NCBI GenBank assembly: GCA_964452725.1
Contig: CAYVMX010000003.1
Location: forward strand, 6,670 to 70,669
From: an uncultured Candidatus Peribacteria bacterium
GTDB taxonomy: Bacteria > Patescibacteriota > Gracilibacteria > JAHISY01
Length of the DNA stretch: 64,000 nucleotides
Direction: 5' to 3'
Shown: one piece after another, positions 1 to 64,000 of the stretch
Position numbering within the stretch: the first letter of the stretch is position 1
Layout: each line of letters begins with the position of its first letter
Position numbers and translations under genes: made by a program
Notes under the pieces: model-generated
Seen by the model: the letters and a program-made list of their open reading frames with translations, nothing else
Databases searched by the model: none
What the model was told of the DNA's origin: nothing

Positions 1-171
1 AGCGAGATTATGTTTACCGCCGACGATGACGAATTTTTTGATGCTGGTTTTTTTGCGTAGAGTTTTTATCTGGTGTTCAATGATCGTGACGTCGCCGAAC
101 TTCAAGAAGTTCTTGTCTGGTAGTGGCCAGAAGCGACGAGAGCGGCCGGCAGCGAGGATTAAAGCTTGCAT
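1..171 (-). CDS. Sugar-phosphate nucleotidyltransferase, N-terminal fragment (gene runs off the window start)
   Basis: Not in the ORF track because there is no stop in the window. Reverse complement from the ATG at 169-171 reads MQALILAAGRSRRFWPLPDKNFLKFG..., an LILAAGxxxR signature resembling the glycine-rich N-terminal motif of the NTP_transferase family. It lies 5 nt downstream of the murJ stop. Confidence 0.6.
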   Translation of the reverse strand, partial: MQALILAAGRSRRFWPLPDKNFLKFGDVTIIEHQIKTLRKKTSIKKFVIVGGKHNLA

Positions 172-176
172 AGAGC

Positions 177-1676
177 CTAGATTTTAGCAGAATCGGTACT
201 GTCTGGCTCGATACTGAAGTAGCGACAAACAGTGAGATAAAATCCTGCACCGAGTCCAGAGAGTATCCCGACCTTGAGCGTGAGTAGCCAGAAGCCAGTC
301 ACCAGCCAGAAGCTTGTTGCGCCGAGGATTAGTCCACCGAGTGCGCCACCGGCAAGGAAGATCTTGCCTAGAGTACTCCAAATATGACGTAAGAGCTGCT
401 TGCGTAGTAAGAAGAGCAAGAGTCCACTGCTAGTCACACCAGCCAGTGCGTAGGCGACAGCTAGACCATTGGAGTAGTGGTCTGCGATTAGCAGCTTCGC
501 CATCACCACAGTGACGATCAATGCCAATAGACTTGCCAAGAGCGGTACGCGGGTGTTTTTTTTGGCGAAAAAGGCGTTATTCAGAAGCGGTAAAACAGTA
601 AAGAAGGGAATCGCTGGTGCGAGGAGTGCTAGTGATTGTGAGACTAGCCAGATGTCGGTCTCGCCAAATTCGCCACCAAACAAAATCAGTCGTGTGATGT
701 CTGCCCGTAGGACAAAAAGACCAACAGCCGCCGGTATAGCCCAAAAAAGCACACCGATAAAATTCTTTCTCAGTAGGGGAAAGAACTCCTCAGTATGTGC
801 TGTGCGCGTCAGCGCGGCGAAGCTGACAGTAGCGTATGCTACGCCAACTACGCCGAGTGGTAGGCTGGCGAGATTCCACGCGTAGTTAAAAACTGCGAGT
901 GCACCAGTCCCGATCAACGAGGCGAAGATTGTGATCGCAATGAACTGAAATTGGCTAGCGCCGAGTGTAAGTATTCGTGGTCCAGCGAGTCGGAAAAGTG
1001 TTCGTAGTTTGCTGATTTGAAAAGTTGCCTGCCAGCGAAAACCACTTTTCAAAATCCCAGGTAGCTGAATAGTGGCGTGGAGTGCTGCACCGAGCACTGT
1101 ACCCCAAGCCAAACCATAGATACCGTATTGACTAGCCCAGACGAGTGCACCGAAGATAATACCAGCGTTGTAAAGTACAGGCGCGAACGCATACCATGTG
1201 AAGCGATGGAAGTGCTGGGCAAGTCCACCAAATACAGCCGAAAGTGTAAAAAAGAGTGGTGCGAGCAGTTGAATTCTGAGTAGCTCTGCAGTGAGTGTGA
1301 TCTGCTCAGGACCAAAGCCGGGTGTGATCAAACGGGTCAGTGGCTCTGCTAGCACAAAGATAATCACCGAGAGTGCCAAGACAGCGATGAAGAGTACATT
1401 GAGGACATTGCTGGCGAATTGGTTTTCTCGTTCGCGGTCTTTTAGCTCTGTGATGAGTGGTACAAAGGCGGCAGAAAGTGCTCCAAATATTAAAAGACTA
1501 TAGACCAAGTCTGGTAGTCGAAAGGCAGCGTAGTAAAGATCGAGCTGAAAGATGCCTTCACCTGTAGTACCAAAAGCCTGAGCAAAGAGATGGTCGCGCC
1601 AGACACCGAGTGCTCTCGAGACGAGCTGACTGGCAGCTAGTAGTCCGACTCCACCAAGAATAAATTTTTTAATCAT
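177..1676 (-). CDS. murJ: Lipid II flippase MurJ/MviN
   Basis: ORF 177..1853. The likely start is the internal Met (MIKKFILGGVGLLAASQLVSRALGVWRDHLFAQAFG) at 1676. About 14 predicted TM segments, typical MurJ N-terminus and length (499 aa). Confidence 0.85.
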   Translation of the reverse strand: MIKKFILGGVGLLAASQLVSRALGVWRDHLFAQAFGTTGEGIFQLDLYYAAFRLPDLVYSLLIFGALSAAFVPLITELKDRERENQFASNVLNVLFIAVLALSVIIFVLAEPLTRLITPGFGPEQITLTAELLRIQLLAPLFFTLSAVFGGLAQHFHRFTWYAFAPVLYNAGIIFGALVWASQYGIYGLAWGTVLGAALHATIQLPGILKSGFRWQATFQISKLRTLFRLAGPRILTLGASQFQFIAITIFASLIGTGALAVFNYAWNLASLPLGVVGVAYATVSFAALTRTAHTEEFFPLLRKNFIGVLFWAIPAAVGLFVLRADITRLILFGGEFGETDIWLVSQSLALLAPAIPFFTVLPLLNNAFFAKKNTRVPLLASLLALIVTVVMAKLLIADHYSNGLAVAYALAGVTSSGLLLFLLRKQLLRHIWSTLGKIFLAGGALGGLILGATSFWLVTGFWLLTLKVGILSGLGAGFYLTVCRYFSIEPDSTDSAKI

Positions 1677-1737
1677 TGAAGAGATTTTAACAGAATGAGG
1701 GTGTAAAATGGTTCTACTTTTTAATCCCTCACACAAG

Positions 1738-2187
1738 ATGGCCAGCTCTCTAAACAAAGTCCAGATCATCGGTAATCTCACGCGTGATATCGAATCTCGC
1801 CAAACACCCAATGGGCACACAGTCGCGACTCTCGGCGTCGCCACCAATCGCAAGTGGAAAGGCTCAGACGGACAACTCCAAGAAGAAGTCGAGTTTCACA
1901 ATGTCGTCGTCTGGGGACGTCTTGCGGAGATTTGTCAGCAGTATTTGAAAAAAGGTTCGAAGGTTTATTTCGATGGTCACCTCAAGACTCGTACCTGGGA
2001 GGACCCCGAAGGCAAGAAAAATTACAAGACTGAGATCGTTGCAGAAAACATGATTATGCTTGATTCGCGCGGTGCAAGTGGCGGTGCACCAGCTCCAGCT
2101 GCTACGCCTGCGGCGAATCCAACACCAGCTGCCCCAGCATCGGGGGCTCCGGCTGAGGAGATCAAGATCGATGATTTGCCGTTTTAG
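1738..2187 (+). CDS. ssb: Single-stranded DNA-binding protein
   Basis: MASSLNKVQIIGNLTRDIESRQTPNG...VEFHNVVVWGRLAE is an OB fold. It has a Pro/Ala-rich linker and the canonical acidic tail ending DDLPF. Confidence 0.95.
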   Translation: MASSLNKVQIIGNLTRDIESRQTPNGHTVATLGVATNRKWKGSDGQLQEEVEFHNVVVWGRLAEICQQYLKKGSKVYFDGHLKTRTWEDPEGKKNYKTEIVAENMIMLDSRGASGGAPAPAATPAANPTPAAPASGAPAEEIKIDDLPF

Positions 2188-2218
2188 GATGCGGTGAATA
2201 AGTTTTTTTTAAAAATAC

Positions 2219-2246
2219 AAAAAACCCGCCGCGGCGGGTTTTTTTG
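2219..2246. terminator. Bidirectional rho-independent terminator between the convergent ssb and surface-protein genes
   Basis: aaaaCCCGCcgcgGCGGGttttttt: a GC stem flanked by an A-run and a T-run. Confidence 0.8.
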
Positions 2247-2260
2247 TTACCGATTAGTAT

Positions 2261-4645
2261 TTAGTTTCTTTGACGACGTCGGTAGATCAGCCAGCTGCCC
2301 ATGATAGCTAGACCGGCTGCGAGCGCGAGCGCTTCGACTGGTCCGACTTCTATCTTGAGCACATTGGAAAAGTTGGCGGCTTCGTGGCCCTCGGCGTAGA
2401 ATGCACGGACAGAAAAATAATATTCTGTATTGGCAGCGAGACCGGTAGGTTTGAGATAAGGTGTGGTGACTTCGGCGGTTGGCAGGTCAAAATAGTTGGG
2501 TTGGGTGCCAGCATAGACACGGTAGCCAGCTGCGCCAGCGACGGGGTTCCAGATCAAGATCGGGCTACCGCCAGCGTCTTTGCGCTGCCAGAGCTGGATT
2601 GGCTCTTCGGTGATATCTGGTTTTACTCCCGCAGCGTTGCGACAGTTGCCCGCACCAGGTGTGGCGACGACTTCTTCATTGGTCTGGAAAACAATCTGAT
2701 TGGCAGCGTCGAGTCCACGAACTGTGAAGTAGTAGGGCACTCCGTTGATAAGATTGCGGACTTCCCAAGTGGTGCGGCGACCGAGTAGGTTTTGGCGTTC
2801 GAGATAGTCACTTGATTTTAGTCCGTAGGCGATTTGGTAGTGACGGATTCGTTCGTCTGCTTGGTCTTGCCAGTCGAGCTGGACTGTGGCGTCACAGGCA
2901 GTTGCACGGAGATTTAAATATGAGCGTGGTGTCTCTTTGACGACTTCGCTTTTACCATTGGGCGTACCATCGGTGTCATAGGACATGACTTGAAAGTAAT
3001 AAACAGTTTGGTCATTGAGTCCGGTGATGTGCCAGCTGGTACCGCTATCGGCGGTAGTATAGTCTCGGTCGAGATTGTCTTCTGCGCGTCCGTAGAGGAT
3101 CGTGTAGTAGCTGATCTCGGTGTGGTTTGCTGGTGGATCCCAAGTGAGGTTGACGCGTTTACTCTGGGGAGTGGTCTGTATAGAGCGAATAGTGATAGGA
3201 GTCTCGACGGTGATGCTGCCAGCAGCAGTTTCGACCAGAGTGTTGCCAGCTGTGTCTACCAGAGTGACATCAAACAAGTGTTTGCCAGGAGTGGTAGCTG
3301 TGACTCTGGCAGAGTAAGCGCCAGCCATGCCTTCAATTAGGTCAATTTGTTTGCCGTCAAGGCTGAGCTTGGCTTCTTTTAGTTGAGCTTCACTCTGGAC
3401 GGTGATGACTGACTCTGATCCGCTGGTGATAGTGATGGGATTTGAAGTGACGCTGGTGATGGTCGGCAGTGTCGTGTCGATAGTGATTGGCACTAGGTCA
3501 GAGATAGACACGATAGAGTCGTTGAAGTCCAGTAGTGCTACCTTGAGCTCTAGTCCGCCATCGGTTAGTCCAGATATAGTGAGGCTAAATTTGCCATTTA
3601 GGTCGGAGGTGGCACGTTCGGAGATTTGACCATTTACAAATGCGACGATATTAGAATTTGCGATTGTGGCGCCACTGACGGTAAGTGTGTTTTGGTTAAA
3701 AAGTGAATTTTTAGTTGGGCTGACAATAATTGGTGCGTCTTGTTTGGCGATTATGCCGTCGTTGACCTGGACGCTCAGAGTGGCCGGAGTAGTGTCTTTG
3801 TCAGTTGTGATATCGAGTGTAGTAGCGCCTGGTTCGACTAGAGTTACGGCATTGGCAAAGGTGTGTATGCCGCGGTCTAGTAGTGTAAAGGTATAGTCAC
3901 GAGGTAGTAGCGCGAGAGGGTCTGTACTCTCAAAAGTCACTGTACCAGTGTAGTCCTCTAGTACGATGCCATCAGTGTCAGTAATGCTGACCGTGATGTC
4001 AGTTGGTTCGTTGACCGCTACAGCTGTCGGGAAATCAACAGTTAGTTTTTCTTTTGCGGCAGTCAGCTCAGTATTGAGAGCATCACCGGTCTGTGCGAGC
4101 AGTTGATTGCCCAGTGTATTACTATCTCCGCCGACAGCATTGGCGTTGTTGAGGAAGACGATCCGGCTGCGTTCGGTGAGTGTCGTGCCCGAGGTGGTGT
4201 CTATAGCTGTGAAGGTGCCGACACCTTCGGTATTGCTAGTCACGGCAAAGACCGCTTCCCCATTGGTATTAGTCGTACCTTGGATTATTTGGATTTGATC
4301 AGCTGGACGACTGCCGATTAGGTTTACTGTATGACCAGCGAGCGGGTTGCCATTTGTATCACGCAGGGTTGCGGTGAGAGTTGATTTGGCTGTCCCCAAA
4401 AAAACTAATTCATCACTAGCTCGCAAGGTTGATTTTTTTATCGAGACAGCTGCTGTCGATGTCGTCGTATTGGTCGTAAGTCCTGCATTGACAGCGCCTA
4501 GAGCACTGATCGGTACGAGTGCGTAGCCACTGGGTATCTGCTGGGCAAAGACTGGCGCAGTCGTCAGACTGACACCTAGCATTACGAGCAAGCTGGCTAG
4601 TATTTTTTTGGTCATTTGATTTGGGTTTTTGAAAGAAATTTTCAT
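2261..4645 (-). CDS. Large secreted, C-terminally membrane-anchored surface protein with Ig-like (Big_1-type) and fibronectin type III repeats
   Basis: Signal peptide MTKKILASLLVMLGVSLTTAPVFA (the true start may be Met11 at 4615). Big_1-like LTATLRDTNGNPLAGHTVNL...TNTNGEAVF. Several FN3-like W..P......Y.v.Y modules. C-terminal TM plus RRRQRN stop-transfer sequence. Confidence 0.75.
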   Translation of the reverse strand: MKISFKNPNQMTKKILASLLVMLGVSLTTAPVFAQQIPSGYALVPISALGAVNAGLTTNTTTSTAAVSIKKSTLRASDELVFLGTAKSTLTATLRDTNGNPLAGHTVNLIGSRPADQIQIIQGTTNTNGEAVFAVTSNTEGVGTFTAIDTTSGTTLTERSRIVFLNNANAVGGDSNTLGNQLLAQTGDALNTELTAAKEKLTVDFPTAVAVNEPTDITVSITDTDGIVLEDYTGTVTFESTDPLALLPRDYTFTLLDRGIHTFANAVTLVEPGATTLDITTDKDTTPATLSVQVNDGIIAKQDAPIIVSPTKNSLFNQNTLTVSGATIANSNIVAFVNGQISERATSDLNGKFSLTISGLTDGGLELKVALLDFNDSIVSISDLVPITIDTTLPTITSVTSNPITITSGSESVITVQSEAQLKEAKLSLDGKQIDLIEGMAGAYSARVTATTPGKHLFDVTLVDTAGNTLVETAAGSITVETPITIRSIQTTPQSKRVNLTWDPPANHTEISYYTILYGRAEDNLDRDYTTADSGTSWHITGLNDQTVYYFQVMSYDTDGTPNGKSEVVKETPRSYLNLRATACDATVQLDWQDQADERIRHYQIAYGLKSSDYLERQNLLGRRTTWEVRNLINGVPYYFTVRGLDAANQIVFQTNEEVVATPGAGNCRNAAGVKPDITEEPIQLWQRKDAGGSPILIWNPVAGAAGYRVYAGTQPNYFDLPTAEVTTPYLKPTGLAANTEYYFSVRAFYAEGHEAANFSNVLKIEVGPVEALALAAGLAIMGSWLIYRRRQRN

Positions 4646-4648
4646 ATT

Positions 4649-4677
4649 ATCTTATCAAATTTTGCAGATTTGGTCAA
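4649..4677 (-). promoter_or_regulatory. Candidate sigma70-type promoter for the surface-protein gene
   Basis: On the minus strand: TTGACC-17 nt-TAAGAT, preceded by TGa (extended -10). It sits only 3 nt upstream of ATG 4645, which favours the downstream Met11 as the start. Confidence 0.3.
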
Positions 4678-4753
4678 TCGTAGCAGCTTGCCACTCTATA
4701 AAAATAGTGTTTTCATCATATTTGTAAAAAGGCACTCTGAATAAGAATTTAAG

Positions 4754-4923
4754 TGGTGCGCCAGGAGGGGTTCGAAGTTAGCTGTATGGTCGTATTAGTC
4801 CCCAGCACAGTTTGCGGTGCGCACCGGCATGATAGTCCAGATTAAAACCTTGTGCCTTTCGAGTTTCTCGACACTCGCTAGTTCTCCACGCAGAACATCC
4901 CACCTGTGGTGGGATAGCCTGTA
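4754..4923 (-). repeat. tRNA-3'-linked element, copy A: 147-nt insert plus a 23-nt repeat of the tRNA-Arg(UCG) 3' end
   Basis: 4754-4776 is identical to 4924-4946 (tggtgcgccaggaggggttcgaa). The insert carries the hairpin tcccacc-acag-gtggga, GTTCTGCGTGG, the palindrome CGGTGCGCACCG (4815-4826) and the terminus ACAGCTAAC. Confidence 0.85.
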
Positions 4924-5000
4924 TGGTGCGCCAGGAGGGGTTCGAACCCCCGACCCCCGGTTCCGAAGACCGGTGCTCTATCCAGCTGAGCTACTGGCGC
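4924..5000 (-). tRNA. tRNA-Arg (anticodon UCG), CCA encoded
   Basis: The reverse complement gcgccagtagctcagctggatagagcaccggtcttcggaaccgggggtcgggggttcgaacccctcctggcgcacca folds as a cloverleaf. Anticodon loop cTTCGga. Confidence 0.95.
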
Positions 5001-5011
5001 ATAGAGTTAGT

Positions 5012-6424
5012 TTAATCTATTCGGTAGTGCGTGCCTATACTTCGTTTGCGTTTGAGTGCTGCCTTGGTTATCAATAGTGCGGCGGTACGAGCGTTTTTTG
5101 TAGTTAGGCTTTGTGGTTTGAGTTTGGTTAGGGTTTTTAGCGCGGAGAGTAGACCAGCTTTGCTACGGACAATACCAACGTGCTGCCACATAGTCTGGCG
5201 AATAGTTTTTAAAACTTGAGCATCTGTAGGGTGCTTGAAAGTGTACTGCGGTATTTTTGGCTCTGATTTCAAAAGTGGTCGAATAGATCCAGCTAACCCA
5301 ACAGCTAGCCCGAAGACAACAGCTTCAGCCAACGAGTTGCTAGCGAGACGATTCGCGCCATGGACACCAGTGGCTGCGACCTCACCGATAGCGAAGAGGT
5401 TTTTGAGATTGGTTTCGCCTTTCAAATTTGTCGTTACGCCACCACAGGCATAGTGTGCGACTGGGAAGATTGAGATTAGGTCTTTCGCGAGGTTAAAGCC
5501 AGTTTTTTGGACTTCACTCCAGATGAGCGGAAAGCGCTCTTTGAGCCAGTTTGGTTCAGCGCGGGTAAAGTCGAGGTAGACTTTCCCCTTTTTCAATTCA
5601 GCGAAGATCGCGCGTGCGACTATGTCTCGTGGGGCTAGTTCGGCGGCTTTGTCATAGGCTGTCATGAAGCGTTCGCCGCGTGCATTGCGCAGGACAGCAC
5701 CTTCACCGCGGAGACTTTCCGAGAGCAGTGTTAGTCGTGTTTGGCGACTGACGAGAGCAGTCGGGTGAAACTGTACAAACTCCAAATCTTTTAATACGGC
5801 ACCAGCGCGGTAGGCTGCGGCTAGCCCATCGCCAGCTGAGACAGTCGGGTTCGTAGTGCGAGCGTAGAGCTGCCCAAAGCCGCCAGTGGCGAGTACGGTC
5901 TGACCAGCGAGTATGGAAGAGGTTTTGTATTTGGTTTTTACAAAGGCACCATAGCAGACATTTTTTCGTACGATGAGGTCTAGTAGCGTCGTGTTGGTTA
6001 GGATTCTAATGTTTTTATTGGCACGGACTTTTTTTGCTAGTACTTTTTCGATTGTCTCGCCTGTGGAGTCTTTCGTATGCCAAATACGACTGTGGCTATG
6101 AGCAGCCTCGCGAGTCGGTTCAGTGGCGAACCGTACTCCGAGCGACTCTAGCCAGTCGACGGCTGCTGGTGCGTGCTCTACGAGGAAGTGCGTGGCACGT
6201 TTATCATTTGTGCCTGCGCCAGCATAGAGTGTGTCACGGTAGTGCTCGGCGAAGCTATCCCAGTGGAGATCGCGTACAGCAGCGATGCCTGCCTGAGCGT
6301 AGCGGCTGGAGCTTTCTAGCAGATTGGACTTGGTGATTAAAGTTACCTGACCTCGCTTTGCGAGTGTGAGTCCAGCAGTGAGACCTGCGATACCCGAGCC
6401 GATGATGAGGAAGTTAGTTTGCAA
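5012..6424 (-). CDS. nadB: L-aspartate oxidase
   Basis: FAD dinucleotide fold IIGSGIAGLTAGL, plus HYACGG and GANRLASNSL motifs of the NadB/succinate dehydrogenase flavoprotein family. Adjacent to nadC. Confidence 0.92.
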   Translation of the reverse strand: MQTNFLIIGSGIAGLTAGLTLAKRGQVTLITKSNLLESSSRYAQAGIAAVRDLHWDSFAEHYRDTLYAGAGTNDKRATHFLVEHAPAAVDWLESLGVRFATEPTREAAHSHSRIWHTKDSTGETIEKVLAKKVRANKNIRILTNTTLLDLIVRKNVCYGAFVKTKYKTSSILAGQTVLATGGFGQLYARTTNPTVSAGDGLAAAYRAGAVLKDLEFVQFHPTALVSRQTRLTLLSESLRGEGAVLRNARGERFMTAYDKAAELAPRDIVARAIFAELKKGKVYLDFTRAEPNWLKERFPLIWSEVQKTGFNLAKDLISIFPVAHYACGGVTTNLKGETNLKNLFAIGEVAATGVHGANRLASNSLAEAVVFGLAVGLAGSIRPLLKSEPKIPQYTFKHPTDAQVLKTIRQTMWQHVGIVRSKAGLLSALKTLTKLKPQSLTTKNARTAALLITKAALKRKRSIGTHYRID

Positions 6425-7277
6425 TCTTCAAAGAAAAATCTAAAGCAGGACTGCTGTGCGTGAGCGCGCCGAGCGAGACATAATCTGCACCAGTTTTGAG
6501 ATAATGCTTGGCATTTTTGGTAGTGATATTGCCAGAGGCCTCAAGTAATATCTTGGGGTTGATCGCACGGAGTTTGGGTATGAGTTTTTGGAGTTTGGCT
6601 GGTGTGAAGTTGTCGAGCAAGAGGATTAGGTTCTTAGAATCCTGAAAGTACTTGGCTATTTTAGTAGCTAGTTTGGTCGTGTTGGTTTCGATCTCGAAAG
6701 GTTCACGAGTTGCGATTTGCTGCCAGCAGGTTGGGTCTAGCGCGAGGTGGTTGTCTTTGACGAGGATTTGGTCACTCAGACTCAATCGGTGTGAAAGTCC
6801 CCCACCGAGCACGACCGCACGACAGTCGAGTAGCCCGAGTGGGGTCTTGCGCGTGGCGGCGATTTTATTTTTACCGACTTGTTTTACTACATCGGCAGTG
6901 GCGGTAGCGATACCCGAGAGTCGTTGAATTAAATTCAAAGCGGTGCGTTCGGTTGTCAAAATATTCAGTGCGCTGCCGGTGAGTCGTGCTACGATCTCGC
7001 CGCGTTTTATCTGCGCACCATCACGTTTACGCTTTGTGATTTTTACTTTGTGTTTCCCCCAAAAGTACTCTGCTTCATCTAGTCCAGCGAGGACACCAGT
7101 TTGTTTGGCTTTGACTATGGCTTTTACTTTGGCGTGCGGATTTTTTAGCAGCGTGGTGGTGTTGTCGCCTGCGCCGATATCGGCGCGGTAGATCAGCTCA
7201 AGTAGCTCACTGGTGAATTTGCGATAAGTAGGGTTTTTCAATGTGAGCCGGGCGGACTGGCGAGCGGAGGGTTTCAT
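6414..7277 (-). CDS. nadC: Nicotinate-nucleotide (quinolinate) pyrophosphorylase
   Basis: TRKTPLGLL, VKDNH and LLDNF motifs typical of QPRTase. Overlaps the nadB start by 11 nt. Confidence 0.9.
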   Translation of the reverse strand: MKPSARQSARLTLKNPTYRKFTSELLELIYRADIGAGDNTTTLLKNPHAKVKAIVKAKQTGVLAGLDEAEYFWGKHKVKITKRKRDGAQIKRGEIVARLTGSALNILTTERTALNLIQRLSGIATATADVVKQVGKNKIAATRKTPLGLLDCRAVVLGGGLSHRLSLSDQILVKDNHLALDPTCWQQIATREPFEIETNTTKLATKIAKYFQDSKNLILLLDNFTPAKLQKLIPKLRAINPKILLEASGNITTKNAKHYLKTGADYVSLGALTHSSPALDFSLKIAN

Positions 7278-8803
7278 ATTTTCTTTATCATATAGGGCTT
7301 ATCCAAATAATACCCGAGCTTACGATAATATGGACGGACACCGATACCTGCTGGGATTTTGATTAGCTTTACTCTGGATTTTTTGGCGATTTTTTCAGCG
7401 TGATCTAGTAGGCGGCGTCCATAGCCGTGGTGTTGTCCAGAGGCTTTGGTTCGCTGTGTGAGGGCAAGCTCCTGACCGTAGCTGTGGAGCTCACGGACGA
7501 AAGCAGTTCGATCAGTCGCGCACAGACGTAGGCGACAAAAGGCAAGGATTTTATCCTGCTTGGTGTCTTCGTAGCTCAAAAAAATCTCCTGCTCTCCCGA
7601 TGCGATGAAAACGCGTTTGATTAGCTCTACGTTCTTTGGATCAAATTTTGTATCGCGAATTTCGCGACAGCGGATACAACGACACTTTACTTTTTTGTTT
7701 TGGAGGATTTGGCGTAGATTGGTTAGTTTACAGCCAGCGAGTATTGAGGTAGCTGGGATATCGCGAACAATGCGCGCGAGGCGACAGTATTCAGGTGTGA
7801 TTTTTTTCAGCTCGGCGACGAGACTGGTCAGTACTGTATTGGAGTAGGGGTGGTATTGTTGTGCGCGCCAGAGTCGCTCCAGACCAGTGCCAGCAAGTAC
7901 GGAGCAGGGGTAGATTTTTAGCTGGTCGGGGCGGTAGTCGTCACTCTCGAAGAGCACGTGAAACATAGCGAGGTCCTTGGCTGGTGTAGTGCCGGGCAGA
8001 TCGGGCATCATATGGAGTCCGACCTTGAGTCCAGCGTTTTTCAGTAGCTTTATCGCGGTGGCAGTCTGGGCAGCGGTGTGTCCGCGTTTGGTAAATTTCA
8101 AAACAGTATCATCGAGCGACTGAGCGCCGAGCTCTACGCGCGTGACACCGAGTCGCATTTGATGACGAACTTCTGCTAGGCTGAGCCAGTCGGGGCGTGT
8201 CTCGATCGTCAGTCCGACGAGGCGAGACTGGGCGCGTTCGTTGGCAGTTTGGAGGTCGGAGAGTGAGTTAGATTTAGCTTTTGTCTTTGTGTTTAGTGCC
8301 TGTAAGCAGCGGCGTACAAACCAAGTCTGATACCAGCGTGGCAGCGCTGTCCAAGTACCGCCGAGGATTATGAGTTCGATTTTTTCGGCGGGGTGACCAC
8401 AAGCTTGGAGTGAGGCGAGGCGTTCGCTGACTTGGCGGTGAGGGTCAAACTGATTGCGTACAGCGCGCATAGCGCCAGGTTGATTGCTGAGATAGCTTTT
8501 GGGTAGACCTTTTTCGCTAGGGCAAAAAATACACCGACCTGGGCAGCCAAAGTCACGTGTCAAAACTGTAATGACCGAGACACCCGAAAGACTACGGATG
8601 GGACGACGGATAAGGAGTTTTTCTAATGCAGGAGCGGGTTTAATTTTTTTTTCGGTAAGGAGTTTTTTGTAAGCAGCTAGCAATCGACTATTCGGCAGCA
8701 GGGCGCTGCCTGCAGCATAGCGGGCTTTGATTTGGCGCAAACTCTTCTCCGAGTTAACCTTCTCTTTGAGTGTGGCGAGAATTATTTTTTTAGCAGTTTG
8801 CAT
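7274..8803 (-). CDS. elp3: Elp3-family radical SAM/GNAT tRNA U34 modification enzyme
   Basis: Radical SAM cluster motif GCPGRCIFCP. Elp3-specific SNQPGAMRAVRNQFDPHRQVSERLASLQACGHPAEKIELIILGGTW. C-terminal GNAT motif HHGYGRRLLDHAE. The ATG at 8803 is preferred over the TTG at 8809. The stop overlaps the nadC start (ATGA). Confidence 0.85.
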   Translation of the reverse strand: MQTAKKIILATLKEKVNSEKSLRQIKARYAAGSALLPNSRLLAAYKKLLTEKKIKPAPALEKLLIRRPIRSLSGVSVITVLTRDFGCPGRCIFCPSEKGLPKSYLSNQPGAMRAVRNQFDPHRQVSERLASLQACGHPAEKIELIILGGTWTALPRWYQTWFVRRCLQALNTKTKAKSNSLSDLQTANERAQSRLVGLTIETRPDWLSLAEVRHQMRLGVTRVELGAQSLDDTVLKFTKRGHTAAQTATAIKLLKNAGLKVGLHMMPDLPGTTPAKDLAMFHVLFESDDYRPDQLKIYPCSVLAGTGLERLWRAQQYHPYSNTVLTSLVAELKKITPEYCRLARIVRDIPATSILAGCKLTNLRQILQNKKVKCRCIRCREIRDTKFDPKNVELIKRVFIASGEQEIFLSYEDTKQDKILAFCRLRLCATDRTAFVRELHSYGQELALTQRTKASGQHHGYGRRLLDHAEKIAKKSRVKLIKIPAGIGVRPYYRKLGYYLDKPYMIKKI

Positions 8804-9503
8804 GACCAAAGACTCAGCTAGTTTACGGCAGAAAGTCGCTCGCGACTATGATACCATCGCCGACGAATGGGATCGGACACGGCAAAACTCATGGGGTGAG
8901 TTTGAGTTTTTGGGTGAGCTGCTGGAGCAAAGCCATTCTGATAAGAATATAAAAATATTAGACGCAGGGTGTGGTAATGGTCGGCTAATTAAATGGTTGG
9001 ACACAAAATTAAATAAAAATGGGTATGAGTATCTCGGTGTGGATAGTTCTAGTGAATTACTAAAAAAAGCGCAGACAAGTTTTCCTGCACGGAAGTTCCA
9101 ACAGGCTGACCTGACAGAGTTTCGAGCCAAGGCAAAGTACGATGCTGTCGCCTGTATCGCGGTGTTACACCATCTGCCGAGTAGGACCGATCGATTAAAG
9201 GTTTTACAAAATCTTTATACGAGTCTGGAAAATGGTGGTCGACTTTTCCTGACAGTTTGGAATCTCTGGCAGCTACGGTATCTGAAATTCACATTAAAAA
9301 GTTATTTAGTTGGCACTCCTCGCGAGTGTCGAATTCCTTTCGCTGGACGAGTGGAGCGCTATGTCTATGCTTTCACTGCGAGTGAGCTAATGCAGCTGTT
9401 TGACGAGGTGGGATTTAGTCGAGTTGAAGTTTTCCCTGCGGCTAGAGAGAATAAGACTGGTGTTTTCACTGGACGTAATCTAATAGTCCGCGCTATCAAA
9501 TGA
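8802..9503 (+). CDS. Trm9-like class I SAM-dependent methyltransferase
   Basis: YDTIADEWDRTRQNSW, ILDAGCGNGRL and AVACIAVLHHLPSRTDRLKVLQNLYTSLENGGRLFLTVWNLWQ closely follow the yeast Trm9 blocks (YNEIAPHFSQTRYKPW, DVGCGNGKYL, ISIAVVHH...GGQALIYCWALEQ). The ATG at 8802 overlaps the elp3 ATG on the other strand (CATG). Confidence 0.8.
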   Translation: MTKDSASLRQKVARDYDTIADEWDRTRQNSWGEFEFLGELLEQSHSDKNIKILDAGCGNGRLIKWLDTKLNKNGYEYLGVDSSSELLKKAQTSFPARKFQQADLTEFRAKAKYDAVACIAVLHHLPSRTDRLKVLQNLYTSLENGGRLFLTVWNLWQLRYLKFTLKSYLVGTPRECRIPFAGRVERYVYAFTASELMQLFDEVGFSRVEVFPAARENKTGVFTGRNLIVRAIK

Positions 9504-9742
9504 ACCCTAAAGATCCTGAAATACTCGAAGGTGAAGTCATTGGCTCTGCGCCAGAAAAAAACTCTCAGCGAGAGCAACCACGTGGCGGCGTACCACCACA
9601 GTTTGCTAAAATCCAGTCATCATGTTTGACAGGTTGCTTGATCGCGTTAGTGCTCGTATTGTCTGTAGTGGTTTTTGCGCCCGCACTTTTGTTGTTGCCT
9701 TTGTTGCTCTGGCTCTTTTGGTGGCTGCGCCAAAAGAAGTAG
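9500..9742 (+). CDS. Possible small membrane protein (doubtful)
   Basis: The ATGA start overlaps the methyltransferase stop, and the C-terminus is hydrophobic. However, 121 nt overlap the signal-peptide region of the next gene in another frame, where T-rich DNA reads as hydrophobic in several frames. Confidence 0.3.
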   Translation: MNPKDPEILEGEVIGSAPEKNSQREQPRGGVPPQFAKIQSSCLTGCLIALVLVLSVVVFAPALLLLPLLLWLFWWLRQKK

Positions 9743-12048
9743 TAGCAGCAAGTTTCGTCGATGTGCCGAGTACTCACACCAATGCTGCTGCGATTGATTA
9801 TCTCACGACAGAAGGTGTGATCGGTGGTTATCCTGACGGCTCTTTCCGACCGGATCAGCCAGTCAATCGAGCAGAGGCGCTCAAGATTATCTTGCTCGGT
9901 AGTCAGATCGTGACTAGTGCTTCGCGTGCGGCAGTTTTTCCCGATGTGCCAGCTGAGGCTTGGTTCGCTCCATTTATCAGTACTGCCAAGGATCGTGAGA
10001 TCGTCGGCGGTTATCCTGATGGGTTTTTTCGTCCGGAGCAGACGGTCAATCTCGTCGAAGCACTCAAGATGGCGCTGACCGCCAATCAGATTGTGCTGGA
10101 CAATTACGCGACTACAGCTCAGGTCTTTGCCGACACTGAGGCTGGTGCGTGGTATAGCGCCTTTCTCAGCTATGCCAAGCAGTTTGAGCTGGTCGATGGC
10201 GACACAGGCGATCGTGTGTATCCAGATCGATCATTGACACGTGGTCAGCTCGCGGAGGTGATGTACCGTTATGCGACGCGCATTGATCGTGTCTGTCCGC
10301 GCTTACTGGATAATATCAAAACCAAGTCAACTGATTATTTCAATGGGCTAACACTTACACAACCATTACCGACGATCTTTTATGAAGATGAGATTTATGC
10401 GTTGCGTGGTTCTACGGCTGGGGCAGTGCCAAAGGTGACAGCTTTTTTTTCCAAGACAAATGGCGAGCAAGTTGTTTTTTCGACAGCTGTCGAAAATGGT
10501 GAGTTTGTATTACCGGTCGAATTCCGTGCGCCAGGATATTACAATTTCGCCGTACTGCCTGGTGAAAGCGGTCGGAGTGTAGTGGCGACAGTGGAAGTAA
10601 TACCACAGGAGTGTGCTCCAGCCACAGTCGCCGTGGCAAGCAGTATGCCAACTGGTTTGACCGCTACGACTGTAGACAACGAGCCGATCCTGCGCTGGGA
10701 CAACGGTACCAACAACCTTACACGTGTGGTGTTGCGTCAGGGGTCGCATCGTTATGAGCGACTGCTATCGGCTGGACAGACGGAGCTGGTGCTTGATCCA
10801 GTAGACTTCACTGATTGGGAGGTCGGTAGCGCGACGGTTCAAGTCTTCGGTGCGTATGCGGAGGGCGGTGTCAGCTATGCGCCGAGGACAGAGTGGGTAG
10901 CAAGTGATCCATTGACACTAAATATCGCTCAGCATTATTTTTCTGAGTGGCGTACCGATGTGCTCTCACTCTCTCTATTGCCAGAGACGCATGGTGATGC
11001 TCTGACGCTGGCTGGCACTAGCTCTATCGCGCTGGAGACGACAGCTTATCTGGTCTCACCAAGTGGTACAGTAAAAGAGTTTACTTTCGTCGGTGAGCCA
11101 AACGAACTCCTAGCTGGTAGTAGTTTTACGCTCAATCTCAATTTTTCTGAAGTGGGTACATATATAGTCGAAATAAATGATACAAGTGGATTGGCAGTGC
11201 TCAACCATCCGCTTTACCAGACTGGTACTTTTCCACTTTTGCCGGATTTTCAAGATCTCCGTGATACTGTCAAATCAGCGGCTGGTTTCTCACTCAATCG
11301 TGAGCGTTCGATCTGGCTACGCTTGGTCAACTCTGCACGAGCACAGGCTGGGCTTGGTGCGGTCACTCTGAGTCCTGAGCTGTCTGAGATCGCTCAAGAT
11401 TATGCCGAGCAGATGGCTACGAATAATTTTTTTGGACATGTGGGGCTAGACGGTCGTGATCCAGAGGCGCGTCGCACAGCAGCTGGTTGGCCACTCTCAG
11501 TCGGTGAAAATCTCGCACAAGATATGAATACTCAATACGCCCATGCTGGGCTAATGCGCTCAGCCGCGCATCGTGCCAATATCTTAAACCCCGAATGGGG
11601 GCAGGTAGGACTAGGGATCGCAGAAAACTCACGTGGTGAGCGCCTCTTTGTCCAAGAGTTCAGCGTCACACTCAAGACTGAGCCTACGCTGGACACTTTG
11701 GCAGATGAGCTCTTCGCTAGCTTGAGTGCTGCGCGACAGTCACGTGGTTTGGTTGCCTTTAGCTCACATGCCAATATCCAAGCTGCTGCCGATAGTTGGA
11801 GTAAACAAATGACAGCTGGCAATTTCCTAGATACAGTCCATGGTCCTGCTAGTCTAGAGGCGACAGTGCGTGCACAAGGTTTCTCCGGCTCGATCAAGGC
11901 GCTGATTTTCAAAGCCAGCCGACTAGCCGATATCGAGGCTAATCTGCTCGCGGATGAAAATTTCCTGACGGTGGAGTTCGGCACGCTAGCGATCGGAGTC
12001 GCGCAGGGTGACGATGGTGTCTACCGTGCGACGGTGATTTTTCGCTAA
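9622..12048 (+). CDS. Secreted SLH-domain protein with two C-terminal CAP/SCP (YkwD-like) domains
   Basis: Signal peptide. Three SLH repeats (FVDVPSTHTNAAAIDYLTTEGVIGGYPDGSFRPDQPVNRAEALK and two more). CAP motifs NSARAQAGLGAV...FFGHVGLDG...GENLA...HRANILNPEWGQVGLGIA, with a second copy at the C-terminus. Confidence 0.85.
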   Translation: MFDRLLDRVSARIVCSGFCARTFVVAFVALALLVAAPKEVVAASFVDVPSTHTNAAAIDYLTTEGVIGGYPDGSFRPDQPVNRAEALKIILLGSQIVTSASRAAVFPDVPAEAWFAPFISTAKDREIVGGYPDGFFRPEQTVNLVEALKMALTANQIVLDNYATTAQVFADTEAGAWYSAFLSYAKQFELVDGDTGDRVYPDRSLTRGQLAEVMYRYATRIDRVCPRLLDNIKTKSTDYFNGLTLTQPLPTIFYEDEIYALRGSTAGAVPKVTAFFSKTNGEQVVFSTAVENGEFVLPVEFRAPGYYNFAVLPGESGRSVVATVEVIPQECAPATVAVASSMPTGLTATTVDNEPILRWDNGTNNLTRVVLRQGSHRYERLLSAGQTELVLDPVDFTDWEVGSATVQVFGAYAEGGVSYAPRTEWVASDPLTLNIAQHYFSEWRTDVLSLSLLPETHGDALTLAGTSSIALETTAYLVSPSGTVKEFTFVGEPNELLAGSSFTLNLNFSEVGTYIVEINDTSGLAVLNHPLYQTGTFPLLPDFQDLRDTVKSAAGFSLNRERSIWLRLVNSARAQAGLGAVTLSPELSEIAQDYAEQMATNNFFGHVGLDGRDPEARRTAAGWPLSVGENLAQDMNTQYAHAGLMRSAAHRANILNPEWGQVGLGIAENSRGERLFVQEFSVTLKTEPTLDTLADELFASLSAARQSRGLVAFSSHANIQAAADSWSKQMTAGNFLDTVHGPASLEATVRAQGFSGSIKALIFKASRLADIEANLLADENFLTVEFGTLAIGVAQGDDGVYRATVIFR

Positions 12049-13733
12049 AACCACTCCAGCGCCTTTTGCATTACTTCATCAGCTGCGGTGTTTTCATCTT
12101 CAGCTACGGCGATGTCTGGCGTGATACCATTGCCTTGGATTGGTTGGAAGTTGGGACTCAGCCAGTGGGCGATCGTGAGCTTCAGCGCGGTACCATCGGA
12201 AAAAAACGAGAGCTCTTGGACGGTGCCCTTACCAAAGCTTTGACTACCGACGATCGCAGCGACATTGTGGTCCTGAAGCGCACCAGCGACGATCTCAGAG
12301 GCACTAGCGCTACCTTTGTTGACCAGTACTAGTGTTCGGTAGCCGTCCAGTAGTGGTGTTCGGTTGGTCCTGTAGACTGTGTCGTTGCTTGGATCGCGGT
12401 AGCGAGCGGTGGCTGCGACTGAGCCATTTGGTAGGAAGTAGCCGAGCATGTCGATAGCAGTATTGAGCAGACCACCAGGATTATTCCGTAGGTCGAGGAC
12501 GATGCCTTTTGGCTTCTGCGCTATGATCTCGGCAGCTGCTTTGCCAAACTCCTCAGCAGTAGTCACGCCAAACTGACTAATCGATACTACGGCGATATTA
12601 TTATTAAATGTTAGTTCGACAGATTTGACCTCGACACGTGCACGCGTGACGATAAAGCTTTGTGTCTGACCATTGCGCCTAATGGTGATCTGTATATCTG
12701 TACCAGTAGGGCCTTTGATACGGCCAGCAACCTCACTGACGGTCATACCCTTGACTGATTTACCACCGACTGCGGTGATGACATCATCGGGTTTGAGTCC
12801 GGCTTCTTCTGCTGGTGAGCCTTTGATCGGACTAACAATGACAACATCGCCAGTTTTTTCGTCCTCCGAGAGGTACGCGCCGATACCTTCTACCTCTCCT
12901 GAGAGTCCGTCGGAGAAGGCGTTGCTAGCCTCTGGCGTAAAGAAATTGGAGTACGGATCACCGAGTGAATCGACAATACCTTTGGCAGCTGCCTGAATCA
13001 TGACAGTCTCGTCGATTTGGTTCTCAAAGAGGAATTTACTTGTTATCTGATTCCAAATGATTTCAAGCAATTCATTATTTGGTATGACGCTACTACGACT
13101 AGTCTGAACTACGACGACCGATCCTTCGTTAAAATTATCTAGCTTATAAAAAAGCTCTGCTGCGCCAGCTCTCGTGAGAGCCTGATTGACACCAAACTTG
13201 CCATCGGCGACAGGAGCCATCACGTCAGCCTTGACCGCGCGATAGACGTACGGTGCGTACATATGACGACTGGGTACATCACGGAAGCCAAAGTATTCCT
13301 CGACGATAGTCGGCGGCGTACCGACACCAAAGAGTGCTAGCCCTAGTCGGGCAGCCTCACCACGTGTGAGCACACGCTCTGGACCAAATTTGTCACGATA
13401 GTCTGACAACATGCCAAAACGCTCAGCCTCAGCGACATATGGTGCGAACCAACTTTCGACGGGGACATCGTTGAAGCGTGTACGAGAGTTTTTATCCAGC
13501 TTGCTTGCGTCGACACCTGCGGCGAGGAGCCCCATAGTGAGGAACTCTGCGCGAGTGATTGGGCGCTTGGGGTTGAACTGCCCGCTATCATTACCGACTC
13601 CGATCGACCCTAGCCATTCGATTGCCTTTGCTTGTGGATTTTGGGCTGTGATATCGGTGAAGGTGGCCAAAGCAGGATTGACAGTGATCATCAAGATGAT
13701 CGTCGCAACGAGTAGGCGGTAGAAATTAGACAT
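12045..13733 (-). CDS. S41 carboxyl-terminal processing peptidase with N-terminal SLH repeats
   Basis: The start is taken at MSNFYRLLVATIILMITVNPALA (signal peptide). SLH repeats, a PDZ domain (GIGAYLS...SPAEEAGLKPDDVITAVGG) and the S41 core VLVNKGSASASEIVAGALQDH. Confidence 0.88.
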   Translation of the reverse strand: MSNFYRLLVATIILMITVNPALATFTDITAQNPQAKAIEWLGSIGVGNDSGQFNPKRPITRAEFLTMGLLAAGVDASKLDKNSRTRFNDVPVESWFAPYVAEAERFGMLSDYRDKFGPERVLTRGEAARLGLALFGVGTPPTIVEEYFGFRDVPSRHMYAPYVYRAVKADVMAPVADGKFGVNQALTRAGAAELFYKLDNFNEGSVVVVQTSRSSVIPNNELLEIIWNQITSKFLFENQIDETVMIQAAAKGIVDSLGDPYSNFFTPEASNAFSDGLSGEVEGIGAYLSEDEKTGDVVIVSPIKGSPAEEAGLKPDDVITAVGGKSVKGMTVSEVAGRIKGPTGTDIQITIRRNGQTQSFIVTRARVEVKSVELTFNNNIAVVSISQFGVTTAEEFGKAAAEIIAQKPKGIVLDLRNNPGGLLNTAIDMLGYFLPNGSVAATARYRDPSNDTVYRTNRTPLLDGYRTLVLVNKGSASASEIVAGALQDHNVAAIVGSQSFGKGTVQELSFFSDGTALKLTIAHWLSPNFQPIQGNGITPDIAVAEDENTAADEVMQKALEWF

Positions 13734-13801
13734 AACTTGGAATTTTTTTAAAAAAACAAAATAAAGAATAACCAATGCAGTCTAGCAGTTTTCTGCTTCT
13801 C

Positions 13802-14692
13802 CTACACGAGTTTTAGGTCTTTTAGTACCGAGCTGATTTTGGCTTTGTTGGCTGTGCTCGGCTCGGTCAGTGGCAAGCGGACAGCATAGGGTAGCTTGTT
13901 CATCTCGGCTAGCGCCCACTTTACGTCGATGGGGTTATTGTCGAGGAAGTTTGCCTCCATGAGAGCTAAGTACTTGCTATGTAATGTCTGCGCACGTTCC
14001 CAGTCACCAGTGTTGGCTGCTGACACTAGCTCGTGAAATTCACGTGGGATTTCATTGGCAGCGACACCGATACTGGCTTTGCCGCCGAGCTTGATTATCT
14101 CTACTGTTTGGCTGTCCTCACCGGACACTACTGCGAAGTCAGCAGGTTTATTGTCACAGATCTCTTTGATTTGGACGAGATCGTTACTGGCTTCTTTGAC
14201 ACCGATGATGTTTGGGTGTTTTGCTAGCTCTAGCGTGGTTGCCGCTTCGACGTTTTTACCTGTGCGGCTGGGGACATTGTAAATAATCAGTGGCATACCG
14301 ACTTCGGCGATTTTTGTGTAGTGGGCGACTAGTCCGTCTTGGGTGGGTTTGTTATAGTACGGGCTCAGCGAAAGGATCGCATCGGCACCAGTTTTTTGTG
14401 CGTGTTTAGCGAGATCGACCGCCTCGGCAGTATTGTTTGATCCAGCACCAGCGATGACAGGTACACGCTTCTTTGCTTCGTCTACGACGATATCTACGAC
14501 GTGGTGATGCTCGCTATGACTGAGTGTCGCGCTCTCGCCTGTCGTCCCTGCGACGACGATACCATCGGTACCCGAGGCGATCTGCCAGTCGACCAGTTCA
14601 CGCAGTTTTGCCTCATTGATCTCGAGTGACTGTGGATCAAATGGTGTGACGAGGGCGACAAAGGAGCCAGTAAGGTCGGCGTGAGTCAGCAT
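13802..14692 (-). CDS. dapA: 4-hydroxy-tetrahydrodipicolinate synthase
   Basis: GTTGESATLSHSEH, YNVPSRTG and GVKEAS motifs; 296 aa. Confidence 0.93.
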   Translation of the reverse strand: MLTHADLTGSFVALVTPFDPQSLEINEAKLRELVDWQIASGTDGIVVAGTTGESATLSHSEHHHVVDIVVDEAKKRVPVIAGAGSNNTAEAVDLAKHAQKTGADAILSLSPYYNKPTQDGLVAHYTKIAEVGMPLIIYNVPSRTGKNVEAATTLELAKHPNIIGVKEASNDLVQIKEICDNKPADFAVVSGEDSQTVEIIKLGGKASIGVAANEIPREFHELVSAANTGDWERAQTLHSKYLALMEANFLDNNPIDVKWALAEMNKLPYAVRLPLTEPSTANKAKISSVLKDLKLV

Positions 14693-14700
14693 TGATTTAA

Positions 14701-15201
14701 TTATTTAGTGACTGTGGCGTCAGGGGTGACCTCTGCGGTTGGTGTATCAGCGGTAGGAGTAGTTGGTGCTGTTTCAGCTGGTGTTTCTGCCAGCGTCTCA
14801 TTGACAGTGGTCAGTGCTGCATCGATATCTGTGAGCGAGGTTTCGAGTTCAGCCTTTTGGACTAGTAGCTCAACGGCAGCAGAAGTAGACACCTCGGTAG
14901 ACTTATCTGTATCGGTGCCGGTCTCGCCACGGTTGAGTAGCTGGTCGATGGAGTCCATCGCTGCTTGGATACTAGCAACGGCTTCGTCGAGCTGGCGTTT
15001 TTTTTCAATCAACGCCTCTTTGGCGTTTTCTACTTCGGCGATGACATTTGCGACGCTAGTTTTGACCTCTTCGATTTGTGTCGTGGCTTTGGTCTGTAGA
15101 TCTTTGGCCTGCTGGACTACACTGGCAGCTGTCTCACAGCCTGTGAGGAGGAGGCTGGTCGGCAGGATTATGAGGACGAAGACAAGGAGTTTTTTAATCA
15201 T
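14701..15201 (-). CDS. Coiled-coil lipoprotein
   Basis: MIKKLLVFVLIILPTSLLLTGC is a lipobox signal peptide (start at the internal Met, 15201). The remainder is an Ala/Glu/Thr-rich helical protein with a Pro/Thr-rich tail. Confidence 0.65.
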   Translation of the reverse strand: MIKKLLVFVLIILPTSLLLTGCETAASVVQQAKDLQTKATTQIEEVKTSVANVIAEVENAKEALIEKKRQLDEAVASIQAAMDSIDQLLNRGETGTDTDKSTEVSTSAAVELLVQKAELETSLTDIDAALTTVNETLAETPAETAPTTPTADTPTAEVTPDATVTK

Positions 15202-15285
15202 TACTATGATTTTAAAGAAAAATGGTGTGGTTTGTCCAAACTCATATTTTTCCGCTAGAATCCAACTAATTAAAAAGCTTTCCAA

Positions 15286-16386
15286 ATGCTCCTAACTTGC
15301 GATCAAGGCGACCTCATGGCAGCGCTCACGACTGTGAGTAAGGCAGTCAATATCAACAACACGCTACCAGTACTCAACAATATCCTGCTCAAGGCAGAAA
15401 ATAAAAAGCTGACCTTTGCAGCGACGAATTTGGAGATCGCGATTACAACCAGTATCTCCGCAGAAATTAAAAACGAAGGTAGTCTCACTGTACCAGCGAG
15501 GCTTTTCACTAGCTATGCTGGTCTGCTCTCTGCAGGCAAAGTCGAACTGGCGAATAAAGAAGGCCTTGATTTACAAATCAAGGCATCTAAGTCACAGACT
15601 CGTATCAAAGGTATCTCGGCAGATGAGTTTCCACTGATCCCGCAAGTCCAAAAAGACATCAGTCTCGAGCTAGTAGCAGGTGACCTGCTGACTGCGATCC
15701 AACAAGTCGCCTTTGCTTCGGCGCGTGACATGGTGCGACCAGTACTAGCAGGAGTCAATCTCCATGCGACAAAAAAAGAGGTGCGCCTTGCGGCGACAGA
15801 TAGTTACCGCCTGTCAGAAAAGGTCCTGACGCCGACCAAAGGACCAGAGAAAGACTTCACAATCATAATCCCAGCACGGACAGTCATGGAGTTGGCGCGG
15901 ATCATCGAAAAGGGCAAAGAGCCTGTCACGCTTGATTTTTCTGGTAGTCAGGTGCTATTCATCTACAAGAATGTAGAGCTGGCGAGTCGTTTGATCGAAG
16001 GTGCTTTCCCTGAGTATGGTCAGATTATCCCCAAGAAGCACTTGACCCAAGTCAATATCAAGACCGACGAGCTCGCTACTGCGGTCAAGCGTGTCAACCT
16101 TTTTACCAAGGATAGCCACAACGTAAAACTCGAAGTATCAGCAGACAAAAAGCTCCTCATTCGTTCTGATGCGACTCAGATTGGCGAAGAAGAAGCCGAA
16201 GTCGCTGCGACTATTGCTGGTGCAGAAAACACTGCGGCGCTCAATGCGAATTATCTACTGGAGGCACTCGGTGCACTCGGTAGCGCCGATGCCGTACTAG
16301 AGCTCGGTGAAAAGACTGCCCCAGTGGTGATCAAGCCAGCCAAGGGTAGTGACTATCTCCACTTGATCATGCCGCTGAAGGCTTAG
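15286..16386 (+). CDS. dnaN: DNA polymerase III beta sliding clamp
   Basis: LTTVSKAVNINNTLPVLNNILLKAENKKLTFAATNLEIAI and DSYRLSE are typical, as is the 366-aa length. Confidence 0.93.
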   Translation: MLLTCDQGDLMAALTTVSKAVNINNTLPVLNNILLKAENKKLTFAATNLEIAITTSISAEIKNEGSLTVPARLFTSYAGLLSAGKVELANKEGLDLQIKASKSQTRIKGISADEFPLIPQVQKDISLELVAGDLLTAIQQVAFASARDMVRPVLAGVNLHATKKEVRLAATDSYRLSEKVLTPTKGPEKDFTIIIPARTVMELARIIEKGKEPVTLDFSGSQVLFIYKNVELASRLIEGAFPEYGQIIPKKHLTQVNIKTDELATAVKRVNLFTKDSHNVKLEVSADKKLLIRSDATQIGEEEAEVAATIAGAENTAALNANYLLEALGALGSADAVLELGEKTAPVVIKPAKGSDYLHLIMPLKA

Positions 16387-16429
16387 GTAAGTCTTTGAGA
16401 GATTAAGTAGTTGAGTTTAATGTTATTTG

Positions 16430-16837
16430 ATGTCTACTTCCAAACTAAAATCTCAGCCACTTCACTTTCAGCTAATCTTAATCGGTGGATTTATCTTTAT
16501 CGCGTTTATGCTTTTTGCACTAGCACGCAGTATTTATCGTGACAGCTTTCAGGTCGGTAGTTATATCGACCGTTCACTAGTATTGATCGAGTCCAAAAAA
16601 GCGACAACTGAGTCGGAGCAAGGTGAACTAGCATATGTACAGACTCCACAGTACCAGCAAAAGATCGCCAAGGAGCTACTCGGACTCAAAGACCCTGGCG
16701 AACAAGTGATAATCCTCACTGGCGAAAACCAAGACATATCTGGTCTACTACCAGAAGCGCCACTCCGGCAGGAGCAACGCACGCGCGAGCTGCTCACAGG
16801 ACCACAGAAGTGGTGGCGGTATCTTTTTGGGATTTAG
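16430..16837 (+). CDS. Septum formation initiator (FtsB/DivIC)-like membrane protein
   Basis: Single N-terminal TM segment. The C-terminal KIAKELLGLKDPGEQVIIL resembles the FtsB/DivIC ARxxLGxxxPGE box. Confidence 0.45.
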   Translation: MSTSKLKSQPLHFQLILIGGFIFIAFMLFALARSIYRDSFQVGSYIDRSLVLIESKKATTESEQGELAYVQTPQYQQKIAKELLGLKDPGEQVIILTGENQDISGLLPEAPLRQEQRTRELLTGPQKWWRYLFGI

Positions 16838-16866
16838 TTTTCTCCAGCGTGCTCTATAATGCTCGG

Positions 16867-18696
16867 GTGAAGTACAAACTAATCTGTGTCGGCTGTTCAA
16901 AGATTGTGTCTGAAAAGAAATCTGTCACACGCTGTCCGAGCTGTGGTGAGGCTTTGGATGTGGTGTCGGATTTCGCTGCGCTAAAGCAGCGCGTTGCCAA
17001 GGATTTCGACCGGACTGCTCCGCTCTCGGGTCGTAAGTACGCGGCTTTTTATCCGCTCAAAAATCCTCGTAAGGTAGTAAGTCTTGGAGAGGGTGGGACA
17101 CCGCTGATTCAACTAAAAAAAATTGGTCGCCAACTGAAGCTAAAAAATCTCTATGTAAAAAACGAAGGGCAGAACCCGACTGGTGTCTTCAAGGATCGTG
17201 GTTCCCTCGTCGAGGTGACCAAAGCCAAGGAGTTGAACGCCAAGGCAATCGTCTGCGCCAGCACGGGTAATATGGCTGCCTCTGTGAGCGCGTATGCAGC
17301 CCTCTGCGGTCTGCCGTGCTATGTGCTGATCCCAGAGGGCACTCCACTGGGCAAGCTCGCTCAGACGCTCTCTTACGGCGCACGCGTGCTTCAGATCCGC
17401 GGTACATATGGCGACTGCTGCCGACTGTCGGAGGAGATGGCGGCGAAGTATCGCTATTATCTCGCAGGGGATTATGCTTTCCGCGGAGAAGGTCAAAAGT
17501 CACTGGCTTTCGAAGTGTGCGAGCAGCTCGGCTGGGTCGCGCCGGACGTGGTCATCGTACCGGTCGGCTGTGGGACCAATCTCGCAGCGATTTGGCAGGG
17601 TTTCGTCGAGTTCAAGCAGCTCGGCTTCATCAAGAAGCTACCACGTATGATTGCCGTCCAGCCTGAGGGCTGTAGTACGATCGTGGCAGCTTTTCAAAAA
17701 CACAAAAAGCAAGCTCCCATTGTAAAGCAGCCACAGACAGTCTGCTCTGCGGTAGGCATCGGTACACCGCTCGATGATGTCAAAGCGCTGCGCTCACTGC
17801 GACAATCACACGGTACAGCAGTAGCGGTATCAGATACAGTGGTCGTTGCAGCCAATCGCTCACTCGGTGCCGAGGAAGCGATCTTTGTCGAGCCGTCTGG
17901 TGCGCTGCCGCTGGCAGCAGTCGTTCAACTCCAAAAGTCCAAACAGATTCAGCCGACCGATACAGTCGTACTAGTGGCGACAGGTGCTGGGCTCAAAGAC
18001 CCCAAGAACGCGCTAAGAGCACACCCAACTCCGCCGAGTGTCGAGCCAATCAGTAGTGAGATTGATCGCTTCCTCAAGTACAAGCTCTATGCGATCCGTG
18101 CGTCTGGCTATCTCGAAAAAGAAAGGCAACTCTTTACCAAGGTGCCGACAGCAGCACGACTAGCCGTAGTGATAAAAAAAGAGTTCAACGCAAGTCTCAA
18201 AAAAACTCACCTAGCCGAGGTACGAGCTGCGATCGGAGCATTCCTCGCCAAGGGTAAATCTGTCGGCAAGGCTGATCTACAGCACTTGCTGGAGGACGCA
18301 TTGACCGATCTAACGTATGAGACACGTATCTTGGATGTGTTGGATTACGATCTCCAAGTCACCAAGACCAAGCCACCTGAGGCTACCGTTTGGCTGCGGT
18401 TCGCAGGTAGGAAGTGCCACGCCAAAGCGCAAGGTGTAGGTCCGGTCGATGCGGTACTCAATGCCCTACGGACAGCTATCAAAAATCAAGATAAGCTAAA
18501 TATTCGACTGACGGATTATTCTGTACGTATCGATGACAAGGGTACAGCTGCGACGACCGAGGTGAAGATGCGACTACATGACAAGCAAGGTCAGTCAGTG
18601 ATCGCCTCAGCGACTTCACCAGACATTATCACGGCGAGCATTGAAGCTTTTGTAAAAGGTTACAACATCCTCTACTGGAAACAGCAAAGTAAATAA
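16867..18696 (+). CDS. thrC: Threonine synthase fused to a C-terminal LeuA-type allosteric (LeuA_dimer-like) domain
   Basis: N-terminal zinc ribbon CVGC...CPSCG and PLP lysine motif NPTGVFKDRGS. The C-terminal ~110 aa (GVGPVDAVLNALRTAI...LTDYSVRIDDKGTAATTEVKMRL...SPDIITASIEAFVKGYN) match the regulatory-domain pattern of isopropylmalate/citramalate synthases. The ORF is open from 16810; the GTG at 16867 avoids overlapping the upstream gene. Confidence 0.8.
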   Translation: MKYKLICVGCSKIVSEKKSVTRCPSCGEALDVVSDFAALKQRVAKDFDRTAPLSGRKYAAFYPLKNPRKVVSLGEGGTPLIQLKKIGRQLKLKNLYVKNEGQNPTGVFKDRGSLVEVTKAKELNAKAIVCASTGNMAASVSAYAALCGLPCYVLIPEGTPLGKLAQTLSYGARVLQIRGTYGDCCRLSEEMAAKYRYYLAGDYAFRGEGQKSLAFEVCEQLGWVAPDVVIVPVGCGTNLAAIWQGFVEFKQLGFIKKLPRMIAVQPEGCSTIVAAFQKHKKQAPIVKQPQTVCSAVGIGTPLDDVKALRSLRQSHGTAVAVSDTVVVAANRSLGAEEAIFVEPSGALPLAAVVQLQKSKQIQPTDTVVLVATGAGLKDPKNALRAHPTPPSVEPISSEIDRFLKYKLYAIRASGYLEKERQLFTKVPTAARLAVVIKKEFNASLKKTHLAEVRAAIGAFLAKGKSVGKADLQHLLEDALTDLTYETRILDVLDYDLQVTKTKPPEATVWLRFAGRKCHAKAQGVGPVDAVLNALRTAIKNQDKLNIRLTDYSVRIDDKGTAATTEVKMRLHDKQGQSVIASATSPDIITASIEAFVKGYNILYWKQQSK

Positions 18697-18776
18697 TAAT
18701 TCCTAATTTTCGGAGTTTTATCCTTGCCAAATCAGAGCCAGAGGTTTAATTTAAGTTTGATTTAATCTCCAGACTC

Positions 18777-19100
18777 ATGTCTCCAAAGACAAACAACGCA
18801 GAGCCAGAAAGAGATATTACGGTTGTTTTTGAACAATATGGCGAGACTACGGATGAAAGAGGTATGTCTATGTCAGATGGGATCTTGGTTATCCGCGCCA
18901 ATGGTCGCATTGCGCTGACGCAGTCTGGTGTTTGGCGGCAGGACACAGCAGGTTTGAAAATCTCTGGTCTAAACCCAAAGAGCGTCGAGCATCAAGACCT
19001 CATAGCAGAAATTTTGAACGAGCAAAATTTACCAGCAGCAGTACGTCAGCGTTTGGAGATCTTATTGCCCGATGAGAGATCTAGCGCTGGTCACGCCTGA
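18777..19100 (+). CDS. Hypothetical protein
   Basis: 107-aa ORF in an otherwise empty gap, in the same orientation as its neighbours. No recognisable motif. Confidence 0.45.
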   Translation: MSPKTNNAEPERDITVVFEQYGETTDERGMSMSDGILVIRANGRIALTQSGVWRQDTAGLKISGLNPKSVEHQDLIAEILNEQNLPAAVRQRLEILLPDERSSAGHA

Positions 19101-19158
19101 ACTTCCCAACGTACTGGACTCCTGCTAAAATAAAGCTCTGTTTTAGCCTACTTCGCCA

Positions 19159-20085
19159 ATGCCACGTCTACCCAAAGCTTCGTTTCCAATCACCCAAAAG
19201 ATCTGGTTCAACGGTAAGCTAGTCGACTGGGAGAAGGCAACGACACACGTGATGAGCCATGCTTTACATTATGGTTCTGGTGTTTTCGAGGGTATTCGTT
19301 TTTACGAGACACCGCGCGGACCGGCGATCTTCCGTCTGAAAGAGCATGTTGAAAGATTATTCTACTCTGCAGAGACACTGGCGATGAAAATCCCTTTTTC
19401 GCGCAAAAGAATTGCCGATGCGATAGTCGAAACTGTCAAAAAGAACAAAGTCCAGTCTGGCTACATCCGTCCGCTCGCCTACTTCGGCTATGGCAAGATG
19501 GGTCTCAACCCTGTCGGTGCGCCAGTCGAGGTTACGATCGCGTGTTGGCCGTGGGGTAGCTATCTCGGTGGTGAGCCGATCCGAGTCAAGACTTCTCAGT
19601 ATATCCGTATCCACCCACGTTCGCTCGTCGCAGATGCCAAGGTCTGTGGACACTATGTCAACAGTATCCTAGCCAGTCTCGAGATTCAAAAAAGCGGCTA
19701 TCACGAGGCGCTGCTACTCGACTATCGTGGCTATGTCGCCGAGGGTCCTGGTGAAAATGTGTTTTTCCTCAAGCGGGGAGTGCTCCACACTCCTCGTCTC
19801 GGTACAATTCTAAACGGCATCACTCGCGCGACTGTGATCCAGCTGGCAAAAGATCTGAAAATCAAAGTCAAAGAGGGCGACTACAAACTCAAAGCCTTGC
19901 TCGCAGCAGATGAGGTTTTCTTCGTCGGGACAGCTGCCGAGGTCCAGCCGATCGGTTCGATCGACCGCCAAAAGATCGGTAACGGCAAGGCTGGACCGAT
20001 TACAACTCAATTACGAGAATTATACCTAAATACGGTCAGTGGGCAGGAAGCACGCTATCGCAAGTACCTGACTTATATTCGCTAA
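19159..20085 (+). CDS. ilvE: Branched-chain amino acid aminotransferase
   Basis: ALHYGSGVFEGIRFY, EGPGENVF and GITR motifs of fold-type IV aminotransferases. Confidence 0.92.
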   Translation: MPRLPKASFPITQKIWFNGKLVDWEKATTHVMSHALHYGSGVFEGIRFYETPRGPAIFRLKEHVERLFYSAETLAMKIPFSRKRIADAIVETVKKNKVQSGYIRPLAYFGYGKMGLNPVGAPVEVTIACWPWGSYLGGEPIRVKTSQYIRIHPRSLVADAKVCGHYVNSILASLEIQKSGYHEALLLDYRGYVAEGPGENVFFLKRGVLHTPRLGTILNGITRATVIQLAKDLKIKVKEGDYKLKALLAADEVFFVGTAAEVQPIGSIDRQKIGNGKAGPITTQLRELYLNTVSGQEARYRKYLTYIR

Positions 20086-20114
20086 GGTGTATTTAATAAT
20101 TTAAAATTTTAGCA

Positions 20115-21671
20115 ATGCGCTTACACATTATATCTCGATTGCTTTTGGTGTTTGGTGTTGCCCTGCTGGGGGCGTATAGTGCGCCGCTGGCGACCTCACT
20201 GACCGAGACAGTGTCGACCCCGACTGACTTAGTTCAAAGCGCTCCCGAAGCTGTAGATGAGCTACAGGCGGTCGTCTCTGCGCAGGAGTCTGTCCGAGCA
20301 GGTAAGAATATTATTTTCAATGCAGCGCGTAGCTACAATCCCAACCCTGAACGTCCAGCAGTTTATAATTGGGATTTTGGTGATGGTACTTTTGATACAG
20401 GTGAAGAGGTGGTACATGTTTTTCGCCAGCCAGGGATTTATGATGTGACGCTAAATCTACGAGTAGGTAACGAGACAGATACGGTGACCTTCCCGATCTT
20501 TGCCTATGCGCGTGCGGTGCTACTGGTCGCCGATGATTCGAATAAGGAAAACCAACTCTTGGCATTGGCAGGAGCTGCCCGAGCAGAAGGTATCTTGCTT
20601 GCTGTGGCACGGGGTTATAGTACGACATTTACGCGTGAAAACTCCATCATTACTGCTCTCCAAGAAAAAACCGAAGCACTGGCAAATGCTGAGCTAATTG
20701 TGCTTTGGACGAAGGGCAGTGGAGGACTCAGTGCTCTGACTCAGTTTTTTCACGAACAAATCGACTCATTTGATTTCAGTGGTCGTAGGATCGCTGTCAT
20801 CAGTGAAGGTAATTTAGCTGACCTCGCTCAAATTTCTCGTAGTACTTTTGCGACGCTCGAGCCAGCGGAGATTATCCTTACTCGTGCCGATGCGCTACGT
20901 GAGCTGATACTCCGTGGCTATACTTCTGATACGGCTACTACACTCTCCGATCAGGCAATCCCTGCTATGATTGTCGATTCGGGTTTAGCAGAGTTCAATC
21001 CACTCTGGAGTCTTTCTTTCATTGTCAATCGCCTCCTCAGTCAGGGTATACCAGCCTCGATGTTGCTTTTGATACTTATGTTGCCGGTGATTGCGACGAT
21101 TGTAGCGTTTCTCAAACAAGTCGTAGGCATTACAACTTTCGGAGTTTATACGCCTTCAGTGATTACACTTTCTTTTCTGATCCTCGGTATTTGGCTTGGC
21201 ATTGCGATTTTATTCGTTGTGATTATTGCTAGTACAATCATGCGTCGACTGCTGCGACACTATCGACTGAGCTATACGCCACGGATGGCCCTAGTGCTGA
21301 CTGGTGTAGCATTGGCGATTTTGTTTACTGTTGCTGCTTTGACAGAGCTGACGAATTTCAGTGGAGCGAATATTGGTAGTTTTGTTTTTCCGATTTTGAT
21401 TATGGGTACGCTTGCCGAGCGATTTGCCTCTGTGCAGACAGAAAAAGGCACTTATTCAGCTGTACAGCTGACCATAGAGGTTACGTTTGTCGCGGTAGTT
21501 TGTTATCTCATCGTAGGTCAGTGGGTTGCCTTTCGGACACTCATGCTGGCGACACCAGAGATAGTGTTTATCTTCATCGGGGCAGATATCATGTTGGGTC
21601 GTTATACTGGTCTGCGCATCACAGAGTATGTGCGGTTCAAGGACGTGCTCAAAAAGGCGGAGGAAGAGTAA
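20115..21671 (+). CDS. Secreted PKD-domain protein with a C-terminal polytopic (7TM-like) membrane domain
   Basis: Signal peptide. PKD motif NWDFGDGTFDTGEEVVHVFRQPGIYDVTLNL. About 6-7 TM segments in the last 200 aa. Confidence 0.65.
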   Translation: MRLHIISRLLLVFGVALLGAYSAPLATSLTETVSTPTDLVQSAPEAVDELQAVVSAQESVRAGKNIIFNAARSYNPNPERPAVYNWDFGDGTFDTGEEVVHVFRQPGIYDVTLNLRVGNETDTVTFPIFAYARAVLLVADDSNKENQLLALAGAARAEGILLAVARGYSTTFTRENSIITALQEKTEALANAELIVLWTKGSGGLSALTQFFHEQIDSFDFSGRRIAVISEGNLADLAQISRSTFATLEPAEIILTRADALRELILRGYTSDTATTLSDQAIPAMIVDSGLAEFNPLWSLSFIVNRLLSQGIPASMLLLILMLPVIATIVAFLKQVVGITTFGVYTPSVITLSFLILGIWLGIAILFVVIIASTIMRRLLRHYRLSYTPRMALVLTGVALAILFTVAALTELTNFSGANIGSFVFPILIMGTLAERFASVQTEKGTYSAVQLTIEVTFVAVVCYLIVGQWVAFRTLMLATPEIVFIFIGADIMLGRYTGLRITEYVRFKDVLKKAEEE

Positions 21672-21699
21672 AGCTAGCAATTCTCGATAGAAGGTTGGT

Positions 21700-22230
21700 T
21701 TAGCGTAGTAGTCCGACTCCGAGAGCGAGTGCAATGACAGCTATGACAGCGAAGCCAACTAGCAGCACGCTGTTTTTTATTTTTAGCGCATTGAGATTAT
21801 CTTTGAGTGAGGCGGTTTCTTTTTGGAGTTCATCTTCACGTTGTTTGTACTCCAGTAGTGGCACGGAGGCCTTTACTTGTGCTTCTAGCTGACCGACACG
21901 AAAGCTGGCAGCTTCAAGCTTCTCCTGCTTAGCTTTGAGGTCTGTATTAGCTTCTTCGTAGAGTTTTTGAAAGACCTTTTCTTCACTACTGGGCTGGACT
22001 GTGATACGTTCGGCTCGCGGCTCGGCAGTAGCATTACTGTGTGATTCTGATTTAGTTTTGGGTTTTTTTACGGTTAGTTGTCCTAGTTCGCCAGCATGGA
22101 CAAAGATCGCACGACCCTGTGTTTTGTATTTCAATTTACCAGAGCGTAGCCAGCGATCGAGTGTACGGGTAGACACACCGAGCTGATCGGCGGCATCTTC
22201 ACGCGAGACTGAATACTGGCTGACGGACAT
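21700..22230 (-). CDS. Membrane-anchored helix-turn-helix (excisionase/MerR-like) protein with a coiled coil
   Basis: The start is taken at MSVSQYSV. HTH QLGVSTRTLDRWLRSGKL, a central coiled coil and a C-terminal TM segment VLLVGFAVIAVIALALGVGLL. Confidence 0.6.
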   Translation of the reverse strand: MSVSQYSVSREDAADQLGVSTRTLDRWLRSGKLKYKTQGRAIFVHAGELGQLTVKKPKTKSESHSNATAEPRAERITVQPSSEEKVFQKLYEEANTDLKAKQEKLEAASFRVGQLEAQVKASVPLLEYKQREDELQKETASLKDNLNALKIKNSVLLVGFAVIAVIALALGVGLLR

Positions 22231-22293
22231 GTCTAGACGTAAAATAGCACTTCCAAAACTACTTAGCAAGGGCTGAGAATGTCTGGTAGACAG

Positions 22294-23286
22294 TTATTGT
22301 TCGGTGATGGTTTCTTTTACCCGCATGCCAAAGTGTCGACCGGCCTCTTCGGTGTAGGCGAGGACTTCGTCACCGGGCTGGAGCTGAGTGACGGAGATCC
22401 AGCCACCACCGGGTTTGGTTAGGCGGATAGTCTCGGCATTCTGAAGCTGGAGTGAGATGGTTTTGTTTTCTACTTTAGCCTTCACCAGTAGCATGGGGCG
22501 ACGTTCGACCTTGGCGCGACCGACGGTCACGGGGAATGTATTACCCTCGGGATCACAAGCAATCACACGGCGACCAGCTTTCATCTCGCTGAGATAGCTA
22601 GTCTTGCCATCGGGTAGGCGGACATAGGCGTGGACTGCGCCAGCATTGACTCGAAAAGGTCGGGCAGCGACGTATTCGTTTTCGACGTTTTCATTGTGTA
22701 CGAGGAACATCGCAGCTGAGCTATCACCGACGAGTGCGCCTTGTCCGGGTGCGAGGATTGAAGTGGTGTCGATACAGACTCGATCAGCGACGCCAGCTGG
22801 TGTGATGCTCTCGACTACTGCTGTGACGAGTTCGAGTTTTTCATTATTTGCTTCGCGGACGATCGCTGCGACGTCGATGATGTCTTGTACTGTCTTTGGG
22901 TTTAAACACACGCCAGCTGCGCCGACTTCCATCGTCTCTAGCGCGAGCCGAGCTTGCTCGGTATCATCAGCGCCTTGTATGATAGTCGCTCCTGCGGCGA
23001 TTAGATTTTCTAGCGGTATGATAGTCCAGTTCGTATTGCGAATGATGACAGGAACTTTGGCAGCAGCAGCACGTTCTTCGTCAGCCTTGTTTTCGATCGT
23101 GAGGTCGAGGATATCTTTGTCAGGTATCTGATCGCCGTCGGCTGCTACTACAGTGATGAGTCCGAGTTTCGCGACGTCTTTGACATGACCCTCAGGTAGT
23201 ACGAGCGCATCAGCACCTTGCTCGAGCGCAGCTTGAGCGAGAGCTTTATCCCATTTGGCGAGACGAATATAAAAAAGCTTTTGCAT
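22294..23286 (-). CDS. 3-dehydroquinate synthase II (archaeal type, AroB')
   Basis: Blocks WTIIPLENLIA, DRVCIDT, FLVHNENVENEYVAARPFRVNAGAVHAYV, LSEMKAGRRV, VERRPMLLVKA, LQNAETIRL and RHFGMRVKETI are near-collinear with the Methanocaldococcus MJ1249-type enzyme as I recall it. Confidence 0.8.
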   Translation of the reverse strand: MQKLFYIRLAKWDKALAQAALEQGADALVLPEGHVKDVAKLGLITVVAADGDQIPDKDILDLTIENKADEERAAAAKVPVIIRNTNWTIIPLENLIAAGATIIQGADDTEQARLALETMEVGAAGVCLNPKTVQDIIDVAAIVREANNEKLELVTAVVESITPAGVADRVCIDTTSILAPGQGALVGDSSAAMFLVHNENVENEYVAARPFRVNAGAVHAYVRLPDGKTSYLSEMKAGRRVIACDPEGNTFPVTVGRAKVERRPMLLVKAKVENKTISLQLQNAETIRLTKPGGGWISVTQLQPGDEVLAYTEEAGRHFGMRVKETITEQ

Positions 23287-23316
23287 TACTCCACTATTCT
23301 AGCAAAAATAGAATCC

Positions 23317-24012
23317 ATGCGTGTAGTGCTGACTCACCCGAGTCGTCGTCCCGACGAATTGAAAGCTGCTCTACGAGCAGCAAAAATCCAGCTAGTTCAC
23401 TTGCCCCAGTTAAAGATAACATCGCTAAAACCGAAACTACTCCAAACTAAGCCAGATTGGCTTGTGTTACTTTCGCAGAGTGCCGTGCGGGCGACCAGCC
23501 TGAGCTTGAAAAAACTTCAAACTACCAAAATCGCAACAGTCGGCGCAGCGACGCGTAGTTTGGTCCGTGAGCTAGGCATAGCTGTTGCATTTACACCTCA
23601 GACTTTCACTGCGCTGGAGTTGGCAAAAACTTTACCAATAAAAAAAGGTGAAACAGTCTGGCTGTACTCTGGTGGTCAGACAGACGAGCGATTTTTTCGG
23701 CAGTTGCGAAAGCGTGGTGTAGTCGTTCGAGAGTTCAAAGTCTACACAGCCAAACCAATCAGCTATCCTGTCTCACGATTAAAAAAAGTTTTTACCAAAC
23801 CAGTCGATGCTATCGGTCTGACGAGTGCAGCAGGGGTAGCAGCACTAGCTCAGAATTTGAAAAAGCTGAAATTGACCAAACTACCGCCAGTAGTCTGTCT
23901 GGGATCAGTCGCAGCGAGTGCTGCTAGGCGTGCAGGCTTTCGTCAGATCACTGTCGCCGAGCGAGCGAATTTCGCTGCATTCGCTACCTGCTTTACGAAG
24001 CAGCCACAGTGA
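23317..24012 (+). CDS. hemD: Uroporphyrinogen-III synthase
   Basis: HemD-like size and pattern (MRVVLTHPSRRPDELKAAL..., two Rossmann-like halves). The start is the internal Met at 23317, because the 5' part of the ORF overlaps the divergent gene. Confidence 0.7.
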   Translation: MRVVLTHPSRRPDELKAALRAAKIQLVHLPQLKITSLKPKLLQTKPDWLVLLSQSAVRATSLSLKKLQTTKIATVGAATRSLVRELGIAVAFTPQTFTALELAKTLPIKKGETVWLYSGGQTDERFFRQLRKRGVVVREFKVYTAKPISYPVSRLKKVFTKPVDAIGLTSAAGVAALAQNLKKLKLTKLPPVVCLGSVAASAARRAGFRQITVAERANFAAFATCFTKQPQ

Positions 24013-24027
24013 TCTAAACTCGTGTCC

Positions 24028-24597
24028 ATGCAAATTACTTACAAAGACAAGATAGGTTTCGTACTCAAGGGTGATCGCACGACAGTCGCTCTCTGCCTCG
24101 CTCCAGCGCAGGTCGGTGCTGAGCAGATTGTAGTTGCCGCTGGTGAAGACGATGTGATCAAGGCAAGCAAGGATCAGTCAGTCTTTGATTGGCCGGGTGA
24201 ATACGAGGCTAGTGGTGTGATGGTGATGATAATCCCAGTCGGCAAGGAGCGTAGCGCTCGTGTAGTCAAAGTAATTCACGACGACATTAGTCTCGTCCAC
24301 CTTGACAATATTGCCGAGCCGCTCACAGAAGCCGAAGAAGAAAAGATTGGCAACGTTGATCTGCTCTTCGTCAATATTGGCAAGAGTGCCAAGCTGCCAA
24401 CCAAAGGTGTCCAGGCTACGATCGAGGGTATCGACCCTAAGCTTGTCGTACCGATGAACTACACCGCTGGAGAAGAAAAAGAGTTTGCCAAGGCACTTGG
24501 GTTTGCCGAAGCAGAGGCTGAGAGTGTACTCAAGATCAAAAAGTCAGACTTCTCATCTGAGAAAATGAGCTTCGCTGTCCTCAGGCCACAGAAGTAA
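24028..24597 (+). CDS. Hypothetical protein (possibly a degenerate MBL-fold protein)
   Basis: About 190-aa ORF directly after hemD. There is no metal-binding HxHxDH motif. Only the coding call is supported, not the function. Confidence 0.5.
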   Translation: MQITYKDKIGFVLKGDRTTVALCLAPAQVGAEQIVVAAGEDDVIKASKDQSVFDWPGEYEASGVMVMIIPVGKERSARVVKVIHDDISLVHLDNIAEPLTEAEEEKIGNVDLLFVNIGKSAKLPTKGVQATIEGIDPKLVVPMNYTAGEEKEFAKALGFAEAEAESVLKIKKSDFSSEKMSFAVLRPQK

Positions 24598-24665
24598 ACA
24601 AGGCAGTTTTTTTAATCAAAAATTAGACTGCCTCAGACGAGGTGGATTTTGCCAAAGCATTATTT

Positions 24666-24740
24666 GTCCCCATAGTTCAATGGATAGAACGACCCTCTCC
24701 TAAGGGGTAGATCTAGGTTCGACTCCTGGTGGGGACACCA
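24666..24740 (+). tRNA. tRNA-Arg (anticodon CCU), CCA encoded
   Basis: gtcccca/tggggac acceptor stem, anticodon loop ctCCTaa, T-arm ctagg-ttcgact-cctgg. Confidence 0.93.
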
Positions 24741-24935
24741 GCTAGGTTATCTCGCCGTAGGCGGGGGTGTTCTAGCTGGCAATCCTACTGTGATAGAAGC
24801 TGGAAACGTACAAAGCTTGAATTAGCACTACCGTATCGGGGCTGCCCCGTGTACAGACTTCGCTACCGTACAATCAAAAAGCTAGCTTCGACTCCTGGTG
24901 GGGACACCAGCTAGGTTATCTCGCCGTAGGCGGGG
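24741..24935 (+). repeat. tRNA-3'-linked element, copy B: insert plus a 49-nt repeat of the tRNA-Arg(CCU) 3' end and trailer
   Basis: 24718-24766 is identical to 24887-24935. Contains the hairpin ctcgcc-gtag-gcgggg, GTTCTAGCTGG, GAATTAGCACTACCGTATCGG, the stem-loop CGGGG-CTG-CCCCG (24837-24849) and the terminus GTACAATCAAAAAGCTAGC. Confidence 0.85.
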
Positions 24936-24945
24936 CGAATCTTAG

Positions 24946-25119
24946 TGGCGGAAGGGAAGGGATAGTCGCTACGCTCTCCTGCTGCGTCGCTCACAATCAA
25001 GCACATACTGCGCGTGGCTTGTTGTTCGCTATCCTCGCAGGTCGAACCCATGCAAGCACAGGGTGCTCACCAATCCCCTGCCACAACAAAATCTCCACCC
25101 TGTGGCGGAGAACTTGTCA
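24946..25119 (-). repeat. tRNA-3'-linked element, copy C: 156-nt insert plus an 18-nt repeat of the tRNA-Ser 3' end
   Basis: 24946-24963 is identical to 25120-25137 (tggcggaagggaagggat). In tRNA orientation it starts with the hairpin ctccgcc-acag-ggtggag and ends GAGCGTAGCGACT. It is the most divergent copy. Confidence 0.75.
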
Positions 25120-25209
25120 TGGCGGAAGGGAAGGGATTCGAACCCTCGGTACGGTTGCCCGCACACACGCTTTCCAAGCGTGCGCCTTCGACCACTCGGC
25201 CACCCTTCC
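25120..25209 (-). tRNA. tRNA-Ser (anticodon GGA), long variable arm, CCA encoded
   Basis: Reverse complement: ggaagggtggccgagtggtcgaaggcgcacgcttGGAaagcgtgtgtgcgggcaaccgtaccgagggttcgaatcccttcccttccgcca. Confidence 0.93.
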
Positions 25210-25278
25210 GTTTTAGATTGTGATGTTAAAAAAACGAGGCACTCCTGCCACGTTTTGTTTGTGACAGGGCTTACCTTA

Positions 25279-25494
25279 CTAGCTCTCGGAGGAAGTAGCT
25301 GCTTCTTTGATCTTACGCGTGCGCGCAGGTTTCTTGCTCGTGCGTAGGCAGGCGGCGCAGATCTTTTGCTTGATGCCCTCGATACGCTTGGAGATGATGT
25401 TGGGCAGGAAGCGGCGTTTGGTGTGGCGTTTGCTGTGGCTGACGTTATTGCCACTGCGTGGACGTTTGCCACAGGTATCACAGACATTACTCAT
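25279..25494 (-). CDS. rpmB: 50S ribosomal protein L28
   Basis: [32 protein letters not shown] is the L28 signature. Confidence 0.92.
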
Positions 25495-25546
25495 GCTAAA
25501 ATTTTTTAAGCTGGACGATTTTACAGATTTCTAAACACCTTGGCAA

Positions 25547-26176
25547 ATGTTTCTACTTGATCTCTCCCCACTCGAAATAGTTGCTTGGGTGACTGGTTTC
25601 CTCGCGGCACTCACTGTACATGAGGCAGCGCATGCTGCTGTGGCGAACTACATGGGTGATCCGACAGCGCGTTATGCTGGACGCATAACACTCAATCCTC
25701 TAAAGCACCTTGATCCAGTTGGTACGCTCTTACTTTTGATTATTGGTTTTGGTTGGGGTAAGCCAGTACCAGTCAATTCACTTAATTTTTCAAATCCCCG
25801 GGCTGGTCAGATCTTGACTGCGCTGGCAGGCCCGTTGGCCAATTTTGCTTTGGCGTTATTGCTGGCGTTACCGATCAACTTTTTGTTAGATCCGGGTAGT
25901 ATGGCGTTTCACTTCGTGCGAGTGATGTTGCTCATCAATGTGATCCTCATGGTTTTCAATTTGCTGCCAGTCTATCCGCTCGACGGTGGTAATATCGTCG
26001 CTCCACTGCTACCACCGAGAGCACGAGTAGTCTTTTTTCAGTATGGTCCAGCGGTACTTTTCGGCGTAATTGCCTTGGATTATGTGTTTAAAACAGGGAT
26101 ACTGTGGTCAATCCTTGGTCCACTCATCACTATAGTGGACGCAGTGGTCAATCTCTCCACTACATTTAGTGGTTAG
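25547..26176 (+). CDS. Site-2 protease family (M50) zinc metalloprotease
   Basis: HEAAHAAVA zinc motif in a TM helix, GRITLNPLKHLDPVGT, and the LLPVYPLDGG second motif. Confidence 0.85.
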   Translation: MFLLDLSPLEIVAWVTGFLAALTVHEAAHAAVANYMGDPTARYAGRITLNPLKHLDPVGTLLLLIIGFGWGKPVPVNSLNFSNPRAGQILTALAGPLANFALALLLALPINFLLDPGSMAFHFVRVMLLINVILMVFNLLPVYPLDGGNIVAPLLPPRARVVFFQYGPAVLFGVIALDYVFKTGILWSILGPLITIVDAVVNLSTTFSG

Positions 26177-26625
26177 ATCACAATCAAAGTTAACTAGCGA
26201 ATACATTATTTATTCAGTCAATTCAGTTTGTTCGACGAATTAAAAATTCGAGCCTAGTGTGGGGATACTTCTTTCGTGTTCGCTCACTCATTTCGGCCAA
26301 GTCGCTCCTATCTATCTGGGGTGACCGTACATTCCTTCAGGGGCAGCACAAGCGCTTCTGACCAAAAGGAAGGTCACCCACTTAAATTACGGATTGTTGC
26401 CGTTTGGGCAATGGCACGAAAGATTATTCTGGGGAAAGGGGCTCTGCCCCTCTCCCCAGTACCCTTCTCCCCGTAGATGATTTCATTCGCTCTGGCTTAC
26501 GCCCAGCTTCGTTTTTGGCTACGGCGGCACTGGTCCGCCTGCGCCAAAAGACTACGCGGGCTTTGAGCCTATGCTCGCTCACTTACTTTTAGTACCTCAG
26601 TTTCGGCTGGGTTTTTTAGATTTAA

Positions 26626-29600
26626 TTACTCTCCGACATACTCACTCCACTCACGGATCGGTAGGTCGCCTGTACCATAGCGGTCGATACTCTCGACGAT
26701 TAGCTTGGCGATCTGGAGGTTGACCACGAGCGGTATACCAAAGTCGATAGCCTTACGGCGGATCAGGTAGCCGTTGGTTAGCTCATCGGCTTGGTAGTTC
26801 TTTGGGATATTGATCACGAGGTCAAACTTGCCAGCTGGCAAAAGCTCGGCAATGTTTTGAGATTTCTTCGTCAAGGGGAAATTCACCAATGTATTAGTAA
26901 CACCATTTTCTTTGAGAAACTTACTCGTACCTGGTGAGGCGAAGAGCTGATAACCCAGCTCGGTGAGACGCTTGGCAGCAGGTAGGAACTCAACTTTACT
27001 CTGGAGCGGACCAGTGCTGAGCAAGATATTTTTTCGTGGGATTCGGAAGCCGACGGCGATCTGCGCTTTCAAGAATGCTTCGTACATATCGGTACCGAAG
27101 CAGGCGACCTCACCTGTGCTTGCCATCTCGACTCCTAGTGTCGGATCAGCACCTTTGAGTCGGCTGAAGCTAAACTGTGCGGCTTTGACCCCGACGTGGT
27201 CGATGTCGAGGGTGTGGTAGTGCTGCTTACGCCAAGCTTTTGGCTTCACATGTCCGAGCATACCCTCGATAGCGATCTCGATGAAGTTGTGACCAGTGAC
27301 TTTACTCACGAAAGGAAAGCTACGGCTGGCGCGGAGGTTGAGCTCGATGACTTTGACACGATTATTTTTGGCGAGGAACTGAATATTGAATGGACCAGTG
27401 ATTTTTAATTCTTTGGCGAGCTTTTTGGCGACGGCTTTGATTCGCTTCAGTGTTTCGAGGTATGTCTTCTGTGGTGGTAGGACGATCGTCGCGTCGCCGC
27501 TATGGACACCAGCATTTTCCACATGTTCACTCGCAGCATAGATGGTCAGCTCGCCAGCGGCAGCGACACCATCGAAGTCGAGTTCACGGGCGTTTTCTTC
27601 GAACTTGGTGATGACGACGGGTGCTTCGGTACTGACGGTCGTGGCTTTGGCGAGGTAGCTCTGTAGCTGATCTGGGTTGAATGCCACGCTCATCGCTGCG
27701 CCAGAGAGGACATAGCTCGGTCGGACCAGTACAGGGTAGCCGACACGTTCAGCGAACTGTAGTGCCTCATTGTCGTGGACAAACTCCGCCCACTCAGGCT
27801 GGTCTACTCCGAGTCGGTCGAGCATGGTGCTAAATTTTTCGCGACTCTCGGCTTGGTCGATATCGTGTGGTGCTGTGCCAAAGATGGGTACTTTTTCTTT
27901 GTGGAGTTTACCGACGAGATTATTCGCGATTTGTCCGCCAGTGCTAACTACGACACCTCGGGGGTTTACTATATCGGTGATGTCGAGTACGCGCTCGACA
28001 CTGAGCTCATCGAAGTAGAGCTGGTCGCAAGTATCGTAGTCGGTACTGACTGTCTCGGGGTTGTAGTTGATCATGACAGTCTCATAGCCGTGTTTTTTCA
28101 GTGTGTTTACGGCGCTCACGCAGCACCAGTCAAACTCTACGCTACTGCCGATACAGTACGCGCCACTACCCAGCACTACGGCTTTGGGTTTCCGAGTCGT
28201 GGTGATCTGGTCGGAAGTGTCACCGTGGTAGGTCAGATATAGATAGTTCGTCCGAGCGGGGAACTCGGCGGCGAAAGTGTCAATTTTTTTTACTACTGGT
28301 AGGATTCCGCAGCGCTTCCGTTTTTTCCGCAGCGCTAGCTCATGTATGCCCGCCCGCCAGGCGAGTTGTGCGTCAGAAAAGCCGAGTTTTTTACCTGCGG
28401 CAATCTCAGTTTTCCCGATTTTTTTACCAGCTTTTTTGAGGATCTTTTGTTCAAACTCGACAATGTTTTTACATTTTTCTAGAAACCACGGATCAATGCC
28501 CGTGAGACTATGAATCTTCGCCACACTCCAGCCGTCGCGTAGTGCGCGGGCAATCGCGAAGATGCGTTCAGAGGTAGGATTTTTGATCGAGTGTTCGAGG
28601 TTCTCAAATTTGAATCCAGCGTGAGAAAAGCCGTACGCACCGATCTGGAGCATACGTAATGCTTTTTGGAGTGTCTCTTCGAAGCTGCGCCCGATCGCCA
28701 TGACTTCACCGACAGACTTCATCTCGGTACCGATGTGCTCGGTTACTTTACGAAACTTTTGGAGATCCCAGCGCGGGACTTTCAACACTAGATAGTCGAG
28801 GGCTGGTTCAAAGCAGGCGGTTGTGTTGCCTGTCACAGCGTTCGTCAGCTCGTCGAGACGGTAGCCGAGTCCGAGCTTCGCTGCGACGTGCGCTAGTGGA
28901 TAGCCAGTTGCCTTACTCGCGAGTGCGGAGCTTCTAGAGAGCCGGGCGTTGACTTCGATCACGCGGTAGTCGAGAGCACCAGTCTCGGGGTTTGGATTCA
29001 CCGCGTACTGGATATTACACTCGCCGACGATGCCGAGGTGTCGGATTACTTTGATCCCGATTTCACGGAGTTCGTGGTACTCACTGTTATCTAGCGTCTG
29101 GCTCGGCGCAACCACAATTGATTCACCAGTATGGATCCCGAGGGGGTCGAAGTTTTCCATATTACAAATCGTCAGACAGGTGTCGGCACAATCGCGGACG
29201 ACTTCGTATTCGATTTCTTTCCAGCCACGGAGATCCTCCTCGATCAGCACTTGCGGACTCTCAGCAAAGGCGATCGCGAGGAGTTTCTTTAGTTCAGTGT
29301 CGTTGTGTGCGAAGCCACTGCCCTTGCCGCCGAGCGCGAAGGCTGCTCGTACGATGACAGGATAGCCGATCTTGTTGGCGGCTTTCACACCTGCTGTCGC
29401 AGATTTCACCGCGACAGCGCGAGCGGTACAAATATTGATCTGATTGAGTTTTTTTACAAAAAGTGCGCGGTCTTCTGTCGCTTGGATCGTCTCGACTGGT
29501 GTACCGAGGACTTTCACGCCGTATTTTTTCAACACACCTTGCTTATAGAGAGCAACTCCACAGTTCAGTGCTGTCTGACCACCGAAAGCGAGGAGGATAC

Positions 29601-29868
29601 CATCGGGCTTCTCACGTTTGATCACACGCTCGACGAAGCGTGGTGTGACTGGCAGGAAATACACCTTGTCCGCGACACCTTTGCTAGTTTGATTCGTCGC
29701 GATGTTCGGGTTGATCAGGACGGTCTCGAGACCCTCTTCTTTCAGTGCCTTGATCGCCTGGCTGCCGCTATAGTCAAACTCACCTGCCTGACCAATCATC
29801 AATGCGCCACTCCCGAGGATCAAGACTCGTTTTACTTTGGCGTGCTTTTTGACTTTGGCAGACGGCAT
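26626..29868 (-). CDS. carB: Carbamoyl-phosphate synthase large subunit
   Basis: 1080 aa with two ATP-grasp halves (ILGSGALMIGQAGEFDYSGSQA... and VLGSGAYCIGSSVEFDWC...) and an MGS-like C-terminus. No carA is adjacent. Confidence 0.97.
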   Translation of the reverse strand: MPSAKVKKHAKVKRVLILGSGALMIGQAGEFDYSGSQAIKALKEEGLETVLINPNIATNQTSKGVADKVYFLPVTPRFVERVIKREKPDGILLAFGGQTALNCGVALYKQGVLKKYGVKVLGTPVETIQATEDRALFVKKLNQINICTARAVAVKSATAGVKAANKIGYPVIVRAAFALGGKGSGFAHNDTELKKLLAIAFAESPQVLIEEDLRGWKEIEYEVVRDCADTCLTICNMENFDPLGIHTGESIVVAPSQTLDNSEYHELREIGIKVIRHLGIVGECNIQYAVNPNPETGALDYRVIEVNARLSRSSALASKATGYPLAHVAAKLGLGYRLDELTNAVTGNTTACFEPALDYLVLKVPRWDLQKFRKVTEHIGTEMKSVGEVMAIGRSFEETLQKALRMLQIGAYGFSHAGFKFENLEHSIKNPTSERIFAIARALRDGWSVAKIHSLTGIDPWFLEKCKNIVEFEQKILKKAGKKIGKTEIAAGKKLGFSDAQLAWRAGIHELALRKKRKRCGILPVVKKIDTFAAEFPARTNYLYLTYHGDTSDQITTTRKPKAVVLGSGAYCIGSSVEFDWCCVSAVNTLKKHGYETVMINYNPETVSTDYDTCDQLYFDELSVERVLDITDIVNPRGVVVSTGGQIANNLVGKLHKEKVPIFGTAPHDIDQAESREKFSTMLDRLGVDQPEWAEFVHDNEALQFAERVGYPVLVRPSYVLSGAAMSVAFNPDQLQSYLAKATTVSTEAPVVITKFEENARELDFDGVAAAGELTIYAASEHVENAGVHSGDATIVLPPQKTYLETLKRIKAVAKKLAKELKITGPFNIQFLAKNNRVKVIELNLRASRSFPFVSKVTGHNFIEIAIEGMLGHVKPKAWRKQHYHTLDIDHVGVKAAQFSFSRLKGADPTLGVEMASTGEVACFGTDMYEAFLKAQIAVGFRIPRKNILLSTGPLQSKVEFLPAAKRLTELGYQLFASPGTSKFLKENGVTNTLVNFPLTKKSQNIAELLPAGKFDLVINIPKNYQADELTNGYLIRRKAIDFGIPLVVNLQIAKLIVESIDRYGTGDLPIREWSEYVGE

Positions 29869-29907
29869 TTCCGAGGGAGTCTAACCGATTTTGTTAGACT
29901 TTCCAAA

Positions 29908-30309
29908 GTGATTAGCTTAACCCAAGTCGTCTACGACTCTATCGTCGCTCATGCGCGCCGTGAAGCGCCACGAGAAGCGTGCGGTTTGCTCAGTGGAGTA
30001 GACGCCATTACAGAAATTCAAGAGCTCCAGAATGTCGAGCAAGAGTCACCCGAAACACGCTATGTGCTCGATCCAACAGAGCAGTTCACAGCTTTTCGGC
30101 GGCTCCAAGACTCAAACCAAAAACTACTCGGGATCTATCACAGTCACCCCGCTAGTCCAGCATATCCGAGTGCGACAGATATTCGGCTCGCTTTTTATCC
30201 TGAGGCGGTCTATTTCATCTGCTCGTTGGCGGAGGCTGAGCCAGTGTTGCGAGCTTTTCGTATAGTCGAGGGTGAGATCAGCGAAGTAGAAATTGAGATT
30301 CAATTATAG
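29908..30309 (+). CDS. JAMM/MPN+ (Mov34) family metalloprotease
   Basis: EACGLLSG and HSHPASPAYPSATD form the E...HxHx7Sx2D JAMM motif. The GTG at 29908 is taken as the start because the upstream part of ORF 29305.. lies antisense within carB. Confidence 0.8.
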   Translation: MISLTQVVYDSIVAHARREAPREACGLLSGVDAITEIQELQNVEQESPETRYVLDPTEQFTAFRRLQDSNQKLLGIYHSHPASPAYPSATDIRLAFYPEAVYFICSLAEAEPVLRAFRIVEGEISEVEIEIQL

Positions 30310-30390
30310 GTAGCAGATGGAGTTTTAACATTAGGAGATCCTGAATCAAGTTCAGGATGACATAGGTCAGCTGCCTGTTAGAATAAGCTG

Positions 30391-30939
30391 GTGAACTATC
30401 CAGTCTGTCTCGATCTCGCTGGCAAATCAGTACTGGTCGTCGGTGGCGGTACGGTCGCGGCGCGTAAAGTCCGCGCGTTACAAAAAGCCAAAGCTAAAGT
30501 GAGTGTCGTTGCACCAGAGTTTATAGCGACGTTCAAACAACTAAAATGCCAGCAGAGTCAGCGTAACTTCCAAGTAGGTGATTTGAAAAATATCTGGCTG
30601 GTCATAGCAGCGACAGATGATAAAGAGCTGAACAGCAGGATCGCCAAGCTCGCGAATACCAAGCGAATTTTTGTAAATGTTGTGGACTGTCCAGTACTTT
30701 GTACTTTCACGCTGCCAGCCGTGGCACGTTCGGGACATTTGACCATAGCGATCTCGACAGGTGGTCAGTCTCCCCTACTCGCTGCGCGACTCAAAAAGCT
30801 AATCCAGCCAAATTTAAAAGAGTTCAGCTCTCTCACGCGTGAGCTGGGTAAGCTCCGAACCAAAGTCCAATCCAAGCTGGCAACACCAACTAAGCGCAAG
30901 CAGTTTTGGCAACAGATTTTAAAAAAGCTCGATGATTGA
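30391..30939 (+). CDS. sirC: Precorrin-2 dehydrogenase/sirohydrochlorin ferrochelatase (siroheme synthase N-terminal domain type)
   Basis: LAGKSVLVVGGGTVAARKVRALQKAKAKVSVVAPEF NAD fold typical of CysG-N/Met8/SirC. Located in the hemC-cobA cluster. Confidence 0.8.
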   Translation: MNYPVCLDLAGKSVLVVGGGTVAARKVRALQKAKAKVSVVAPEFIATFKQLKCQQSQRNFQVGDLKNIWLVIAATDDKELNSRIAKLANTKRIFVNVVDCPVLCTFTLPAVARSGHLTIAISTGGQSPLLAARLKKLIQPNLKEFSSLTRELGKLRTKVQSKLATPTKRKQFWQQILKKLDD

Positions 30940-31807
30940 GATCCGCGTCGGCTGTCGAAGGAGTCAACTCGCCCAAGCGCAGACTGATTTGGCGATTCAG
31001 TCATTCCAAAAGTATTTTCCTAGACTTCAATTCACCAAAAAGCTAATCGAAACAGCTGGTGATCGTGATCAGAGTGCGCTGCCGACCGGTGTCGGTGTCT
31101 TCGTCAAAGCACTGGAAGACGAATTATTAAACAGCAAGATAGACATCGCACTCCACTCAGCAAAAGATCTACCGACTGCTCTGCCAGCAGGATTACAAAT
31201 CGTCGCAGTAGGACAACGTGCCGACTGGCGAGACTGTGTCATCTCGCGCACAGGAGAGCCACTGAGTGAGCTTCGAAGTGCCAAAGTGGGGACGAGTGCC
31301 CCACGGAGGATCGCGCAGCTTAGAAGCGCTTATAATCGGTTAGAAATAGTGCCGATGCGAGGTAATGTCGATACTCGCCTCCAAAAGTTACATCACGGTG
31401 AGTATGACGCGGTTGTGCTGGCAACAGCAGGACTACAGCGACTCGGACTATCAGGGCAGATCACTGAATATCTGGACTGTCTACCAGCGGGCGGACAGGG
31501 TGTGCTCACTGCCGAGTATCGAGTGGACAATAAATTTGTTCAAACAATCGTCGAATCGACAACTTTAAATACTGTACAGGAAGCACTGCTAGCAGAACGA
31601 GAGTTTCTACGAACTATTCAGGCTGGCTGCCAAACACCTGTGGGAGTACTCGCTATGGCTGAAAATGATTCAGTCACACTCAAAGCCGAGCTTTTTACAC
31701 TCGACGGGTCAAACGTCTATCGTGCCGAACGGACAGGCAGAGCTGGGCTTGCCGTCGCACGAGAATTAGCCGAAGATTTCCTTACACATGCCAAAGAAAT
31801 TATTTAA
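30932..31807 (+). CDS. hemC: Hydroxymethylbilane synthase (porphobilinogen deaminase)
   Basis: RRSQLAQAQT, HSAKDLP and RGNVDTRLQKL motifs. Confidence 0.92.
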   Translation: MIEIRVGCRRSQLAQAQTDLAIQSFQKYFPRLQFTKKLIETAGDRDQSALPTGVGVFVKALEDELLNSKIDIALHSAKDLPTALPAGLQIVAVGQRADWRDCVISRTGEPLSELRSAKVGTSAPRRIAQLRSAYNRLEIVPMRGNVDTRLQKLHHGEYDAVVLATAGLQRLGLSGQITEYLDCLPAGGQGVLTAEYRVDNKFVQTIVESTTLNTVQEALLAEREFLRTIQAGCQTPVGVLAMAENDSVTLKAELFTLDGSNVYRAERTGRAGLAVARELAEDFLTHAKEII

Positions 31808-32567
31808 ATCACTTTCCCTCGATCCACCTCTTGTTGAAAGGGGGAAGACAGGCGTGGTTACGCTCGTCGGTGCTGGTCCAGGCGATCCAGATCTGATCAC
31901 CGTAGCAGGACTGCGAGCCTTGCGAAAGGCTGAGATCGTATTTTACGATGCCTTGGTCGATAAGGAGTTATTAAAAACCTGCTCAGCCAAGTGTCAAAAG
32001 GTCTGTGTAGGCAAGCGAGCAGGCAGACACAGCTATACGCAGACTCAGATCAATACCAAACTACTTGATTCATCCAAGCAATATCAGCGCATCGTCCGCC
32101 TCAAAGGCGGTGATCCTTTCCTCTTTGGGCGAGGTTGTGAAGAGGTCGAGTATTTAAATCAGCATGGCGTTCAAACTTGCGTCATACCGGGCGTTACTTC
32201 GGCGCTGGCTGTGCCAGCTGCGGCTGGTATTCCTGTTACCGATCGACGAGTTACTTCCGACCTTGCGATCATTACAGGTACTGAGACAAGTATTCGCAGC
32301 CGCCTCAACTATCGAGCCTACGCCCAGATCGGCACGCTGGTTTTCCTTATGGGTTACAAAAACCTATCCATGCTTAGCAAAAAGCTCATTCAGGCTGGCA
32401 AAGCCAAGACAACTCCTGTCGCGGTGATTTCACAGGGTACATTGCCAGAGCAGCAGGTCGTGGTGGGTGATCTAGCTAGTATCAGCGCCAAGGTTGCTAC
32501 CGCGCAGCTCAAAGCACCAGTCGTGATCGTAGTAGGTAAAGTGATTAAACTGGCGCGGCACACTTGA
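31788..32567 (+). CDS. cobA: Uroporphyrinogen-III C-methyltransferase
   Basis: VTLVGAGPGDPDLITVAGLRALRKAEIVFYDALV and LKGGDPFLFGRG. An alternative start is the GTG at 31854, preceded by AAGGGGGAAG. Confidence 0.9.
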   Translation: MPKKLFKSLSLDPPLVERGKTGVVTLVGAGPGDPDLITVAGLRALRKAEIVFYDALVDKELLKTCSAKCQKVCVGKRAGRHSYTQTQINTKLLDSSKQYQRIVRLKGGDPFLFGRGCEEVEYLNQHGVQTCVIPGVTSALAVPAAAGIPVTDRRVTSDLAIITGTETSIRSRLNYRAYAQIGTLVFLMGYKNLSMLSKKLIQAGKAKTTPVAVISQGTLPEQQVVVGDLASISAKVATAQLKAPVVIVVGKVIKLARHT

Positions 32568-32624
32568 TTTTTGGGCTTATTTCTGGTAGAATAAGAAGAT
32601 TTAAAAATAAAAACAAACTACAAA

Positions 32625-33137
32625 TTGGCATCAAAACAAAATCAGCTCGTCATCAAAAAAAATCCTGAACCGTCACAGGTTTTGCATGTGTTTCAATCGC
32701 CTGAGTTTCTTCAGTATGAGCGTGATACTACTTGGTATGCTGGAGCTGGTGTTTTTACAGTTTTGCTTGTGGCGATAGGTATCGTTACTCACGCACTTTC
32801 GCTAGTGGTGGCGTTTTTACTCGCAATCGCGGTGTATTTCCTCATCCACCAGCATCCACCACGCATGATCGATGTTCGGATCACACCAGACGGTATTTAT
32901 CACGGTGAGGAGTTTTTTGCCTTTGGCGAGATCAAACACTTTTGGTTCATCCATGAGCCGCCCTATGTCGCCGATCTCAAGATACGCCTCAAGAGAGCCT
33001 GGCAGCCGATTCGTACTATTCATATCTACGGGCAGGATCTCGCCCAGCTACGAGCAGTCTTCGAGCCATATGTCACTGAGCTACCCGATCAAAAAGAATC
33101 CTTCCCCGATCTCCTAATCCGTGCAATGCGCCTCTAG
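32625..33137 (+). CDS. Hypothetical membrane protein (two TM segments plus a small soluble domain)
   Basis: TTG start. TM pair WYAGAGVFTVLLVAIGIV / LSLVVAFLLAIAVYFLI. First gene of a tightly spaced three-gene unit. Confidence 0.6.
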   Translation: MASKQNQLVIKKNPEPSQVLHVFQSPEFLQYERDTTWYAGAGVFTVLLVAIGIVTHALSLVVAFLLAIAVYFLIHQHPPRMIDVRITPDGIYHGEEFFAFGEIKHFWFIHEPPYVADLKIRLKRAWQPIRTIHIYGQDLAQLRAVFEPYVTELPDQKESFPDLLIRAMRL

Positions 33138-33140
33138 ACT

Positions 33141-34913
33141 ATGGGACTCTCTGCTGCTACCAGTCCGTCACCTCAGTCTCAGTATTTCGACGATCTGTCG
33201 ATTGATACTGATGGCAATTCAGATAATGGTCCTGAGACCAATCTACAAAAGCAACTGAATAATTTAAAAAACAATCCACAAGCGCAAGTTTTAGTGGAAA
33301 AACTCTTGCAATACGAACAACAAATCGCAAATAACACCAGCGGTGAACTAAAAACACTAGCAGCAGAGCTGGCACTTTCATTTGATGCCAATGCCAGACC
33401 TAATGAACGAGCGAGTATAGATATCTTGCGTGACTTGGTAGATCGAGTCCCAGAGAGCCTGACGACCGAGTATTTCACCGAAAATTCAGAGTTACTCGTC
33501 GGCGATTTCAGTATTTTGTTTGATCGCTATCTAAATCCGACTGTCGCAGATGGCTATCAGCAGCTCTTCGCGAGCTTTCGAGCAGCACAGCTAAGCCAAA
33601 TCACGACCGAACTAAAAAACAAAATCCAAACTCAGGTCCAAGCTGGTGATAAGTTGGACGCAGGATTTACCCAGCAGCTAACTGCTGACGTCGACTACCT
33701 ACGCCAGACCAAAGCAGTAGAATTAAAATTACTGGCCAGTAAGGACGGCTCAGCCGAGACTATCAGCCTCGCAGAGCTGAGGGAGGCAGGGATAGAAAAC
33801 CACTCTTCATTTAGTCAAACGTATTTCGAGCTAATGATGCCAGCTGAGTACCCGACACTAGCTGAGCGCAAAGCAAAATTAACAACCTACCTCGAAAATA
33901 TCGCCGAGCGACCCGCTACGGCACACACTAGCGCGAGCCGCGAGCTACTCTATGTCGCTATGCAGCTAGTCGGTGATGGACGTCTGACCGAGCGTGAGAT
34001 GGCACCAGCAGGTGCGACACCAGAGGAGAACCAAATCAGTGCCAAGCTGCGTGCGATTGACTCGCACAAAGTATTCAACGAGACATACGAAGCGGTACTA
34101 AAGGGGTTCAGCTCAGACAGTCCAGAGTACAAAAACCTCCAAGCAGCCTTCGAACAGTCAAGTGACAAAAAGACCAGTAGTGTGAGCGACTTACTCGCGC
34201 TCAAGAGACCAAACAAGCATGAAAGAAAAGAGATCCTAAAGTCGGCAAAAACCGAGGCAGAGCGTACAGAGTTGGACGCACTTATCAGCGATGGTATCCC
34301 GACCAAACTCCTCGCTGCACTCGACCTAGCTCACCGGATCGAGCTAGATCAGCAGGCTGGCTCACTCGATACATCGGGCACATCACTGGGCAAGCACGCC
34401 AATATCAGCAATACGCTCCTCTACCTAGGAGTGAGCAATATCGTTGCGGCTAGTTTGATCATTACGATTATCCAAAATCTCGGCGATCCACTCAGTCTAT
34501 TTACCAATTCGGTCTTCCTCGCCGATGTCGGTATCCTCGGTGCGACAGCACATCACTGGGGCATGCTAGAGCTGGGACCCAAGGCTGGTAAAAAAGAGTT
34601 CAAAACTAAAATAGTCAAATTAGAACAAAATAAAGACCAGACAGTCGCACCACAGGTCAAACAATGGCTCACTGCAATCGACCCAGTTCAATTCAAGCAA
34701 AACTCAGAGCTAGAGCGGTATATCGACGAGCAGGCTCGCGATGGTGTGTATACAGTCGAGGCTGCCGAGCTAAAGTCTTTCTTGCCCAAAGGTGCTGACA
34801 TACCTGTGCTCAACTCTGAGCCCGCCAAACGTCAGCTTTTTCGATTACTCAATCATGCTACACAGTATCACCTAGTGCCGACACGCCAGCTCCTCAAGCT
34901 TTCCAAAAAATAA
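33141..34913 (+). CDS. Hypothetical 590-aa protein, helical, with a C-terminal TM pair
   Basis: Long ORF with normal composition, 3 nt after the previous gene. No recognisable catalytic motif. Confidence 0.65.
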   Translation: MGLSAATSPSPQSQYFDDLSIDTDGNSDNGPETNLQKQLNNLKNNPQAQVLVEKLLQYEQQIANNTSGELKTLAAELALSFDANARPNERASIDILRDLVDRVPESLTTEYFTENSELLVGDFSILFDRYLNPTVADGYQQLFASFRAAQLSQITTELKNKIQTQVQAGDKLDAGFTQQLTADVDYLRQTKAVELKLLASKDGSAETISLAELREAGIENHSSFSQTYFELMMPAEYPTLAERKAKLTTYLENIAERPATAHTSASRELLYVAMQLVGDGRLTEREMAPAGATPEENQISAKLRAIDSHKVFNETYEAVLKGFSSDSPEYKNLQAAFEQSSDKKTSSVSDLLALKRPNKHERKEILKSAKTEAERTELDALISDGIPTKLLAALDLAHRIELDQQAGSLDTSGTSLGKHANISNTLLYLGVSNIVAASLIITIIQNLGDPLSLFTNSVFLADVGILGATAHHWGMLELGPKAGKKEFKTKIVKLEQNKDQTVAPQVKQWLTAIDPVQFKQNSELERYIDEQARDGVYTVEAAELKSFLPKGADIPVLNSEPAKRQLFRLLNHATQYHLVPTRQLLKLSKK

Positions 34914-34914
34914 G

Positions 34915-37212
34915 ATGCTAAAAAAATTCTGCTCCCAGCTTCGATCATACTGCGGACTGACACACCTGCTACTCCTAGTGGTCGTTGTGTTGGCCCTCAT
35001 CGTACTACCCGATAGCACGCTAGCGGCAGATCCAGCGGCTAGTCCTCTCTCAGGATATAACGTCAGCAAGATCGCTGATGGTATCAAGGTCATTGCCTAC
35101 TGGGTAGTTGGTGGTATTTTATTTTTGATTTCGTTTATCGCGATCGGTGTAGGTGATCTCATGGACTCGACCTTCATCTACGATGCTGGCATGGGTGAGA
35201 CGCTCTACACTATGTGGAGTACTATTCGTGACTTCGTCAATATCGGATTCATACTCGCGCTACTCGGCCTAGCGGTGCTCGTGATACTCGGACTGGGAGA
35301 CGAAGGTGGACTCGCGAAACTCAAGAAAATCCTACCCAAGCTCATTATTGGTTTAATACTTGTTAACTTTACATTCTTTGGTACACGGATCGTACTGACT
35401 ACCTCCGATGTCCTCGCGACAGCTATCTTTAGCTTACCCGGTATGGTCAACAAAGTAACTACAGGACCTCCCATTCCACTAAAGACCATTTGTGGTGATC
35501 TCAGCTTGGAGGCGTGTAAGACTCTCAATAGAGACAAGATCCTCTTCTTTTGGAATCCAACTACAAAAAAGGTAGAAGTCCCAGGTGATTTGAGTACAGC
35601 GCTGAAGGAGAGAATAGATCAAATCAATACTAACTACTCTGAAGGTGGTATCTTTGTAAAAGACTTAAGTGCTAAATTTGACAAGAAAAATGCGATGTTT
35701 ACGACGATGCTCTACATGCTCCACGTAGTGGACCTACAACATATCAAATCTCCTCAACAAAACGTCAGTGCAATAGTCGGTTCGTTATTTTCCATTGTCT
35801 TGGCGGTTATGCTCGGCGTGCTTGTCTTTGCGATGGGCTTGGGTTTGATCGTACGTATGGTCGTACTCTGGGTGCTGATCGCACTTTCGCCGATCCTAGT
35901 GTTGGGTTGGGTGTTCAAAGAGCTCGTACCACAAGTCAGCGAAGCTGCTGGCGGTCTAGATCTCGATAAGCAGTTCATCACCAACGCTTTTCTGCCTGTC
36001 TTCATCGCCGTGCCGATGTCGATTGGTTTTACTATGATCTTTGCCGAAGGTACTTTTACACAGATTACGGGTATCTATGGTGCGACGGAAGGTGCGCAAG
36101 TCGCCTTCTTCAAACTCATTTGGCTCGTCGCTGCCTTCGTGATCATCTGGATAGGTACGTTCAAAGCGCTGGGCAAGAGCGAAGCAGTCGGTAAAATAAC
36201 AGAAAAAATCAAAGGTACAGCGGAGGGTTTCGCTGGTGGAGCGATGAAGACGCTGTCGTATATGCCAGTGATACCAGGACTCAGCAAAGACGGCTCTCTG
36301 AGCTCTATCGGTTCTGTGCTTTCGGCACCATCGAAGATCGAAGGCATGCTCGCTGGACAGACGAGTACGCGCTCTCGTGAGATAGCGACACCTATGGCTA
36401 CATCGCTGGGTTATCGTCAGGAGTTCCGTGCTGATAACGCCTTTGCAACGGATGTAAAGGCGAGTAGCAGTATCAAAGATCTGGCACAAGCCATCAAGAC
36501 TCACCACGATAGCAATGGTACAAATGTAACACTGACTCCAACATTAAAAGATAAACTTACTAATATAGGGTTACCCAAAGCTATCGTAAACAGTAGTAAA
36601 GATTTGGCTTCCCTGCTCGCCAATACACAAATCCGTGGTAAGTTGGCTAAAGAAGGTGGAGCTGCCGGTAAGGAAGTCAGTGACAACTATCTGTCTTACA
36701 ACAAAGTATTTAAAGATAGACAAAAAGATGCCGAAGCAGCGAAAAAGGAGACAAGTGCAGCGGCAGCCGCTGGTGCTGGTTCGTTGACAGCTGGCAGCAA
36801 ATATAGCGGGAATGATGTCTCAGGCTCAACAAACGCAGGTATTCAATCTAATGATAGAGATCTTAACTTTTTCACTGGCAATGTTGCTGGTGATAGAGGT
36901 GCGCTGCTTTATAAGCAAGGTGATAAATACCACTATGTCGATAGTACCAAAGCTCAGATCGAGCAACAGCTCAATACAATCACTGACACAAAGTCTGAAT
37001 CTGGCGCTGTCGTGAGTGCGATCAAACATCTGGAGAAAGCGATGGGTACGGGTATGATGATCGATGTAATCAATGCGATGATTGCTCAGATGGATGATGG
37101 AGCAAAGACTGCATGGAAAAGCAAAGCAGGAGGAGATTTCAACAATGAGCTGGACAATAATGATGTCGGAGCCAAGTGGGACGCTGGATCTGGTAAGTTT
37201 GAAAAAAAATAG
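34915..37212 (+). CDS. Polytopic membrane protein, possibly TrbL/VirB6-like, with a long soluble C-terminal tail
   Basis: Signal/anchor sequence, about 8 TM segments in the first 430 aa, and a low-complexity Ala/Gly/Ser/Lys-rich tail. The start is 1 nt after the previous stop. The VirB6 assignment rests on topology and size only. Confidence 0.6.
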   Translation: MLKKFCSQLRSYCGLTHLLLLVVVVLALIVLPDSTLAADPAASPLSGYNVSKIADGIKVIAYWVVGGILFLISFIAIGVGDLMDSTFIYDAGMGETLYTMWSTIRDFVNIGFILALLGLAVLVILGLGDEGGLAKLKKILPKLIIGLILVNFTFFGTRIVLTTSDVLATAIFSLPGMVNKVTTGPPIPLKTICGDLSLEACKTLNRDKILFFWNPTTKKVEVPGDLSTALKERIDQINTNYSEGGIFVKDLSAKFDKKNAMFTTMLYMLHVVDLQHIKSPQQNVSAIVGSLFSIVLAVMLGVLVFAMGLGLIVRMVVLWVLIALSPILVLGWVFKELVPQVSEAAGGLDLDKQFITNAFLPVFIAVPMSIGFTMIFAEGTFTQITGIYGATEGAQVAFFKLIWLVAAFVIIWIGTFKALGKSEAVGKITEKIKGTAEGFAGGAMKTLSYMPVIPGLSKDGSLSSIGSVLSAPSKIEGMLAGQTSTRSREIATPMATSLGYRQEFRADNAFATDVKASSSIKDLAQAIKTHHDSNGTNVTLTPTLKDKLTNIGLPKAIVNSSKDLASLLANTQIRGKLAKEGGAAGKEVSDNYLSYNKVFKDRQKDAEAAKKETSAAAAAGAGSLTAGSKYSGNDVSGSTNAGIQSNDRDLNFFTGNVAGDRGALLYKQGDKYHYVDSTKAQIEQQLNTITDTKSESGAVVSAIKHLEKAMGTGMMIDVINAMIAQMDDGAKTAWKSKAGGDFNNELDNNDVGAKWDAGSGKFEKK

Positions 37213-37213
37213 A

Positions 37214-38296
37214 CTAGCGGTGTCGCACTTCCTGTCTGCCCCTGTTTACTTGGCTAAGGGAGAGCTGTAGAGCCTTTGAATCTCTAAGTTTTTTAGTACC
37301 TCCCTCAGTCCCCCCTTGGCAAGGTGGGAGTTTCTCAAGAGCTGCCGGATCATGTCCGGCATGACAGAGTAGGTGGTGCGTGAGCAGCGGTGTCTCACTG
37401 CTCTCGGCTTGGAGGCGGGTGATATAGCCGAGGTTCGCCAGTAAACGTGCATTGATCTCTATCAGATACAGTCCGTGGGTTTCGTCAGCGACGAGGAAGT
37501 CGAGTCCCGCGATACCGCGGTAGCCGATCTTTCGCAGTGCTACGCCGACTTTTTTTGCGAGCTGAGTGATTTGTTGTCGAGTTTCCTCGTTCAATCTCGC
37601 TGCGGGGGCGAAGTCGATGCCACCGCTACCACCGGGGTTGGGGTTTAGTCGTTTGACTCCTGTCAGCTGGTAAAACGGCTGAGTGAGGTGGAGCTGCCGG
37701 TCTGTCACGCAGAGATTGAGCGAGTAGGTTGGGAGCTTTTTTAGTGGTGTGATTTTCACACGGTACTCCCCGATTTGCTTTCGCAGGCGCGCTAGACTAC
37801 TCGCCGATTGGACGAAGTGCGTACCACAGCCTGCGTGTCCGCGGCGTAGCTGGACGACGACTGGTTGAGTATATTTCAGATCATTTAGCACCGCTATCTG
37901 TGCTGGCAGGGCTGGGAGTCGGTGTTTTTTACAAAACTCGACGAAGTTGAATTTGTCTTCGAGTTGACTTAGATACCGACTCGGCGGCATGAGGATTTGC
38001 CAGCCGTTTGCCTCAGCGAGGCGTTCGATCTGCGGTGTATTTTTGAAAACCAAGATCTGACTCCCCTGCTTGAGCTTTCGCTTTAATTGCGGGTGTGCGA
38101 GCAGCTCGGCTGTACCTCTGACTCGCGGCAGTCGCAAAAATGTAATGTCTACTCCCCGCTTCGCAGCAGCACGGAGGTAGGGTGAGCTTTTGCCACTCAG
38201 GATTTTTAACCTTGACCAAGCGTATTCCATGCCGTGGATTTTCGCCGGATCAGGTGATATTAGATAGACGGTCTGTTGAGTAGTTTTAGCTGGCAT
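37214..38296 (-). CDS. ATP-grasp family carboxylate-amine ligase
   Basis: GYRGIAGLDFLVADETHGLYLIEINARL matches the ATP-grasp C-terminal Mg/ATP motif, and there is a central Gly-rich loop RRGHAGCG. The start is taken at MPAKTTQQ (38296), overlapping the upstream gene by 11 nt. Confidence 0.75.
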   Translation of the reverse strand: MPAKTTQQTVYLISPDPAKIHGMEYAWSRLKILSGKSSPYLRAAAKRGVDITFLRLPRVRGTAELLAHPQLKRKLKQGSQILVFKNTPQIERLAEANGWQILMPPSRYLSQLEDKFNFVEFCKKHRLPALPAQIAVLNDLKYTQPVVVQLRRGHAGCGTHFVQSASSLARLRKQIGEYRVKITPLKKLPTYSLNLCVTDRQLHLTQPFYQLTGVKRLNPNPGGSGGIDFAPAARLNEETRQQITQLAKKVGVALRKIGYRGIAGLDFLVADETHGLYLIEINARLLANLGYITRLQAESSETPLLTHHLLCHAGHDPAALEKLPPCQGGTEGGTKKLRDSKALQLSLSQVNRGRQEVRHR

Positions 38297-39266
38297 GGGG
38301 AGTAATGATACTGTCCACCTCGGCAAAATTTTCAGCACGGAGAAATTTAGATAGCTCTGGCTCACTAGCTGACCACGCGCGTCCAGTGAGTATGACGACA
38401 GTTTTGCCAGTAGGATTCATTTGCTTGGCAGCGGCAAGGCTAGCAGCACTCTCGGCTGCGGTACGAATATTCGCATTCGTGAGTTCACACTGAGCTGCTA
38501 TGATCTCACTATCTGCGACTGCGACGAGTGCTCCGCCACTAGCTTCGCAGACAGCCTTTAGCTGCTCTAGTTGCTCGAATCTCCTAGCAGATAATCCACC
38601 GGCGAGTTGTCCACTCGAGTAGACACCGTAGAGTCGTGGTAGCTTGCTCATTGCCTCTAGTTTTACTAGCTGCGTGTAAGCATTGAAAATACCCCGCAGA
38701 CTCGCACCACTTGTGACAAAGGTAAAGATATTGGTGAGCGCGCTGTCCTGCCCGTATAGCTCATAGCCGAGTGTTTGGAAGCCAATTACTGCGTTTGTGT
38801 CTACTGAAGGGCGCAAATCTGGTAGTTGAAAGTGCGCAGCAGCATACTTCGCCAGTCGGAGTGGACGATCAGACAAGATCGGTATGACACTAGGACTGTG
38901 TATGAGGGCAGCGAGCTTTGCAGGTGGAGTTTTGGTAGACAAAAACAAAAAGAGCTTCAGGCCAGACTGCTGAGCATAATAACTAGCGCTGATCGCAGCG
39001 TTGCCCGAGCTGGAGAGTACGGCGACCTTCGTGCCCGCACTTTTCAGACAGCTAAGCTGGTAGGCAAGACTACGCCACTTGTGTGAGCCAGTGACACTGG
39101 TGTCTTCGCGCTTGAGTAGGAGTTTGCCATGCTGCTCTAGAGCGGTTGGCTGAGTTTGTTGACTGGGTATTTGTTGGATTGCGTCTGCTGACAAGAGTGC
39201 GCTATAGCGCCAGAAAGGGTCTGTATTTCTAGTACCTAGCGCAGCTTCAAATTTTGCATTTGACAT
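38286..39266 (-). CDS. PLP-dependent enzyme, tryptophan synthase beta-like (fold type II) family
   Basis: LLLKREDTSVTGSHKWRSLAYQL is a lysine motif analogous to SFKDR. Also SSSGNAAISASYYA and a Gly-rich phosphate loop TSGASL. Confidence 0.7.
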   Translation of the reverse strand: MSNAKFEAALGTRNTDPFWRYSALLSADAIQQIPSQQTQPTALEQHGKLLLKREDTSVTGSHKWRSLAYQLSCLKSAGTKVAVLSSSGNAAISASYYAQQSGLKLFLFLSTKTPPAKLAALIHSPSVIPILSDRPLRLAKYAAAHFQLPDLRPSVDTNAVIGFQTLGYELYGQDSALTNIFTFVTSGASLRGIFNAYTQLVKLEAMSKLPRLYGVYSSGQLAGGLSARRFEQLEQLKAVCEASGGALVAVADSEIIAAQCELTNANIRTAAESAASLAAAKQMNPTGKTVVILTGRAWSASEPELSKFLRAENFAEVDSIITPHAS

Positions 39267-39294
39267 TCAGAAAATCCTTATTATACTCCGAGTC

Positions 39295-39447
39295 ATGATA
39301 ACGCTTAAATGTACCGATTGCCAGCACGAGATCGAGTGCGAGCCGAGTGAGCCCGGTGAAATCGTTGAATGTGAAAACTGTGGTGCGGAGTTTCTCATTA
39401 CAAATATCAAGCCACTCCAGTTTGAGCACTTGGATCAGGAGAAGTAG
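39295..39447 (+). CDS. LysW-like zinc-ribbon protein (50 aa), absent from the ORF track
   Basis: My translation: MITLKCTDCQHEIECEPSEPGEIVECENCGAEFLITNIKPLQFEHLDQEK. CxxC...CxxC with GEIVECENCGAEF parallels the LysW GELVVCEDCGAEL block. The acidic tail is present, but the canonical EDWGE end is missing. Confidence 0.5.
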   Translation: MITLKCTDCQHEIECEPSEPGEIVECENCGAEFLITNIKPLQFEHLDQEK

Positions 39448-39460
39448 GAGAGTCTCGGGG

Positions 39461-40939
39461 TCACCAAGAAGTCTCTGAGTTTTTGAGCGCGTTGCGCTTG
39501 TCGAGCTGCTGGACAAACAAGTCGAATCCCCTACCGCCGAGTGGGATCTTGCCTTTGAAATAACAAAAATAAGCAGCAGCTGGTGAGAGCAAGACAAACT
39601 CTCCCTTTCTTGCCCTTTCAAAGCTTTGGCTGACAGCGGTTTTCAAGTCTGGTACTGTCGAGATCTCTAGCTTCGACTTCCCCACCACTAGCTTTTTCAG
39701 CGCAGCTGCCGCCGGACTCTGGATCAGCGTGAGCGAGCGGACTTTTTGTTGCTTGATCGCTCGTGCCAGTGGTGTGTAATCCATACCTTTGGGATCGCCG
39801 CCGACGATGAGATGTATTGAGCCAGCTGGAAAAGCCTCCAAAGCAGCGATAGCAGACTCGGGTGTGGTGCTGGCAGTGTCGTTGATGAAAGCGACTCCCC
39901 TTTTCACTGCGATACGCTCTAGTCGCTGTGGGATTCCTTTGAATTCCGCTACTGCTTTTCGGATTACACTCCAGCTGATACCAGCAGCACGAGTCGCTGC
40001 GATCGCTGCACAGATATTGGAGAGATTGTGCCGACCAGACACTTGGATTTGCTCGATTGGCAGTACACGTGTAGTTAGCTGGTCTTTGTGGACAATAAAT
40101 TTGTTCGACAAGTAGACACCGCGTCGTAATTTACTCTCTACAGAGTAGGGGAGGACTGTCGACTTCACACGCTTCACAAAGCTACGAGTGGCGGTGTCAT
40201 CTTGATTTAGTACGGCGATTTGATTTTTGGTCTGCTGAGCGATCAGACTATATTTACCAGCCTTATATTTAGCGAAGCTACCACCGTACTCATCGAGATG
40301 ATTCCGCGTTACATTCGTGATGACACCGATATCGGGTGCACGATCAAGGGGAAATTTGAGTTGACGGTTACTCACCTCGATCACTAGCCAGTCTTGTACA
40401 CAAATTTTGTCCAGACTATTTAAGATTTGGACATTACGTCGATCATTGCCAGTGAAATAACACTTTTGTCTGCTCGCTTGAACAATTTTTGAGATCAATT
40501 TAGTAGTTGTCGACTTGCCATTGGTGCCAGTCACCGCCAAGATTTGCCCTGGCCAGAGCGCGAAGTAGAGCTGCGTGATAGTCAGAAAACGCTCAGGATT
40601 ACGCTTATAAATAGCCTTCAGTTTACGGTTTGGTGGGTAGGCTTCCCAGTTTTGCGAGACTACTATCAGATCAGCCTTACCGATACCTTTCAAATAATCT
40701 GCTTGGAAGTGAATCTGCTGTCTCTGTGACCAGAGCTTAGTAAAAGTTTTTTCTCTCGCACTGGGGGAAAGACCGAGATGAGTAGCAGCGAAACTGCGCT
40801 TAAACTTCGCCTTGGTAGAGAAGTCGTGACCAGTGTAGGGGAGTCCTAGTTTCGTCAGATAGAGTGCGACAGCTGTACCCTCTGTGCCACTCATACCGAC
40901 TATGTGGATTTGACGAGCTGTACTGAGCCGTGCTAACAT
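39461..40939 (-). CDS. murD: UDP-N-acetylmuramoylalanine--D-glutamate ligase
   Basis: GTNGKSTT P-loop, GRHNLSNICAAIA, FKGIPQRLE...FINDTASTTPESAIAAL...LIVGGDPKG. The start is at MLARLSTARQ (40939), 1 nt after the upstream stop. Confidence 0.88.
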   Translation of the reverse strand: MLARLSTARQIHIVGMSGTEGTAVALYLTKLGLPYTGHDFSTKAKFKRSFAATHLGLSPSAREKTFTKLWSQRQQIHFQADYLKGIGKADLIVVSQNWEAYPPNRKLKAIYKRNPERFLTITQLYFALWPGQILAVTGTNGKSTTTKLISKIVQASRQKCYFTGNDRRNVQILNSLDKICVQDWLVIEVSNRQLKFPLDRAPDIGVITNVTRNHLDEYGGSFAKYKAGKYSLIAQQTKNQIAVLNQDDTATRSFVKRVKSTVLPYSVESKLRRGVYLSNKFIVHKDQLTTRVLPIEQIQVSGRHNLSNICAAIAATRAAGISWSVIRKAVAEFKGIPQRLERIAVKRGVAFINDTASTTPESAIAALEAFPAGSIHLIVGGDPKGMDYTPLARAIKQQKVRSLTLIQSPAAAALKKLVVGKSKLEISTVPDLKTAVSQSFERARKGEFVLLSPAAAYFCYFKGKIPLGGRGFDLFVQQLDKRNALKNSETSW

Positions 40940-41634
40940 ACTGTAAGCTGAAAATAACGCCGCGCGAGGCGAAAACGATAACGACTCGACATAGACTCCA
41001 GTGTCTCTGACTGGAGATATCGTCCGTCCAGACAAATATGCCAGACTTTGCGTGCATAGTAGAGTCCGACGTGTGATGTACCACGCTCGCGGTGGACGAA
41101 AAAAACCAAATCAAGTGGACGCAAACAAGTACGCTTTACAGGTACACCATACGTCGCTTGGTCACGGCTGTTTTTGGGTAGCAGCACCTTCGTCAGGGTA
41201 TAGATAGTACACTGTGTAAATCCCGAACAATCAATACCAGCTCTCGTTGTACCGCCCCAGAGATAAGGTGTTTTGGTATAACGTTTCAAGGCTCGTTCTA
41301 TCGCCAGTTTGCTAGGGCGCGGTATTGCCACTACTCTTTTTTTAGATGGTCGTAGGATTTTTGCCCAGTAGCTGCGCGTAGGTATTTCTCGCACTACTTT
41401 TTGATCGATCCAGCCAAATGTAAAATCCGCCAGCTGAATCAGCAGACAGCCGTTTTCACTACTCAAGATCCGAAAAGGCGGATCAGTACGCGTTACTTGT
41501 GTCTGTCGATTCCGCGTCTTGGCCTGTTCAGTTAGTCGACTCGCATTGCGGATTGGCACTCGAAAGAGATTGGCTGTCTTTTGTTTGAGTCGACCCCAGC
41601 GGATAGTGTTGTCTTGATCAATAAATGTCGTCAT
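40933..41634 (-). CDS. NlpC/P60 (C40) family peptidoglycan endopeptidase with an N-terminal SH3-like region
   Basis: YLWGGTTRAGIDCSGFTQ (catalytic Cys) and TSHVGLYYA (catalytic His). Confidence 0.85.
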   Translation of the reverse strand: MTTFIDQDNTIRWGRLKQKTANLFRVPIRNASRLTEQAKTRNRQTQVTRTDPPFRILSSENGCLLIQLADFTFGWIDQKVVREIPTRSYWAKILRPSKKRVVAIPRPSKLAIERALKRYTKTPYLWGGTTRAGIDCSGFTQCTIYTLTKVLLPKNSRDQATYGVPVKRTCLRPLDLVFFVHRERGTSHVGLYYARKVWHICLDGRYLQSETLESMSSRYRFRLARRYFQLTVC

Positions 41635-41639
41635 AATTT

Positions 41640-42209
41640 CTAGTGGACAGGGGAGTTTCCCTTGTATTTTTCATCACGGACACGTTTCGAGTGGATACAG
41701 CCACAGTAGTCTTGGCGATGGAGGTTAGCTGCCTTGCTCATGGTGATACTTTGTTGGTAGCCATTACATTTTTTCCAGTCAGTTGGCAGATATTTTACCC
41801 CAAATTCAGCCTCCAATTCAGCGCCGATCACATTTATAGCTCGGGCATCTTTGTGTGGGCTCACGGTCAGTACTGCGGTGAAGACCTCAAACCCGTTACG
41901 CGCAGCATATTCTGCTGTGTGTGCTAGTCGCATTTTGTAGCAAACATGGCAGCGCTTACCGCGCTCTGGCTCACGCTCTAGTCCCTGCGTCAGCTCAAAC
42001 CAACGTGTATCGTCATACTCAGTTTCGATCAGTTTAACCCTATTTTTGAAGTATTTACGCGCTTCAGCGAGCCGTAGATCATACTCCGATCTGGGGTGGA
42101 TATTGGGATCATAAAAGTATGCTGTGACCTCATAATCCCTCAATAAAACAGAGAGAGGATAAGTCGCGCATGGCGCGCAGCAGACATGGAGCAAGAGTTT
42201 TTTAGTCAT
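41640..42209 (-). CDS. queH: Epoxyqueuosine reductase QueH
   Basis: LLLHVCCAPCATYPL and the Cys-rich DUF208 pattern (CHVCYKMR..., YCGC). Confidence 0.88.
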   Translation of the reverse strand: MTKKLLLHVCCAPCATYPLSVLLRDYEVTAYFYDPNIHPRSEYDLRLAEARKYFKNRVKLIETEYDDTRWFELTQGLEREPERGKRCHVCYKMRLAHTAEYAARNGFEVFTAVLTVSPHKDARAINVIGAELEAEFGVKYLPTDWKKCNGYQQSITMSKAANLHRQDYCGCIHSKRVRDEKYKGNSPVH

Positions 42210-42250
42210 TTGGCTTCTTAGTTTAATGGAAAACCATTAGAATTACGATA

Positions 42251-43363
42251 ATGTTTGAATTCAAAATCACCGCCAAAGACCAGCAAACAGCGGCGCGCAC
42301 AGGCGTATTTCACACTCCGCATGGTAGTTTTCGCACGCCAGTCTTCATGCCGGTCGGTACTTATGGCGCGGTCAAGACTATCACCCCAGCAGAGCTGCGA
42401 CAGTGTGGTGCTGAGATCATTCTAGGCAATACTTTTCACCTCCACCTACGCCCCGGAGAGGCTACTATCAAGCGATTTGGAGGTATTCAGCAGTTCACCA
42501 GCTGGGACGGACCGATGCTGACAGACTCGGGTGGCTATCAAGTCTTTTCACTCGCACACAGACGTAAGATCTACGACGATAGAGTTGAGTTTCGCGCACC
42601 ACTCGATGGTCGTAAATGTGTCTTCACACCGCGGAAAGTCCTCCAAATACAGCGTGATCTCGGTACAGATATAGCCATGCAGCTCGACGAATGTGCCGCT
42701 GCCGATGCCTCGCGGACAGTCGCCACGCAAGCACTCGACCGTACGACTCGCTGGGCAGAAGAAAGTGTAAAGATTTGGCTTAAGTATCGAGAAAAACAGG
42801 CCTTATTCCCAATAGTCCAAGGTGTGAATTATCCAGACCTGCGCCGACAATCCGCCGACTTTTGTGCTGGACTACCGACACCCGGAGTCGCGATCGGTGG
42901 ACTGGCAGTCGGTGAGACGAAGTCCAATTTTTTGAAAACACTAGAGATCACTATGCCACGCCTGCCCACGAGTAAGCCGCGCTATCTCATGGGAGTCGGC
43001 GAACCAGCTGATATCGTGGCAGCTGTCGCACGCGGCTGTGATATGTTTGATTGTGTGATTCCGACGCGACTCGCTCGCCACGGTGTATTTTTCGATGCGC
43101 GCGGTAAGCGAGTGAGTATGAGGCTTGCCAAGTTTATTAATGACAAAAAGCCTTTAAACAAAGACTGTCGTTGTGAGGCTTGTCGTAATTTCACTCGTGG
43201 TTATCTGCGTCACCTCGTCCAAACCAAAGAGATGCTGGGTTGCCGACTACTCACACTCCACAACCTCACTTATTTGTTTGATTTATTGACTGAGATCCGC
43301 GCTAGTATCCGAGTAGGGAATTTTGCCCAGTTGCAGCGTAAATATGCTTATTCAAAGTATTAG
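42251..43363 (+). CDS. tgt: tRNA-guanine transglycosylase
   Basis: TPVFMPVGTYGAVK, TDSGGYQVFSL and the zinc site CRCEACRNFTRGYLRHL. Confidence 0.95.
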   Translation: MFEFKITAKDQQTAARTGVFHTPHGSFRTPVFMPVGTYGAVKTITPAELRQCGAEIILGNTFHLHLRPGEATIKRFGGIQQFTSWDGPMLTDSGGYQVFSLAHRRKIYDDRVEFRAPLDGRKCVFTPRKVLQIQRDLGTDIAMQLDECAAADASRTVATQALDRTTRWAEESVKIWLKYREKQALFPIVQGVNYPDLRRQSADFCAGLPTPGVAIGGLAVGETKSNFLKTLEITMPRLPTSKPRYLMGVGEPADIVAAVARGCDMFDCVIPTRLARHGVFFDARGKRVSMRLAKFINDKKPLNKDCRCEACRNFTRGYLRHLVQTKEMLGCRLLTLHNLTYLFDLLTEIRASIRVGNFAQLQRKYAYSKY

Positions 43364-43968
43364 TTTTTGACTTAAATAAAGCACTCTCCGCATGATCAAA
43401 TTTTTGATGAACTAAAAAGGCTTAAACTAGACCATAACTCAGTTATACTGCAAGTAAAAATTTGAAACGAAAAAGCTCTAAATCTGTTTTATACAAGCGA
43501 AAGAGTAAAAAGTTTGCACAGAGTGAAGACACTACAAAATAAGGTAAAATAAGAGTTTTCATCACCCAAAAGCGTTAGCATATCGGTGCTTATGGTATGT
43601 AGCAGGCATGAGACTGACTCTGGAGCAGCAGGCCAAAACGTTTGACAGGGGTCGCGTCGAAACCTAAGCTCTCTAGCAAGAAAATCAATGAAATCGCAGC
43701 ACCAAGCCAAAAACAGGTCTCTCTGAAAAAACCGTACTATAGAGAGACTGTGCGTGCGTTACGAAGACCTTCGAAACTTATTTATTCGCTCCTTCACAGA
43801 TCGACCTACGGACTAGACCTCAGCTAAATGAGGCGTCTGGTAGGAGAGCCTATGAGAAGGGCTCAATCAACATTCCAAATAAATCGTTTACTGGAATGAA
43901 CATGTTTCAATCAACAACTTTTTTATTTCTAGATTTCCACAGTGAAATTTAATTTTATTTATTCAACT

Positions 43969-46900
43969 ATGCATAACTCTATTCGCAAGGCTACGGCTTC
44001 TGTGGCTACTGTCGCTCTGTTGGTGACTTCATTGTTTACCTTCGGTGTGACTAGCGTCACAGCTCAAGTAGACTTAGGCTTCAACGATGTCAACGACATC
44101 TCACCATGGGCGTCCGACTCAATCGGTGCTCTCGTAGATGACGGTATCCTCGCTGGTCGTCCAGACGGATCTTTCGATCCACTCGGCACTCTCAACCGTG
44201 CTGAAATCGCAAAAGTAGCCCAGCTCGGTGCTGGCTTCGCAACCGACACAACAGGCGGACCACACTTCAACGATGTCAATTCTAGTGATTGGTACTACTC
44301 ATTTGTAGAGACTCTCTACAACCGTGGTGTAGTCGGTGGTATCAACAACGGCGCTCTCGATGCCAACGGTCTCGCTACATACAACCCAGGTGGTGCGGTC
44401 AATCGTGCTGAAGGTTCCAAGATCCTCGTCGATGCCTTCGGTCTTGAGACTTCCTACGCTGGTACTCCACCAAACTTTAGCGATGTACCAACATCTGCTT
44501 GGTACTACGATTCAGTCGAGACTGCTTATGCTCATGGTATCCTCGGTGGTTACGATGACGGCAGCTTCGGTCCTGGTGATCCATTCCAACGTCAGCAGCT
44601 CGCGGTCGTCGCTGACAACTCTCGTACTGCTAGCGCAGACGGTAGTCTCCGACGTGGTACTTACACAGCAGGTGCTGCTAGTACTTACGAGCCAACTACT
44701 ACTCCTACAGATCCAGTGATCCCAGCTAGTGACGGTACGCTCAACGTAGCAGTATCATCTACTACTCACAACGATCAAATCGTTCCACAGCTCGCTAGTA
44801 GCGTGTCTGTCGGAGTCTTCGACTTCACAGCTAGCTCTAGTGGTGACGTCACTATCACAGGTGTGACTGTCAAACGTGATGGTCTCGGTCACCGTGATGA
44901 CTTCACAGATGTCTTCGCTCTAAACGGCGACACGAAGCTCTCAAGTGGTCGTAGCTTCAACTCTGACAACATCATCAGCTTCAACTTCAACCCAGACCTC
45001 GTGGTCAAAGCTGGTACTACAGAGCGTGTCAACTTCGCTGCTGATATCGCATCAGCTTCTGGCGCCAATGTTACAGCTGGTGATACCAACAACTTCACTC
45101 TTACAGGTGTCGATGCTGTTACTTCCAACGCAAAGACTGTTACTGGCAACTTCCCACTCACGAGCAACAAAGTCGAGCTCGGTAGTGTCTCAGTCGGTAA
45201 TGTCGCAGTCATCAATCAGACTGTCTCAGACACTACTGTCCGTGTCGGTGAGACCAATCAACAAGTCGGTAAATTCAAATTCACTCTCAGTAATACTGAA
45301 GACGGTACACTCGATACTATTCGCTTCAAGCAAAACGGTAGCGCAGATCCAGGGGATCTATCCAACTTCCGTCTCGTCATCGGTAGCACGGAGGTAGCTA
45401 CTACTCCAGAGCAGCAGGGTGATTACATCGTCTTCTCAAACATCGGTAAGGCACTCACAAAAGGTGACTCTTTCACTGTCTATGTCTACGCCGACGTACT
45501 CGCAGGTGCTGCTAGCAACATCGTAGTAGCAGTCGACGAGAGTGAGGATGTAGTTATCCTTGGAAAGACCTACGGTTACGGTCTCGATATCAACAACGGT
45601 ACACCAGGTGTCTTTGCTACTCAGAGCAGCACTACCGTCGCTATCGACGCTGGTAAGCTCACAGTTTCCTTCGACACTAATCCTGCCAAAGATATCTCCA
45701 ACGACTCCGACAAGTTCGTCATCGGTAAGCTTCGCTTGGTATCTGGTAGCGAGGGTCCAGTCAATATCAAGAAGCTCTACGGTGAAATCCGTGTAGTAGA
45801 CGCTTCGAGTACTACTGATGCTGCTACTGGTCCAGAAAACGGTCTCGAAAATATCAAGCTCCGACGTACAGACGGTAGCGCCGTCGAGCTCATCGATGCT
45901 TCGAGTGTCACAATCACAGCTGATACAAATACCACTACTCATACTGGTACCAATGCTGCTGCTGGTTTCATCGCTTTCTACTTCAAGGATGTTGAGGTCA
46001 ACGGTACAGCAACCTTCGATGTCATCGCCGACACCATCAAGGCCAACGTCGCCAACGGTGATAAATTCGACTTCTTCGTCTACGCTGCCAAAGATCAGAC
46101 CGTACCTACCACAGCCGATGGTGCTGTTGGTACTACAGTCGGTCTCGAAGCAGAAAACGAGCAAGGTAAAGTGATCGACACAGACATCAACCCAGGTAGT
46201 CGTATCTCTACTACACTCACAACTGTCGCTACTCCTACACTCACACTGACACAGGTCACTCTCCAAAACAGCAACGTCGTAAAGAAGACCAAAGATGTGC
46301 CAGTACTCAAGCTGCAAGTTGCAGCCAACGATGTTGAGGATCTCAAAATTACTCAGCTCGCGGTCAATATTGAGTCTGCTCTCACAGCTACTCAAAATAA
46401 GAACAACATGCAGAACTTCCGTCTGCAGCTCGACGACGGTACTATCATCACCGATGGTACTACTCCGGCTACAGCGACTACCGGTACTACTCTTGCTCAG
46501 GGGTCCAAGGTCGACTTCACTAGTATCAACAACGGTGCTGGTCTCGTAGTGCCAAAGGGTGGCAATATCACCATCACAGTTATCGCTGATGCAGCTGATT
46601 CAGTTACCGCTGGTAACATGCAAGGTAGTTACGATACCAACAATCTCACGGCAGAACGTGCCGATGGTACTGAGCTGACCAACACTTCTGGTAACCCAAG
46701 TAGTGATGAGATTCAAGATGCTAATATTCTGACAACTGCTACACGTGTCATGGCTGTAGTCTCCAATGGTAGCCTCATGGTTACTATCGACAGCGACACA
46801 CCTAGCGCTGCTCTCGTACAGGCTGGTACTACTGGCAACAGCATGTTCCGCCTCAAGCTTGACGCTACAGACGAAAAAGTTATCGTCAAAAAGGCAGTCA

Positions 46901-48123
46901 TTCACAATGTCATCGCAAGTGGTGATGACTCTATCAGCAAAGCTACGCTCTTTGCAGCTCCAGAAGGTAGCACCAACCTCGTCGAGATCGACAGTCAGTC
47001 AACAGTTGATGGTACTAGTGATATTACTTTCAATAACCTTGACACAAAGACCAACCCAATCATCGTCGATCCAGACACAAACACCATTCTCTATGTCAAA
47101 ATTGACACTCGTGAGTCTGGTACAGGTGCTAGTCAGACAGCCGACAGTGGCGATGTTGTTCAGCTACAGCTGATGAACGCTACGGCTGACTTTGAGTCTC
47201 GTGGTTACGAGTCTGGTGACGACTTCACACGAAACACTAGTGGTGCACCAAGCGCTGGTCAGTGGGGAGTTGGTACTCTCACTACTCCAGGTAACGTAAC
47301 TGGAAACACTCAACAGGTACGTACAGCTCTCGTTACTACTATCGCTCCTACTAGCAGTCAACCAAGCACCGGTACGCTTAGTAACGGTGAAAAGGAACTG
47401 CTCAAGTTCACAGTCACAGTCGGTAACAACTCAAACACCGATGCTGATGCTGTCCTCAAACGTCTGAAGGTAACAATCGCTGGTGGTGATCCCGATGGTA
47501 CTACCACTTCATCACTCAACATCTTCAGTTCGATCGTGCTCTACCGTACAGACGACTCTAGTAACCAGATCACTGGTAACTTCACCTCGTTTGGTTCTGG
47601 TACGGTCAGTGGTAATGCTCTTACCATTGACAATACAGCCGTCTACTTCACAACGACAGCACTCAAGAAGCTAAACAAAGGTCAGACTTACACCTTCATC
47701 GTTAAGGGTACGCTGGCTAGTACAGCTACCAACAGTTCGATCCAAGCTAGTATTACCAATCTTGGTAGTGCAGCCAATGGTCTGACAGCCCTCATCACAT
47801 TCCCTACTACTGGTATCTATACAGTTGGTGAGACTGTGACAGGTGGTACATCTGGTGCTACTGGTATCGTTACAGCATCCGTTGCCAATACTTCTGTAAC
47901 TGTTAACAAGATCTCTGGTACGTTTGCAAGCGGTGAGACAATCACTGGAGCAACATCTGCATTCGCTGGTGTAGCTTCCGCTGCTCCTGTCTACTCCTTC
48001 GGTGGTGACTTCATCTACACAGATGACGCTACAGATACCACAGCAGACACAGCTACTAGTCGTTGGACTTCATGGATCGACACCAGTGCTACATCTGTAG
48101 CTGGTACATCCTTCACCAACTAA
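43969..48123 (+). CDS. S-layer protein with N-terminal SLH repeats
   Basis: Signal peptide MHNSIRKATASVATVALLVTSLFTFGVTSVTAQ (the ORF is open from the GTG at 43942). Three SLH repeats (FNDVNDISPWASDSIGALVDDGILAGRPDGSFDP..., and so on). The following ~1150 aa are Thr/Ser/Val/Gly/Asn/Asp-rich and Cys-free. The gene is followed by three hairpin terminators. Confidence 0.88.
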   Translation: MHNSIRKATASVATVALLVTSLFTFGVTSVTAQVDLGFNDVNDISPWASDSIGALVDDGILAGRPDGSFDPLGTLNRAEIAKVAQLGAGFATDTTGGPHFNDVNSSDWYYSFVETLYNRGVVGGINNGALDANGLATYNPGGAVNRAEGSKILVDAFGLETSYAGTPPNFSDVPTSAWYYDSVETAYAHGILGGYDDGSFGPGDPFQRQQLAVVADNSRTASADGSLRRGTYTAGAASTYEPTTTPTDPVIPASDGTLNVAVSSTTHNDQIVPQLASSVSVGVFDFTASSSGDVTITGVTVKRDGLGHRDDFTDVFALNGDTKLSSGRSFNSDNIISFNFNPDLVVKAGTTERVNFAADIASASGANVTAGDTNNFTLTGVDAVTSNAKTVTGNFPLTSNKVELGSVSVGNVAVINQTVSDTTVRVGETNQQVGKFKFTLSNTEDGTLDTIRFKQNGSADPGDLSNFRLVIGSTEVATTPEQQGDYIVFSNIGKALTKGDSFTVYVYADVLAGAASNIVVAVDESEDVVILGKTYGYGLDINNGTPGVFATQSSTTVAIDAGKLTVSFDTNPAKDISNDSDKFVIGKLRLVSGSEGPVNIKKLYGEIRVVDASSTTDAATGPENGLENIKLRRTDGSAVELIDASSVTITADTNTTTHTGTNAAAGFIAFYFKDVEVNGTATFDVIADTIKANVANGDKFDFFVYAAKDQTVPTTADGAVGTTVGLEAENEQGKVIDTDINPGSRISTTLTTVATPTLTLTQVTLQNSNVVKKTKDVPVLKLQVAANDVEDLKITQLAVNIESALTATQNKNNMQNFRLQLDDGTIITDGTTPATATTGTTLAQGSKVDFTSINNGAGLVVPKGGNITITVIADAADSVTAGNMQGSYDTNNLTAERADGTELTNTSGNPSSDEIQDANILTTATRVMAVVSNGSLMVTIDSDTPSAALVQAGTTGNSMFRLKLDATDEKVIVKKAVIHNVIASGDDSISKATLFAAPEGSTNLVEIDSQSTVDGTSDITFNNLDTKTNPIIVDPDTNTILYVKIDTRESGTGASQTADSGDVVQLQLMNATADFESRGYESGDDFTRNTSGAPSAGQWGVGTLTTPGNVTGNTQQVRTALVTTIAPTSSQPSTGTLSNGEKELLKFTVTVGNNSNTDADAVLKRLKVTIAGGDPDGTTTSSLNIFSSIVLYRTDDSSNQITGNFTSFGSGTVSGNALTIDNTAVYFTTTALKKLNKGQTYTFIVKGTLASTATNSSIQASITNLGSAANGLTALITFPTTGIYTVGETVTGGTSGATGIVTASVANTSVTVNKISGTFASGETITGATSAFAGVASAAPVYSFGGDFIYTDDATDTTADTATSRWTSWIDTSATSVAGTSFTN

Positions 48124-48135
48124 TAAAAACGTTGT

Positions 48136-48168
48136 AACCTTGGAGGTCCTCGGGACCTCTAAGGTTTT
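48136..48168 (+). terminator. Strong hairpin immediately after the S-layer gene
   Basis: AACCTTGGAGGTCC-tcg-GGACCTCTAAGGTT is a 14-bp stem followed by TT. Its 3' arm can alternatively pair with GTAAAACC downstream. Confidence 0.6.
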
Positions 48169-48217
48169 ACGCGTTGGTGTAAAACCTTAAAACCTCTCAA
48201 AATAAGTACTTTTCTAG

Positions 48218-48252
48218 ACGGGCGGCTTCGCATCTTGCGGACCGCCCGTTTG
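48218..48252 (+). terminator. Second hairpin downstream of the S-layer gene
   Basis: ACGGGCGG...CCGCCCGT stem followed by TTTGGTGTTT. Confidence 0.5.
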
Positions 48253-48315
48253 GTGTTTCCATGAAAGTGGCGCGCCAAAGCTCTGCATCTGCTCAGTTTA
48301 GTCCGATATATTTAG

Positions 48316-48339
48316 AGTCCCCGCGAGGGGGCTTTTTTA
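48316..48339 (+). terminator. Rho-independent terminator
   Basis: AGTCCCC-gcga-GGGGGCT followed by TTTTTT (GNRA loop). Confidence 0.75.
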
Positions 48340-48405
48340 TTTGGGTGAGTTTTTTGGCTGAGTGCGCGGGAGAGCGTAGAATAAAACCACTTTAATTTTT
48401 GTCTT

Positions 48406-49950
48406 ATGCGCCGCCTACTACTTACTCTGCTGTTTACACTACTGATCGCGCCAGCTGCGTTGGCTGCGCCGACTTTTTCCTCGGCGGCTGATCAGACTTT
48501 TCGTCAGTACAGCGTACCGACTCAAGTCCTCGAATTCACCGCTACTGCCGATGCAATAGCACCGGAGCTAACCGCAGCAGGGGATTTACGGATCACTATT
48601 CCAGAGAGTTTCCCCGCGATCTGGGACGCGAGTATCACGACTGCCTCTGTGAGTGGTACAGCCGTCGACGCTGGACGTTTCGCTAGTGCTACTCTGCCTG
48701 TCAGCTATACCGACCGTGACAAGACCGTGGTGCTAGATATCACCACCGACTTCGCCGCAGGGGAGAGTGTGAGTATCGCCGGACTCTATCTCAAAGGGTT
48801 CTACAGTGTTTACAGTTCCACCCACTTCACGCTGGACTACGGTGCTACAGCGACTGCTACCGACGCGCGTTTCTTTGCCATCACCCGCGCCAAAGACAAT
48901 GACAAAGACGACACACCACCCAGCGCACCGACCGGACTGACTGCGATCCAGACCAGTGCTGGAGTTCAGCTGCGCTGGACCGATCCGACCGACCGCGATC
49001 TCACCCTCATCGAAATCCTCCGAGGTGTGAGTCCAGCACCCGTCAGTGGTAGTGCTTACGATGCTGTCCAACCGCAGACCGAGACTTATACCGATACCTC
49101 TGTCCAGCTCGGCGAGACAGCGACCTATACATTGCGTGCGCTCGACGGACGCAATACTAGCGTGCTCACGCCAGAAGTGTCGCTCACACTCGTCGAGCAG
49201 CCGATCGCCGTCTGTACTGCCGAGTACGCGCCTGTCTGCGGTGCTGATGGTACGACCTACTCCAACGCTTGTAATGCTGGGCTCGCCGGTATCACCGACT
49301 ATACGAGTGGGGAGTGCGCTACGAGCGATCCTAAAGCCCTAGAAGCCACACCAGCCACAGATTTGGACCAGCTAGCGACCGAGGCGGGTATCACCACTAC
49401 GGAGCTTACAAGCGCCTCAGACGGCTATTCAGATCTGGACACTACCCACTGGTCAGTCGGCTTCCTCGCACGACTCACGCGCGATGGTATATTGAGCGGC
49501 TATCCCGACGGTACAGTCCAGCCCGACACTACGCTCAACCGTGCCGAGCTAGCGAAGATCACGACCAACGCTTTCAACCTCACAGTATTGCCACCGACTT
49601 TCGCCGATGTAGAGATGAATGCGTGGTACGGTCCTTTCATCGGAGCAGTGGAGGAGGCTGGGGCAGCGTGGACGACAGGTACGGATTATCTACCTGCTGC
49701 TGCTGTGAGTCGCGGTGAGGCGATCTGGACACTTTTGCAAGCTGCGGGTATCACGCTCACTGCCCCGACTGTCGCGCCTTTCCCCGATGTCAGCCGGAGC
49801 TATGTGTACGCCAGTGCGATCAGCTGGGCAGTTACAAATAATATTGTAAATGGGTATGTCGATGGTAATTTCGGACCCGCCGATACACTCACCCGTGCAC
49901 AAGTAGCGAAGATGGTCGTGCTCTTGAAAGAGTATCTCGCAACGAAGTAA
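48406..49950 (+). CDS. Secreted FN3 - Kazal-type inhibitor domain - SLH-anchored protein
   Basis: Signal peptide MRRLLLTLLFTLLIAPAALA. FN3-like module (PPSAPTGLTAIQTSAGVQLRWTDP). Kazal signature CTAEYAPVCGADGTTYSNACNAGLAGITDYTSGEC. Three C-terminal SLH repeats. Confidence 0.85.
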   Translation: MRRLLLTLLFTLLIAPAALAAPTFSSAADQTFRQYSVPTQVLEFTATADAIAPELTAAGDLRITIPESFPAIWDASITTASVSGTAVDAGRFASATLPVSYTDRDKTVVLDITTDFAAGESVSIAGLYLKGFYSVYSSTHFTLDYGATATATDARFFAITRAKDNDKDDTPPSAPTGLTAIQTSAGVQLRWTDPTDRDLTLIEILRGVSPAPVSGSAYDAVQPQTETYTDTSVQLGETATYTLRALDGRNTSVLTPEVSLTLVEQPIAVCTAEYAPVCGADGTTYSNACNAGLAGITDYTSGECATSDPKALEATPATDLDQLATEAGITTTELTSASDGYSDLDTTHWSVGFLARLTRDGILSGYPDGTVQPDTTLNRAELAKITTNAFNLTVLPPTFADVEMNAWYGPFIGAVEEAGAAWTTGTDYLPAAAVSRGEAIWTLLQAAGITLTAPTVAPFPDVSRSYVYASAISWAVTNNIVNGYVDGNFGPADTLTRAQVAKMVVLLKEYLATK

Positions 49951-49963
49951 GACAAACCAAAAG

Positions 49964-49997
49964 ACCCATTTGCCAGATTGGTAAGTGGGTTTTTTTG
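49964..49997 (+). terminator. Rho-independent terminator
   Basis: ACCCATTTGCCA-gat-TGGTAAGTGGGT followed by TTTTTT. Confidence 0.75.
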
Positions 49998-50001
49998 TGA
50001 C

Positions 50002-50178
50002 AGAACCTCCGTGGTGGATCGGGTGGGACTTGAAGCTAGCTGCGTGATTGTACTAATTCAAAGTCGGTACACGGTGCGCACCGATACGGCAGAGCTAATC
50101 CCAGCTTTGTGCGGACGTGAGTCCTCGTCCACCACAATCACCACGAAGAACCTTGACACTACGGGTCAAGAACCTCCG
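50002..50178 (-). repeat. tRNA-3'-linked element, copy D: 134-nt insert plus a 33-nt repeat of the tRNA-Lys 3' end and 10 nt of trailer
   Basis: 50002-50034 is identical to 50169-50201. In tRNA orientation: hairpin cttgac-ccgtagt-gtcaag, GGTTCTTCGTGG, GGATTAGCTCTGCCGTATCGG, the palindrome CGGTGCGCACCG (50072-50083), CCGTGTACCGACTT and the terminus GTACAATCACGCAGCTAGC. Confidence 0.85.
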
Positions 50179-50254
50179 TGGTGGATCGGGTGGGACTTGA
50201 ACCCACGACTATCGGCTTAAAAGGCCGCTACTCTACCAACTGAGTTACCGATCC
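50179..50254 (-). tRNA. tRNA-Lys (anticodon UUU), CCA encoded
   Basis: Reverse complement: ggatcggtaactcagttggtagagtagcggcctTTTaagccgatagtcgtgggttcaagtcccacccgatccacca. Confidence 0.95.
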
Positions 50255-50312
50255 AAAATTTAAATTTAGCCAAGGAATTTTAGCAGAAATTTAAGTACGG
50301 TAAAATAAACTC

Positions 50313-51158
50313 ATGCCCAAACTAATCGCAGGTGCGCACGCTAGTATCGCCAGAGGTTTCGTACGAGCTGCCGAGCAGACCGTCGAGCAAGTCGGCGGCA
50401 GCGCACTTCAGATCTTCCTAAAGTCTCCGCGGGGTGGCTCGCCGTGTAAGCTGACGGATACCGAAGCTGCCGAGTATAGAAAATATGCCAAACAGCACGG
50501 ACTTTTCACCGTGGCGCACTGTAGCTATCTGCTCAACTTCGCCAAAGATTTGGCGGACAAGCAGTGGACGCTCACGAATCTGATCGACGACCTCCATAAC
50601 ATCGAACGTTTAGACGGTGCGGGAGTCGTACTCCACATCGGTAAGGCTTTGGAATTGAATCGACAAGTAGCTCTGCGGTGGGTGATCGCCAATATTCGGA
50701 CTGTGCTAAACAAAACTAAAAAACTCAAAGCCAAGATAATCCTCGAAAATACAGCTGGACAGGGGACCGAGCTGGGCTACACCTTCGATGAGTTGGCGAC
50801 TATTCAAAAAGGTTTGCGAGGTAGTAAACGCGTGGTTTTTTGTCTCGATACTTGCCACGCTTTCGCCGCTGGCTATGATCTCCGCACGCCTACTGGCGTG
50901 AAGCAGACTCTCGCTGAGTTCGATCGGCAGCTGGGTATCAAAAATCTCGCCTGCATTCATTTCAACGACTCCAAGTCTAAGTATGAGAGTCGAGTAGATC
51001 GTCACGCAGATTTGGATCAGGGTGAGATTGGCTCGACTGGACTGACTGCTGTCGCCAAGTTTGCTCAGGCTAAAAAAATCCCCCTGATCTTCGAGACTCC
51101 TGCTATCACAGCGAGCTATGCCGAGCAGTTGAAAAAACTACAAGGCTGGTTAAAATAA
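50313..51158 (+). CDS. nfo: Endonuclease IV (deoxyribonuclease IV)
   Basis: GAHASIARG, LENTAGQG, CLDTCHAFAAGYD and HFNDSK motifs of AP endonuclease family 2. Confidence 0.92.
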   Translation: MPKLIAGAHASIARGFVRAAEQTVEQVGGSALQIFLKSPRGGSPCKLTDTEAAEYRKYAKQHGLFTVAHCSYLLNFAKDLADKQWTLTNLIDDLHNIERLDGAGVVLHIGKALELNRQVALRWVIANIRTVLNKTKKLKAKIILENTAGQGTELGYTFDELATIQKGLRGSKRVVFCLDTCHAFAAGYDLRTPTGVKQTLAEFDRQLGIKNLACIHFNDSKSKYESRVDRHADLDQGEIGSTGLTAVAKFAQAKKIPLIFETPAITASYAEQLKKLQGWLK

Positions 51159-51225
51159 AAATCCACTCATACTGTCAACACATTCAACAGCTTTAAATAT
51201 TTTTTTACTTCTAATCCTTATCCTC

Positions 51226-51528
51226 ATGAGCGATACCATCTATACACGCGAGCACCCTGGCGACTTCGCCGAAAAAGTCGAGAAACACATTCCAGTCATC
51301 GAGATTGAAAATAGTACAATCACTGTCAGAGTCGGCGCCGAGGTACACCCGATGGAGGAGGCGCACTATATCGAGTGGATCGCGCTCTACCGAGATGGTA
51401 CCGAGATTGCCCGCCAGACATTACAAGCGGGTGGTGTACCCGAGGCGAAGTTCACAGATATTGAAAATACAACAGGACTCAAAGCTCGCGCCAGCTGTAA
51501 TCTGCACGGAGTCTGGGAGAGTGAGTAG
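51226..51528 (+). CDS. Superoxide reductase (1Fe-SOR, neelaredoxin/desulfoferrodoxin domain II type)
   Basis: Iron ligands in the canonical order: EKHIPV, HPMEEAHYIEWI, CNLHGVW. Confidence 0.85.
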   Translation: MSDTIYTREHPGDFAEKVEKHIPVIEIENSTITVRVGAEVHPMEEAHYIEWIALYRDGTEIARQTLQAGGVPEAKFTDIENTTGLKARASCNLHGVWESE

Positions 51529-51559
51529 TGTCCGAAGTACTGTACAAATGTACACTTGA

Positions 51560-51590
51560 GCAGACTATCTAGTTTGGGTAGTCTGCTTTT
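51560..51590 (+). terminator. Candidate terminator after the SOR gene
   Basis: GCAGACTA-11 nt-TAGTCTGC followed by TTTT. Confidence 0.45.
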
Positions 51591-51593
51591 ACT

Positions 51594-52247
51594 TTGTCTC
51601 GCAAATATCTCAAAATACTCTTCGGTACGCTTTGGTTGGTGCTGCTCGCGGTAGCGGTTTATTTTTATGTTACTCAGCGTGAATCACTGACTATCACTAG
51701 TATCCGGACATGGGTAGCTACGTTGGGATATTGGGCGCCACCACTTTATATCCTTGCCTACACTATTCGTCCGTTGGTGTTTTTCCCTACCTCTATCATG
51801 ACGAGCGCGAGTGTTTTACTCTTTGGTCCGTTGCCGGCGTGGATCTTTGCCTATGTCGGTGAGAATCTCTCTGCCAATCTCGCTTTTTTTGTGGCGCGCT
51901 TCCTCGGGTCAGACTTCGTCCAGAGTCATGAAAACAAACTAATCCAAAAGTACGATCAAAAACTTGCTCATTGTGGTTTCATGACTATTCTCACGTTGCG
52001 CTTGATCCCGCTTTTCCCATTTGATTTCGTCAATTATTCAGCTGGACTCTCGCGAGTACGCCACTGGAACTATCTCTGGGGTACGCTGCTGGGTGTGATC
52101 CCTGGACTCTCGGCGTATATCCTCCTCGCGGCTGGCATCACTGATGATCTGCGTTATTTCTGGTGGTCGCTGGGACTCTTTGCCTTACTCATCGGTGGTG
52201 GGTGGCTCTACCGCCGCTACACTCACAAACAAAAACCCTGCCAGTAG
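51594..52247 (+). CDS. TVP38/TMEM64 (DedA-related) family membrane protein
   Basis: LRLIPLFPFDFVNYSAGLS signature. TTG start. Confidence 0.8.
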   Translation: MSRKYLKILFGTLWLVLLAVAVYFYVTQRESLTITSIRTWVATLGYWAPPLYILAYTIRPLVFFPTSIMTSASVLLFGPLPAWIFAYVGENLSANLAFFVARFLGSDFVQSHENKLIQKYDQKLAHCGFMTILTLRLIPLFPFDFVNYSAGLSRVRHWNYLWGTLLGVIPGLSAYILLAAGITDDLRYFWWSLGLFALLIGGGWLYRRYTHKQKPCQ

Positions 52248-52257
52248 CAGGGTTTTT
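52232..52257. terminator. Bidirectional terminator overlapping the stop codon
   Basis: aaAACCCTGC-cagta-GCAGGGTTttt between convergent genes. Confidence 0.7.
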
Positions 52258-52286
52258 GGAAGTGTTTAGTTTTATTTAGACGCGGA

Positions 52287-52991
52287 CTACTTGATATCTT
52301 TGCGGATTCTTTTGATCGTATCGGCTGCTGTGTCGCGACCACCGAGACCAAAAGCAATAGCAAAAGCTGCTGCGAGACCGAGACCGAGGTTGTCAAAGAA
52401 AGATTGTAAAAGGTCAGAACCAATGCCGAGCTGCTTGAGAGCGGCGAAGATCGTGAAGATTACAATAGCGTAACGCGTGACACTGGAAGCGATGCTAGGT
52501 GAGCCAGTCTTGGTTGCTCGAGCAGTACCGTGGGCTAGATCTGCGAGGAAGTTTGCTACGAGGACACCGACGATAGTGATGATAACCGCGATAATGATAT
52601 CTGGAATGTAATTCAAGACATCGTTTAAGAACTCATTGACCTGAGCTAGACCAAACTTGTCCATGGCCGACATGAAGAAAGCGATGAGGATAAACCACTT
52701 CACAATTTCTTCAAAAACTCGACTGATGTTTAGTCGGATACCCGCTTTTTGGAAAATCCCCAAAATACCAGTAGAACCAAGGAGATCGTCGAGGCGGATC
52801 ACTTCGGTGACCTTGGCGACGATTTTGGCGAGGATGACGGCGATGATCCAGCCAGCGAGTAGGATCACGATACCTTCGGCGATGTCTGGCAGGATACCTA
52901 GTACGCCGTCCCAGAGGTTACCAAGGGAGTTTTGGATACCATCGGTGAAACCCGCAAACGGGTTGGCGACAGCAGTAGTTGTTTCTTCCAT
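52287..52991 (-). CDS. Membrane protein with conserved TM-helix repeats (mechanosensitive-channel N-terminal-like)
   Basis: Four or five TM segments with a repeated GxxxxLxxIxxAIIILIxGWIIA-type pattern. The function is not supported beyond that. Confidence 0.55.
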   Translation of the reverse strand: MEETTTAVANPFAGFTDGIQNSLGNLWDGVLGILPDIAEGIVILLAGWIIAVILAKIVAKVTEVIRLDDLLGSTGILGIFQKAGIRLNISRVFEEIVKWFILIAFFMSAMDKFGLAQVNEFLNDVLNYIPDIIIAVIITIVGVLVANFLADLAHGTARATKTGSPSIASSVTRYAIVIFTIFAALKQLGIGSDLLQSFFDNLGLGLAAAFAIAFGLGGRDTAADTIKRIRKDIK

Positions 52992-53276
52992 GAGAAGAGG
53001 GAATTAAAGGGTGAAAAGGAATCCGCGGAACCGAGTGAGAGTTGAAGAAATATAAGAAGTAGTAGATGCTTAGGTATTGAACACAAAATTAGTTCAAGGT
53101 GTATTTAAAAGGAAATAATAGTCAGCGTCAACGAAGTACACAAAAATAGTACAACTATTTGGCTTGAATAAGCCAAAAACTCAGGTTGACGCACTGGGAT
53201 AAAAGATTGCCTAATCTACTAGATATTGTGTCCGAGAGTTCTCCTAGCTACACTCATTGAGTTTAACCAATTCCCT

Positions 53277-53840
53277 ATGTACGAAATCACAGATCTCAAA
53301 GTCGGTACGGCGATCCAGCTCGATGGCGAGCCTTACCGGATCGTCTGGAATCAATTCAGCAAGACTGGTCGTCAAGGCGGTGTGATGGCGATCAAGGCGA
53401 AGAACCTAAAATCTGGCGCAGTGATTCAAAAAACTTTCCAAGGAGCGGACAAAATCACGCCGGCAGAGATTCGTATGCAAAAGGCTCAGTTTCTCTACAA
53501 AGATGGTGAGGGCTACCACTTCATGGACGGCACGACTTTCGATCAGTTCGCCTTGCTAGACGACGCTGTCGGGCAGAGTGGAGTCTTCCTTCAGGACGGT
53601 GAGGAGTACGACCTCATGTATTTCGGCGATACACCGATCAATGTCAATCTACCAGTCAAACTAGACTTCACTGTCACTGAAACTCCACCAGGGGTCAAAG
53701 GCGACACCGCGCAGGGTGGTACGAAACCGGCAGAGCTAGATTGTGGTGTCTCGGTGCTGGTACCGCTCTTTATAAACGAAGGGGAGAAGATCAAAATCAA
53801 CACGGAGACGCTGGAATATGTGGAGCGAGTCGCAAGCTAA
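53277..53840 (+). CDS. efp: Translation elongation factor P (Arg-type loop)
   Basis: MYEITDLKVGTAIQLDGEPYRIV...FSKTGRQGG...PGVKGDTAQGGTKPAEL. The start is the internal Met at 53277. Confidence 0.92.
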   Translation: MYEITDLKVGTAIQLDGEPYRIVWNQFSKTGRQGGVMAIKAKNLKSGAVIQKTFQGADKITPAEIRMQKAQFLYKDGEGYHFMDGTTFDQFALLDDAVGQSGVFLQDGEEYDLMYFGDTPINVNLPVKLDFTVTETPPGVKGDTAQGGTKPAELDCGVSVLVPLFINEGEKIKINTETLEYVERVAS

Positions 53841-53912
53841 TCGAAGTTGCAAAATATTGGATGAGCACTAAAGACGCTGTCTTTTCCTCGTGCCCTCTGC
53901 TAAACTGCCTCA

Positions 53913-55943
53913 ATGTCAAAATCAAAAGCTAAATCCGATAAGCCGTTTAAGCTTGTCTCGAAGTTCCAACCCTCCGGAGATCAACCAACTGCAATCGCTC
54001 AGATCATAAAAGGCATGAAAGGTGGTGCTCAAGACCAAACCCTACTCGGTGTGACTGGTTCGGGTAAGACTTTTACGATCGCGAATGTCATCAAAGAACT
54101 CCAGCGACCAGCGCTCATCATCTCGCAAAACAAAACGCTAGCAGCGCAGCTCTGCTCAGAGTTTCGCGAGTTTTTTCCCGACAACTCTGTCCACTATTTC
54201 GTCTCCTACTACGACTACTACCAGCCGGAGGCGTACATGGCAGCGACGGATACTTACATCGAGAAGGATGCGAGTATCAATGAGGAGATCGATAAGTTTC
54301 GCCACGCGGCGACGCACTCGCTCCTCACGCGTAAAGACGTCGTGATTATCGCCTCCGTCAGCTGTATCTATGGTCTGGGTGCGGTGGAGGACTACGAAGC
54401 GATGGCGACGACGCTCGTGCTGGGTGAGACAGTCAAACGCGATGAGTTCCTCCGGCGTTTGGTCGATATGCAGTTCACGCGGGCGCAGATGGACTTCAAG
54501 CGCGGTCAGTTCAATGTCCTCGGTGATACGATCGAGATCTACCCACCCGACGAGGACGGACGCGTGTTGCGCCTCGAGTTTTTCGGTGATGAGCTGGAGC
54601 GTTTGACCATCGCAGATCACTTTACTGGTGAGATTTACGAAGAGTTGAAAGAGTACACGCTTTTCCCTGCCAAGCATGCGGTGACGACGCGTGACAAGAT
54701 CGAAAAGGCGGTGGTTGAAATCCGTAAAGATTTACAAATCCGTTATGAAGAACTCAAAAAAATAGGTAAACCTCTAGAAGCTGAGCGGATCAAAACTCGT
54801 ACCGAGTACGATATCGAGATGTTGCTCGAGGTAGGCTATGTCTCGGGTATTGAGAATTACACACGGTATCTCTCTGGTGCCAAACCTGGTAGTCCGCCGA
54901 GTACGCTTATGGATTATTTCCCCGATGATTACTTGCTTTTCATCGATGAGTCGCACGTCACCGTACCACAGATCGGGGGTATGTACGGTGGCAACGAGTC
55001 GCGCAAGCGTAATCTCGTCGAGCATGGCTTCCGTTTGCCGAGTAGTTTCGACAATCGCCCTTTAAATTTTCAAGAATTCGAAAAACGTATGGGTCGGACA
55101 GTCTATATCTCAGCGACTCCATCAGAACACGAACTAAAAAAGTCGGGTAAGGCAAACATCGCCGAGATGATCGTCCGTCCGACTGGTCTACTAGATCCAG
55201 AGATCATAGTACGTCCGAGCAAGCACCAGATCGACGAGATCATGGAGGAGATCCGCCTGACTATCGAGCGTGGTGAACGGATACTGCTCACGACTCTGAC
55301 GAAGAAGTCAGCCGAAGATCTGACCGAGTTCTTGACTGAGCGCGGTGTACGTGTGCGCTATCTCCACTCTGATGTCGATACTATGCAGCGGATCGAGATT
55401 CTGCGCGATCTGCGTCTGGGTAAGTTCGACGTGCTCGTCGGTATCAATCTCCTGCGGGAAGGACTGGATCTCCCCGAGGTCAGCACGATCTGTATCCTCG
55501 ACGCTGACAAGGAAGGCTTCCTCCGTAGTACCACAGCTCTGATCCAGACCATCGGACGCGCCGCGCGGAATGTAAACGGTCATGTGATTATGTTCGCTGA
55601 TAGAGAGACCAGATCTATGAAAGCCGCTATCGGTGAGACGAATCGCCGTCGCAAGATCCAAGAGCAGTACAATAAAAAGCATGGCATCACTCCTGCGACG
55701 ATCAAAAAAGCTGTGAGCGACATAGCCGAGCACAAATATAGCCTAGAAGAAACACCCGAGATCAAGCCTGATGAGATCCCGACAGAGGAGATCGCTACGG
55801 TCATCAAGCAGCTGGAAAACAAGATGGACATCGCCTCACAGACTATGGAGTTTGAACGGGCAGGTGAGCTGCGTGATCAGATCGAGGCACTACGTGCTCT
55901 CCAGGGTGAAGGCAAAAAGCACCTGAGAAAGAAACAAAAATAG
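53913..55943 (+). CDS. uvrB: Excinuclease ABC subunit B
   Basis: GVTGSGKTFT Walker A, helicase motifs and the C-terminal UVR domain EFERAGELRDQIEALR. Confidence 0.97.
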   Translation: MSKSKAKSDKPFKLVSKFQPSGDQPTAIAQIIKGMKGGAQDQTLLGVTGSGKTFTIANVIKELQRPALIISQNKTLAAQLCSEFREFFPDNSVHYFVSYYDYYQPEAYMAATDTYIEKDASINEEIDKFRHAATHSLLTRKDVVIIASVSCIYGLGAVEDYEAMATTLVLGETVKRDEFLRRLVDMQFTRAQMDFKRGQFNVLGDTIEIYPPDEDGRVLRLEFFGDELERLTIADHFTGEIYEELKEYTLFPAKHAVTTRDKIEKAVVEIRKDLQIRYEELKKIGKPLEAERIKTRTEYDIEMLLEVGYVSGIENYTRYLSGAKPGSPPSTLMDYFPDDYLLFIDESHVTVPQIGGMYGGNESRKRNLVEHGFRLPSSFDNRPLNFQEFEKRMGRTVYISATPSEHELKKSGKANIAEMIVRPTGLLDPEIIVRPSKHQIDEIMEEIRLTIERGERILLTTLTKKSAEDLTEFLTERGVRVRYLHSDVDTMQRIEILRDLRLGKFDVLVGINLLREGLDLPEVSTICILDADKEGFLRSTTALIQTIGRAARNVNGHVIMFADRETRSMKAAIGETNRRRKIQEQYNKKHGITPATIKKAVSDIAEHKYSLEETPEIKPDEIPTEEIATVIKQLENKMDIASQTMEFERAGELRDQIEALRALQGEGKKHLRKKQK

Positions 55944-55959
55944 ATTAAAATATTCACAC

Positions 55960-56036
55960 GGACCCTTAGCTCAGTTGGTTAGAGCAGCGGGCTCATAACC
56001 TGTTGGTCCCTGGTTCAAGTCCAGGAGGGTCCACCA
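55960..56036 (+). tRNA. tRNA-Met (anticodon CAU; elongator-type, could be tRNA-Ile2 if lysidinylated), CCA encoded
   Basis: ggaccct/agggtcc acceptor stem with a paired 1-72 position and anticodon loop ctCATaa. It lacks the three G-C pairs characteristic of an initiator anticodon stem. Confidence 0.9.
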
Positions 56037-56226
56037 CGTGGGTTCTCCCGCCGTAGGCGGGAGGTTCTACGTAGTGCGATGCTGCGGTAGTGCACCAGAT
56101 CGCCACAGAGATCGGATTGAACCTGCCGTATCGGTGCGCACCGTAGCGAGGAGCGTAGCGACAAGCGACCACAAACCCTGATTGAATAACAATCAAACAG
56201 CTAGCTAAGTCCAGGAGGGTCCACCA
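56037..56226 (+). repeat. tRNA-3'-linked element, copy E1 (full, ends with a 20-nt repeat of the tRNA-Met 3' end)
   Basis: Hairpin ctcccgcc-gtag-gcgggag, GGTTCTACGTAG, GGATTGAACCTGCCGTATCGG, the palindrome CGGTGCGCACCG (56132-56143) and the terminus AACAATCAAACAGCTAGCT, followed by aagtccaggagggtccacca. Confidence 0.85.
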
Positions 56227-56342
56227 CGTGGGTTCTCCCGCCGTAGGCGGGAGGTTCTACGTAGTGCGATGCTGCGGTAGTGCACCAGATCGCACAAAGA
56301 TCGAATTAGACCTGCCGTACCGGTGCGCACCGTAGCGAGGAG
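56227..56342 (+). repeat. tRNA-3'-linked element, copy E2 (tandem, 3'-truncated)
   Basis: 56207-56293 is identical to 56017-56103 (87/87). The next ~49 nt carry about 6 differences, including one indel. The second palindrome is at 56321-56332. Similarity ends at 56342 without a terminal tRNA fragment. Confidence 0.8.
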
Positions 56343-56386
56343 TGGAAGCTGTGTGATATAGTACGACTAGTTGGTCGTGAGTTTAT

Positions 56387-56998
56387 TTGACGCTTCTTAT
56401 GCAGTTCCAAGGTAAAAAAGTTTGTTGTCGCGAGATCCTGAAGCACGAAACTAAAAAACATGTTTTCGTTAAGTTTTTGTTGGTGGTGTTAGTTTTTTTG
56501 GGGTACTTCGGTTTCATCGCTAGTCAGTATGGGCTCAAAGATGGGTTTTTTGTAACGGCTTTGACTTGGTCTTTTTTTGTACTTTGTACTCCTGTTGCTG
56601 ACGCTGGTTTTTTGTTGGATTTTCCATTTCGACTGATTACTCGGATCAGAATGTTGTTTTCTGAGATAGTAGTTTGGGGTATTGCGATTTCATTGAATTT
56701 CTACGCCTTTTTTGTTCATCCTGAGATTTACGACAAAACGGAGCTACTACTACTTTTTAAACATATCTTGGGGCAGCCCTTTCCATTTTGGGCGATTATT
56801 TTTGTTTCATTGATCGGTACTTTTATGTCTATTCAGTTTGGAGATGAGCTGATGGATAAAGTAAAACACAAAGATCGAGATCTATATAAGCGGCAAAAAC
56901 ATCGCTTTAAATTTTGGGGAATGATATTTATAGTGATTTTGTCGATTATTCTATACGACTTTTTGCTCAAGCAGCTAGGAGTGGAGCTACCTATTTAG
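56387..56998 (+). CDS. Hypothetical polytopic membrane protein
   Basis: Five to six TM segments in an AT-richer stretch than the surroundings. The start is uncertain (TTG 56387 or ATG 56399). Confidence 0.55.
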   Translation: MTLLMQFQGKKVCCREILKHETKKHVFVKFLLVVLVFLGYFGFIASQYGLKDGFFVTALTWSFFVLCTPVADAGFLLDFPFRLITRIRMLFSEIVVWGIAISLNFYAFFVHPEIYDKTELLLLFKHILGQPFPFWAIIFVSLIGTFMSIQFGDELMDKVKHKDRDLYKRQKHRFKFWGMIFIVILSIILYDFLLKQLGVELPI

Positions 56999-57117
56999 GT
57001 CTATTATCAAATCTGAAAAACTCCTGAATTTCCTCTCAAACTAGGGCAGAGTGCTGCTTGACATACAATAAATAATACTGTAAACTATAAAAAACAAATA
57101 ATTCAAAACTAAAATAA

Positions 57118-58218
57118 ATGGCTAAAGCAAGCGCTACTTCGATGTTTACTGCGGCGGGTTTAAAAGTAGTACCAACTGAGTCTAGTACACCAGCTTGGGA
57201 TTTTGATGAGTTGTTGGATCTGGCAGTAGAAAAAGAAGCCAGTGATATTCATTTTGGTGCTACTAGTAAGATCGCTCTCAGGATTTTTGGTGAGATTCGT
57301 TTTGTCGAGACTGCTGGTGTCTTGGATCAAGATACAGCTGAACGACTGATTATAGGTTTGATCAAAAATAAAACTAAACAGCAAGAGCTATTTCAAAAAC
57401 GAGAGTTGGATTTTAGTTATCAACATTCCGATGGTACGGTTTTTCACTGCAATGCTTTTTTTCGTCGGGGACATCTCTCGATAGTCATGCGACGGATACC
57501 CAAGTCTATACCGACACTTGATCAGCTAGGTCTGCCGCCAGCTGTGAAGATGTTTTGCCAGTCTAGGCAGGGTTTTTTATTGGTTTGTGGTCCAGCCAAT
57601 AGTGGTAAATCTGTAACCATCAGCGCGATCCTAGAGCAGATCAATGAGTCGCGGGTAGCCCATGTAGTGACGATCGAAGATCCGATCAAATATCTCTTTA
57701 CCGATAAGCAATGTATTTTTTCACAACGTGAGTTGTACAGCGATGCTAGTTGTTTTGATGCGGCTATGCGGGCGACACTACGTCAGGATTCGAATATAGT
57801 CATGATCGACAAGATGCGTGATCAGACAACGTTAAATGCCGCTATGGACCTTTGTGAGTCTGGCAACTTGGTGCTGAGTACGTTGAACGCTACTAGTGCA
57901 TCGCAGACCATCAAAAGGCTGGTACAGTCTGTCGGTGTCGACCAGCGAGAGCCAATGTTGTGTCGTATCGCAGATAATCTAGTGGGTATCATCAGCCAGC
58001 GTCTACTACCCAAAGTCGGTGGTGGACTAGTCGGCGTCTACGAGGTCATGATCGCCAATAAGGTCATCCGAGAAGCGATCAGTCAGGGGCAGCTCACCAA
58101 ACTAAATAGTATTATTACCAACTCCGAAATCCTCGGTATGGTCAATATGCATAAGTTTGCTGAAGCACTGGTCGAACGAGGTGTCGTATCACCAGACTCC
58201 TTGAAGCTTATTCATTAG
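57118..58218 (+). CDS. PilT-like type IV pilus/secretion ATPase paralog with degenerate catalytic motifs
   Basis: PilT architecture with the Asp box TIEDPIK. Walker A is GPANSGKSV. Walker B is IVMIDKMRD (the canonical form is ILVGEMRD). The His box is SGNLVLSTLNAT (the canonical form is TGHLVxSTLHT). Confidence 0.8.
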   Translation: MAKASATSMFTAAGLKVVPTESSTPAWDFDELLDLAVEKEASDIHFGATSKIALRIFGEIRFVETAGVLDQDTAERLIIGLIKNKTKQQELFQKRELDFSYQHSDGTVFHCNAFFRRGHLSIVMRRIPKSIPTLDQLGLPPAVKMFCQSRQGFLLVCGPANSGKSVTISAILEQINESRVAHVVTIEDPIKYLFTDKQCIFSQRELYSDASCFDAAMRATLRQDSNIVMIDKMRDQTTLNAAMDLCESGNLVLSTLNATSASQTIKRLVQSVGVDQREPMLCRIADNLVGIISQRLLPKVGGGLVGVYEVMIANKVIREAISQGQLTKLNSIITNSEILGMVNMHKFAEALVERGVVSPDSLKLIH

Positions 58219-58220
58219 TT

Positions 58221-59417
58221 TTATTGTTCCCAGTCCCAGTTGGGTTTTTCTATCGCTGTGATACCAGCCGTGTCGACCGTGAGTTGGATTTTTTTGTTGC
58301 GACTGGCGTTTTTCCAGCTGTGTTTGAGCACCATGAGAGTGGCGTCGTCTTTTTGGATATAGTCACGGTCTATAAAGTTGGCAAAGTCGCGTGAGATACT
58401 ATCGAAAATACTTTTGGCTTTGTTGCGACTGGCGTGACGCTCTACGCTCTGACGTAGATTTTCCATACCGTACATTTTGCCATGTTTGTTTTCGGCTTCG
58501 GTGATGCCATCGGTGAAGAGTACGATGACATCGTTTGGTGCGAGTGCGATCTCTGCTTCGTGGATTTTGTCACTGGTGTCGGGTATGAGTCCTAGTGCGA
58601 TACCACCGGTCTTGAGAGCTTTGCATTTACCAGTGGCAGCGCGATAGATCAAGATGTGTTCGTGACCGCAGCCAGTGTAATGAAGCTTTTGGGCTTGGTG
58701 TTCCCAGCGTAGCATGACCAGTGTCATAAACATCGAAGAGGTAGTTTTGGGTGTCAAAAATTGATTGACCTTATTCAAGATCTCGCGAGGACTCTCGTGT
58801 AGTGAGGTAAACGTATGGATCAAAACGTTGACCATCGACATGAGTAGTCCGGCCTGTAGACCGTGACCAGTCGCATCTCCGATGTAAAAAAGCGTTGAAT
58901 TTTTGAGTGGGATAATATCGAAGTTGTCACCACCGACCTCGGTAGCTGGTCTGGTTTTTACGATGATATCTAGTCCTGGCACTTGGGGGGATTTTTTTGG
59001 GAGGAGCTGACGTTGAAAATCGCCAGCAAAGTTTAATTCTTCAGTGAGTCGGTTACGATCTTCAATATCGGTGCTGACCTTTTCTAGGCTGGTGATCATA
59101 GTGTTGAAGAATTCTTCTAGTACGCGGACTTCTTTAATATTATTAGTTAGTTTTAGTTTTTGATAATTTTTGCCTTGAAGTATGGCTTGCATCTGCGTGG
59201 TGACGCGCTGGATTGGTCGTACGATCTGGACGATGAAGAAAACCAATAGTGAGCCTAGGAGTATGCAAAAAAGCCAAAACAACCATTCAAATGTAGTGGT
59301 AGCTGTGTTTATCGTAGCGAACTGCCGAAAGGTTATGCTCAGAGCTAGACCTATGAGTGCCAGTCCGCCAGTCAGGAGTACTATTTTTTGGGTCAGGCTA
59401 AAGTGGGTGGACTGCAT
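58221..59417 (-). CDS. Membrane-bound HAMP-domain PP2C/SpoIIE-family serine phosphatase
   Basis: Two N-terminal TM segments, a HAMP-like linker and SpoIIE motifs VGGDNFDII, GDATGHGLQAGLLM and LFTDGITEA. Confidence 0.85.
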   Translation of the reverse strand: MQSTHFSLTQKIVLLTGGLALIGLALSITFRQFATINTATTTFEWLFWLFCILLGSLLVFFIVQIVRPIQRVTTQMQAILQGKNYQKLKLTNNIKEVRVLEEFFNTMITSLEKVSTDIEDRNRLTEELNFAGDFQRQLLPKKSPQVPGLDIIVKTRPATEVGGDNFDIIPLKNSTLFYIGDATGHGLQAGLLMSMVNVLIHTFTSLHESPREILNKVNQFLTPKTTSSMFMTLVMLRWEHQAQKLHYTGCGHEHILIYRAATGKCKALKTGGIALGLIPDTSDKIHEAEIALAPNDVIVLFTDGITEAENKHGKMYGMENLRQSVERHASRNKAKSIFDSISRDFANFIDRDYIQKDDATLMVLKHSWKNASRNKKIQLTVDTAGITAIEKPNWDWEQ

Positions 59418-59423
59418 GGTGGG

Positions 59424-60191
59424 TTAGCTTTGGGCTGGGGTGGGTTGAGCTGGTTGGTTGGTAGGTCGTATGATCGGTTGGGCGAGATCAGTACTTTTTA
59501 TTTGGAGGTCGTGTTCTGCTGGGTTGTGTATTTGTTGTTGTCTGGCAGTTAGAGGATTGTAGATGCCATAAAACATTTCGATTAGTTCGGCTGTTGGCAT
59601 TTGGCTGACGGTCAGGCCGCAGTTTTCTAGATTACTTTTGACAGATTCAACGTGTTGGTTGAGTGCTTTGACTATGCGACCAAACTCTTTTTGGCGTTTT
59701 TGGAAAGCAGTGACGCTGTCGGCAGGGTGGATATAATCCCAAAACTGACCAAAGATGCTAGCCGACTTGGTACGGACAGGGTCGTACGGTATGACGACAT
59801 AAAATTGTTTTTCCATGATGTCGGCAAACTCTACGAGTTTGCGAATATATTCAGTGTATTCAAAAACTTGATTACGTAGGAGCTCGTTTTTTTGGTTTTT
59901 GCCGATGGTTTTTAATTTGCTGAGGTAGTTGCTGATGTCGAGTTTTTTACTACGTACGATGACCTGTACGGGGAATTCTAGTGAGTTCAAAAAGTTTTGG
60001 TAGGCGGCAGCGAGTGAGTTTTGTTCTTCTTCGGACTTGAGATTTACATTGATGCTGCCGACAGTAAGTACGGCGCGAAGTCCGCCGTTTTTTAGTACGA
60101 TGGTGTCGTCGCGGATCTCAGCGATACGCATGTAAAGCTGCGTGCTGGCGTTGGGATCTTTTTGTTTGGCTTGGTGGATAGTATCGGACAT
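59424..60191 (-). CDS. VirB4/TrsE-type N-terminal domain protein without an ATPase domain
   Basis: RIAEIRDDTIVLKNGGLRAVLTVGSINVNLKSEEEQNSLAAAYQNFLNSLEFPVQVIVRSKKLDISNYL follows the N-terminal pattern of Gram-positive conjugative VirB4 homologues. No Walker motifs are present, and the protein ends in a Pro/Gln-rich tail. Confidence 0.6.
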   Translation of the reverse strand: MSDTIHQAKQKDPNASTQLYMRIAEIRDDTIVLKNGGLRAVLTVGSINVNLKSEEEQNSLAAAYQNFLNSLEFPVQVIVRSKKLDISNYLSKLKTIGKNQKNELLRNQVFEYTEYIRKLVEFADIMEKQFYVVIPYDPVRTKSASIFGQFWDYIHPADSVTAFQKRQKEFGRIVKALNQHVESVKSNLENCGLTVSQMPTAELIEMFYGIYNPLTARQQQIHNPAEHDLQIKSTDLAQPIIRPTNQPAQPTPAQS

Positions 60192-60201
60192 ATGGTTTGA
60201 G

Positions 60202-60660
60202 TTATTTGGTGGGGGTGGTGAGCTGATCATCGGTGCCACCGAGACCACCAGTATCGAGCACGTGGCTGATGCTGCCGAGTTTATTTAGGTTGGCGGTGGA
60301 TTTTTTTACTGTTTTTTTTATTGGTGTGTTGGTGATTTTTTGGGTCGGTGCTTGAAAGAGTCCAATATCATCAGCTGATTTTACCCAGAGGCGTTTGGGT
60401 TCGTTTAAGTAGCGTTCTAGCATCAATAAAATCCAGTGTATAAACGGTACGCCGTTGATTTTGAAAAAGGCAATGGCAATCGTCAGTAGTGAGATAATCA
60501 CCACGGGTGGTAGCCAAATCTCGGGATTTTGATGTTGTAGTCCGATATAAAAGGTATAAGCAAAACCACCGCCGATACCACAGATAATGAGCTGACGGAG
60601 CGTCATAAAAGGGAGGATTTTATCCTCGATTTGGACGTTCTGTGGGACTTTGAACTGCAT
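60202..60660 (-). CDS. PrgI-family (VirB3-like) membrane protein
   Basis: MQFKVPQNVQIEDKILPFMTLRQLIICGIGGGFAYTFYI is the typical PrgI N-terminus followed by two TM segments. It lies directly upstream of the VirB4-N-like gene. Confidence 0.65.
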   Translation of the reverse strand: MQFKVPQNVQIEDKILPFMTLRQLIICGIGGGFAYTFYIGLQHQNPEIWLPPVVIISLLTIAIAFFKINGVPFIHWILLMLERYLNEPKRLWVKSADDIGLFQAPTQKITNTPIKKTVKKSTANLNKLGSISHVLDTGGLGGTDDQLTTPTK

Positions 60661-60779
60661 TTGGTTTTTGATTTTCCCGTGAGGATATTTATTTTTATGA
60701 TCTGCTAATTATACCAAAAATAAAGCCTAAAAGCAAGGAATCTCGTGCTAAAATAACACGACTTTATTTTCTTTGAATT

Positions 60780-62582
60780 GTGAAACACATTCGTAATTTT
60801 TGTATCATCGCACATATTGACCATGGTAAATCCACGTTGGCAGATCGTTTGATCGAGCTGACGGAGACGCTGGCGAAGCGTGATATGAAAAACGCTCAAA
60901 TGCTAGATACAATGGAGCTAGAGCAGGAGCGTGGTATCACGATCAAGCTCCAGCCAGTACGCATGAATTGGCGAGAGCACCAGCTCAACTTGATCGATAC
61001 GCCTGGGCACGCAGATTTTGCCTATGAAGTGAGTCGTTCATTAAAAGCGTGTGAGGGCGCACTCCTCGTGATCGACGCGACACAGGGGATTGAGGCGCAG
61101 ACACTGGCGAATGTGTATCAAGCCCTAGAGCAAAATCTGACTCTGATACCAGTGCTAAACAAGATTGATCTGCCGGCGGCAGATCCCGAGCGGATCAAGG
61201 AGGAGATTGAAAATATCCTGAGTATTCCGCGTGAGGAGGTGATCGAGATCAGCGCGAAAGATGGTACGAACTGTGAAGCGGTGCTTGATGCGGTGATCGA
61301 GCGGATACCCGCACCGCGAGTGCTAGCGAGTGCTAGCGAGGGTGAGCTCAAGGCGTTGATTTTTGATTCGGTCTTCGACCCGTATCGAGGTGTGGTGATC
61401 TATGTACGAGTATTGTCTGGACGGATCACCAAGCGCGAGACACTCTATTTGCTCGGTACACATTCCAAGTTCGAAGCGTTGGAGATCGGCTGTCTCAAGC
61501 CGAAATACTCACCGACTCCGACTATCGAAGCAGGTGAGATCGGCTACATCGTTACTGGACTCAAAAGCGTGCGTGAGGCGCGTGTGGGTGATACGGTGTG
61601 GCAGTCTGGCACACCAAAGACTGAGCTAAAAGCTGCGATCGCGTTGCCAGGGTATCAGCAAGTCACTCCCTTCGTCTTCGCTGGAGTCTTCGCTACTGAC
61701 GCAGACGACTATCCGGCTCTACGCGACGCACTAGAAAAGCTCAGTCTCAACGATGCGGCTCTGACGTATGAGCCAGAGCAGAGTGGGGCGCTTGGGTTTG
61801 GGTTTCGTTGTGGTTTCCTCGGGTTGCTCCACATGGAGATCGTCCAAGAACGCCTAGAACGCGAGTACGATCTAGATCTCATCATCACGGCACCGAGCGT
61901 CAAGTACGAGGTCGTGCTGCTCGATGGTACTGTACTCCAGCTCAGCAATCCTGAAGCGTTGCCAGAGCCAGCTGCGTACACCGAGCTGCGTGAGCCGTGG
62001 GTACAGGTCGAGATCGTCACACCCAAGGAGTATCTCGGCGCAGTTTTGGAGCTCGTTACGGCGCGGCGAGGAGTCCAAAAAAACCTCAGCTTTCTCGATA
62101 GCGAGCGTGCGTTGGTCACCTACGAGCTGCCACTGGCTGCGATCGTGACGGATTTTTACGACAAACTAAAATCCGCGACGAGTGGCTACGCTAGTCTCGG
62201 CTATGAGCACCTCGATTTCCGCGCGGGGGAGCTGGTGAAGCTCGACGTGCTCGTCGCAGGAGAAAAGATCGATGCGCTGAGCTTCATCGTTCACAAGTCA
62301 GAGAGTCGGGCAGTGGGTCTGAGTCTGACGAAGAAGCTCAAGGAGATTATTCCGCGGGCAAACTTCGTGATCTCGATCCAAGCGGCGGTCGGCGCGACGA
62401 TCATCGCGCGGGAGACGATCTCTGCCTTTCGCAAGGATGTGACGGAGAAGCTCTACGGTGGAGATGTCACGCGTAAAAACAAACTCCTCAAAAAACAAAA
62501 AGCTGGTAAGAAGCGTGCCAAGCAGTTTGGTCGGGTGAGTCTGCCACAGGAGGCGTTCCTCGCAGTACTCAAGCGAGACTAG
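60780..62582 (+). CDS. lepA: Translation elongation factor 4
   Basis: IRNFCIIAHIDHGKSTLADRL, DTPGHADF, NKIDL, and the LepA-specific C-terminal domain. GTG start. Confidence 0.96.
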   Translation: MKHIRNFCIIAHIDHGKSTLADRLIELTETLAKRDMKNAQMLDTMELEQERGITIKLQPVRMNWREHQLNLIDTPGHADFAYEVSRSLKACEGALLVIDATQGIEAQTLANVYQALEQNLTLIPVLNKIDLPAADPERIKEEIENILSIPREEVIEISAKDGTNCEAVLDAVIERIPAPRVLASASEGELKALIFDSVFDPYRGVVIYVRVLSGRITKRETLYLLGTHSKFEALEIGCLKPKYSPTPTIEAGEIGYIVTGLKSVREARVGDTVWQSGTPKTELKAAIALPGYQQVTPFVFAGVFATDADDYPALRDALEKLSLNDAALTYEPEQSGALGFGFRCGFLGLLHMEIVQERLEREYDLDLIITAPSVKYEVVLLDGTVLQLSNPEALPEPAAYTELREPWVQVEIVTPKEYLGAVLELVTARRGVQKNLSFLDSERALVTYELPLAAIVTDFYDKLKSATSGYASLGYEHLDFRAGELVKLDVLVAGEKIDALSFIVHKSESRAVGLSLTKKLKEIIPRANFVISIQAAVGATIIARETISAFRKDVTEKLYGGDVTRKNKLLKKQKAGKKRAKQFGRVSLPQEAFLAVLKRD

Positions 62583-62584
62583 AG

Positions 62585-63496
62585 CTACTGAATTCGTTGG
62601 CGAAGCTCAGCGACACCGGCGGGGTCTTCGTGGACGATGATCTCGGCGTGTGGGTACTTGGTGTGGATTTTTGCCATGACTGCCTCGACTATTTCATGAG
62701 CGGCGTGGAGTGGTATGTCGGGGTTCATCTCGACATGGATCTCGACGAAGATAATCTGACCACTCCGACGAGTCCGAAAGTCGTGAATATCGAGAACGCC
62801 CTTGACTCCAAGCGTGAGTGCTTTGATCTCTTTGCGATCAGCCATCGGGATTTCGCGGTCCATCAGCTCTTCTGAAGATTGAAACAAGATACGTCCAGCA
62901 TTCCAAAGAATCCAAAAGGCGATACCAATCGCAAAAATAGGATCGAGATAAGTGAGATTGAAGTAGCCAGCGAGTATCAGTGAGATGATGACGGAGAGAT
63001 TTAAAACTAAATCACTCGCGTAGTGGAGGCTGTCGGCGGAGATCGCGGTGGATTGGGTCTTTGCGATGACACGACGCTGGTAGAGTACGAGTCCGAGTGT
63101 GACTATGATCGTGATCACCATGATCGTGATACCGACTCCAGAGTCGGTCAGCTCGACAGGTGTAGCGATGCGTCGTAGAGCTTGCCAGATGAGTAGCCCA
63201 GCTGAGAGCGCGATGAAGCTAGCTTGCCCGAGACCAGCCAGTGCTTCGGCTTTGCCATGTCCAAAGCGGTGCTTGTGGTCGGCGGGTGTAGCGGCATGAG
63301 CTAGTGCTACTAGATTTACAATGCTTGCACTAGCGTCTAGCAGTGAATCAAGTAAGCTAGACAGGATACTGACAGAGCTAGTCAAGTAGTACGCGCCAGT
63401 CTTTAGCGCGATCAAAAATATAGCGACACTAGTCGCTGCGTAAGCAGCGTGTCGAACGATTTTTTGACGAGCTGATATAGAGAGTGGAGTGTTCAA
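62585..63496 (-). CDS. Cation diffusion facilitator family transporter
   Basis: Six TM segments with SLLDSLLDASAS and HYASDLVLN motifs, plus a C-terminal cytoplasmic dimerisation domain (DIHDFRTRRSG...VEIHVEM). Confidence 0.88.
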   Translation of the reverse strand: MNTPLSISARQKIVRHAAYAATSVAIFLIALKTGAYYLTSSVSILSSLLDSLLDASASIVNLVALAHAATPADHKHRFGHGKAEALAGLGQASFIALSAGLLIWQALRRIATPVELTDSGVGITIMVITIIVTLGLVLYQRRVIAKTQSTAISADSLHYASDLVLNLSVIISLILAGYFNLTYLDPIFAIGIAFWILWNAGRILFQSSEELMDREIPMADRKEIKALTLGVKGVLDIHDFRTRRSGQIIFVEIHVEMNPDIPLHAAHEIVEAVMAKIHTKYPHAEIIVHEDPAGVAELRQRIQ

Positions 63497-63537
63497 GTGT
63501 TTCCTATTTTACATACTTATCAGGTATCCTAGAAGCC

Positions 63538-64000
63538 ATGGAAAAGCCGAATTTTGAGCTCAAAATCCCGAATTTATCACCCGCACAGGTGACTGAGCTA
63601 GTCCGTCGACGAGAGAGTATCTGGCGTGACTTCCAAGCAAGTCCACCAGGATTTACTAGTTTACTCACAAAAGATTACACAGAGCTGAAAAAGTTTGCTC
63701 GCGCTCAAAGAGGTAAATGGGAAAGCGTGCTAGTACTGGGGATCGGTGGCAGTAGTCTGGGCGGAGAGGCGCTCGTCGCTGCGTTGGGTCGTGCCAAGCC
63801 AGTAGTGCGTTTCCTCGCGAATGTCGATCCGACGGAGTTTGCTCGTATCTCCAAGCAGTTCAATCTCAAGAAAACACTCATCATCGTCATCTCCAAGTCG
63901 GGTGGTACGCTGGAGACGATCGCCAACTTCCTCGCGCTCAAAACCAAACTAAATAAAGCGTGGCAAAAGCAGGTCGTCGTGATTACAGATCCCGAGCAGG
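63538..64000 (+). CDS. pgi: Glucose-6-phosphate isomerase, N-terminal fragment (runs off the window end)
   Basis: Not in the ORF track. The ATG at 63538 gives MEKPNFELKIPNL...VLVLGIGGSSLGGEALVAAL...LIIVISKSGGTLETIANF, the SIS-domain PGI signatures. Confidence 0.8.
   Translation, partial: MEKPNFELKIPNLSPAQVTELVRRRESIWRDFQASPPGFTSLLTKDYTELKKFARAQRGKWESVLVLGIGGSSLGGEALVAALGRAKPVVRFLANVDPTEFARISKQFNLKKTLIIVISKSGGTLETIANFLALKTKLNKAWQKQVVVITDPEQ

Follow-up and report, generated by a model that had tools for sequence, protein, structure and literature searches.

A structured insert and a cognate copy of the tRNA 3' end follow every examined tRNA gene in a narrow CPR/Patescibacteria lineage

The locus raises the question of why a tRNA gene should be followed by a structured insert and then by a second copy of its own 3' end, and whether this arrangement reflects a mobile element, an RNA serving the host or a flaw of assembly. 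In the window, by which we refer to the entire 64 kb of DNA that was analysed, five tRNA genes were called by ARAGORN and Rfam (Table 1). Each of the five carries, directly after its CCA end, an insert of 144-170 nt (termed E) and, adjoining the insert, an exact copy (X2) of the segment of the same tRNA that extends from the T-loop to CCA (X1). None of the repeat pairs contains a mismatch or can be extended, and they comprise 49/49 positions at tRNA-Arg(CCU), 18/18 at tRNA-Ser, 23/23 at tRNA-Arg(UCG), 33/33 at tRNA-Lys and 87/87 at tRNA-Met, with periods of 169, 174, 170, 167 and 190 nt in the same order. No other direct repeats of at least 18 nt within 300 nt are present in the 64 kb and no such pair was found in 20 shuffled sequences, which bears out an earlier note on this DNA that had described five tRNAs with an insert and a repeated end. 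Besides the window, loci of a sister genome (45 kb) were analysed, and copies of E were sought in 164 kb in total. In this clade sample of two genomes with eight tRNA loci in all, every examined tRNA gene of a narrow CPR/Patescibacteria lineage bears an insert of about 150 bases together with an 18-23-base copy of the tRNA end.

An arrangement of this kind could have arisen from misassembly or from chance local duplications, and the repeats do disturb assembly, as illustrated by contig L122 of the same organism, which ends inside X2 and which was the single match when metagenome contigs were scanned with a 30-nt degenerate block. However, the same architecture is found in independent assemblies, including the window, the NCBI MAG GCA_054033235.1 and Logan contigs reading across X1-E-X2, it affects all loci of the window and none of the shuffled sequences, and the structure of the insert is conserved and covarying. 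The explanation as an artefact is thus extremely improbable and effectively refuted.

The boundaries of the insert are equally well defined. Its left junction is invariably located right after A76 of the CCA end and its right end, the conserved AGCTAGC, invariably abuts a second T-loop-to-CCA segment, which at each locus derives from the resident tRNA. Both junctions thereby coincide with the only two motifs that are common to all tRNAs, GTTCRA and CCA. The core of the repeat encompasses the 23 nt T54-A76 in five of seven full-length copies of the main family and 20 nt at both Met copies, whereas repeats that exceed this core consist of the core and a re-copied start of E. The variable length of the duplications, which had been taken to exclude a fixed stagger, is therefore a weak argument, since a secondary origin from templated repair or unequal exchange is the simplest explanation of the extra length. 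At the orthologous ArgCCU locus of the sister genome, X2 is found alone, without a re-copied start of E. Finally, the convergent X2 copies of ArgCCU and Ser are separated by a spacer of 10 nt, which shows that the distal copies are the original tRNA 3' ends.

Table 1. Positions of tRNA genes, inserts, P1 hairpins and duplicated tRNA ends in the window.
Feature	Position	Strand	Basis or remark
tRNA-Arg(UCG), CCA encoded	4924..5000	-	ARAGORN, Rfam
E at tRNA-Arg(UCG), 147 nt	4777..4923	-	covariance model 132.6 bits
P1 hairpin, ArgUCG copy	4926 down to 4886	-	
X2 of tRNA-Arg(UCG), exact 23-nt T54-A76 copy	4754..4776	-	repeat analysis
tRNA-Arg(CCU)	24666..24740	+	ARAGORN, Rfam
P1 hairpin, ArgCCU copy	24738..24779	+	pairing and covariation
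E at tRNA-Arg(CCU), 146 nt	24741..24886	+	83% identity to orthologue L188 8938-9089
ArgCCU X2 (23 nt) and re-copied first 26 nt of E	24887..24935	+	
X2 of tRNA-Ser, 18-nt copy of A59-A76	24946..24963	-	10 nt from ArgCCU repeat
Ser-type element, 156 nt, internal GGGTTCGA motif	24964..25119	-	P1 alone common to main family
P1 hairpin, Ser copy	25122 down to 25081	-	
tRNA-Ser(GGA)	25120..25209	-	ARAGORN, Rfam
tRNA-Lys(UUU)	50179..50254	-	ARAGORN, Rfam
E at tRNA-Lys, 144 nt	50035..50178	-	covariance model 146.9 bits
Lys X2, 23 nt (50012-50034), and re-copied first 10 nt of E (50002-50011)	50002..50034	-	
tRNA-Met(CAU)	55960..56036	+	ARAGORN, Rfam
E at tRNA-Met, 170 nt, ~25-nt internal insertion with GGAGCGTAGCGAC	56037..56206	+	
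X2 of tRNA-Met, 20-nt copy of A57-A76	56207..56226	+	
Second E at Met, tandem, 3'-degenerate, without third X	56227..56385	+	94.9% over 117 nt; 85.1 bits

The most distinctive element of the insert is a hairpin at its start, termed P1. The earlier note had placed it directly after CCA, but it begins at C74 within the tRNA's own CCA and, with ~17 bp, is longer than described. In P1, CCA and the six following nucleotides pair with N6 and UGG, and the hairpin contains an inner GC stem and, as seen in the ArgCCU copy, a central G.U/U.U/U.G motif. Both sides have changed in 11 of the 17 pairs with 96% of cells remaining paired, and in 500 shuffles neither the observed covariation score nor the observed count of pairs changed on both sides was reached, so that the hairpin proposed in the earlier note is supported by covariation. 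The G.U and U.G pairs are invariant in all eight copies. Duplexes formed by cognate halves of P1, which contain 2-4 G.U pairs per copy, have an energy of -25.9 kcal/mol compared to -13.9 kcal/mol for non-cognate halves, whereas in duplexes between the body of E and X the cognate combinations are no better than the non-cognate ones. The G.U/U.U/U.G core can be formed only by the tRNA-sense strand, and the folding energy is lower on this strand in 8/8 copies. P1 is thus a selected hairpin on the tRNA-sense strand, which pairs the CCA of the tRNA itself. The same observations disfavour the proposal that the repeat would act on the opposite strand as primer-binding site or guide. In two copies, the inner stem of P1 and the adjacent UUCU or UUUU were flagged as intrinsic terminator, although P1 contains a conserved non-Watson-Crick core. 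Since this tract is short and poor in U, unlike that of a terminator with seven U residues found at 49960-49996 of the window, transcription is likely to read through P1 into E, as judged from the sequence.

Downstream of P1, the inserts share the ordered blocks that had been recognised previously, which in sequence comprise the hairpin after CCA, GGTTCT, CCGTATCGG, a palindrome and GTACAATCA..AGCTAGC, and three direct TACAR boxes can be read from the alignment. All four matches of CGGTGCGCACCG are located inside elements, compared to 0.22 expected. The changes in the palindrome are compensatory, as claimed, with CGGGGCNGCCCCG found in both ArgCCU orthologues and U.G variants in the orthologues on L123 and L195. 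Overall, the identity among copies of E is only 51-66%, and their left ends are variable (GCTAGG, TACAGG, CGGAGG, CGTGGG and others), with the first 4-6 nt being unconserved. Neither terminal inverted repeats, the left ends being complementary to AGCTAGC only by chance in ArgCCU, nor a conserved small open reading frame with a start codon or a conserved frame were found in E. A covariance model of the main family (R1), a scan that the earlier note had suggested, retrieved the known copies as sole matches in 164 kb, none of which is located away from a tRNA. The main family is present at ArgCCU, ArgUCG, Lys and Met and a related hairpin at Ser, where the insert was missed by R1 and has P1 as its one shared feature, and the Ser copy is thus a different subfamily. 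The proposal of a single family of protein-less elements linked to tRNA genes is thus supported, with the Ser copy representing a subfamily of its own. The GGAGCGTAGCGAC contained in the insertion of the Met copy is found also in the Ser-type element.

The comparison with relatives has confirmed that we are concerned with insertions, since the same tRNAs lack E in four outgroup contigs, with empty sites at tRNA-Met in L120 and L200 and at tRNA-ArgCCU and tRNA-Ser in L190. In the one sister genome, by contrast, E is found at all four orthologous tRNAs (Met on L123, ArgCCU and Ser on L188 and Lys on L195). At four-fold degenerate sites, the two genomes of the clade share 43-50% identity and are thus near saturation. 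Despite this divergence, orthologues of E are 83, 65 and 58% identical and those of X2 are identical in 61/61 positions, and both are thus being maintained. On L188, X2 has retained the ancestral sequence while the adjoining tRNA-Ser was replaced.

To account for these properties, we tentatively favour an explanation where E is an insertion element without proteins, which is restricted to this lineage and specialised on tRNA genes and which has since become a fixed and conserved part of the tRNA transcription unit. The element would enter a tRNA gene where one strand is broken at T53/54 and the other after A76, and fill-in of the stagger would generate the 23-bp cognate duplication. A trans-acting enzyme, presumably encoded outside of the window, would recognise the universal T-loop and CCA, so that one family could colonise many tRNAs without destroying them. 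E would then be co-transcribed with the tRNA, and P1 might, as a matter of conjecture, act as a processing stem for an RNase III-like endonuclease or as a weak terminator, thus allowing the correct maturation of the tRNA 3' end to continue. Unequal exchange or ectopic repair may preserve the identity of X1 and X2 and could also yield the partial tandem re-copies following X2, which encompass 10, 26 and about 150 nt of E. The element would persist since it now provides the tRNA gene with signals for 3' processing or termination. Several features count against this explanation, including the unconserved first nucleotides of E, which are unusual for the end of a transposon, the missing terminal inverted repeats and the 23-bp target duplication, which is much longer than in known bacterial transposons. 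Moreover, the identity of X2 could reflect direct selection instead of concerted evolution, and the retention across saturated synonymous divergence is atypical of a selfish element and equally well accommodated by a host-functional RNA.

According to this latter possibility, E would at present not be mobile at all but form, together with X2, a companion RNA that is released from each tRNA precursor, as in case of the RtT RNA of E. coli. Such an RNA would consist of a structured body and a 3' tail identical to the tRNA, the occupancy of all tRNAs would reflect function instead of mobility and X2 would be selected, for instance because it guides the processing of the 3' end or acts as a decoy or competitor of factors recognising the 3' ends of tRNAs. 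Besides the described conservation of E and X2, the persistence of the ancestral X2 sequence on L188 and the location of the structure on the sense strand, this role would be consistent with the retention of all orthologous sites although 23-bp direct repeats should favour deletion, and with the shared architecture of the processed RtT RNA. Conversely, X2 has suffered erosion in its T-loop part at Met and Ser, the spread of one module to every tRNA with a cognate duplication would still require an insertion phase and no function has been established even for RtT. Since E offers no cognate partner for X2, the latter would also constitute an unprotected single-stranded tail. Overall, we consider a purely host-functional RNA to be unlikely, although it carries appreciable weight.

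The identity of a mobilising enzyme was not revealed by the surrounding genes. A Pfam scan of about 50 open reading frames in the window, in agreement with the earlier note, detected no recombinase, integrase, transposase or reverse transcriptase in the 64 kb, genes for TnpA, TnpB and IscB were not found in the window, and no recombinase is contained among the listed Pfam matches of the 45 kb of sister-genome loci. In Rfam, searched in gathering and E-value modes, no family beyond tRNA was found except for a chance-level match to RtT, which results from the similar 3' ends of tRNA-Ser and tRNA-Tyr. A blastn search of E against phages and plasmids gave no match, a scan of viral contigs gave no real copy and the 119 matches of the short and GC-rich CCGTAYCGGTGCGCACCG in genome contigs were random, with none being real. 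Other candidates were considered and rejected: E and X2 do not adopt a tRNA-like fold for lack of a T-stem or acceptor partner, the junction sequences at 53/54 do not show the bulge-helix-bulge pairing of an archaeal-type intron, and size and positions are unsuitable for CRISPR, an integron attC or the homing spacer of a CAST system.

The position of the repeats is reminiscent of integrative elements, and E could be envisaged as a miniature version containing only attP, where a small circle of X1-E, equipped with its own tRNA 3' end and with binding sites for a recombinase, recombines site-specifically within the T-loop through the action of a tyrosine integrase whose gene is located elsewhere. 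Integration would restore the tRNA and displace the resident 3' end as X2, with P1 being brought along as terminator for the restored tRNA. Direct repeats from the T-loop to the 3' end are a classical signature of integrases according to the passage of PMC2647930 that cites Williams 2002. Conservation of E at the T-loop-junction end (AGCTAGC) and not at its joint with CCA would be expected if the sole joint is in the T-loop, and the TACAR boxes could be arm-type sites. The extension of repeats beyond CCA is also common among att sites. However, a single family has entered no fewer than four or five tRNAs with the correct X in each, and an X carried by the element could not change its tRNA without generating a dead hybrid. 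In addition, AGCTAGC and the T-stem do not flank the T-loop as the inverted repeats that are usual for core-type sites, excision would be prevented by the damaged T-loop of X2 at Met and Ser, terminators are not characterised by an invariant core such as the G.U/U.U/U.G of P1, and no integrase or excisionase-integrase pair is present in the 64 kb of the window or the 45 kb of sister-genome loci. We thus regard this mechanism as improbable. The E-X2 units resemble tRNA islands and prophages of the T-loop class (Williams 2002 in the passage of PMC2647930) in their location downstream of an intact tRNA, the repeat starting from the T-loop and the distal position of the displaced 3' end. They differ by their gene-free 150 bp with no integrase nearby, by a selected sense-strand hairpin that includes CCA and by their presence in many tRNAs, each with its cognate repeat, whereas in islands one lineage is confined to one tRNA.

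The universal motifs at both junctions would also be compatible with E as a mobile RNA-templated or RNA-guided element, whose E-X2 unit copies itself into any tRNA gene by target-primed synthesis, either via microhomologies at T-loop and CCA or with its 23-nt tail as guide. Such an element, which we consider rather improbable, would be a bacterial, protein-less and SINE-like parasite of tRNA genes relying on an unrecognised reverse transcriptase or nuclease. In its specific form, which likewise appears improbable, a processed E-X2 transcript would be copied by a reverse transcriptase that starts from a nicked T-loop in the tRNA gene, where the bottom-strand ...TCGAA-3' pairs with UUCGA following AGCUAGC and the ...TGG of the cDNA with CCA of the top strand. 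Any tRNA gene could thus be entered and the duplicate would always be cognate. Besides both junctions being located at universal microhomologies, with E owning the UGG that pairs with CCA, the conserved 3' and variable 5' end of E resemble target-primed retroelements, co-transcription with the tRNA is very likely as judged from the DNA, and the 18- and 23-nt tRNA 3' segments recall the lengths of primer-binding sites and of tRF-3 fragments. Conversely, this reading is wholly inferential, neither the window nor the sister loci contain a gene for a reverse transcriptase or endonuclease, a poly-A tract or other hallmark of retroelements is absent, and the copies are old and divergent with no recent burst. 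A tRNA-primed variant of this class, in which the complement of X would be the primer-binding site, is not favoured since it would require an antisense template while the structure is located on the sense strand. A tRNA 3' segment of 18-23 nt next to a conserved element and CCA as junction are known from the primer-binding site of retroviruses and LTR elements and from tRNA capture by the Mauriceville retroplasmid of Neurospora. In contrast to these systems, the segment next to E is tRNA-sense, selection acts on a structure of the sense strand and neither a reverse transcriptase nor an LTR is found in the window. Resemblance is also found to MITEs and to IS200/IS605 PATEs with the omega-RNA of TnpB, which are likewise small, non-autonomous, structured and present in multiple copies, and the layout of E and X2, with a scaffold of ~150 nt ahead of about 20 nt that are identical to the target, is formally analogous to an omega-RNA with its 3' guide. 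Unlike MITEs, E lacks terminal inverted repeats and generates a duplication of 23 bp (18-20 at Ser and Met) instead of 2-10 bp, whereas IS200/IS605 elements, which insert 3' of a tetra- or pentanucleotide without duplicating their target, differ by the duplication found with E and by TnpA and TnpB, which are absent in the window. With 51-66% identity and a location solely at tRNA genes, the copies of E are distinct from both.

The closest known analogue of the E-X2 unit is the 178-bp repeat of the tyrT locus of E. coli encoding RtT. In tyrT/tyrV (RF00391), as read directly from the E. coli locus (L194), a tRNA with its CCA is followed by about 160 nt and an exact copy of its last 18 nt after A58, which is the boundary of the Ser copy. 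The unit is tandemly reiterated with three full units after tyrV in K-12, for which the original description reportedly gave 3.14 copies, and 1-14 matching places are found per E. coli genome. RtT is part of the tRNA transcript, from which processing liberates it, and its mechanism of origin and function are unsettled (10.1101/2024.07.17.603846). In contrast to E, which is found at every tRNA examined, RtT is confined to one locus and one tRNA species and contains no CCA-pairing hairpin like P1. Its best covariance score was 14.6 bits (E-value about 2-6) for the Ser copy only, compared to a gathering threshold of 45 bits, with none at ArgCCU, Lys and the L188 Ser copy. An internal segment of RtT complements the repeated tRNA end, which is not the case in the main family of E, and a corresponding minihelix with a tRNA-specific segment of E was rejected for lack of a cognate advantage in the duplex energies. 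An apparent anti-X segment is found in the Lys copy but is not general.

Our search of the literature on CPR or tRNA-linked repeats has found no prior description, only work on the E. coli RtT and on integrases, and a tRNA-specific insertion element of the kind that we favour appears to be undescribed so far. Should the arrangement be confirmed for the entire genome, no earlier case would be known where essentially all tRNA genes of an organism carry a conserved, structured 3' module and a duplicated end, and it would turn the 45-year-old single-locus curiosity of tyrT into a class with a second and far wider example, thus providing comparative material on the origin and the role of such repeats. 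The two junctions at universal tRNA motifs suggest a general route by which a small element could colonise any tRNA gene while leaving it functional. With its sequestered CCA and its invariant G.U/U.U/U.G core, P1 is, on sequence grounds, a testable candidate for a novel signal of tRNA 3' maturation in CPR bacteria, a group with a reduced and little-known machinery for RNA processing. On a practical level, short-read assemblies are interrupted at tRNA genes by the repeats, which could also lead to errors in the annotation of tRNAs and att sites in MAGs.

ARAGORN and Rfam identify five tRNA genes in the window, at the positions given in the earlier note, all of which encode their CCA. Viewed in tRNA orientation, the five loci share a common layout, in which a structured element of 144-170 nucleotides (E) starts directly after A76 and is followed by an exact repeat (X2) of the stretch from the T-loop to CCA (X1) of the resident tRNA. 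The five repeat pairs described in the earlier note are exact and non-extendable, with lengths of 49, 18, 23, 33 and 87 nucleotides and periods of 169-190, and no other direct repeats of at least 18 nucleotides within 300 nucleotides occur in the whole 64 kb, with none found in 20 shuffles. In every copy, the left junction of E is located immediately 3' of CCA, where its first 4-6 nucleotides are variable, and its conserved right end AGCTAGC (AGCTAAC in two copies) abuts X2. X2 comprises exactly T54-A76 (23 nucleotides) in five of seven full-length copies of the main family, which is found at tRNA-Arg(CCU), tRNA-Arg(UCG), tRNA-Lys and tRNA-Met. In both Met copies it covers A57-A76 and is preceded by one filler base, suggesting a common loss of two nucleotides, and in the Ser-type element, a separate subfamily with two copies in all, it covers A59-A76 (18 nucleotides). 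The length of the core duplication is thus essentially constant. The variability noted previously (18-49 nucleotides, and 87 or more at tRNA-Met) is real for the repeat pairs but not for this core, since the excess consists of the re-copied start of E, namely its first 10 nucleotides at Lys (33 in total), 26 at Arg(CCU) (49) and about 150 at Met (87 or more).

The genes flanking the tRNAs are ordinary chromosomal ones (carB, uvrB, efp, lepA, tgt, queH, murJ and others), with closest homologues annotated as members of the Peregrinibacteria, Gracilibacteria or Patescibacteria. The GC content amounts to 50%, and long ORFs read through with the standard bacterial code. The sister genome (GCA_054033235.1, also Logan run SRR33956860), the sole one compared, shares 92% protein identity in UvrB, 84% in the M50 protease and 85% in Nfo, and it shows the same architecture at all four orthologous tRNAs. 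In more distant relatives, the orthologous sites are empty, with tRNA-Met (L120 and L200) and tRNA-Arg(CCU) and tRNA-Ser (L190) passing at once into unrelated trailers; E is thus an insertion that a narrow clade has acquired. Within this clade, E occupies eight of eight tRNA loci examined in two genomes, and in a rough control of 28 tRNAs across all sequences analysed, a downstream tail repeat was found only in this clade and at E. coli tyrV. The Arg(CCU) and Lys copies of the sister genome lack the repeat extensions, which are thus secondary. In both genomes, Arg(CCU) and Ser are convergent genes whose distal copies are separated by a spacer of 10 nucleotides, itself unalignable (cgaatcttag versus aaaatttaaa), and this arrangement indicates that X2 represents the original tRNA 3' ends. 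Away from tRNA genes, E was detected neither by BLAST nor by a covariance model derived from seven main-family copies in 164 kb of sequence from this genome and its relatives. The sequence blocks shared between inserts proved genuine, with the 12-nucleotide palindrome restricted to elements (four matches versus 0.22 expected). The internal insertion of about 25 nucleotides in the Met element contains GGAGCGTAGCGAC, and the Ser-type element terminates 3' in the same segment (GGAGAGCGTAGCGAC), suggesting recombination or nesting between both subfamilies. An independent metagenome contig of the same organism (L122) ends 22 nucleotides into the X2 of tRNA-Lys, one base before its CCA is complete. 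Repeats of tRNA ends break up short-read assemblies at tRNA genes.

Coordinates and properties of features in the window and in related loci
Feature	Sequence	Position (strand)	Detail
Ser-type element	window	24964-25119 (-)	
3' end of Ser-type element	window	24964-24985	segment shared with Met element
Insertion in Met element	window	56143-56170	
Terminator	window	49960-49996	seven U
Excisionase-like HTH_17 protein	window	21700-22269 (-)	
Excisionase-like HTH_17 proteins	L188 (sister)	5808-6332; 11493-11708	
Excisionase-like HTH_17 protein	L190 (outgroup)	19234-19791	
Three consecutive large ORFs	window	32625-37212 (+)	170, 590, 765 aa
Ribosomal protein L28 gene	window	25280-25495 (-)	
Spurious ORF	window	25029-25487	enters tRNA
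tRNA-Lys block	window	50012-50290	
tRNA-Lys block	L195 (sister)	9695-9979	inverted; E 151 nt, X2 23 nt
tRNA-Met	L123 (sister)		E 149 nt, X2 20 nt
tRNA-Arg(CCU)	L188 (sister)		E 152 nt, X2 23 nt
tRNA-Ser(GGA)	L188 (sister)	9244-9333	E truncated, X2 18 nt
Region with GIY-YIG nuclease ORF and tRNA-Ser 5' fragment	L188 (sister)	9334-9726 (-)	ORF 80 aa, Pfam 65.5 bits
tRNA-Ser 5' fragment	L188 (sister)	~9631-9662	displaced
tRNA-Lys locus at contig end	L122 (VAPL010170865.1)	5146-5391	
RtT unit	L194 (E. coli tyrT/tyrV)	1367-1537	

The hairpin reported directly after CCA does exist, but it forms only the inner portion of P1, a longer helix that begins at C74 of the tRNA. In its outer stem, CCA and about six further nucleotides pair with about six nucleotides and UGG, its centre reads 5'-AGG-U-UCU-3' on both strands, and its inner stem is GC-rich and 7-9 bp long. 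The halves of P1 match each other specifically, with a mean of -25.9 kcal/mol for cognate and -13.9 kcal/mol for non-cognate combinations and 2-4 G.U pairs per copy. In a model-guided alignment of eight copies, which was fitted to the structure, double-sided changes are found at 11 of 17 pairs and 96% of cells are paired, with none of 500 shuffles reaching the covariation score or the double-sided pair count and slid controls being 34-51% paired. All eight copies contain G.U and U.G pairs on either side of an invariant U.U, which at the DNA level or in the complementary strand would amount to three consecutive mismatches. Together with the palindrome hairpin P4, which in L123 and L195 has gained U.G but never C.A, and with a lower folding energy of the sense strand in eight of eight copies, this identifies the tRNA-sense transcript as the constrained molecule. 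Since P1 is directly followed by only GUUCU or GUUUU, compared to seven U in a genuine terminator nearby, it is more likely to act as processing stem or leaky terminator than as efficient stop. Within E, no helices other than P1 and P4 found support, and neither a tRNA-specific complement of X nor a conserved ORF was detected.

The closest known system is the tyrT/tyrV locus of E. coli, where three units of about 160 nucleotides follow tRNA-Tyr in tandem, each closing with the last 18 nucleotides of the tRNA (A59-A76), in a design equal to the one described here. These units are annotated as RtT/RttR sRNA, whose role is still called unknown (10.1101/2024.07.17.603846), and a purely host-functional RNA of this kind is a main rival explanation for E. 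A second relative in its logic is the integrase-mediated insertion in the tRNA T-loop, which leaves T-loop-to-3'-end repeats, as stated in the passage of PMC2647930 citing Williams 2002. From both, E is distinguished by its presence at many tRNAs with a cognate repeat at each, by its gene-less extent of only 150 bp and by an RNA helix that pairs with CCA. A mini integrative element consisting of attP only, another main rival, would explain well why E is conserved only at its T-loop-side end, although the correct X for each tRNA within one family is hard to reconcile with it. Searches of E against Rfam yielded no family at threshold; the only suggestive match, RtT at 14.6 bits, concerns the Ser copy of the window but not its orthologue and is largely due to the 3' ends that tRNA-Ser and tRNA-Tyr have in similar form. 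An internal T-loop-like GGTTCGA motif and GCG-rich AGCGA repeats are common to the Ser-type element and the RtT unit of E. coli; both may originate from degenerate tRNA copies, although homology is not demonstrable at 14.6 bits.

We tentatively regard E as a tRNA-gene-specific insertion element mobilised in trans, which has since been retained as co-transcribed trailer with a role of P1 in 3'-end maturation or termination, a reading to which we assign slightly less than an even chance. An enzyme would introduce staggered breaks at the two universal tRNA motifs, one in the T-loop at 53/54 and one 3' of CCA, whose use for entry would generate the 23-bp cognate duplication, and P1 would later be cleaved in the transcript. 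RNA-templated (retro) insertion, the third main rival, would account elegantly for the microhomologies at both junctions, but no enzyme for it was found in the window, and it is considered improbable. Pfam scans of about 50 ORFs agree with the previously noted lack of integrase, transposase, reverse transcriptase and TnpB/IscB genes in the window and revealed no HNH or GIY-YIG genes; no recombinase was found in the annotated sister loci, and E had no match in phage and plasmid collections or viral contigs. Excisionase-like HTH_17 proteins are encoded repeatedly in this region in E-positive and E-negative genomes alike and are thus not element-specific. The three consecutive large ORFs of the window show no Pfam match at E<=1e-4 and have unannotated homologues adjoining carB in L190 and L192.

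Between the window and its sister, four-fold degenerate sites in UvrB, M50 and Nfo are 43-50% identical and thus near saturation, whereas E has kept its conserved blocks intact and X2 is unchanged (100% identity over 61 nucleotides in total). The identity of orthologous E amounts to 83% at Arg(CCU), 65% at Lys and 58% at Met, with 51-66% between paralogues. E and X2 are thus maintained, be it by selection, by turnover or by evolving in concert with X1. Since 23-bp direct repeats at a distance of 150 bp are expected to be readily deleted, their retention at all orthologous sites speaks for E being either useful or subject to continual re-insertion. Frequent unequal exchange between X copies is indicated by the partial tandem copies of E and by the presence of 1-14 copies of RtT in each E. 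coli genome, and this process would also homogenise the X copies. In L188, where tRNA-Ser was swapped for an allele with another acceptor stem, the downstream X2 still equals the end of the window's tRNA-Ser.

The acceptor stem of this sister tRNA-Ser differs (GGAGAGG), and the gene is preceded by a free-standing GIY-YIG nuclease ORF, beyond which a displaced tRNA-Ser 5' fragment and an altered anticodon arm are found; the arrangement looks like a homing-endonuclease cassette that has replaced the resident tRNA gene. The downstream Ser-type element is 5'-truncated at its internal GGGTTCGA motif. At the Lys locus, 35 upstream nucleotides, tRNA-Lys, E and X2 are inverted as one block between the two genomes, with colinear flanks (SLH protein and terminator, nfo/AP-endonuclease gene) and with one breakpoint coinciding precisely with the CCA of X2. 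The outgroup loci L197 and L200 contain no tRNA-Lys at this position, and the whole tRNA-E-X2 module may thus move or invert as a unit. Finally, the gene for ribosomal protein L28, which has a Pfam match in Logan contig L199, is flanked by tRNA-Ser and the M50 protease gene; among the raw ORFs it was masked by a spurious, longer one.

Follow-up and report, generated by a model that had tools for sequence, protein, structure and literature searches.

A probable tRNA-linked repeat unit behind the tRNA-Lys(UUU) gene of an uncultured Candidatus Peribacteria bacterium

Introduction

tRNA-linked repeats (TLRs) have been known in E. coli since 1978 (Egan & Landy 1978; Rudd 1999; both as summarised in PMC8144298). 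They are defined as multi-copy units, one to several per locus, that lie immediately behind a tRNA or rRNA gene in its operon and orientation, repeat the last 18–19 bp of that tRNA or 5S gene exactly at their own 3' end, and are transcribed with the stable RNA and released by processing (PMC8144298). E. coli K-12 carries 22 of them at ten loci, and they have no known function (PMC8144298). Three of them, RrA, RrB and RrF, sit between the paired terminators of rrn operons, are transcribed when transcription passes the first terminator, T1, and bind Hfq and CsrA in vitro, and the RrB repeat has been proposed to act as a processing signal (PMC8144298). In the literature that we searched, TLRs are described only from E. 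coli and its close relatives.

At the E. coli tyrT-tyrV locus, with its distal 178-bp repeats, and at proK, the parts follow one order: the tRNA, a spacer or terminator, an anti-tRNA segment (GGGGAAGGAT or GAGGAT), GAGAA, hairpins, and a 19-nt copy of the tRNA's own end, arranged in 1.6 to more than 3 tandem units. These units are recognised by the Rfam family RF00391 (RtT), the consensus of which is closed by a stem between the anti-tRNA segment and the tRNA-end copy. Direct repeats of a tRNA 3' end that start in the T-loop also flank the DNA of integrative elements that target tRNA genes and of their integrase-less derivatives (CIMEs), and the prophages and islands of this kind have their crossover in the T-loop.

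Here we describe a short unit behind a tRNA-Lys(UUU) gene in a 64,000-nt stretch (the window) of the genome of an uncultured Candidatus Peribacteria bacterium, and compare it with these systems. An earlier note on the same DNA had described a duplicated tRNA end and a set of conserved blocks at this locus and had missed that its architecture is the layout known from the E. coli TLRs and RtT RNA.

Results

Layout of the tRNA-Lys(UUU) locus

A repeat search of the window identified an exact 33-nt direct repeat at 50002–50034 and 50169–50201, with a spacing of 167 nt. In the sense of the tRNA, the repeat consists of TTCAAGTCCCACCCGATCCACCA, which spans T54 to A76, followed by CGGAGGTTCT, the first 10 nt of the trailer. 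Both statements of the earlier note on this repeat, that it comprises the tRNA 3' end plus 10 trailer nucleotides and that the duplication starts in the T-loop and runs past the mature 3' end, are exact: it reaches from T54 to 10 nt beyond CCA. The 134 nt between the two copies constitute one unit of a repeat family. We define the unit stretch as 50002–50178 on the minus strand and the free unit RNA as the 167 nt from 50178 to 50012. The features of the locus are as follows.

49957–49996, plus strand: intrinsic terminator of the convergent SLH/Kazal protein gene (fold -23 kcal/mol, z -5.95)
50002–50011, minus strand: second CGGAGGTTCT, after X2 (repeat search; longer partial second units occur at other loci)
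50012–50034, minus strand: X2, exact distal copy of tRNA positions 54–76, which forms the closing stem with X' in the predicted free unit RNA (repeat search and fold)
50035–50053, minus strand: 3' terminal block GTACAATCACGCAGCTAGC (alignment; the AGCTAGC/T54 junction is typical of subfamily A and exact in most copies)
50061–50089, minus strand: P4 hairpin CCGTATCGGTGCGCACCGTGTACCGACTT (alignment and fold; compensatory variants elsewhere are CGGGGCTGCCCCG, CCGGCGCGCGCCG and CGAGGCGGCTCG)
50094–50111, minus strand: conserved block CACAAAGCTGGGATTAGC (alignment of copies)
50113–50124, minus strand: P3 hairpin GGAC-TCAC-GTCC (folds)
50127–50145, minus strand: X', CGTGGTGATTGTGGTGGAC, imperfect inverted copy of X1/X2, pairing with GTCCCACCCGATCCACCACG (folds; in the cognate test, Lys ranks first of 52)
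50152–50170, minus strand: T1, post-CCA hairpin CTTGAC-CCGTAGT-GTCAAG, then GGTTCTTCG (scan for terminator-like hairpins; covariation among copies)
50169–50178, minus strand: first 10 trailer nucleotides, CGGAGGTTCT, within the 33-nt repeat and forming the 5' strand of helix P1 (repeat search and structural alignment)
50179–50201, minus strand: X1, tRNA positions 54–76 (T-loop, 3' strand of the T-stem, 3' strand of the acceptor stem and ACCA), the proximal repeat copy (repeat search)
50179–50254, minus strand: tRNA-Lys(UUU) gene with encoded CCA (ARAGORN; Rfam RF00005, 71.8 bits)

The unit begins at the first base after the CCA of tRNA-Lys(UUU) and has the orientation of the tRNA. Read in that sense, it is composed of a terminator-like hairpin, X' as an imperfect inverted tRNA 3' end, a body with covarying hairpins, and X2. 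Across the whole locus the order is tRNA positions 1–53, X1 (54–76), a short trailer 'a', T1, a' (which pairs with the trailer), X', P3, the conserved block (CACAAAGCTnGAATTAG), P4 (CCGTATCGGTGCGCACCG), the 3' block and X2, with GTACAATCA..CAGCTAGC standing between P4 and X2. All five conserved blocks listed in the earlier note were found in the Lys copy. The first of them is the terminator-like hairpin of the tRNA itself, which had been missed. X', the inverted copy of the tRNA end, had likewise been overlooked.

T1 is flanked by RGTTCT and GGTTYT and covaries among copies; the fold of the alignment shows compensatory changes in 11 of 20 pairs. Its tail is U-poor in this genome (GGUUCUUCG), and in sister genera the same position is occupied by a textbook arrangement of A-tract, GC hairpin and U-tract. 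T1 is a terminator-like hairpin and probably leaky. At the other end of the unit, the distal repeat copy had been placed 4 nt from the terminator of the SLH gene, and the actual distance is 5 nt (U-tract at 49990–49996, repeat from 50002). This terminator, T2 of the locus, is weaker in the sense of the tRNA, where the minus strand of 49957–49996 folds with -10.9 kcal/mol (z -1.2). The 10 nt that follow X2 are best read, by analogy with other loci, as the stump of a further, truncated unit.

The free unit RNA is predicted to fold into the T1 hairpin and a multi-hairpin domain closed by X':X2 (-62.6 kcal/mol, z -2.85), and the whole transcript of tRNA and unit reaches a z of -5.5. An 80-aa open reading frame that runs antisense across the unit (49978–50220, plus strand) shows no conservation across the copies, and we consider it spurious. 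An AP-endonuclease gene of the nfo type flanks the locus, and no synteny of this gene with tRNA-Lys was seen in the only other family member that has it.

A family of units behind unrelated tRNAs

A repeat of the tRNA's own 3' end is located 167–190 nt behind each of the five tRNAs in the window, and 9 of the 39 tRNAs in the genome (921 kb, 26 contigs) have an exact copy of their 3' end, at least 14 nt long, within 450 nt. At these frequencies, the Lys repeat is not due to chance. The tRNAs with copies of their own ends include Lys, Arg, Ser, Met, His, Val, Cys, Leu, Ala and others, and identity of the unit's 3' end with the tRNA end, which at Lys covers 23 nt plus 10 trailer nt, was found in most of 30 fetched loci and in 52 copies of a wider set. 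The resemblance between the Lys and Arg(CCU) copies, to which the earlier note had drawn attention, is borne out by 80% identity of their 3' halves.

To describe the range of the family, we used a covariance model, R1, built from seven copies. R1 matched all 12 genomes of the window's family (four genera), with 1–23 matches per genome at E ≤ 0.01. The 19 matches in genome G000 all adjoin tRNAs, or partial tRNAs at contig ends, and those that seem to be orphans adjoin such partial tRNAs or masked sequence. At E ≤ 1e-5, matches were obtained in 11 of the 12 family genomes and in 0 of 139 other genomes of the same class, and R1 gave no match in E. coli K-12. A blastn search of phage and plasmid collections with the unit returned no match, a scan of IMG/VR with the P4 motif returned two chance matches that cover only the 18-nt hairpin, and a scan of genome contigs with the 19-nt P4 motif returned chance matches only, in high-GC genomes. 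The conserved blocks of subfamily A are therefore not generic tRNA trailers, being absent from the 139 other class genomes, from E. coli K-12 and from the phage and plasmid collections. The sequence comparison supports the view that the copies behind unrelated tRNAs form one family of common origin.

The copies fall into two subfamilies. In subfamily A, which includes the Lys copy, X2 mostly starts exactly at T54, directly after (C/G)AGC(T/C)AGC; in the remainder the start lies 1–6 nt further on, shifted by small indels in the portion that covers the T-loop. X2 of subfamily B starts at position 59 and spans 18 nt; examples are Ser(GGA) in the window, Val(GAC) and Cys(GCA) in G000, Arg(TCG) in G010 and G011, and Lys(UUU) in G001. 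A start of the repeat within tRNA positions 54–58, which the earlier note had proposed to check, is thus the rule in subfamily A and fails for subfamily B. The Lys copy shares its 5' half with subfamily B and has a 3' half of its own. On its right side the repeat extends by anything between 0 and 26 nt beyond CCA, or in arrays through as many as 1.8 or 3 full units; about half of the copies have no extension, the tract ending exactly at CCA.

Occupancy of the lysine gene itself differs among relatives. In nine genomes of the family, from other genera, tRNA-Lys(UUU) has no unit, and in G001 it is followed by a unit of subfamily B, which indicates that occupancy turns over. A metagenome scan for the Lys locus returned one near-identical contig and otherwise relatives with no more than 47% identity, and no empty orthologous allele was seen in it. 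Of the unoccupied state for which the earlier note had suggested looking, unoccupied tRNA-Lys(UUU) genes in other genera were found, and an empty allele at the orthologous site was not.

Comparison with E. coli tRNA-linked repeats and RtT RNA

The Lys unit resembles the E. coli TLRs in that it follows immediately on a stable-RNA gene, has the orientation of that gene and is preceded by a first terminator-like hairpin. The family to which it belongs further shares with them an exact copy of the gene's 3' end at the end of the unit, many loci, tandem arrays with a partial last unit, and the lack of an associated enzyme. Of the traits that characterise TLRs, three are seen here: position after a tRNA, an identical 3' end, and multiple copies with one to several units per locus. 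For the fourth, transcription with the stable RNA and release by processing, the G.U bias and the sense-strand stability described below give indirect support. There are also differences. The tRNA end is copied over 23 nt, from T54, compared with 18–19 nt in E. coli; X' is longer (about 19 nt), reaches CCA and is contiguous with the terminator hairpin; the sequence of the body is unrelated, with no R1 match in E. coli; and the family is found behind a much larger share of tRNA genes and is confined to one bacterial family of the CPR (candidate phyla radiation, ultra-small bacteria). A parallel in locus order is provided by RrA, RrB and RrF, where a stable-RNA gene, T1, a unit that ends in the copy of the gene's 3' end, and T2 follow one another as they do at the Lys locus, but these repeats lie behind 5S rRNA rather than tRNA, and bind Hfq and CsrA via GGA motifs.

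With respect to RtT, the fold of 50012–50178 has the closing X':X2 stem, whereas a search of 49950–50300 with RF00391 at E ≤ 10 gave no match for the Lys copy. The Lys copy lacks the RtT blocks GGUUCGA and CGAG..AGCGAG as well as the GC-rich central hairpin. Subfamily B has them (Ser GGA, Val GAC, Cys GCA) and has GGTGAGAA, GGTTCGAC, CGAG..AGCGAG and GAGCGAnGC in common with RtT. RF00391 aligns over its full length to the Ser(GGA) copy in the window (14.6 bits), and its best match in G000 is the Val(GAC) copy (16.9 bits); scores in subfamily B range from 14.6 to 19.4 bits, below the gathering score of 45. In the reverse direction, a second covariance model, R2, built from five CPR copies of subfamily B only, had as its two best matches in the 4.64-Mb chromosome of E. 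coli K-12 the tyrT-tyrV unit (E 0.024) and the proK TLR (E 0.036), and nhmmer with the E. coli units as query again placed the Val copy at the top. These matches suggest a weak, reciprocal sequence link between RtT and subfamily B. As the Lys copy has the 3' half of subfamily A and no RtT match, we assign it to the TLR kind and not to RF00391. Its closest known class is the TLRs, of which it would be a lineage-specific variant (subfamily A), the tie to RtT resting on the architecture and on subfamily B.

Indications of an RNA made in the sense of the tRNA

Several properties of the copies distinguish the two strands. In the X:X' helices of 52 copies, we counted 81 G.U pairs compared with 10 A.C single mismatches. 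Predicted folds are more stable in sense than in antisense in 42 of the 52 (-46.1 versus -41.0 kcal/mol), and the structural alignment shows compensatory changes in the T1 and P4 hairpins. X' also prefers its own tRNA. In a hairpin-extension energy test, in which a tRNA end was added to the trailer, the cognate end gained -13.0 kcal/mol, compared with -10.9 kcal/mol for non-cognate ends, and it outperformed the median in 40 of the 52 copies, with the Lys copy ranking first; this test replaced a free RNAduplex test, which was too noisy because any G-rich stretch can pair with C-rich tRNA ends. The G.U bias, the stability of the sense fold and the cognate fit of X', the latter two being modelled energies, point to an RNA made in the sense of the tRNA.

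Arrays and the identity of X2 with X1

Tandem and partial units are found across the family. There are 1.8 units at the Met locus and three tandem units in G002 (C6), the His locus has a decayed second unit with an insertion of about 200 nt in its T1, and distal partial units are common. Starting from the terminator, the Lys locus of a sister metagenome contig (L147) shows two units, each preceded by an X, the first of them with 2 SNPs, an arrangement that could be an assembly loop; another metagenome contig (L148) agrees with the window. The copy number of units shifts quickly.

Over positions 61–76, X2 differs from X1 at 2.4% of sites in the 52 copies (about 98% identity). Unit bodies, by comparison, are only 60–72% identical within one genome, and between genera they are no more alike behind the same tRNA (0.61) than behind different tRNAs (0.62). 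For instance, the Leu(GAG) units of G007 and G011 have bodies that are 72% identical and an identical X2, and the four sites at which X1 differs between the Ala(GGC) units of G010 and G001 are matched by X2. Because X2 is identical to X1 and is not adapted to the imperfect X', the constraint is one of identity, brought about either by concerted evolution, with the direct repeats recombining, or by selection for a faithful copy of that strand of the tRNA.

Enzymes of mobility and elements considered

We searched the 12 family genomes for enzymes that could move such a unit. No reverse transcriptase (RVT_1, PF00078) was detected in 11 of them, one was found in the twelfth, and positive-control genomes gave matches. 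The search with PF00589 yielded one conserved, Xer-like tyrosine recombinase of about 310 aa per genome, which never adjoins a unit, and no further integrase. Given the lack of a reverse transcriptase in 11 of 12 genomes and of any integrase beyond this one recombinase, we read the element as a host-maintained, structured trailer module rather than a self-mobile one. The common mobile or templated origin put forward in the earlier note therefore stands as to common origin, given the R1 matches in 12 of 12 family genomes, whereas mobility as a transposon or integrative element is not supported, given these searches and the divergence of the copies.

Since the tRNA ends differ from copy to copy and the length of the duplication varies, an element with an att core and a MITE can both be dismissed. 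An integrating element with one att core would repeat a shared core, whereas each copy repeats the end of its own tRNA; a MITE or IS-derived element is incompatible with ends that vary with the tRNA and with a duplication of 18 to more than 87 nt that has a variable right boundary. A cut-and-paste or att-site origin was rejected on the ground that every copy has both a direct and an inverted end of its own tRNA, which cannot be brought along. A guide RNA of the TnpB/IscB type, an IS110 bridge RNA, a group I or II intron and an integron attC were dropped, there being no associated protein or matching anatomy.

Discussion

We consider it fairly probable that 50002–50178 is one TLR unit of subfamily A, of the same kind as the E. 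coli tyrT and proK repeats that give rise to RtT RNA. In such a unit, transcription of tRNA-Lys would partly read through the weak T1 hairpin, so that the read-through RNA would include X', complementary to the 3' strand of the tRNA, the body of small hairpins, and X2 as the exact copy of positions 54–76, all three of which can be seen in the sequence. Normal 3' maturation of the tRNA would then cut the unit off, by analogy with RtT and with the processing role proposed for RrB (PMC8144298). As the modelled X':X2 helix ends in the same ACCA as the tRNA, the same enzymes might define and protect the 3' end of the unit, and the expected product is a stable RNA of about 167 nt with a 5' hairpin and a stem-closed multi-hairpin domain. 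At the DNA level, judging from the arrays and partial units elsewhere, unequal recombination between the direct repeats X1 and X2 would expand and contract the array while keeping X2 equal to the selected tRNA end, and distal units would decay, the 10 nt after X2 being one such stump. No element-encoded enzyme enters this scheme. Some points count against it: the Lys copy has no RtT match, and R1 finds nothing in E. coli; the tail of T1 is U-poor and T2 is weak in the sense of the tRNA; recombination at a 23-nt repeat also deletes units, such that their persistence requires selection or a process of gain; and the initial matching of X' and X2 to each tRNA, together with the frequent end of the tract at CCA, falls outside the scheme. 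Two host routes to the matching are plausible, namely unequal recombination anchored on the conserved T-loop sequence, and quasi-palindrome template switching across T1.

The similarity to tRNA-targeting integrative elements and CIMEs raises the question of whether the unit could be a miniature element of that type, that is, a circle of about 167 nt that is little more than an attP (X, T1, X' and body), integrated into the tRNA gene, also in tandem, by a tyrosine integrase supplied in trans with its crossover in the T-loop, X1 then being borne by the element and X2 being the displaced original end. The direct repeats of the tRNA 3' end that flank the unit from the T-loop fit this proposal, as do tandem arrays that end in one extra X, which repeated integration of a circle would generate, and the many copies in which X2 is followed by a trailer like the post-CCA trailer of element-free tRNAs in the same genomes. 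We nevertheless regard it as unlikely. A stretch of about 134 nt has neither cargo nor integrase; with the single Xer-like recombinase per genome, no integrase adjoins any copy, and no copy turned up in the phage, plasmid and IMG/VR collections. Moreover, each copy fits a different tRNA and has an inverted tRNA-end copy as well, X and X' are always those of the resident tRNA, which an att-site element cannot acquire on a change of target, and a non-cognate X1 would inactivate the tRNA. The low identity of copies within a genome (60–72%) and the G.U bias, which indicates constraint at the RNA level, likewise argue against such an element. A retro-element, inserted by target-primed or tRNA-primed reverse transcription, with X' as the relic of a primer-binding site and X2 as a primer copy that stops at a modified T-loop base, is highly improbable. 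Retroviruses have 18-nt primer-binding sites, which the copy lengths of 18 and 23 nt, counted from CCA, recall, and one sharp and one variable boundary would be in keeping with this origin; it is, however, largely refuted by the absence of RVT_1 from 11 of 12 element-bearing genomes with positive controls, and several copies, including Lys, run past CCA into unprocessed trailer, and it is X' that is imperfect and X2 that is perfect.

Two further explanations require no mobile element. The units could be non-functional debris of slippage, quasi-palindrome template switching and unequal crossing-over at tRNA terminators, harmless and hence tolerated. Long quasi-palindromes are corrected by template switching, X:T1:X' is one, no enzyme is needed, and arrays occur often, as do distal units cut short and remnants reduced to the trailer by internal deletion; but we find this account rather unlikely in view of the blocks and covarying hairpins conserved across four genera, with subfamily B extending as far as E. 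coli, the junction fixed at T54 or 59, and the asymmetry of G.U and A.C together with sense stability, which suggest selection on the RNA. The other explanation treats the unit as a pseudo-intron in the T-loop: in the read-through RNA, X' would capture X1 in a hairpin that extends T1, and tRNA positions 1–53 would pair with X2, making the unit a large insertion at 53/54 (58/59 in subfamily B and E. coli) that acts as a switch or as quality control of read-through tRNA. In nearest-neighbour folds the acceptor stem indeed forms with X2 in 47 of 52 CPR copies and in all three E. coli units, and the constrained alternative lies lower in every one of the 52, with a mean difference of 7.2 kcal/mol. 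X2 also equals X1 instead of fitting the imperfect X', most sharply at 61–76, the part that pairs with the 5' strands of the tRNA. The symmetric design, however, makes this folding result nearly automatic, and neither tRNA tertiary structure nor co-transcriptional folding, which favour the normal tRNA, enters the energy model; we take the result as a lead only. Some intact tRNAs are followed by an X2 that is decayed, missing or foreign (C9 and C1 in G000, Arg(TCG) in G001), and we know of no bacterial activity that excises a T-loop insertion. The proposal therefore appears quite doubtful for this locus. In an extended form that we hold to be just as doubtful, TLR-type units from E. coli RtT to the CPR subfamilies would constitute one ancient class of tRNA-specific RNA switches, in which X' captures the 3' strand of the tRNA and X2 replaces it in the cloverleaf. 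The unit may then be a removable or regulatory T-loop insertion, the arms of which are re-templated on the upstream tRNA by host recombination at the conserved T-loop sequence; the strict identity of X2 with X1, the sharp boundary at T54 or 59 and the steady thermodynamic preference for the X2 fold, itself a modelled quantity, are what suggest it.

Read as a TLR unit, the Lys copy and its relatives have practical as well as biological consequences. The units explain assembly breaks at tRNA genes, and they are not to be taken for prophage att sites. To the TLRs, the family adds a deep-branching, genome-reduced lineage in which the design is found behind a large share of tRNA genes, with clear signs of selection on the sense-strand RNA and a tRNA-end copy that co-evolves with the tRNA. 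The retention of dozens of units in a genome of 0.92 Mb argues against junk, and the lineage provides many independent small examples in which the role of the RNA and the matching of its arms to the tRNA can be studied.

A conserved segment within the terminator-like hairpin

In the tRNA-linked repeat (TLR) units at three tRNAs, the loop of the terminator-like hairpin that follows the CCA (T1) is replaced by a third conserved and structured segment, about 200 nt long (ATCATGAAAGAGGGCGCGC ... GGTTCGTATTTTACTCCGGCGGTACACGCCCGCC ... CTTTCATGAT). All three loci lie on genome contigs outside the window:

C14:27900-28205, ~200-nt segment at tRNA-Tyr
C16:16813-17140, ~200-nt segment at tRNA-Trp
C22:2670-2900, ~200-nt segment behind the tRNA-His unit

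At the tRNA-Tyr locus, a short unit of subfamily B comes after the segment, and then an 18-nt distal direct copy of the tRNA 3' end (X2), at a spacing of 309.

Genome inventory and comparison with E. coli proK

No tRNA-Phe was found among the 39 tRNAs called in the genome. Loci where N stretches lie directly behind some tRNAs or before one unit (C9:~33514-33620, C11 and C17; near tRNA-Asp and tRNA-Ile) were left unclassified. Across the 12 genomes of the family, the sole reverse-transcriptase domain is found in G003 (C3:59995-60714, L104), in an open frame of 484 aa.

The proK locus of E. coli K-12 (L146 150-500; NC_000913 3708350-3708700) carries 1.6 units of the RtT type (RF00391), the unit scoring 101 bits in Rfam. 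Their arms fit tRNA-Pro, comprising the anti-tRNA segment GAGGAT and a 19-nt end copy, and are thus "re-tailored" to their own tRNA, as in the units of the family studied here.

Possible recombination and turnover of units

One subfamily-A unit elsewhere in the genome has arms that match different tRNAs:

C1:128900-129148, subfamily-A unit at tRNA-Thr(CGU), at the contig end

Here, the imperfect inverted copy (X') matches the adjacent tRNA, whereas X2 (TTCAATCTCGGCAGGTGGATCCA) belongs to a different Thr-like tRNA end. Recombination between loci may have made this unit a chimera.

Unit number may also vary at the tRNA-Lys(UUU) locus. Compared with window 49990-50254, a contig from a sister metagenome assembly (VAPM010091730.1, L147 2360-2644) contains a second unit, the distal one with 2 SNPs. 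This second unit is either a genuine two-unit allele or an assembly loop; conversely, the single unit in the window could be a collapsed array. The neighboring convergent gene (window 48406-49950, +) encodes a 514-aa surface protein with SLH repeats and Kazal-type inhibitor domains (PF00050/PF07648).

Between the closely related genomes G003 and G005, unit structure differs at tRNA-Leu(UAA) (L070/L076) and tRNA-Lys(CUU) (L097/L098). At tRNA-Leu(UAA), the trailer found after X2 in G003 lies directly behind the tRNA in G005, and a 19-nt palindrome is inserted in the G005 X2; at tRNA-Lys(CUU), the G005 unit has lost its 3' half. These differences are consistent with units being both gained and lost through recombination between copies of the tRNA end.

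Follow-up and report, generated by a model that had tools for sequence, protein, structure and literature searches.

The tRNA-Met locus of the window (the whole 64-kb stretch of DNA that was analyzed) is probably, with little more than even confidence, an array of variable unit number formed by a non-autonomous, tRNA-tail-specific element and reshaped by exchange between blocks that consist of a tRNA tail and the adjoining hairpin. Directly behind the tRNA gene lie two head-to-tail units of a structured non-coding element of about 150 bases. The features of this locus are the following.

55923..55951, + strand: sigma-70-like promoter candidate upstream of tRNA-Met (consensus scan, 9/12 matches; pattern match only)
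55960..56036, + strand: tRNA-Met(CAT) with the CCA encoded (ARAGORN; Rfam tRNA, 68.3 bits)
56037..56205, + strand: element copy 1, full length, ending in CAGCTAGC (covariance model R1, 126 bits, model positions 1-146; sequence)
56037..56071, + strand: 5' hairpin P1 of copy 1, beginning at the first base after CCA (covariation across 7 copies)
56104..56131, + strand: 28-nt patch containing all six differences between copy 1 and copy 2 (repeat comparison, family alignment, clustering test)
56132..56143, + strand: palindromic hairpin CGGTGCGCACCG of copy 1 (repeat/motif search), covarying as CGGGGCTGCCCCG in the Arg-CCT copy
56154..56178, + strand: 25-nt block unique to copy 1 and missing in the other canonical copies (alignments)
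56206..56226, + strand: repeat of the tRNA-Met 3' tail (20 nt identical; T56206 stands where the related species L011 has C56)
56227..56342, + strand: element copy 2, the portion alignable to copy 1 (repeat search, family model), with no tail repeat after it
56227..56261, + strand: 5' hairpin P1 of copy 2 (motif search)
56321..56332, + strand: palindromic hairpin of copy 2 (repeat/motif search)
56362..56389, + strand: terminator-like hairpin with a T-rich tail after copy 2 (the only such site in the scanned stretch 55850-56450)

The last 20 nt of tRNA-Met (56017-56036) represent the first copy of the repeated tail. The terminal bases of copy 1 (56200-56205) read ...AACAATCAAACAGCTAGC and are followed by T56206 and the 20-nt tail (56207-56226), so that the order within the span 56190-56240 is CAGCTAGCT, tail copy, CGTGGGTTCT. 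A preliminary description of this DNA had recognized a full element behind tRNA-Met that ends in 20 nt of the tRNA 3' end, and this element is indeed found at 56037-56205 plus 56207-56226. A third copy of the tRNA-Met tail is absent from the whole window even at 3 mismatches. The hairpin and palindrome motifs occur exactly twice each, compared with zero occurrences expected from shuffles.

A scan of the 64 kb with a covariance model (R1) built from five full copies, together with inspection of layout and hairpin, reveals a member of the family behind each of the five tRNA genes of the window, and the model scan detects none elsewhere. In addition to tRNA-Met, the members are the following.

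4754..4923, - strand: member behind tRNA-Arg(TCG); element 4923..4777, 23-nt tail repeat 4776..4754 (131 bits)
24741..24935, + strand: member behind tRNA-Arg(CCT); element 24741-24886, 23-nt tail repeat 24887-24909 (128 bits), then the first 26 nt of a second unit, 24910-24935
24946..25119, - strand: divergent member behind tRNA-Ser(GGA); element 25119..24964, 18-nt tail repeat 24963..24946 (layout, hairpin)
50002..50178, - strand: member behind tRNA-Lys(TTT); element 50178..50035, 23-nt tail repeat 50034..50012 (143 bits), then the first 10 nt of a further unit, 50011..50002

All five tRNA genes encode the CCA, which is followed by a segment of 144-170 nt and a repeat of the tRNA's own 3' end; this tail repeat comprises 23 nt (T54-A76) at Arg-TCG, Arg-CCT and Lys, 20/21 nt at Met and 18 nt at Ser, and at each of these different tRNAs it reproduces the tail of that tRNA. 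Four of the segments align well with one another and with both Met copies, and these share one common layout, namely, a hairpin that begins directly behind the CCA, a stretch of variable sequence, the motif GCACAAAG..GAATTAGC, the palindromic hairpin (CGGTGCGCACCG, which becomes CGGGGCTGCCCCG behind Arg-CCT), and the 3' end GTACAATCA..CAGCTAGC. The Ser copy is too diverged for model R1, which yields no match, yet its hairpin and layout are the same. The partial distal remnants at Lys (10 nt) and Arg-CCT (26 nt) retain the hairpin end and lack the 3' end with the tail. The paralogues are 50-66% identical to one another, which gives no indication that bursts of transposition occurred recently. 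The elements have no terminal inverted repeats, the two ends being a variable 4 nt followed by GGTTCT... and ...CAGCTAGC, and contain no conserved open reading frame; a single reading frame spotted in the Lys copy is broken by stop codons in the Arg-CCT copy (as judged by eye).

The 5' hairpin P1 is a 15-bp stem in which 92% of the cells are paired and double changes occur at 10 of the 15 pairs among seven distinct copies; this degree of covariation is matched by 0 of 500 shuffles, and slid controls reach at most 53%. Two G.U pairs of P1 are conserved, in 7/7 and 6/7 copies, respectively, and they are G.U on the sense strand only. The Lys unit folds at -62.6 kcal/mol on the sense strand (z -2.85) vs -55.2 kcal/mol on the antisense strand (z -1.70). 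The conserved G.U pairs and the better fold of the sense strand suggest that the folded strand is the tRNA-sense strand, in the form of either RNA or single-stranded DNA. The segment directly 3' of P1 starts with TGG in 5/7 copies and tends to complement the tail of the cognate tRNA. With respect to the energy of this anti-tail duplex, the cognate assignment gives the best total of 720 permutations; the single-copy shuffle tests are weak, with only Lys reaching p=0.03, and in Lys and Ser only does the anti-tail segment outrank all other duplex sites of the element. These results are suggestive of pairing between the post-hairpin segment and the cognate tRNA tail which, if real, extends P1 across the CCA and, in a processed RNA, would set the 3' tail copy beside the 5' end. 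No recurrent promoter-like site was found inside the units; together with the promoter-like site before tRNA-Met and the terminator-like site that is present only after copy 2, this supports co-transcription of the element with the tRNA. In the Ser-type copies, the hairpin with U-rich sequence after it could simply be a terminator.

Direct repetition of the 3' part of a tRNA starting from the T-loop is the classical signature of integration by tyrosine integrases, and tandem accretion at a regenerated att site is known for elements that integrate into tRNA genes. Conceivably, then, the units could be leftover att sites, i.e., attL/attR remnants (CIME-like) of tyrosine-integrase islands that entered the T-loop of tRNAs, with the tandem produced by accretion. 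Both the tail repeat and the tandem fit this scheme, and in a circular drawing of the unit the tail repeat has conserved parts of the element on either side. Nevertheless, such an origin appears improbable given that a single sequence family is found at five different tRNAs, the tail agreeing with the local tRNA in every case. The match to the local tRNA is easily explained by an insertion that duplicates T54-A76, but is hard to reconcile with an att core that travels with the element, since any move from one tRNA to another would leave either the tail of the donor or a hybrid tRNA. Furthermore, no integrase is encoded nearby, CAGCTAGC to the left of T54 does not mimic the T-stem, and the hairpin displays RNA-type covariation with conserved G.U pairs.

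Comparison of the two units behind tRNA-Met bears on the way in which the array was formed. A direct repeat of 87 nt with 100% identity (56017-56103 and 56207-56293, spacing 190) is followed by another of 50 nt with 90% identity and a 1-nt register shift (56104-56153 vs 56293-56342). These values bear out the preliminary description, in which the first 87 nt of two 190-nt units were identical and the next ~49 nt carried one indel and about five substitutions. There are exactly six differences, one of them an indel (56104) and the others substitutions (56108, 56115, 56119, 56120 and 56131); they are bounded by the 87 identical nt on one side and by 22 identical nt on the other. Their confinement to 28 nt has p~0.001, and the lack of any difference in the first 87 nt p~0.002. 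The earlier picture of a perfectly identical block next to a diverged block thus holds with regard to the former; the differences, clustered in 28 nt with identity on both sides, form a patch rather than a diverged block. The patch falls within the family motif CACAAAG..GAATTAG, where the family consensus is retained by copy 2. A template/variable pair of a diversity-generating retroelement was considered for the two copies and rejected, with only 3/5 substitutions located at copy-2 adenines and one substitution going in the opposite direction, both copies non-coding, and no reverse transcriptase.

Overall, the two copies are 78% identical, and 96% identical over the first 137 nt, whereas copy 1 shows at most 62% identity to all other copies compared. 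Hence a donor from another tRNA locus is unlikely; a donor from the same locus, unequal exchange and conversion are each compatible with the data, which thus fit both alternatives of the preliminary description, successive insertion as well as gene conversion. The likeness of copy 2 to copy 1 ends at 56342, beyond which the two are barely alignable. The abrupt end that had been assigned to copy 2 at this position stands insofar as the similarity to copy 1 stops there and no tail follows, but not as a limit of the element: the family covariance model aligns copy 2 end to end (56227-56371, 92 bits) and places TGTGATATAGTACGA..CTAGT on the family 3' block, which past 56342 is recovered by weak model alignment only and without a tail repeat. 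Modeled in this way, copy 2 may represent an almost complete unit that has decayed and has no tail repeat, instead of one that was cleanly truncated.

According to its UvrB and CarB homologues, the window belongs to the Peregrinibacteria/Peribacteria-Gracilibacteria part of the CPR. Its relatives differ in the occupancy of the tRNA sites. In the species represented by L011 (UvrB 92% and nucleotide sequence 80% identical), the conserved uvrB-tRNA-Met junction contains one full unit (2249-2395) followed by a 21-nt tail repeat and then by an unrelated flank; one full unit with a tail repeat is likewise present at tRNA-Met in L012. Relatives at 82% and 73% UvrB identity possess tRNA-Met without the element or the repeat; the empty Met sites are those of L013 and L068. 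The junction between the Met unit and the tail differs by one base between L011 (GCTAGC/CAAGTCC) and the window (GCTAGC/TAAGTCC), with the element bodies only 58-62% identical. As far as can be judged from the sequences, this common junction suggests that, of the two units, the proximal one with its tail repeat is the older. If so, the distal unit would have arisen by duplication and later lost its 3' end, and the presence of the 28-nt patch between identical flanks would additionally call for conversion or for two alleles combined into a mosaic.

In a syntenic contig of a relative with 77% CarB identity (L081), tRNA-Ser is followed by a canonical unit that ends in GAGCTAGC and a 25-nt tail repeat, while the tRNA-Arg-CCT site is empty. 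The tails of tRNA-Ser differ between the window and L081, and each downstream repeat matches its own tRNA. Judging by these alignments, the tail repeat has followed its tRNA over long periods, as a result of either selection or recurrent exchange with the tail of the tRNA. Three ORFs without a family match (32625-37212) and an excisionase-like HTH protein (21700-22269) are conserved beside carB in relatives; none of these shows a recombinase, reverse transcriptase or transposase signal.

The same comparisons allow one to weigh the view that the segments are not mobile but rather are a host-functional trailer, namely, an RNA module peculiar to this lineage that accompanies each tRNA gene and either signals processing or termination or senses the 3' end of the tRNA, with the Met and Lys arrays resulting from slippage duplications. 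Compatible with this view, the copies are old (50-66% identical) and maintain the hairpin by compensatory change; they are present at all five tRNAs; the tail repeat still equals the tRNA tail although the bodies are at 58-62% identity; and the TGG-led segment of 5/7 copies best matches the tail of its own tRNA, as reflected in the ranking of the cognate assignment among the 720 permutations. The per-copy anti-tail signal is weak, however, with Lys alone at p=0.03 against shuffles. The orthologous tRNAs of relatives lack the element and so work without it, which argues against necessity, and an exact T54-A76 repeat at different tRNAs is the signature of insertion rather than of a designed trailer. 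All in all, a purely host-functional trailer seems unlikely.

The number of units also varies within the population to which the window belongs, here represented by contigs that encode exactly the window's T2SSE protein and are 99.7-100% identical to the window. In L071 (VAPK010034996.1) and L074 (Logan SRR6439371), uvrB is followed by tRNA-Met and then directly by copy 2, with the same downstream flank, so that both contigs are exactly 190 nt shorter than the window. L072 (SRR6439372) begins inside the repeat, 27 nt before the copies diverge, and L075 begins inside copy 2. Sequence specific to copy 1 was found only in the window's own assembly. Alignment of the locus in related genomes, which had been proposed as a check in the preliminary description, accordingly yields zero (L013, L068), one (L011/L012; L071 and L074, with the copy-2 unit only) or two copies (the window). 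A second array is found at tRNA-Lys in VAPM010091730.1, from a sister metagenome, which contains a partial unit, a tail repeat, a full unit, another tail repeat and the same 10-nt remnant, i.e., at least two units, two substitutions apart, compared to the single unit in the window. With respect to the arrays of more than two units for which a search at other loci had been suggested, this Lys array provides a count of at least two.

Given that near-identical strains carry one unit, the tRNA-Met array appears to be real and variable. An assembly artefact would imply either that the assembler arrived at the two-unit form by a chimeric or expanded path through the 87-nt repeat, joining two strain haplotypes, or, conversely, that the short contigs are collapses of a fixed two-unit locus. 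Assemblies from the same population do differ by exactly one 190-nt unit, and the contigs L012, L024, L030, L072 and L075 break inside or beside elements. At other tRNA loci, the contigs from Logan end within the tRNAs and add no information. Against this stands the length of the repeat, 87 nt, which is below the usual Illumina read length, and the junction from CAGCTAGCT through the 20-nt tail to the hairpin, which must be present in reads for any k >21. In addition, L074 is an unbroken, k=31-based contig through both repeat ends, which would be unexpected if a loop existed at full coverage, given how Logan contigs are built. A chimera is made less likely by the short repeat and by the independent evidence of the Lys array, and an artefact of either kind is improbable.

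These observations are best compatible with the exchange-driven array introduced above. Under this scheme, a unit would consist of the structured element, from the start of P1 after CCA to the end CAGCTAGC, and a copy of the 3' tail of its own tRNA, and each unit would rebuild the junction of tRNA tail and hairpin at its distal end. Exchange between the tRNA tail and the tail copy, be it by unequal crossing-over, by gene conversion or by an enzyme that re-integrates a unit derived from the same locus, could then add or remove whole units. At tRNA-Met, this would leave a complete proximal unit and a distal unit without the canonical 3' end and tail copy, and the 87 identical nt would be the tract that was exchanged or converted most recently. 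The regenerated tRNA tail plus hairpin, which the preliminary description considered to remain a functional target, would presumably act as one. The family as a whole may be viewed as a non-autonomous element, mobile or once mobile, that would be transcribed with the tRNA, would fold on the tRNA-sense strand, and would be inserted, with duplication of the tRNA tail, by an enzyme whose gene lies elsewhere. The 64-kb window (~50 ORFs) encodes no integrase, transposase, HUH enzyme, Cas1 or reverse transcriptase, so any such enzyme must act in trans from elsewhere in the genome, and the mobility and the mode of insertion are deduced from the distribution of the element. It also counts against this scheme that a tail of 20-23 nt is short for RecA-type exchange and that a simple recent duplication does not account for the 28-nt patch with identical flanks or for copies that are barely alignable past 56342, so that a mosaic or conversion must be added.

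The short Met allele is the exact product expected from recombination between the two 87-nt blocks; equally, it is the expected substrate for later addition of a complete unit at the tRNA. The latter possibility, fresh insertion from a donor at the same locus, is the main rival to an array shaped by exchange. In this case, a trans-acting enzyme would have put a complete unit directly after the CCA of a chromosome that already carried a decayed unit, displacing the old unit outward, with the new one derived from the tRNA-Met locus of another genome or from another locus; the process would resemble the entry of new units into a CRISPR array or the accumulation of tandem casposons. Consistent with fresh insertion, the allele consisting of the tRNA and copy 2 stands alone in the same population, the distal remnants at Lys and Arg-CCT always represent the hairpin end without the 3' end and tail, the Lys array has the same 10-nt terminal remnant with one or two units, and the sites are empty in relatives. 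However, the resemblance of copy 1 to copy 2 (96% over 137 nt, compared to no more than 62% to others) implies that the donor must be an allele of the Met locus, no allele with copy 1 only is present among the contigs, no suitable enzyme is encoded in the window, and the short allele could equally be a deletion product of the long one. Fresh insertion is therefore entertained as a tentative possibility, clearly less probable than the exchange-driven array.

A more speculative proposal, held with low confidence, is that the units represent a new class of tRNA-end-specific elements acting through a folded single strand. The element RNA would be cut from the tRNA co-transcript at the CCA by tRNA 3'-end processing, and the TGG... 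segment after the 5' hairpin would pair with the tail copy at its own 3' end. Such pairing would join the 5' and 3' ends on a continuous splint, so that the RNA could circularize; this RNA, or the equivalent single DNA strand, would then be copied back behind tRNA genes, with duplication of T54-A76. In a variant of this proposal, the TGG-led segment would sense the free NCCA end of the cognate tRNA in a manner similar to a T-box leader.

If the family is what it appears to be, apparently all tRNA genes of a small CPR genome have been colonized at their 3' ends by a non-coding element of ~150 nt, which leaves the tRNAs undisrupted and keeps a tail copy in step with each of them. This would be a new kind of parasite or partner of tRNA genes, a compact and highly specific system riding on the most strongly transcribed small genes of the cell. 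Because unit gain or loss among nearly identical strains is seen at the Met and Lys loci, the tRNA-Met locus is the best handle on the mechanism, through reads. In practical terms, the repeats cause breaks or collapses at tRNA genes when such genomes are assembled.

An Rfam search of the whole window at the gathering threshold detects tRNAs only, and at E<=10 the region 55900-56500 yields the tRNA and two below-threshold, chance-level matches. A scan of genome contigs with TGCCGTAYCGGTGCGCACCG gives 10 matches in unrelated high-GC genomes, which are attributed to chance because none adjoins a tRNA, and among 43 loci from a scan of metagenome contigs only L024 and L030 are real, both from the window's own population. 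Viral contigs searched with the hairpin pattern and with a circle/tandem-junction pattern produce chance matches or none, and a BLASTN search with the Lys unit finds no match in phage and plasmid collections. Y1_Tnp is not found in the window; the only Y1_Tnp-like genes encountered lie on a contig from a relative with 75% identity. Literature searches on tRNA repeats of Peregrinibacteria, on elements located downstream of tRNAs, on miniature non-autonomous tRNA elements and on structured RNAs of Patescibacteria yielded no description of such a family.

Among known systems, MITEs derived from DDE transposons can be dismissed in view of the lack of terminal inverted repeats and a duplication of 18-23 nt rather than a short fixed one. 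Elements of the IS200/IS605 type, including PATEs and the REP/REPIN sequences with RAYT, are similar in that they lack terminal inverted repeats, have strand-specific sub-terminal hairpins (here, P1 at the 5' end and the palindromic hairpin in the 3' half), insert immediately 3' of a short fixed sequence (here, CCA), and are small, non-coding and mobilized in trans; those elements, however, leave the target unduplicated, in contrast to the tail repeat of 18-23 nt by which each unit of the present family is bounded. SINEs, R2-type retroelements and retrozymes share with the family a non-coding, structured nature, tandem units, a target duplication of variable length (18-23 nt), the lack of a recurrent promoter-like site of their own combined with a position that suits the promoter of a host RNA gene, and a predicted fold that brings the 5' and 3' ends together. 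In contrast, the present family is bacterial, has no known reverse transcriptase (none is encoded in the window), shows no match to ribozymes, and includes partial copies that lack the 3' end and none that are 5'-truncated. If the folded-strand proposal is correct, the family would be a bacterial counterpart of SINE/retrozyme elements or else a tRNA-tail-guided transposon.

Casposons and CRISPR spacer acquisition resemble the family in the long target duplication (18-23 nt here vs 14-15 bp in casposons and the whole repeat in CRISPR), in the targeting of the tRNA 3' end by some casposons, and in head-to-tail arrays with a degenerate distal end. Unlike these systems, the family has no terminal inverted repeats and no associated cas1 or polB, and its inserts are homologous structured units instead of spacers; Cas1-mediated integration of the casposon type was rejected, there being neither cas1 nor polB genes in the window nor terminal inverted repeats. 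The closest known kind is that of tRNA-integrating islands and CIMEs, which likewise occupy the tRNA 3' end, leave the tRNA intact next to a tail repeat starting in the T-loop (here an att-core-type direct repeat of 18-23 nt at all five tRNAs), accrete in tandem at the regenerated site, and are present or absent among relatives. The differences are that the family consists of non-coding elements of only 145-170 nt, with no integrase among the ~50 ORFs of the 64-kb window; that it occupies at least five tRNAs (Arg-TCG, Arg-CCT, Ser, Lys and Met), the tail matching the tRNA in every case, rather than one tRNA target per family; and that an RNA-type covarying hairpin abuts the CCA. The family is thus best regarded as a so far undescribed variant of tRNA-end-specific mobile elements, with its status as a categorically new kind being doubtful.

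All five tRNA genes of the window carry a member of the element family directly downstream, together with a repeat of their own 3' tail, and a covariance model scan of the window reveals no copies of the element away from tRNAs.

Members of the element family downstream of tRNA genes in the window
4754-4923, minus strand, element-family member
24741-24935, plus strand, element-family member
24946-25119, minus strand, element-family member
50002-50178, minus strand, element-family member
56037-56371, plus strand, element-family member or members

The number of units varies at tRNA-Lys, where at least two full units are present in a sister metagenome (VAPM010091730.1, positions 2320-2644; L030, identical to L083) versus one in the window (50002-50178). 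The two Lys units differ solely at two A/G positions, inside the motif CACAAAG..GRATTAG, which is also the site of the differences between the two Met copies. Because the Lys and Met unit differences fall in the same motif, it may be a hotspot.

The Arg-CCT array converges with the Ser unit, which lies on the opposite strand, and the two nearly abut: a gap of 10 nt (24936-24945) separates the 26-nt Arg remnant from the Ser tail repeat. The contig L077 (VAPM010559384.1) shows 8 mismatches to the window in total, five of which (four A-to-C and one T-to-G) are clustered at about 2135-2185, i.e., window positions of about 24850-24895, covering the 3'-terminal part of the Arg-CCT element together with its tail repeat. 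This cluster could reflect either genuine differences between strains or sequencing error localised to a stretch rich in hairpins.

A GAGGAGCGTAGCGAC-like block is found both in Met copy 1 (56148-56162, plus strand) and at the extreme 3' end of the divergent Ser element (24965-24979, minus strand). In the Ser element it stands in for the CAGCTAGC terminus normally present and for the initial 5 nt of the tail repeat; the two blocks match with 2 mismatches, only marginally above chance.

The tRNA-Ser gene and its element overlap a mechanically called ORF of 152 aa (25029-25487, minus strand); the true gene at this position is probably a short ribosomal protein L28 gene, such as is seen in L078 and L081, two of the sequences compared with the window. 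Downstream of the Met locus (57118-60660), a gene cluster of the secretion or conjugation-like type encodes a T2SSE-type ATPase, a SpoIIE phosphatase, and TraC/VirB4-N-like and PrgI-like proteins; the cluster is conserved in L011, an 80%-identical species. Comparison with Pfam, NCBIfam and PHROGs gives no above-threshold match for three consecutive ORFs of 170, 590 and 765 aa (32625-37212, plus strand); a trio of comparable sizes adjoins carB in L081 and on the contig of another relative, P0124.

A 189-aa protein with an excisionase-type HTH_17 domain (21700-22269, minus strand) is encoded at the same position in relatives, with no recombinase next to its gene. In the relative P0008 (JGI 3300072015; 75% UvrB identity), two Y1_Tnp-like (HUH) genes are located within 10 kb of uvrB and may be relevant should the elements move in single-stranded form.
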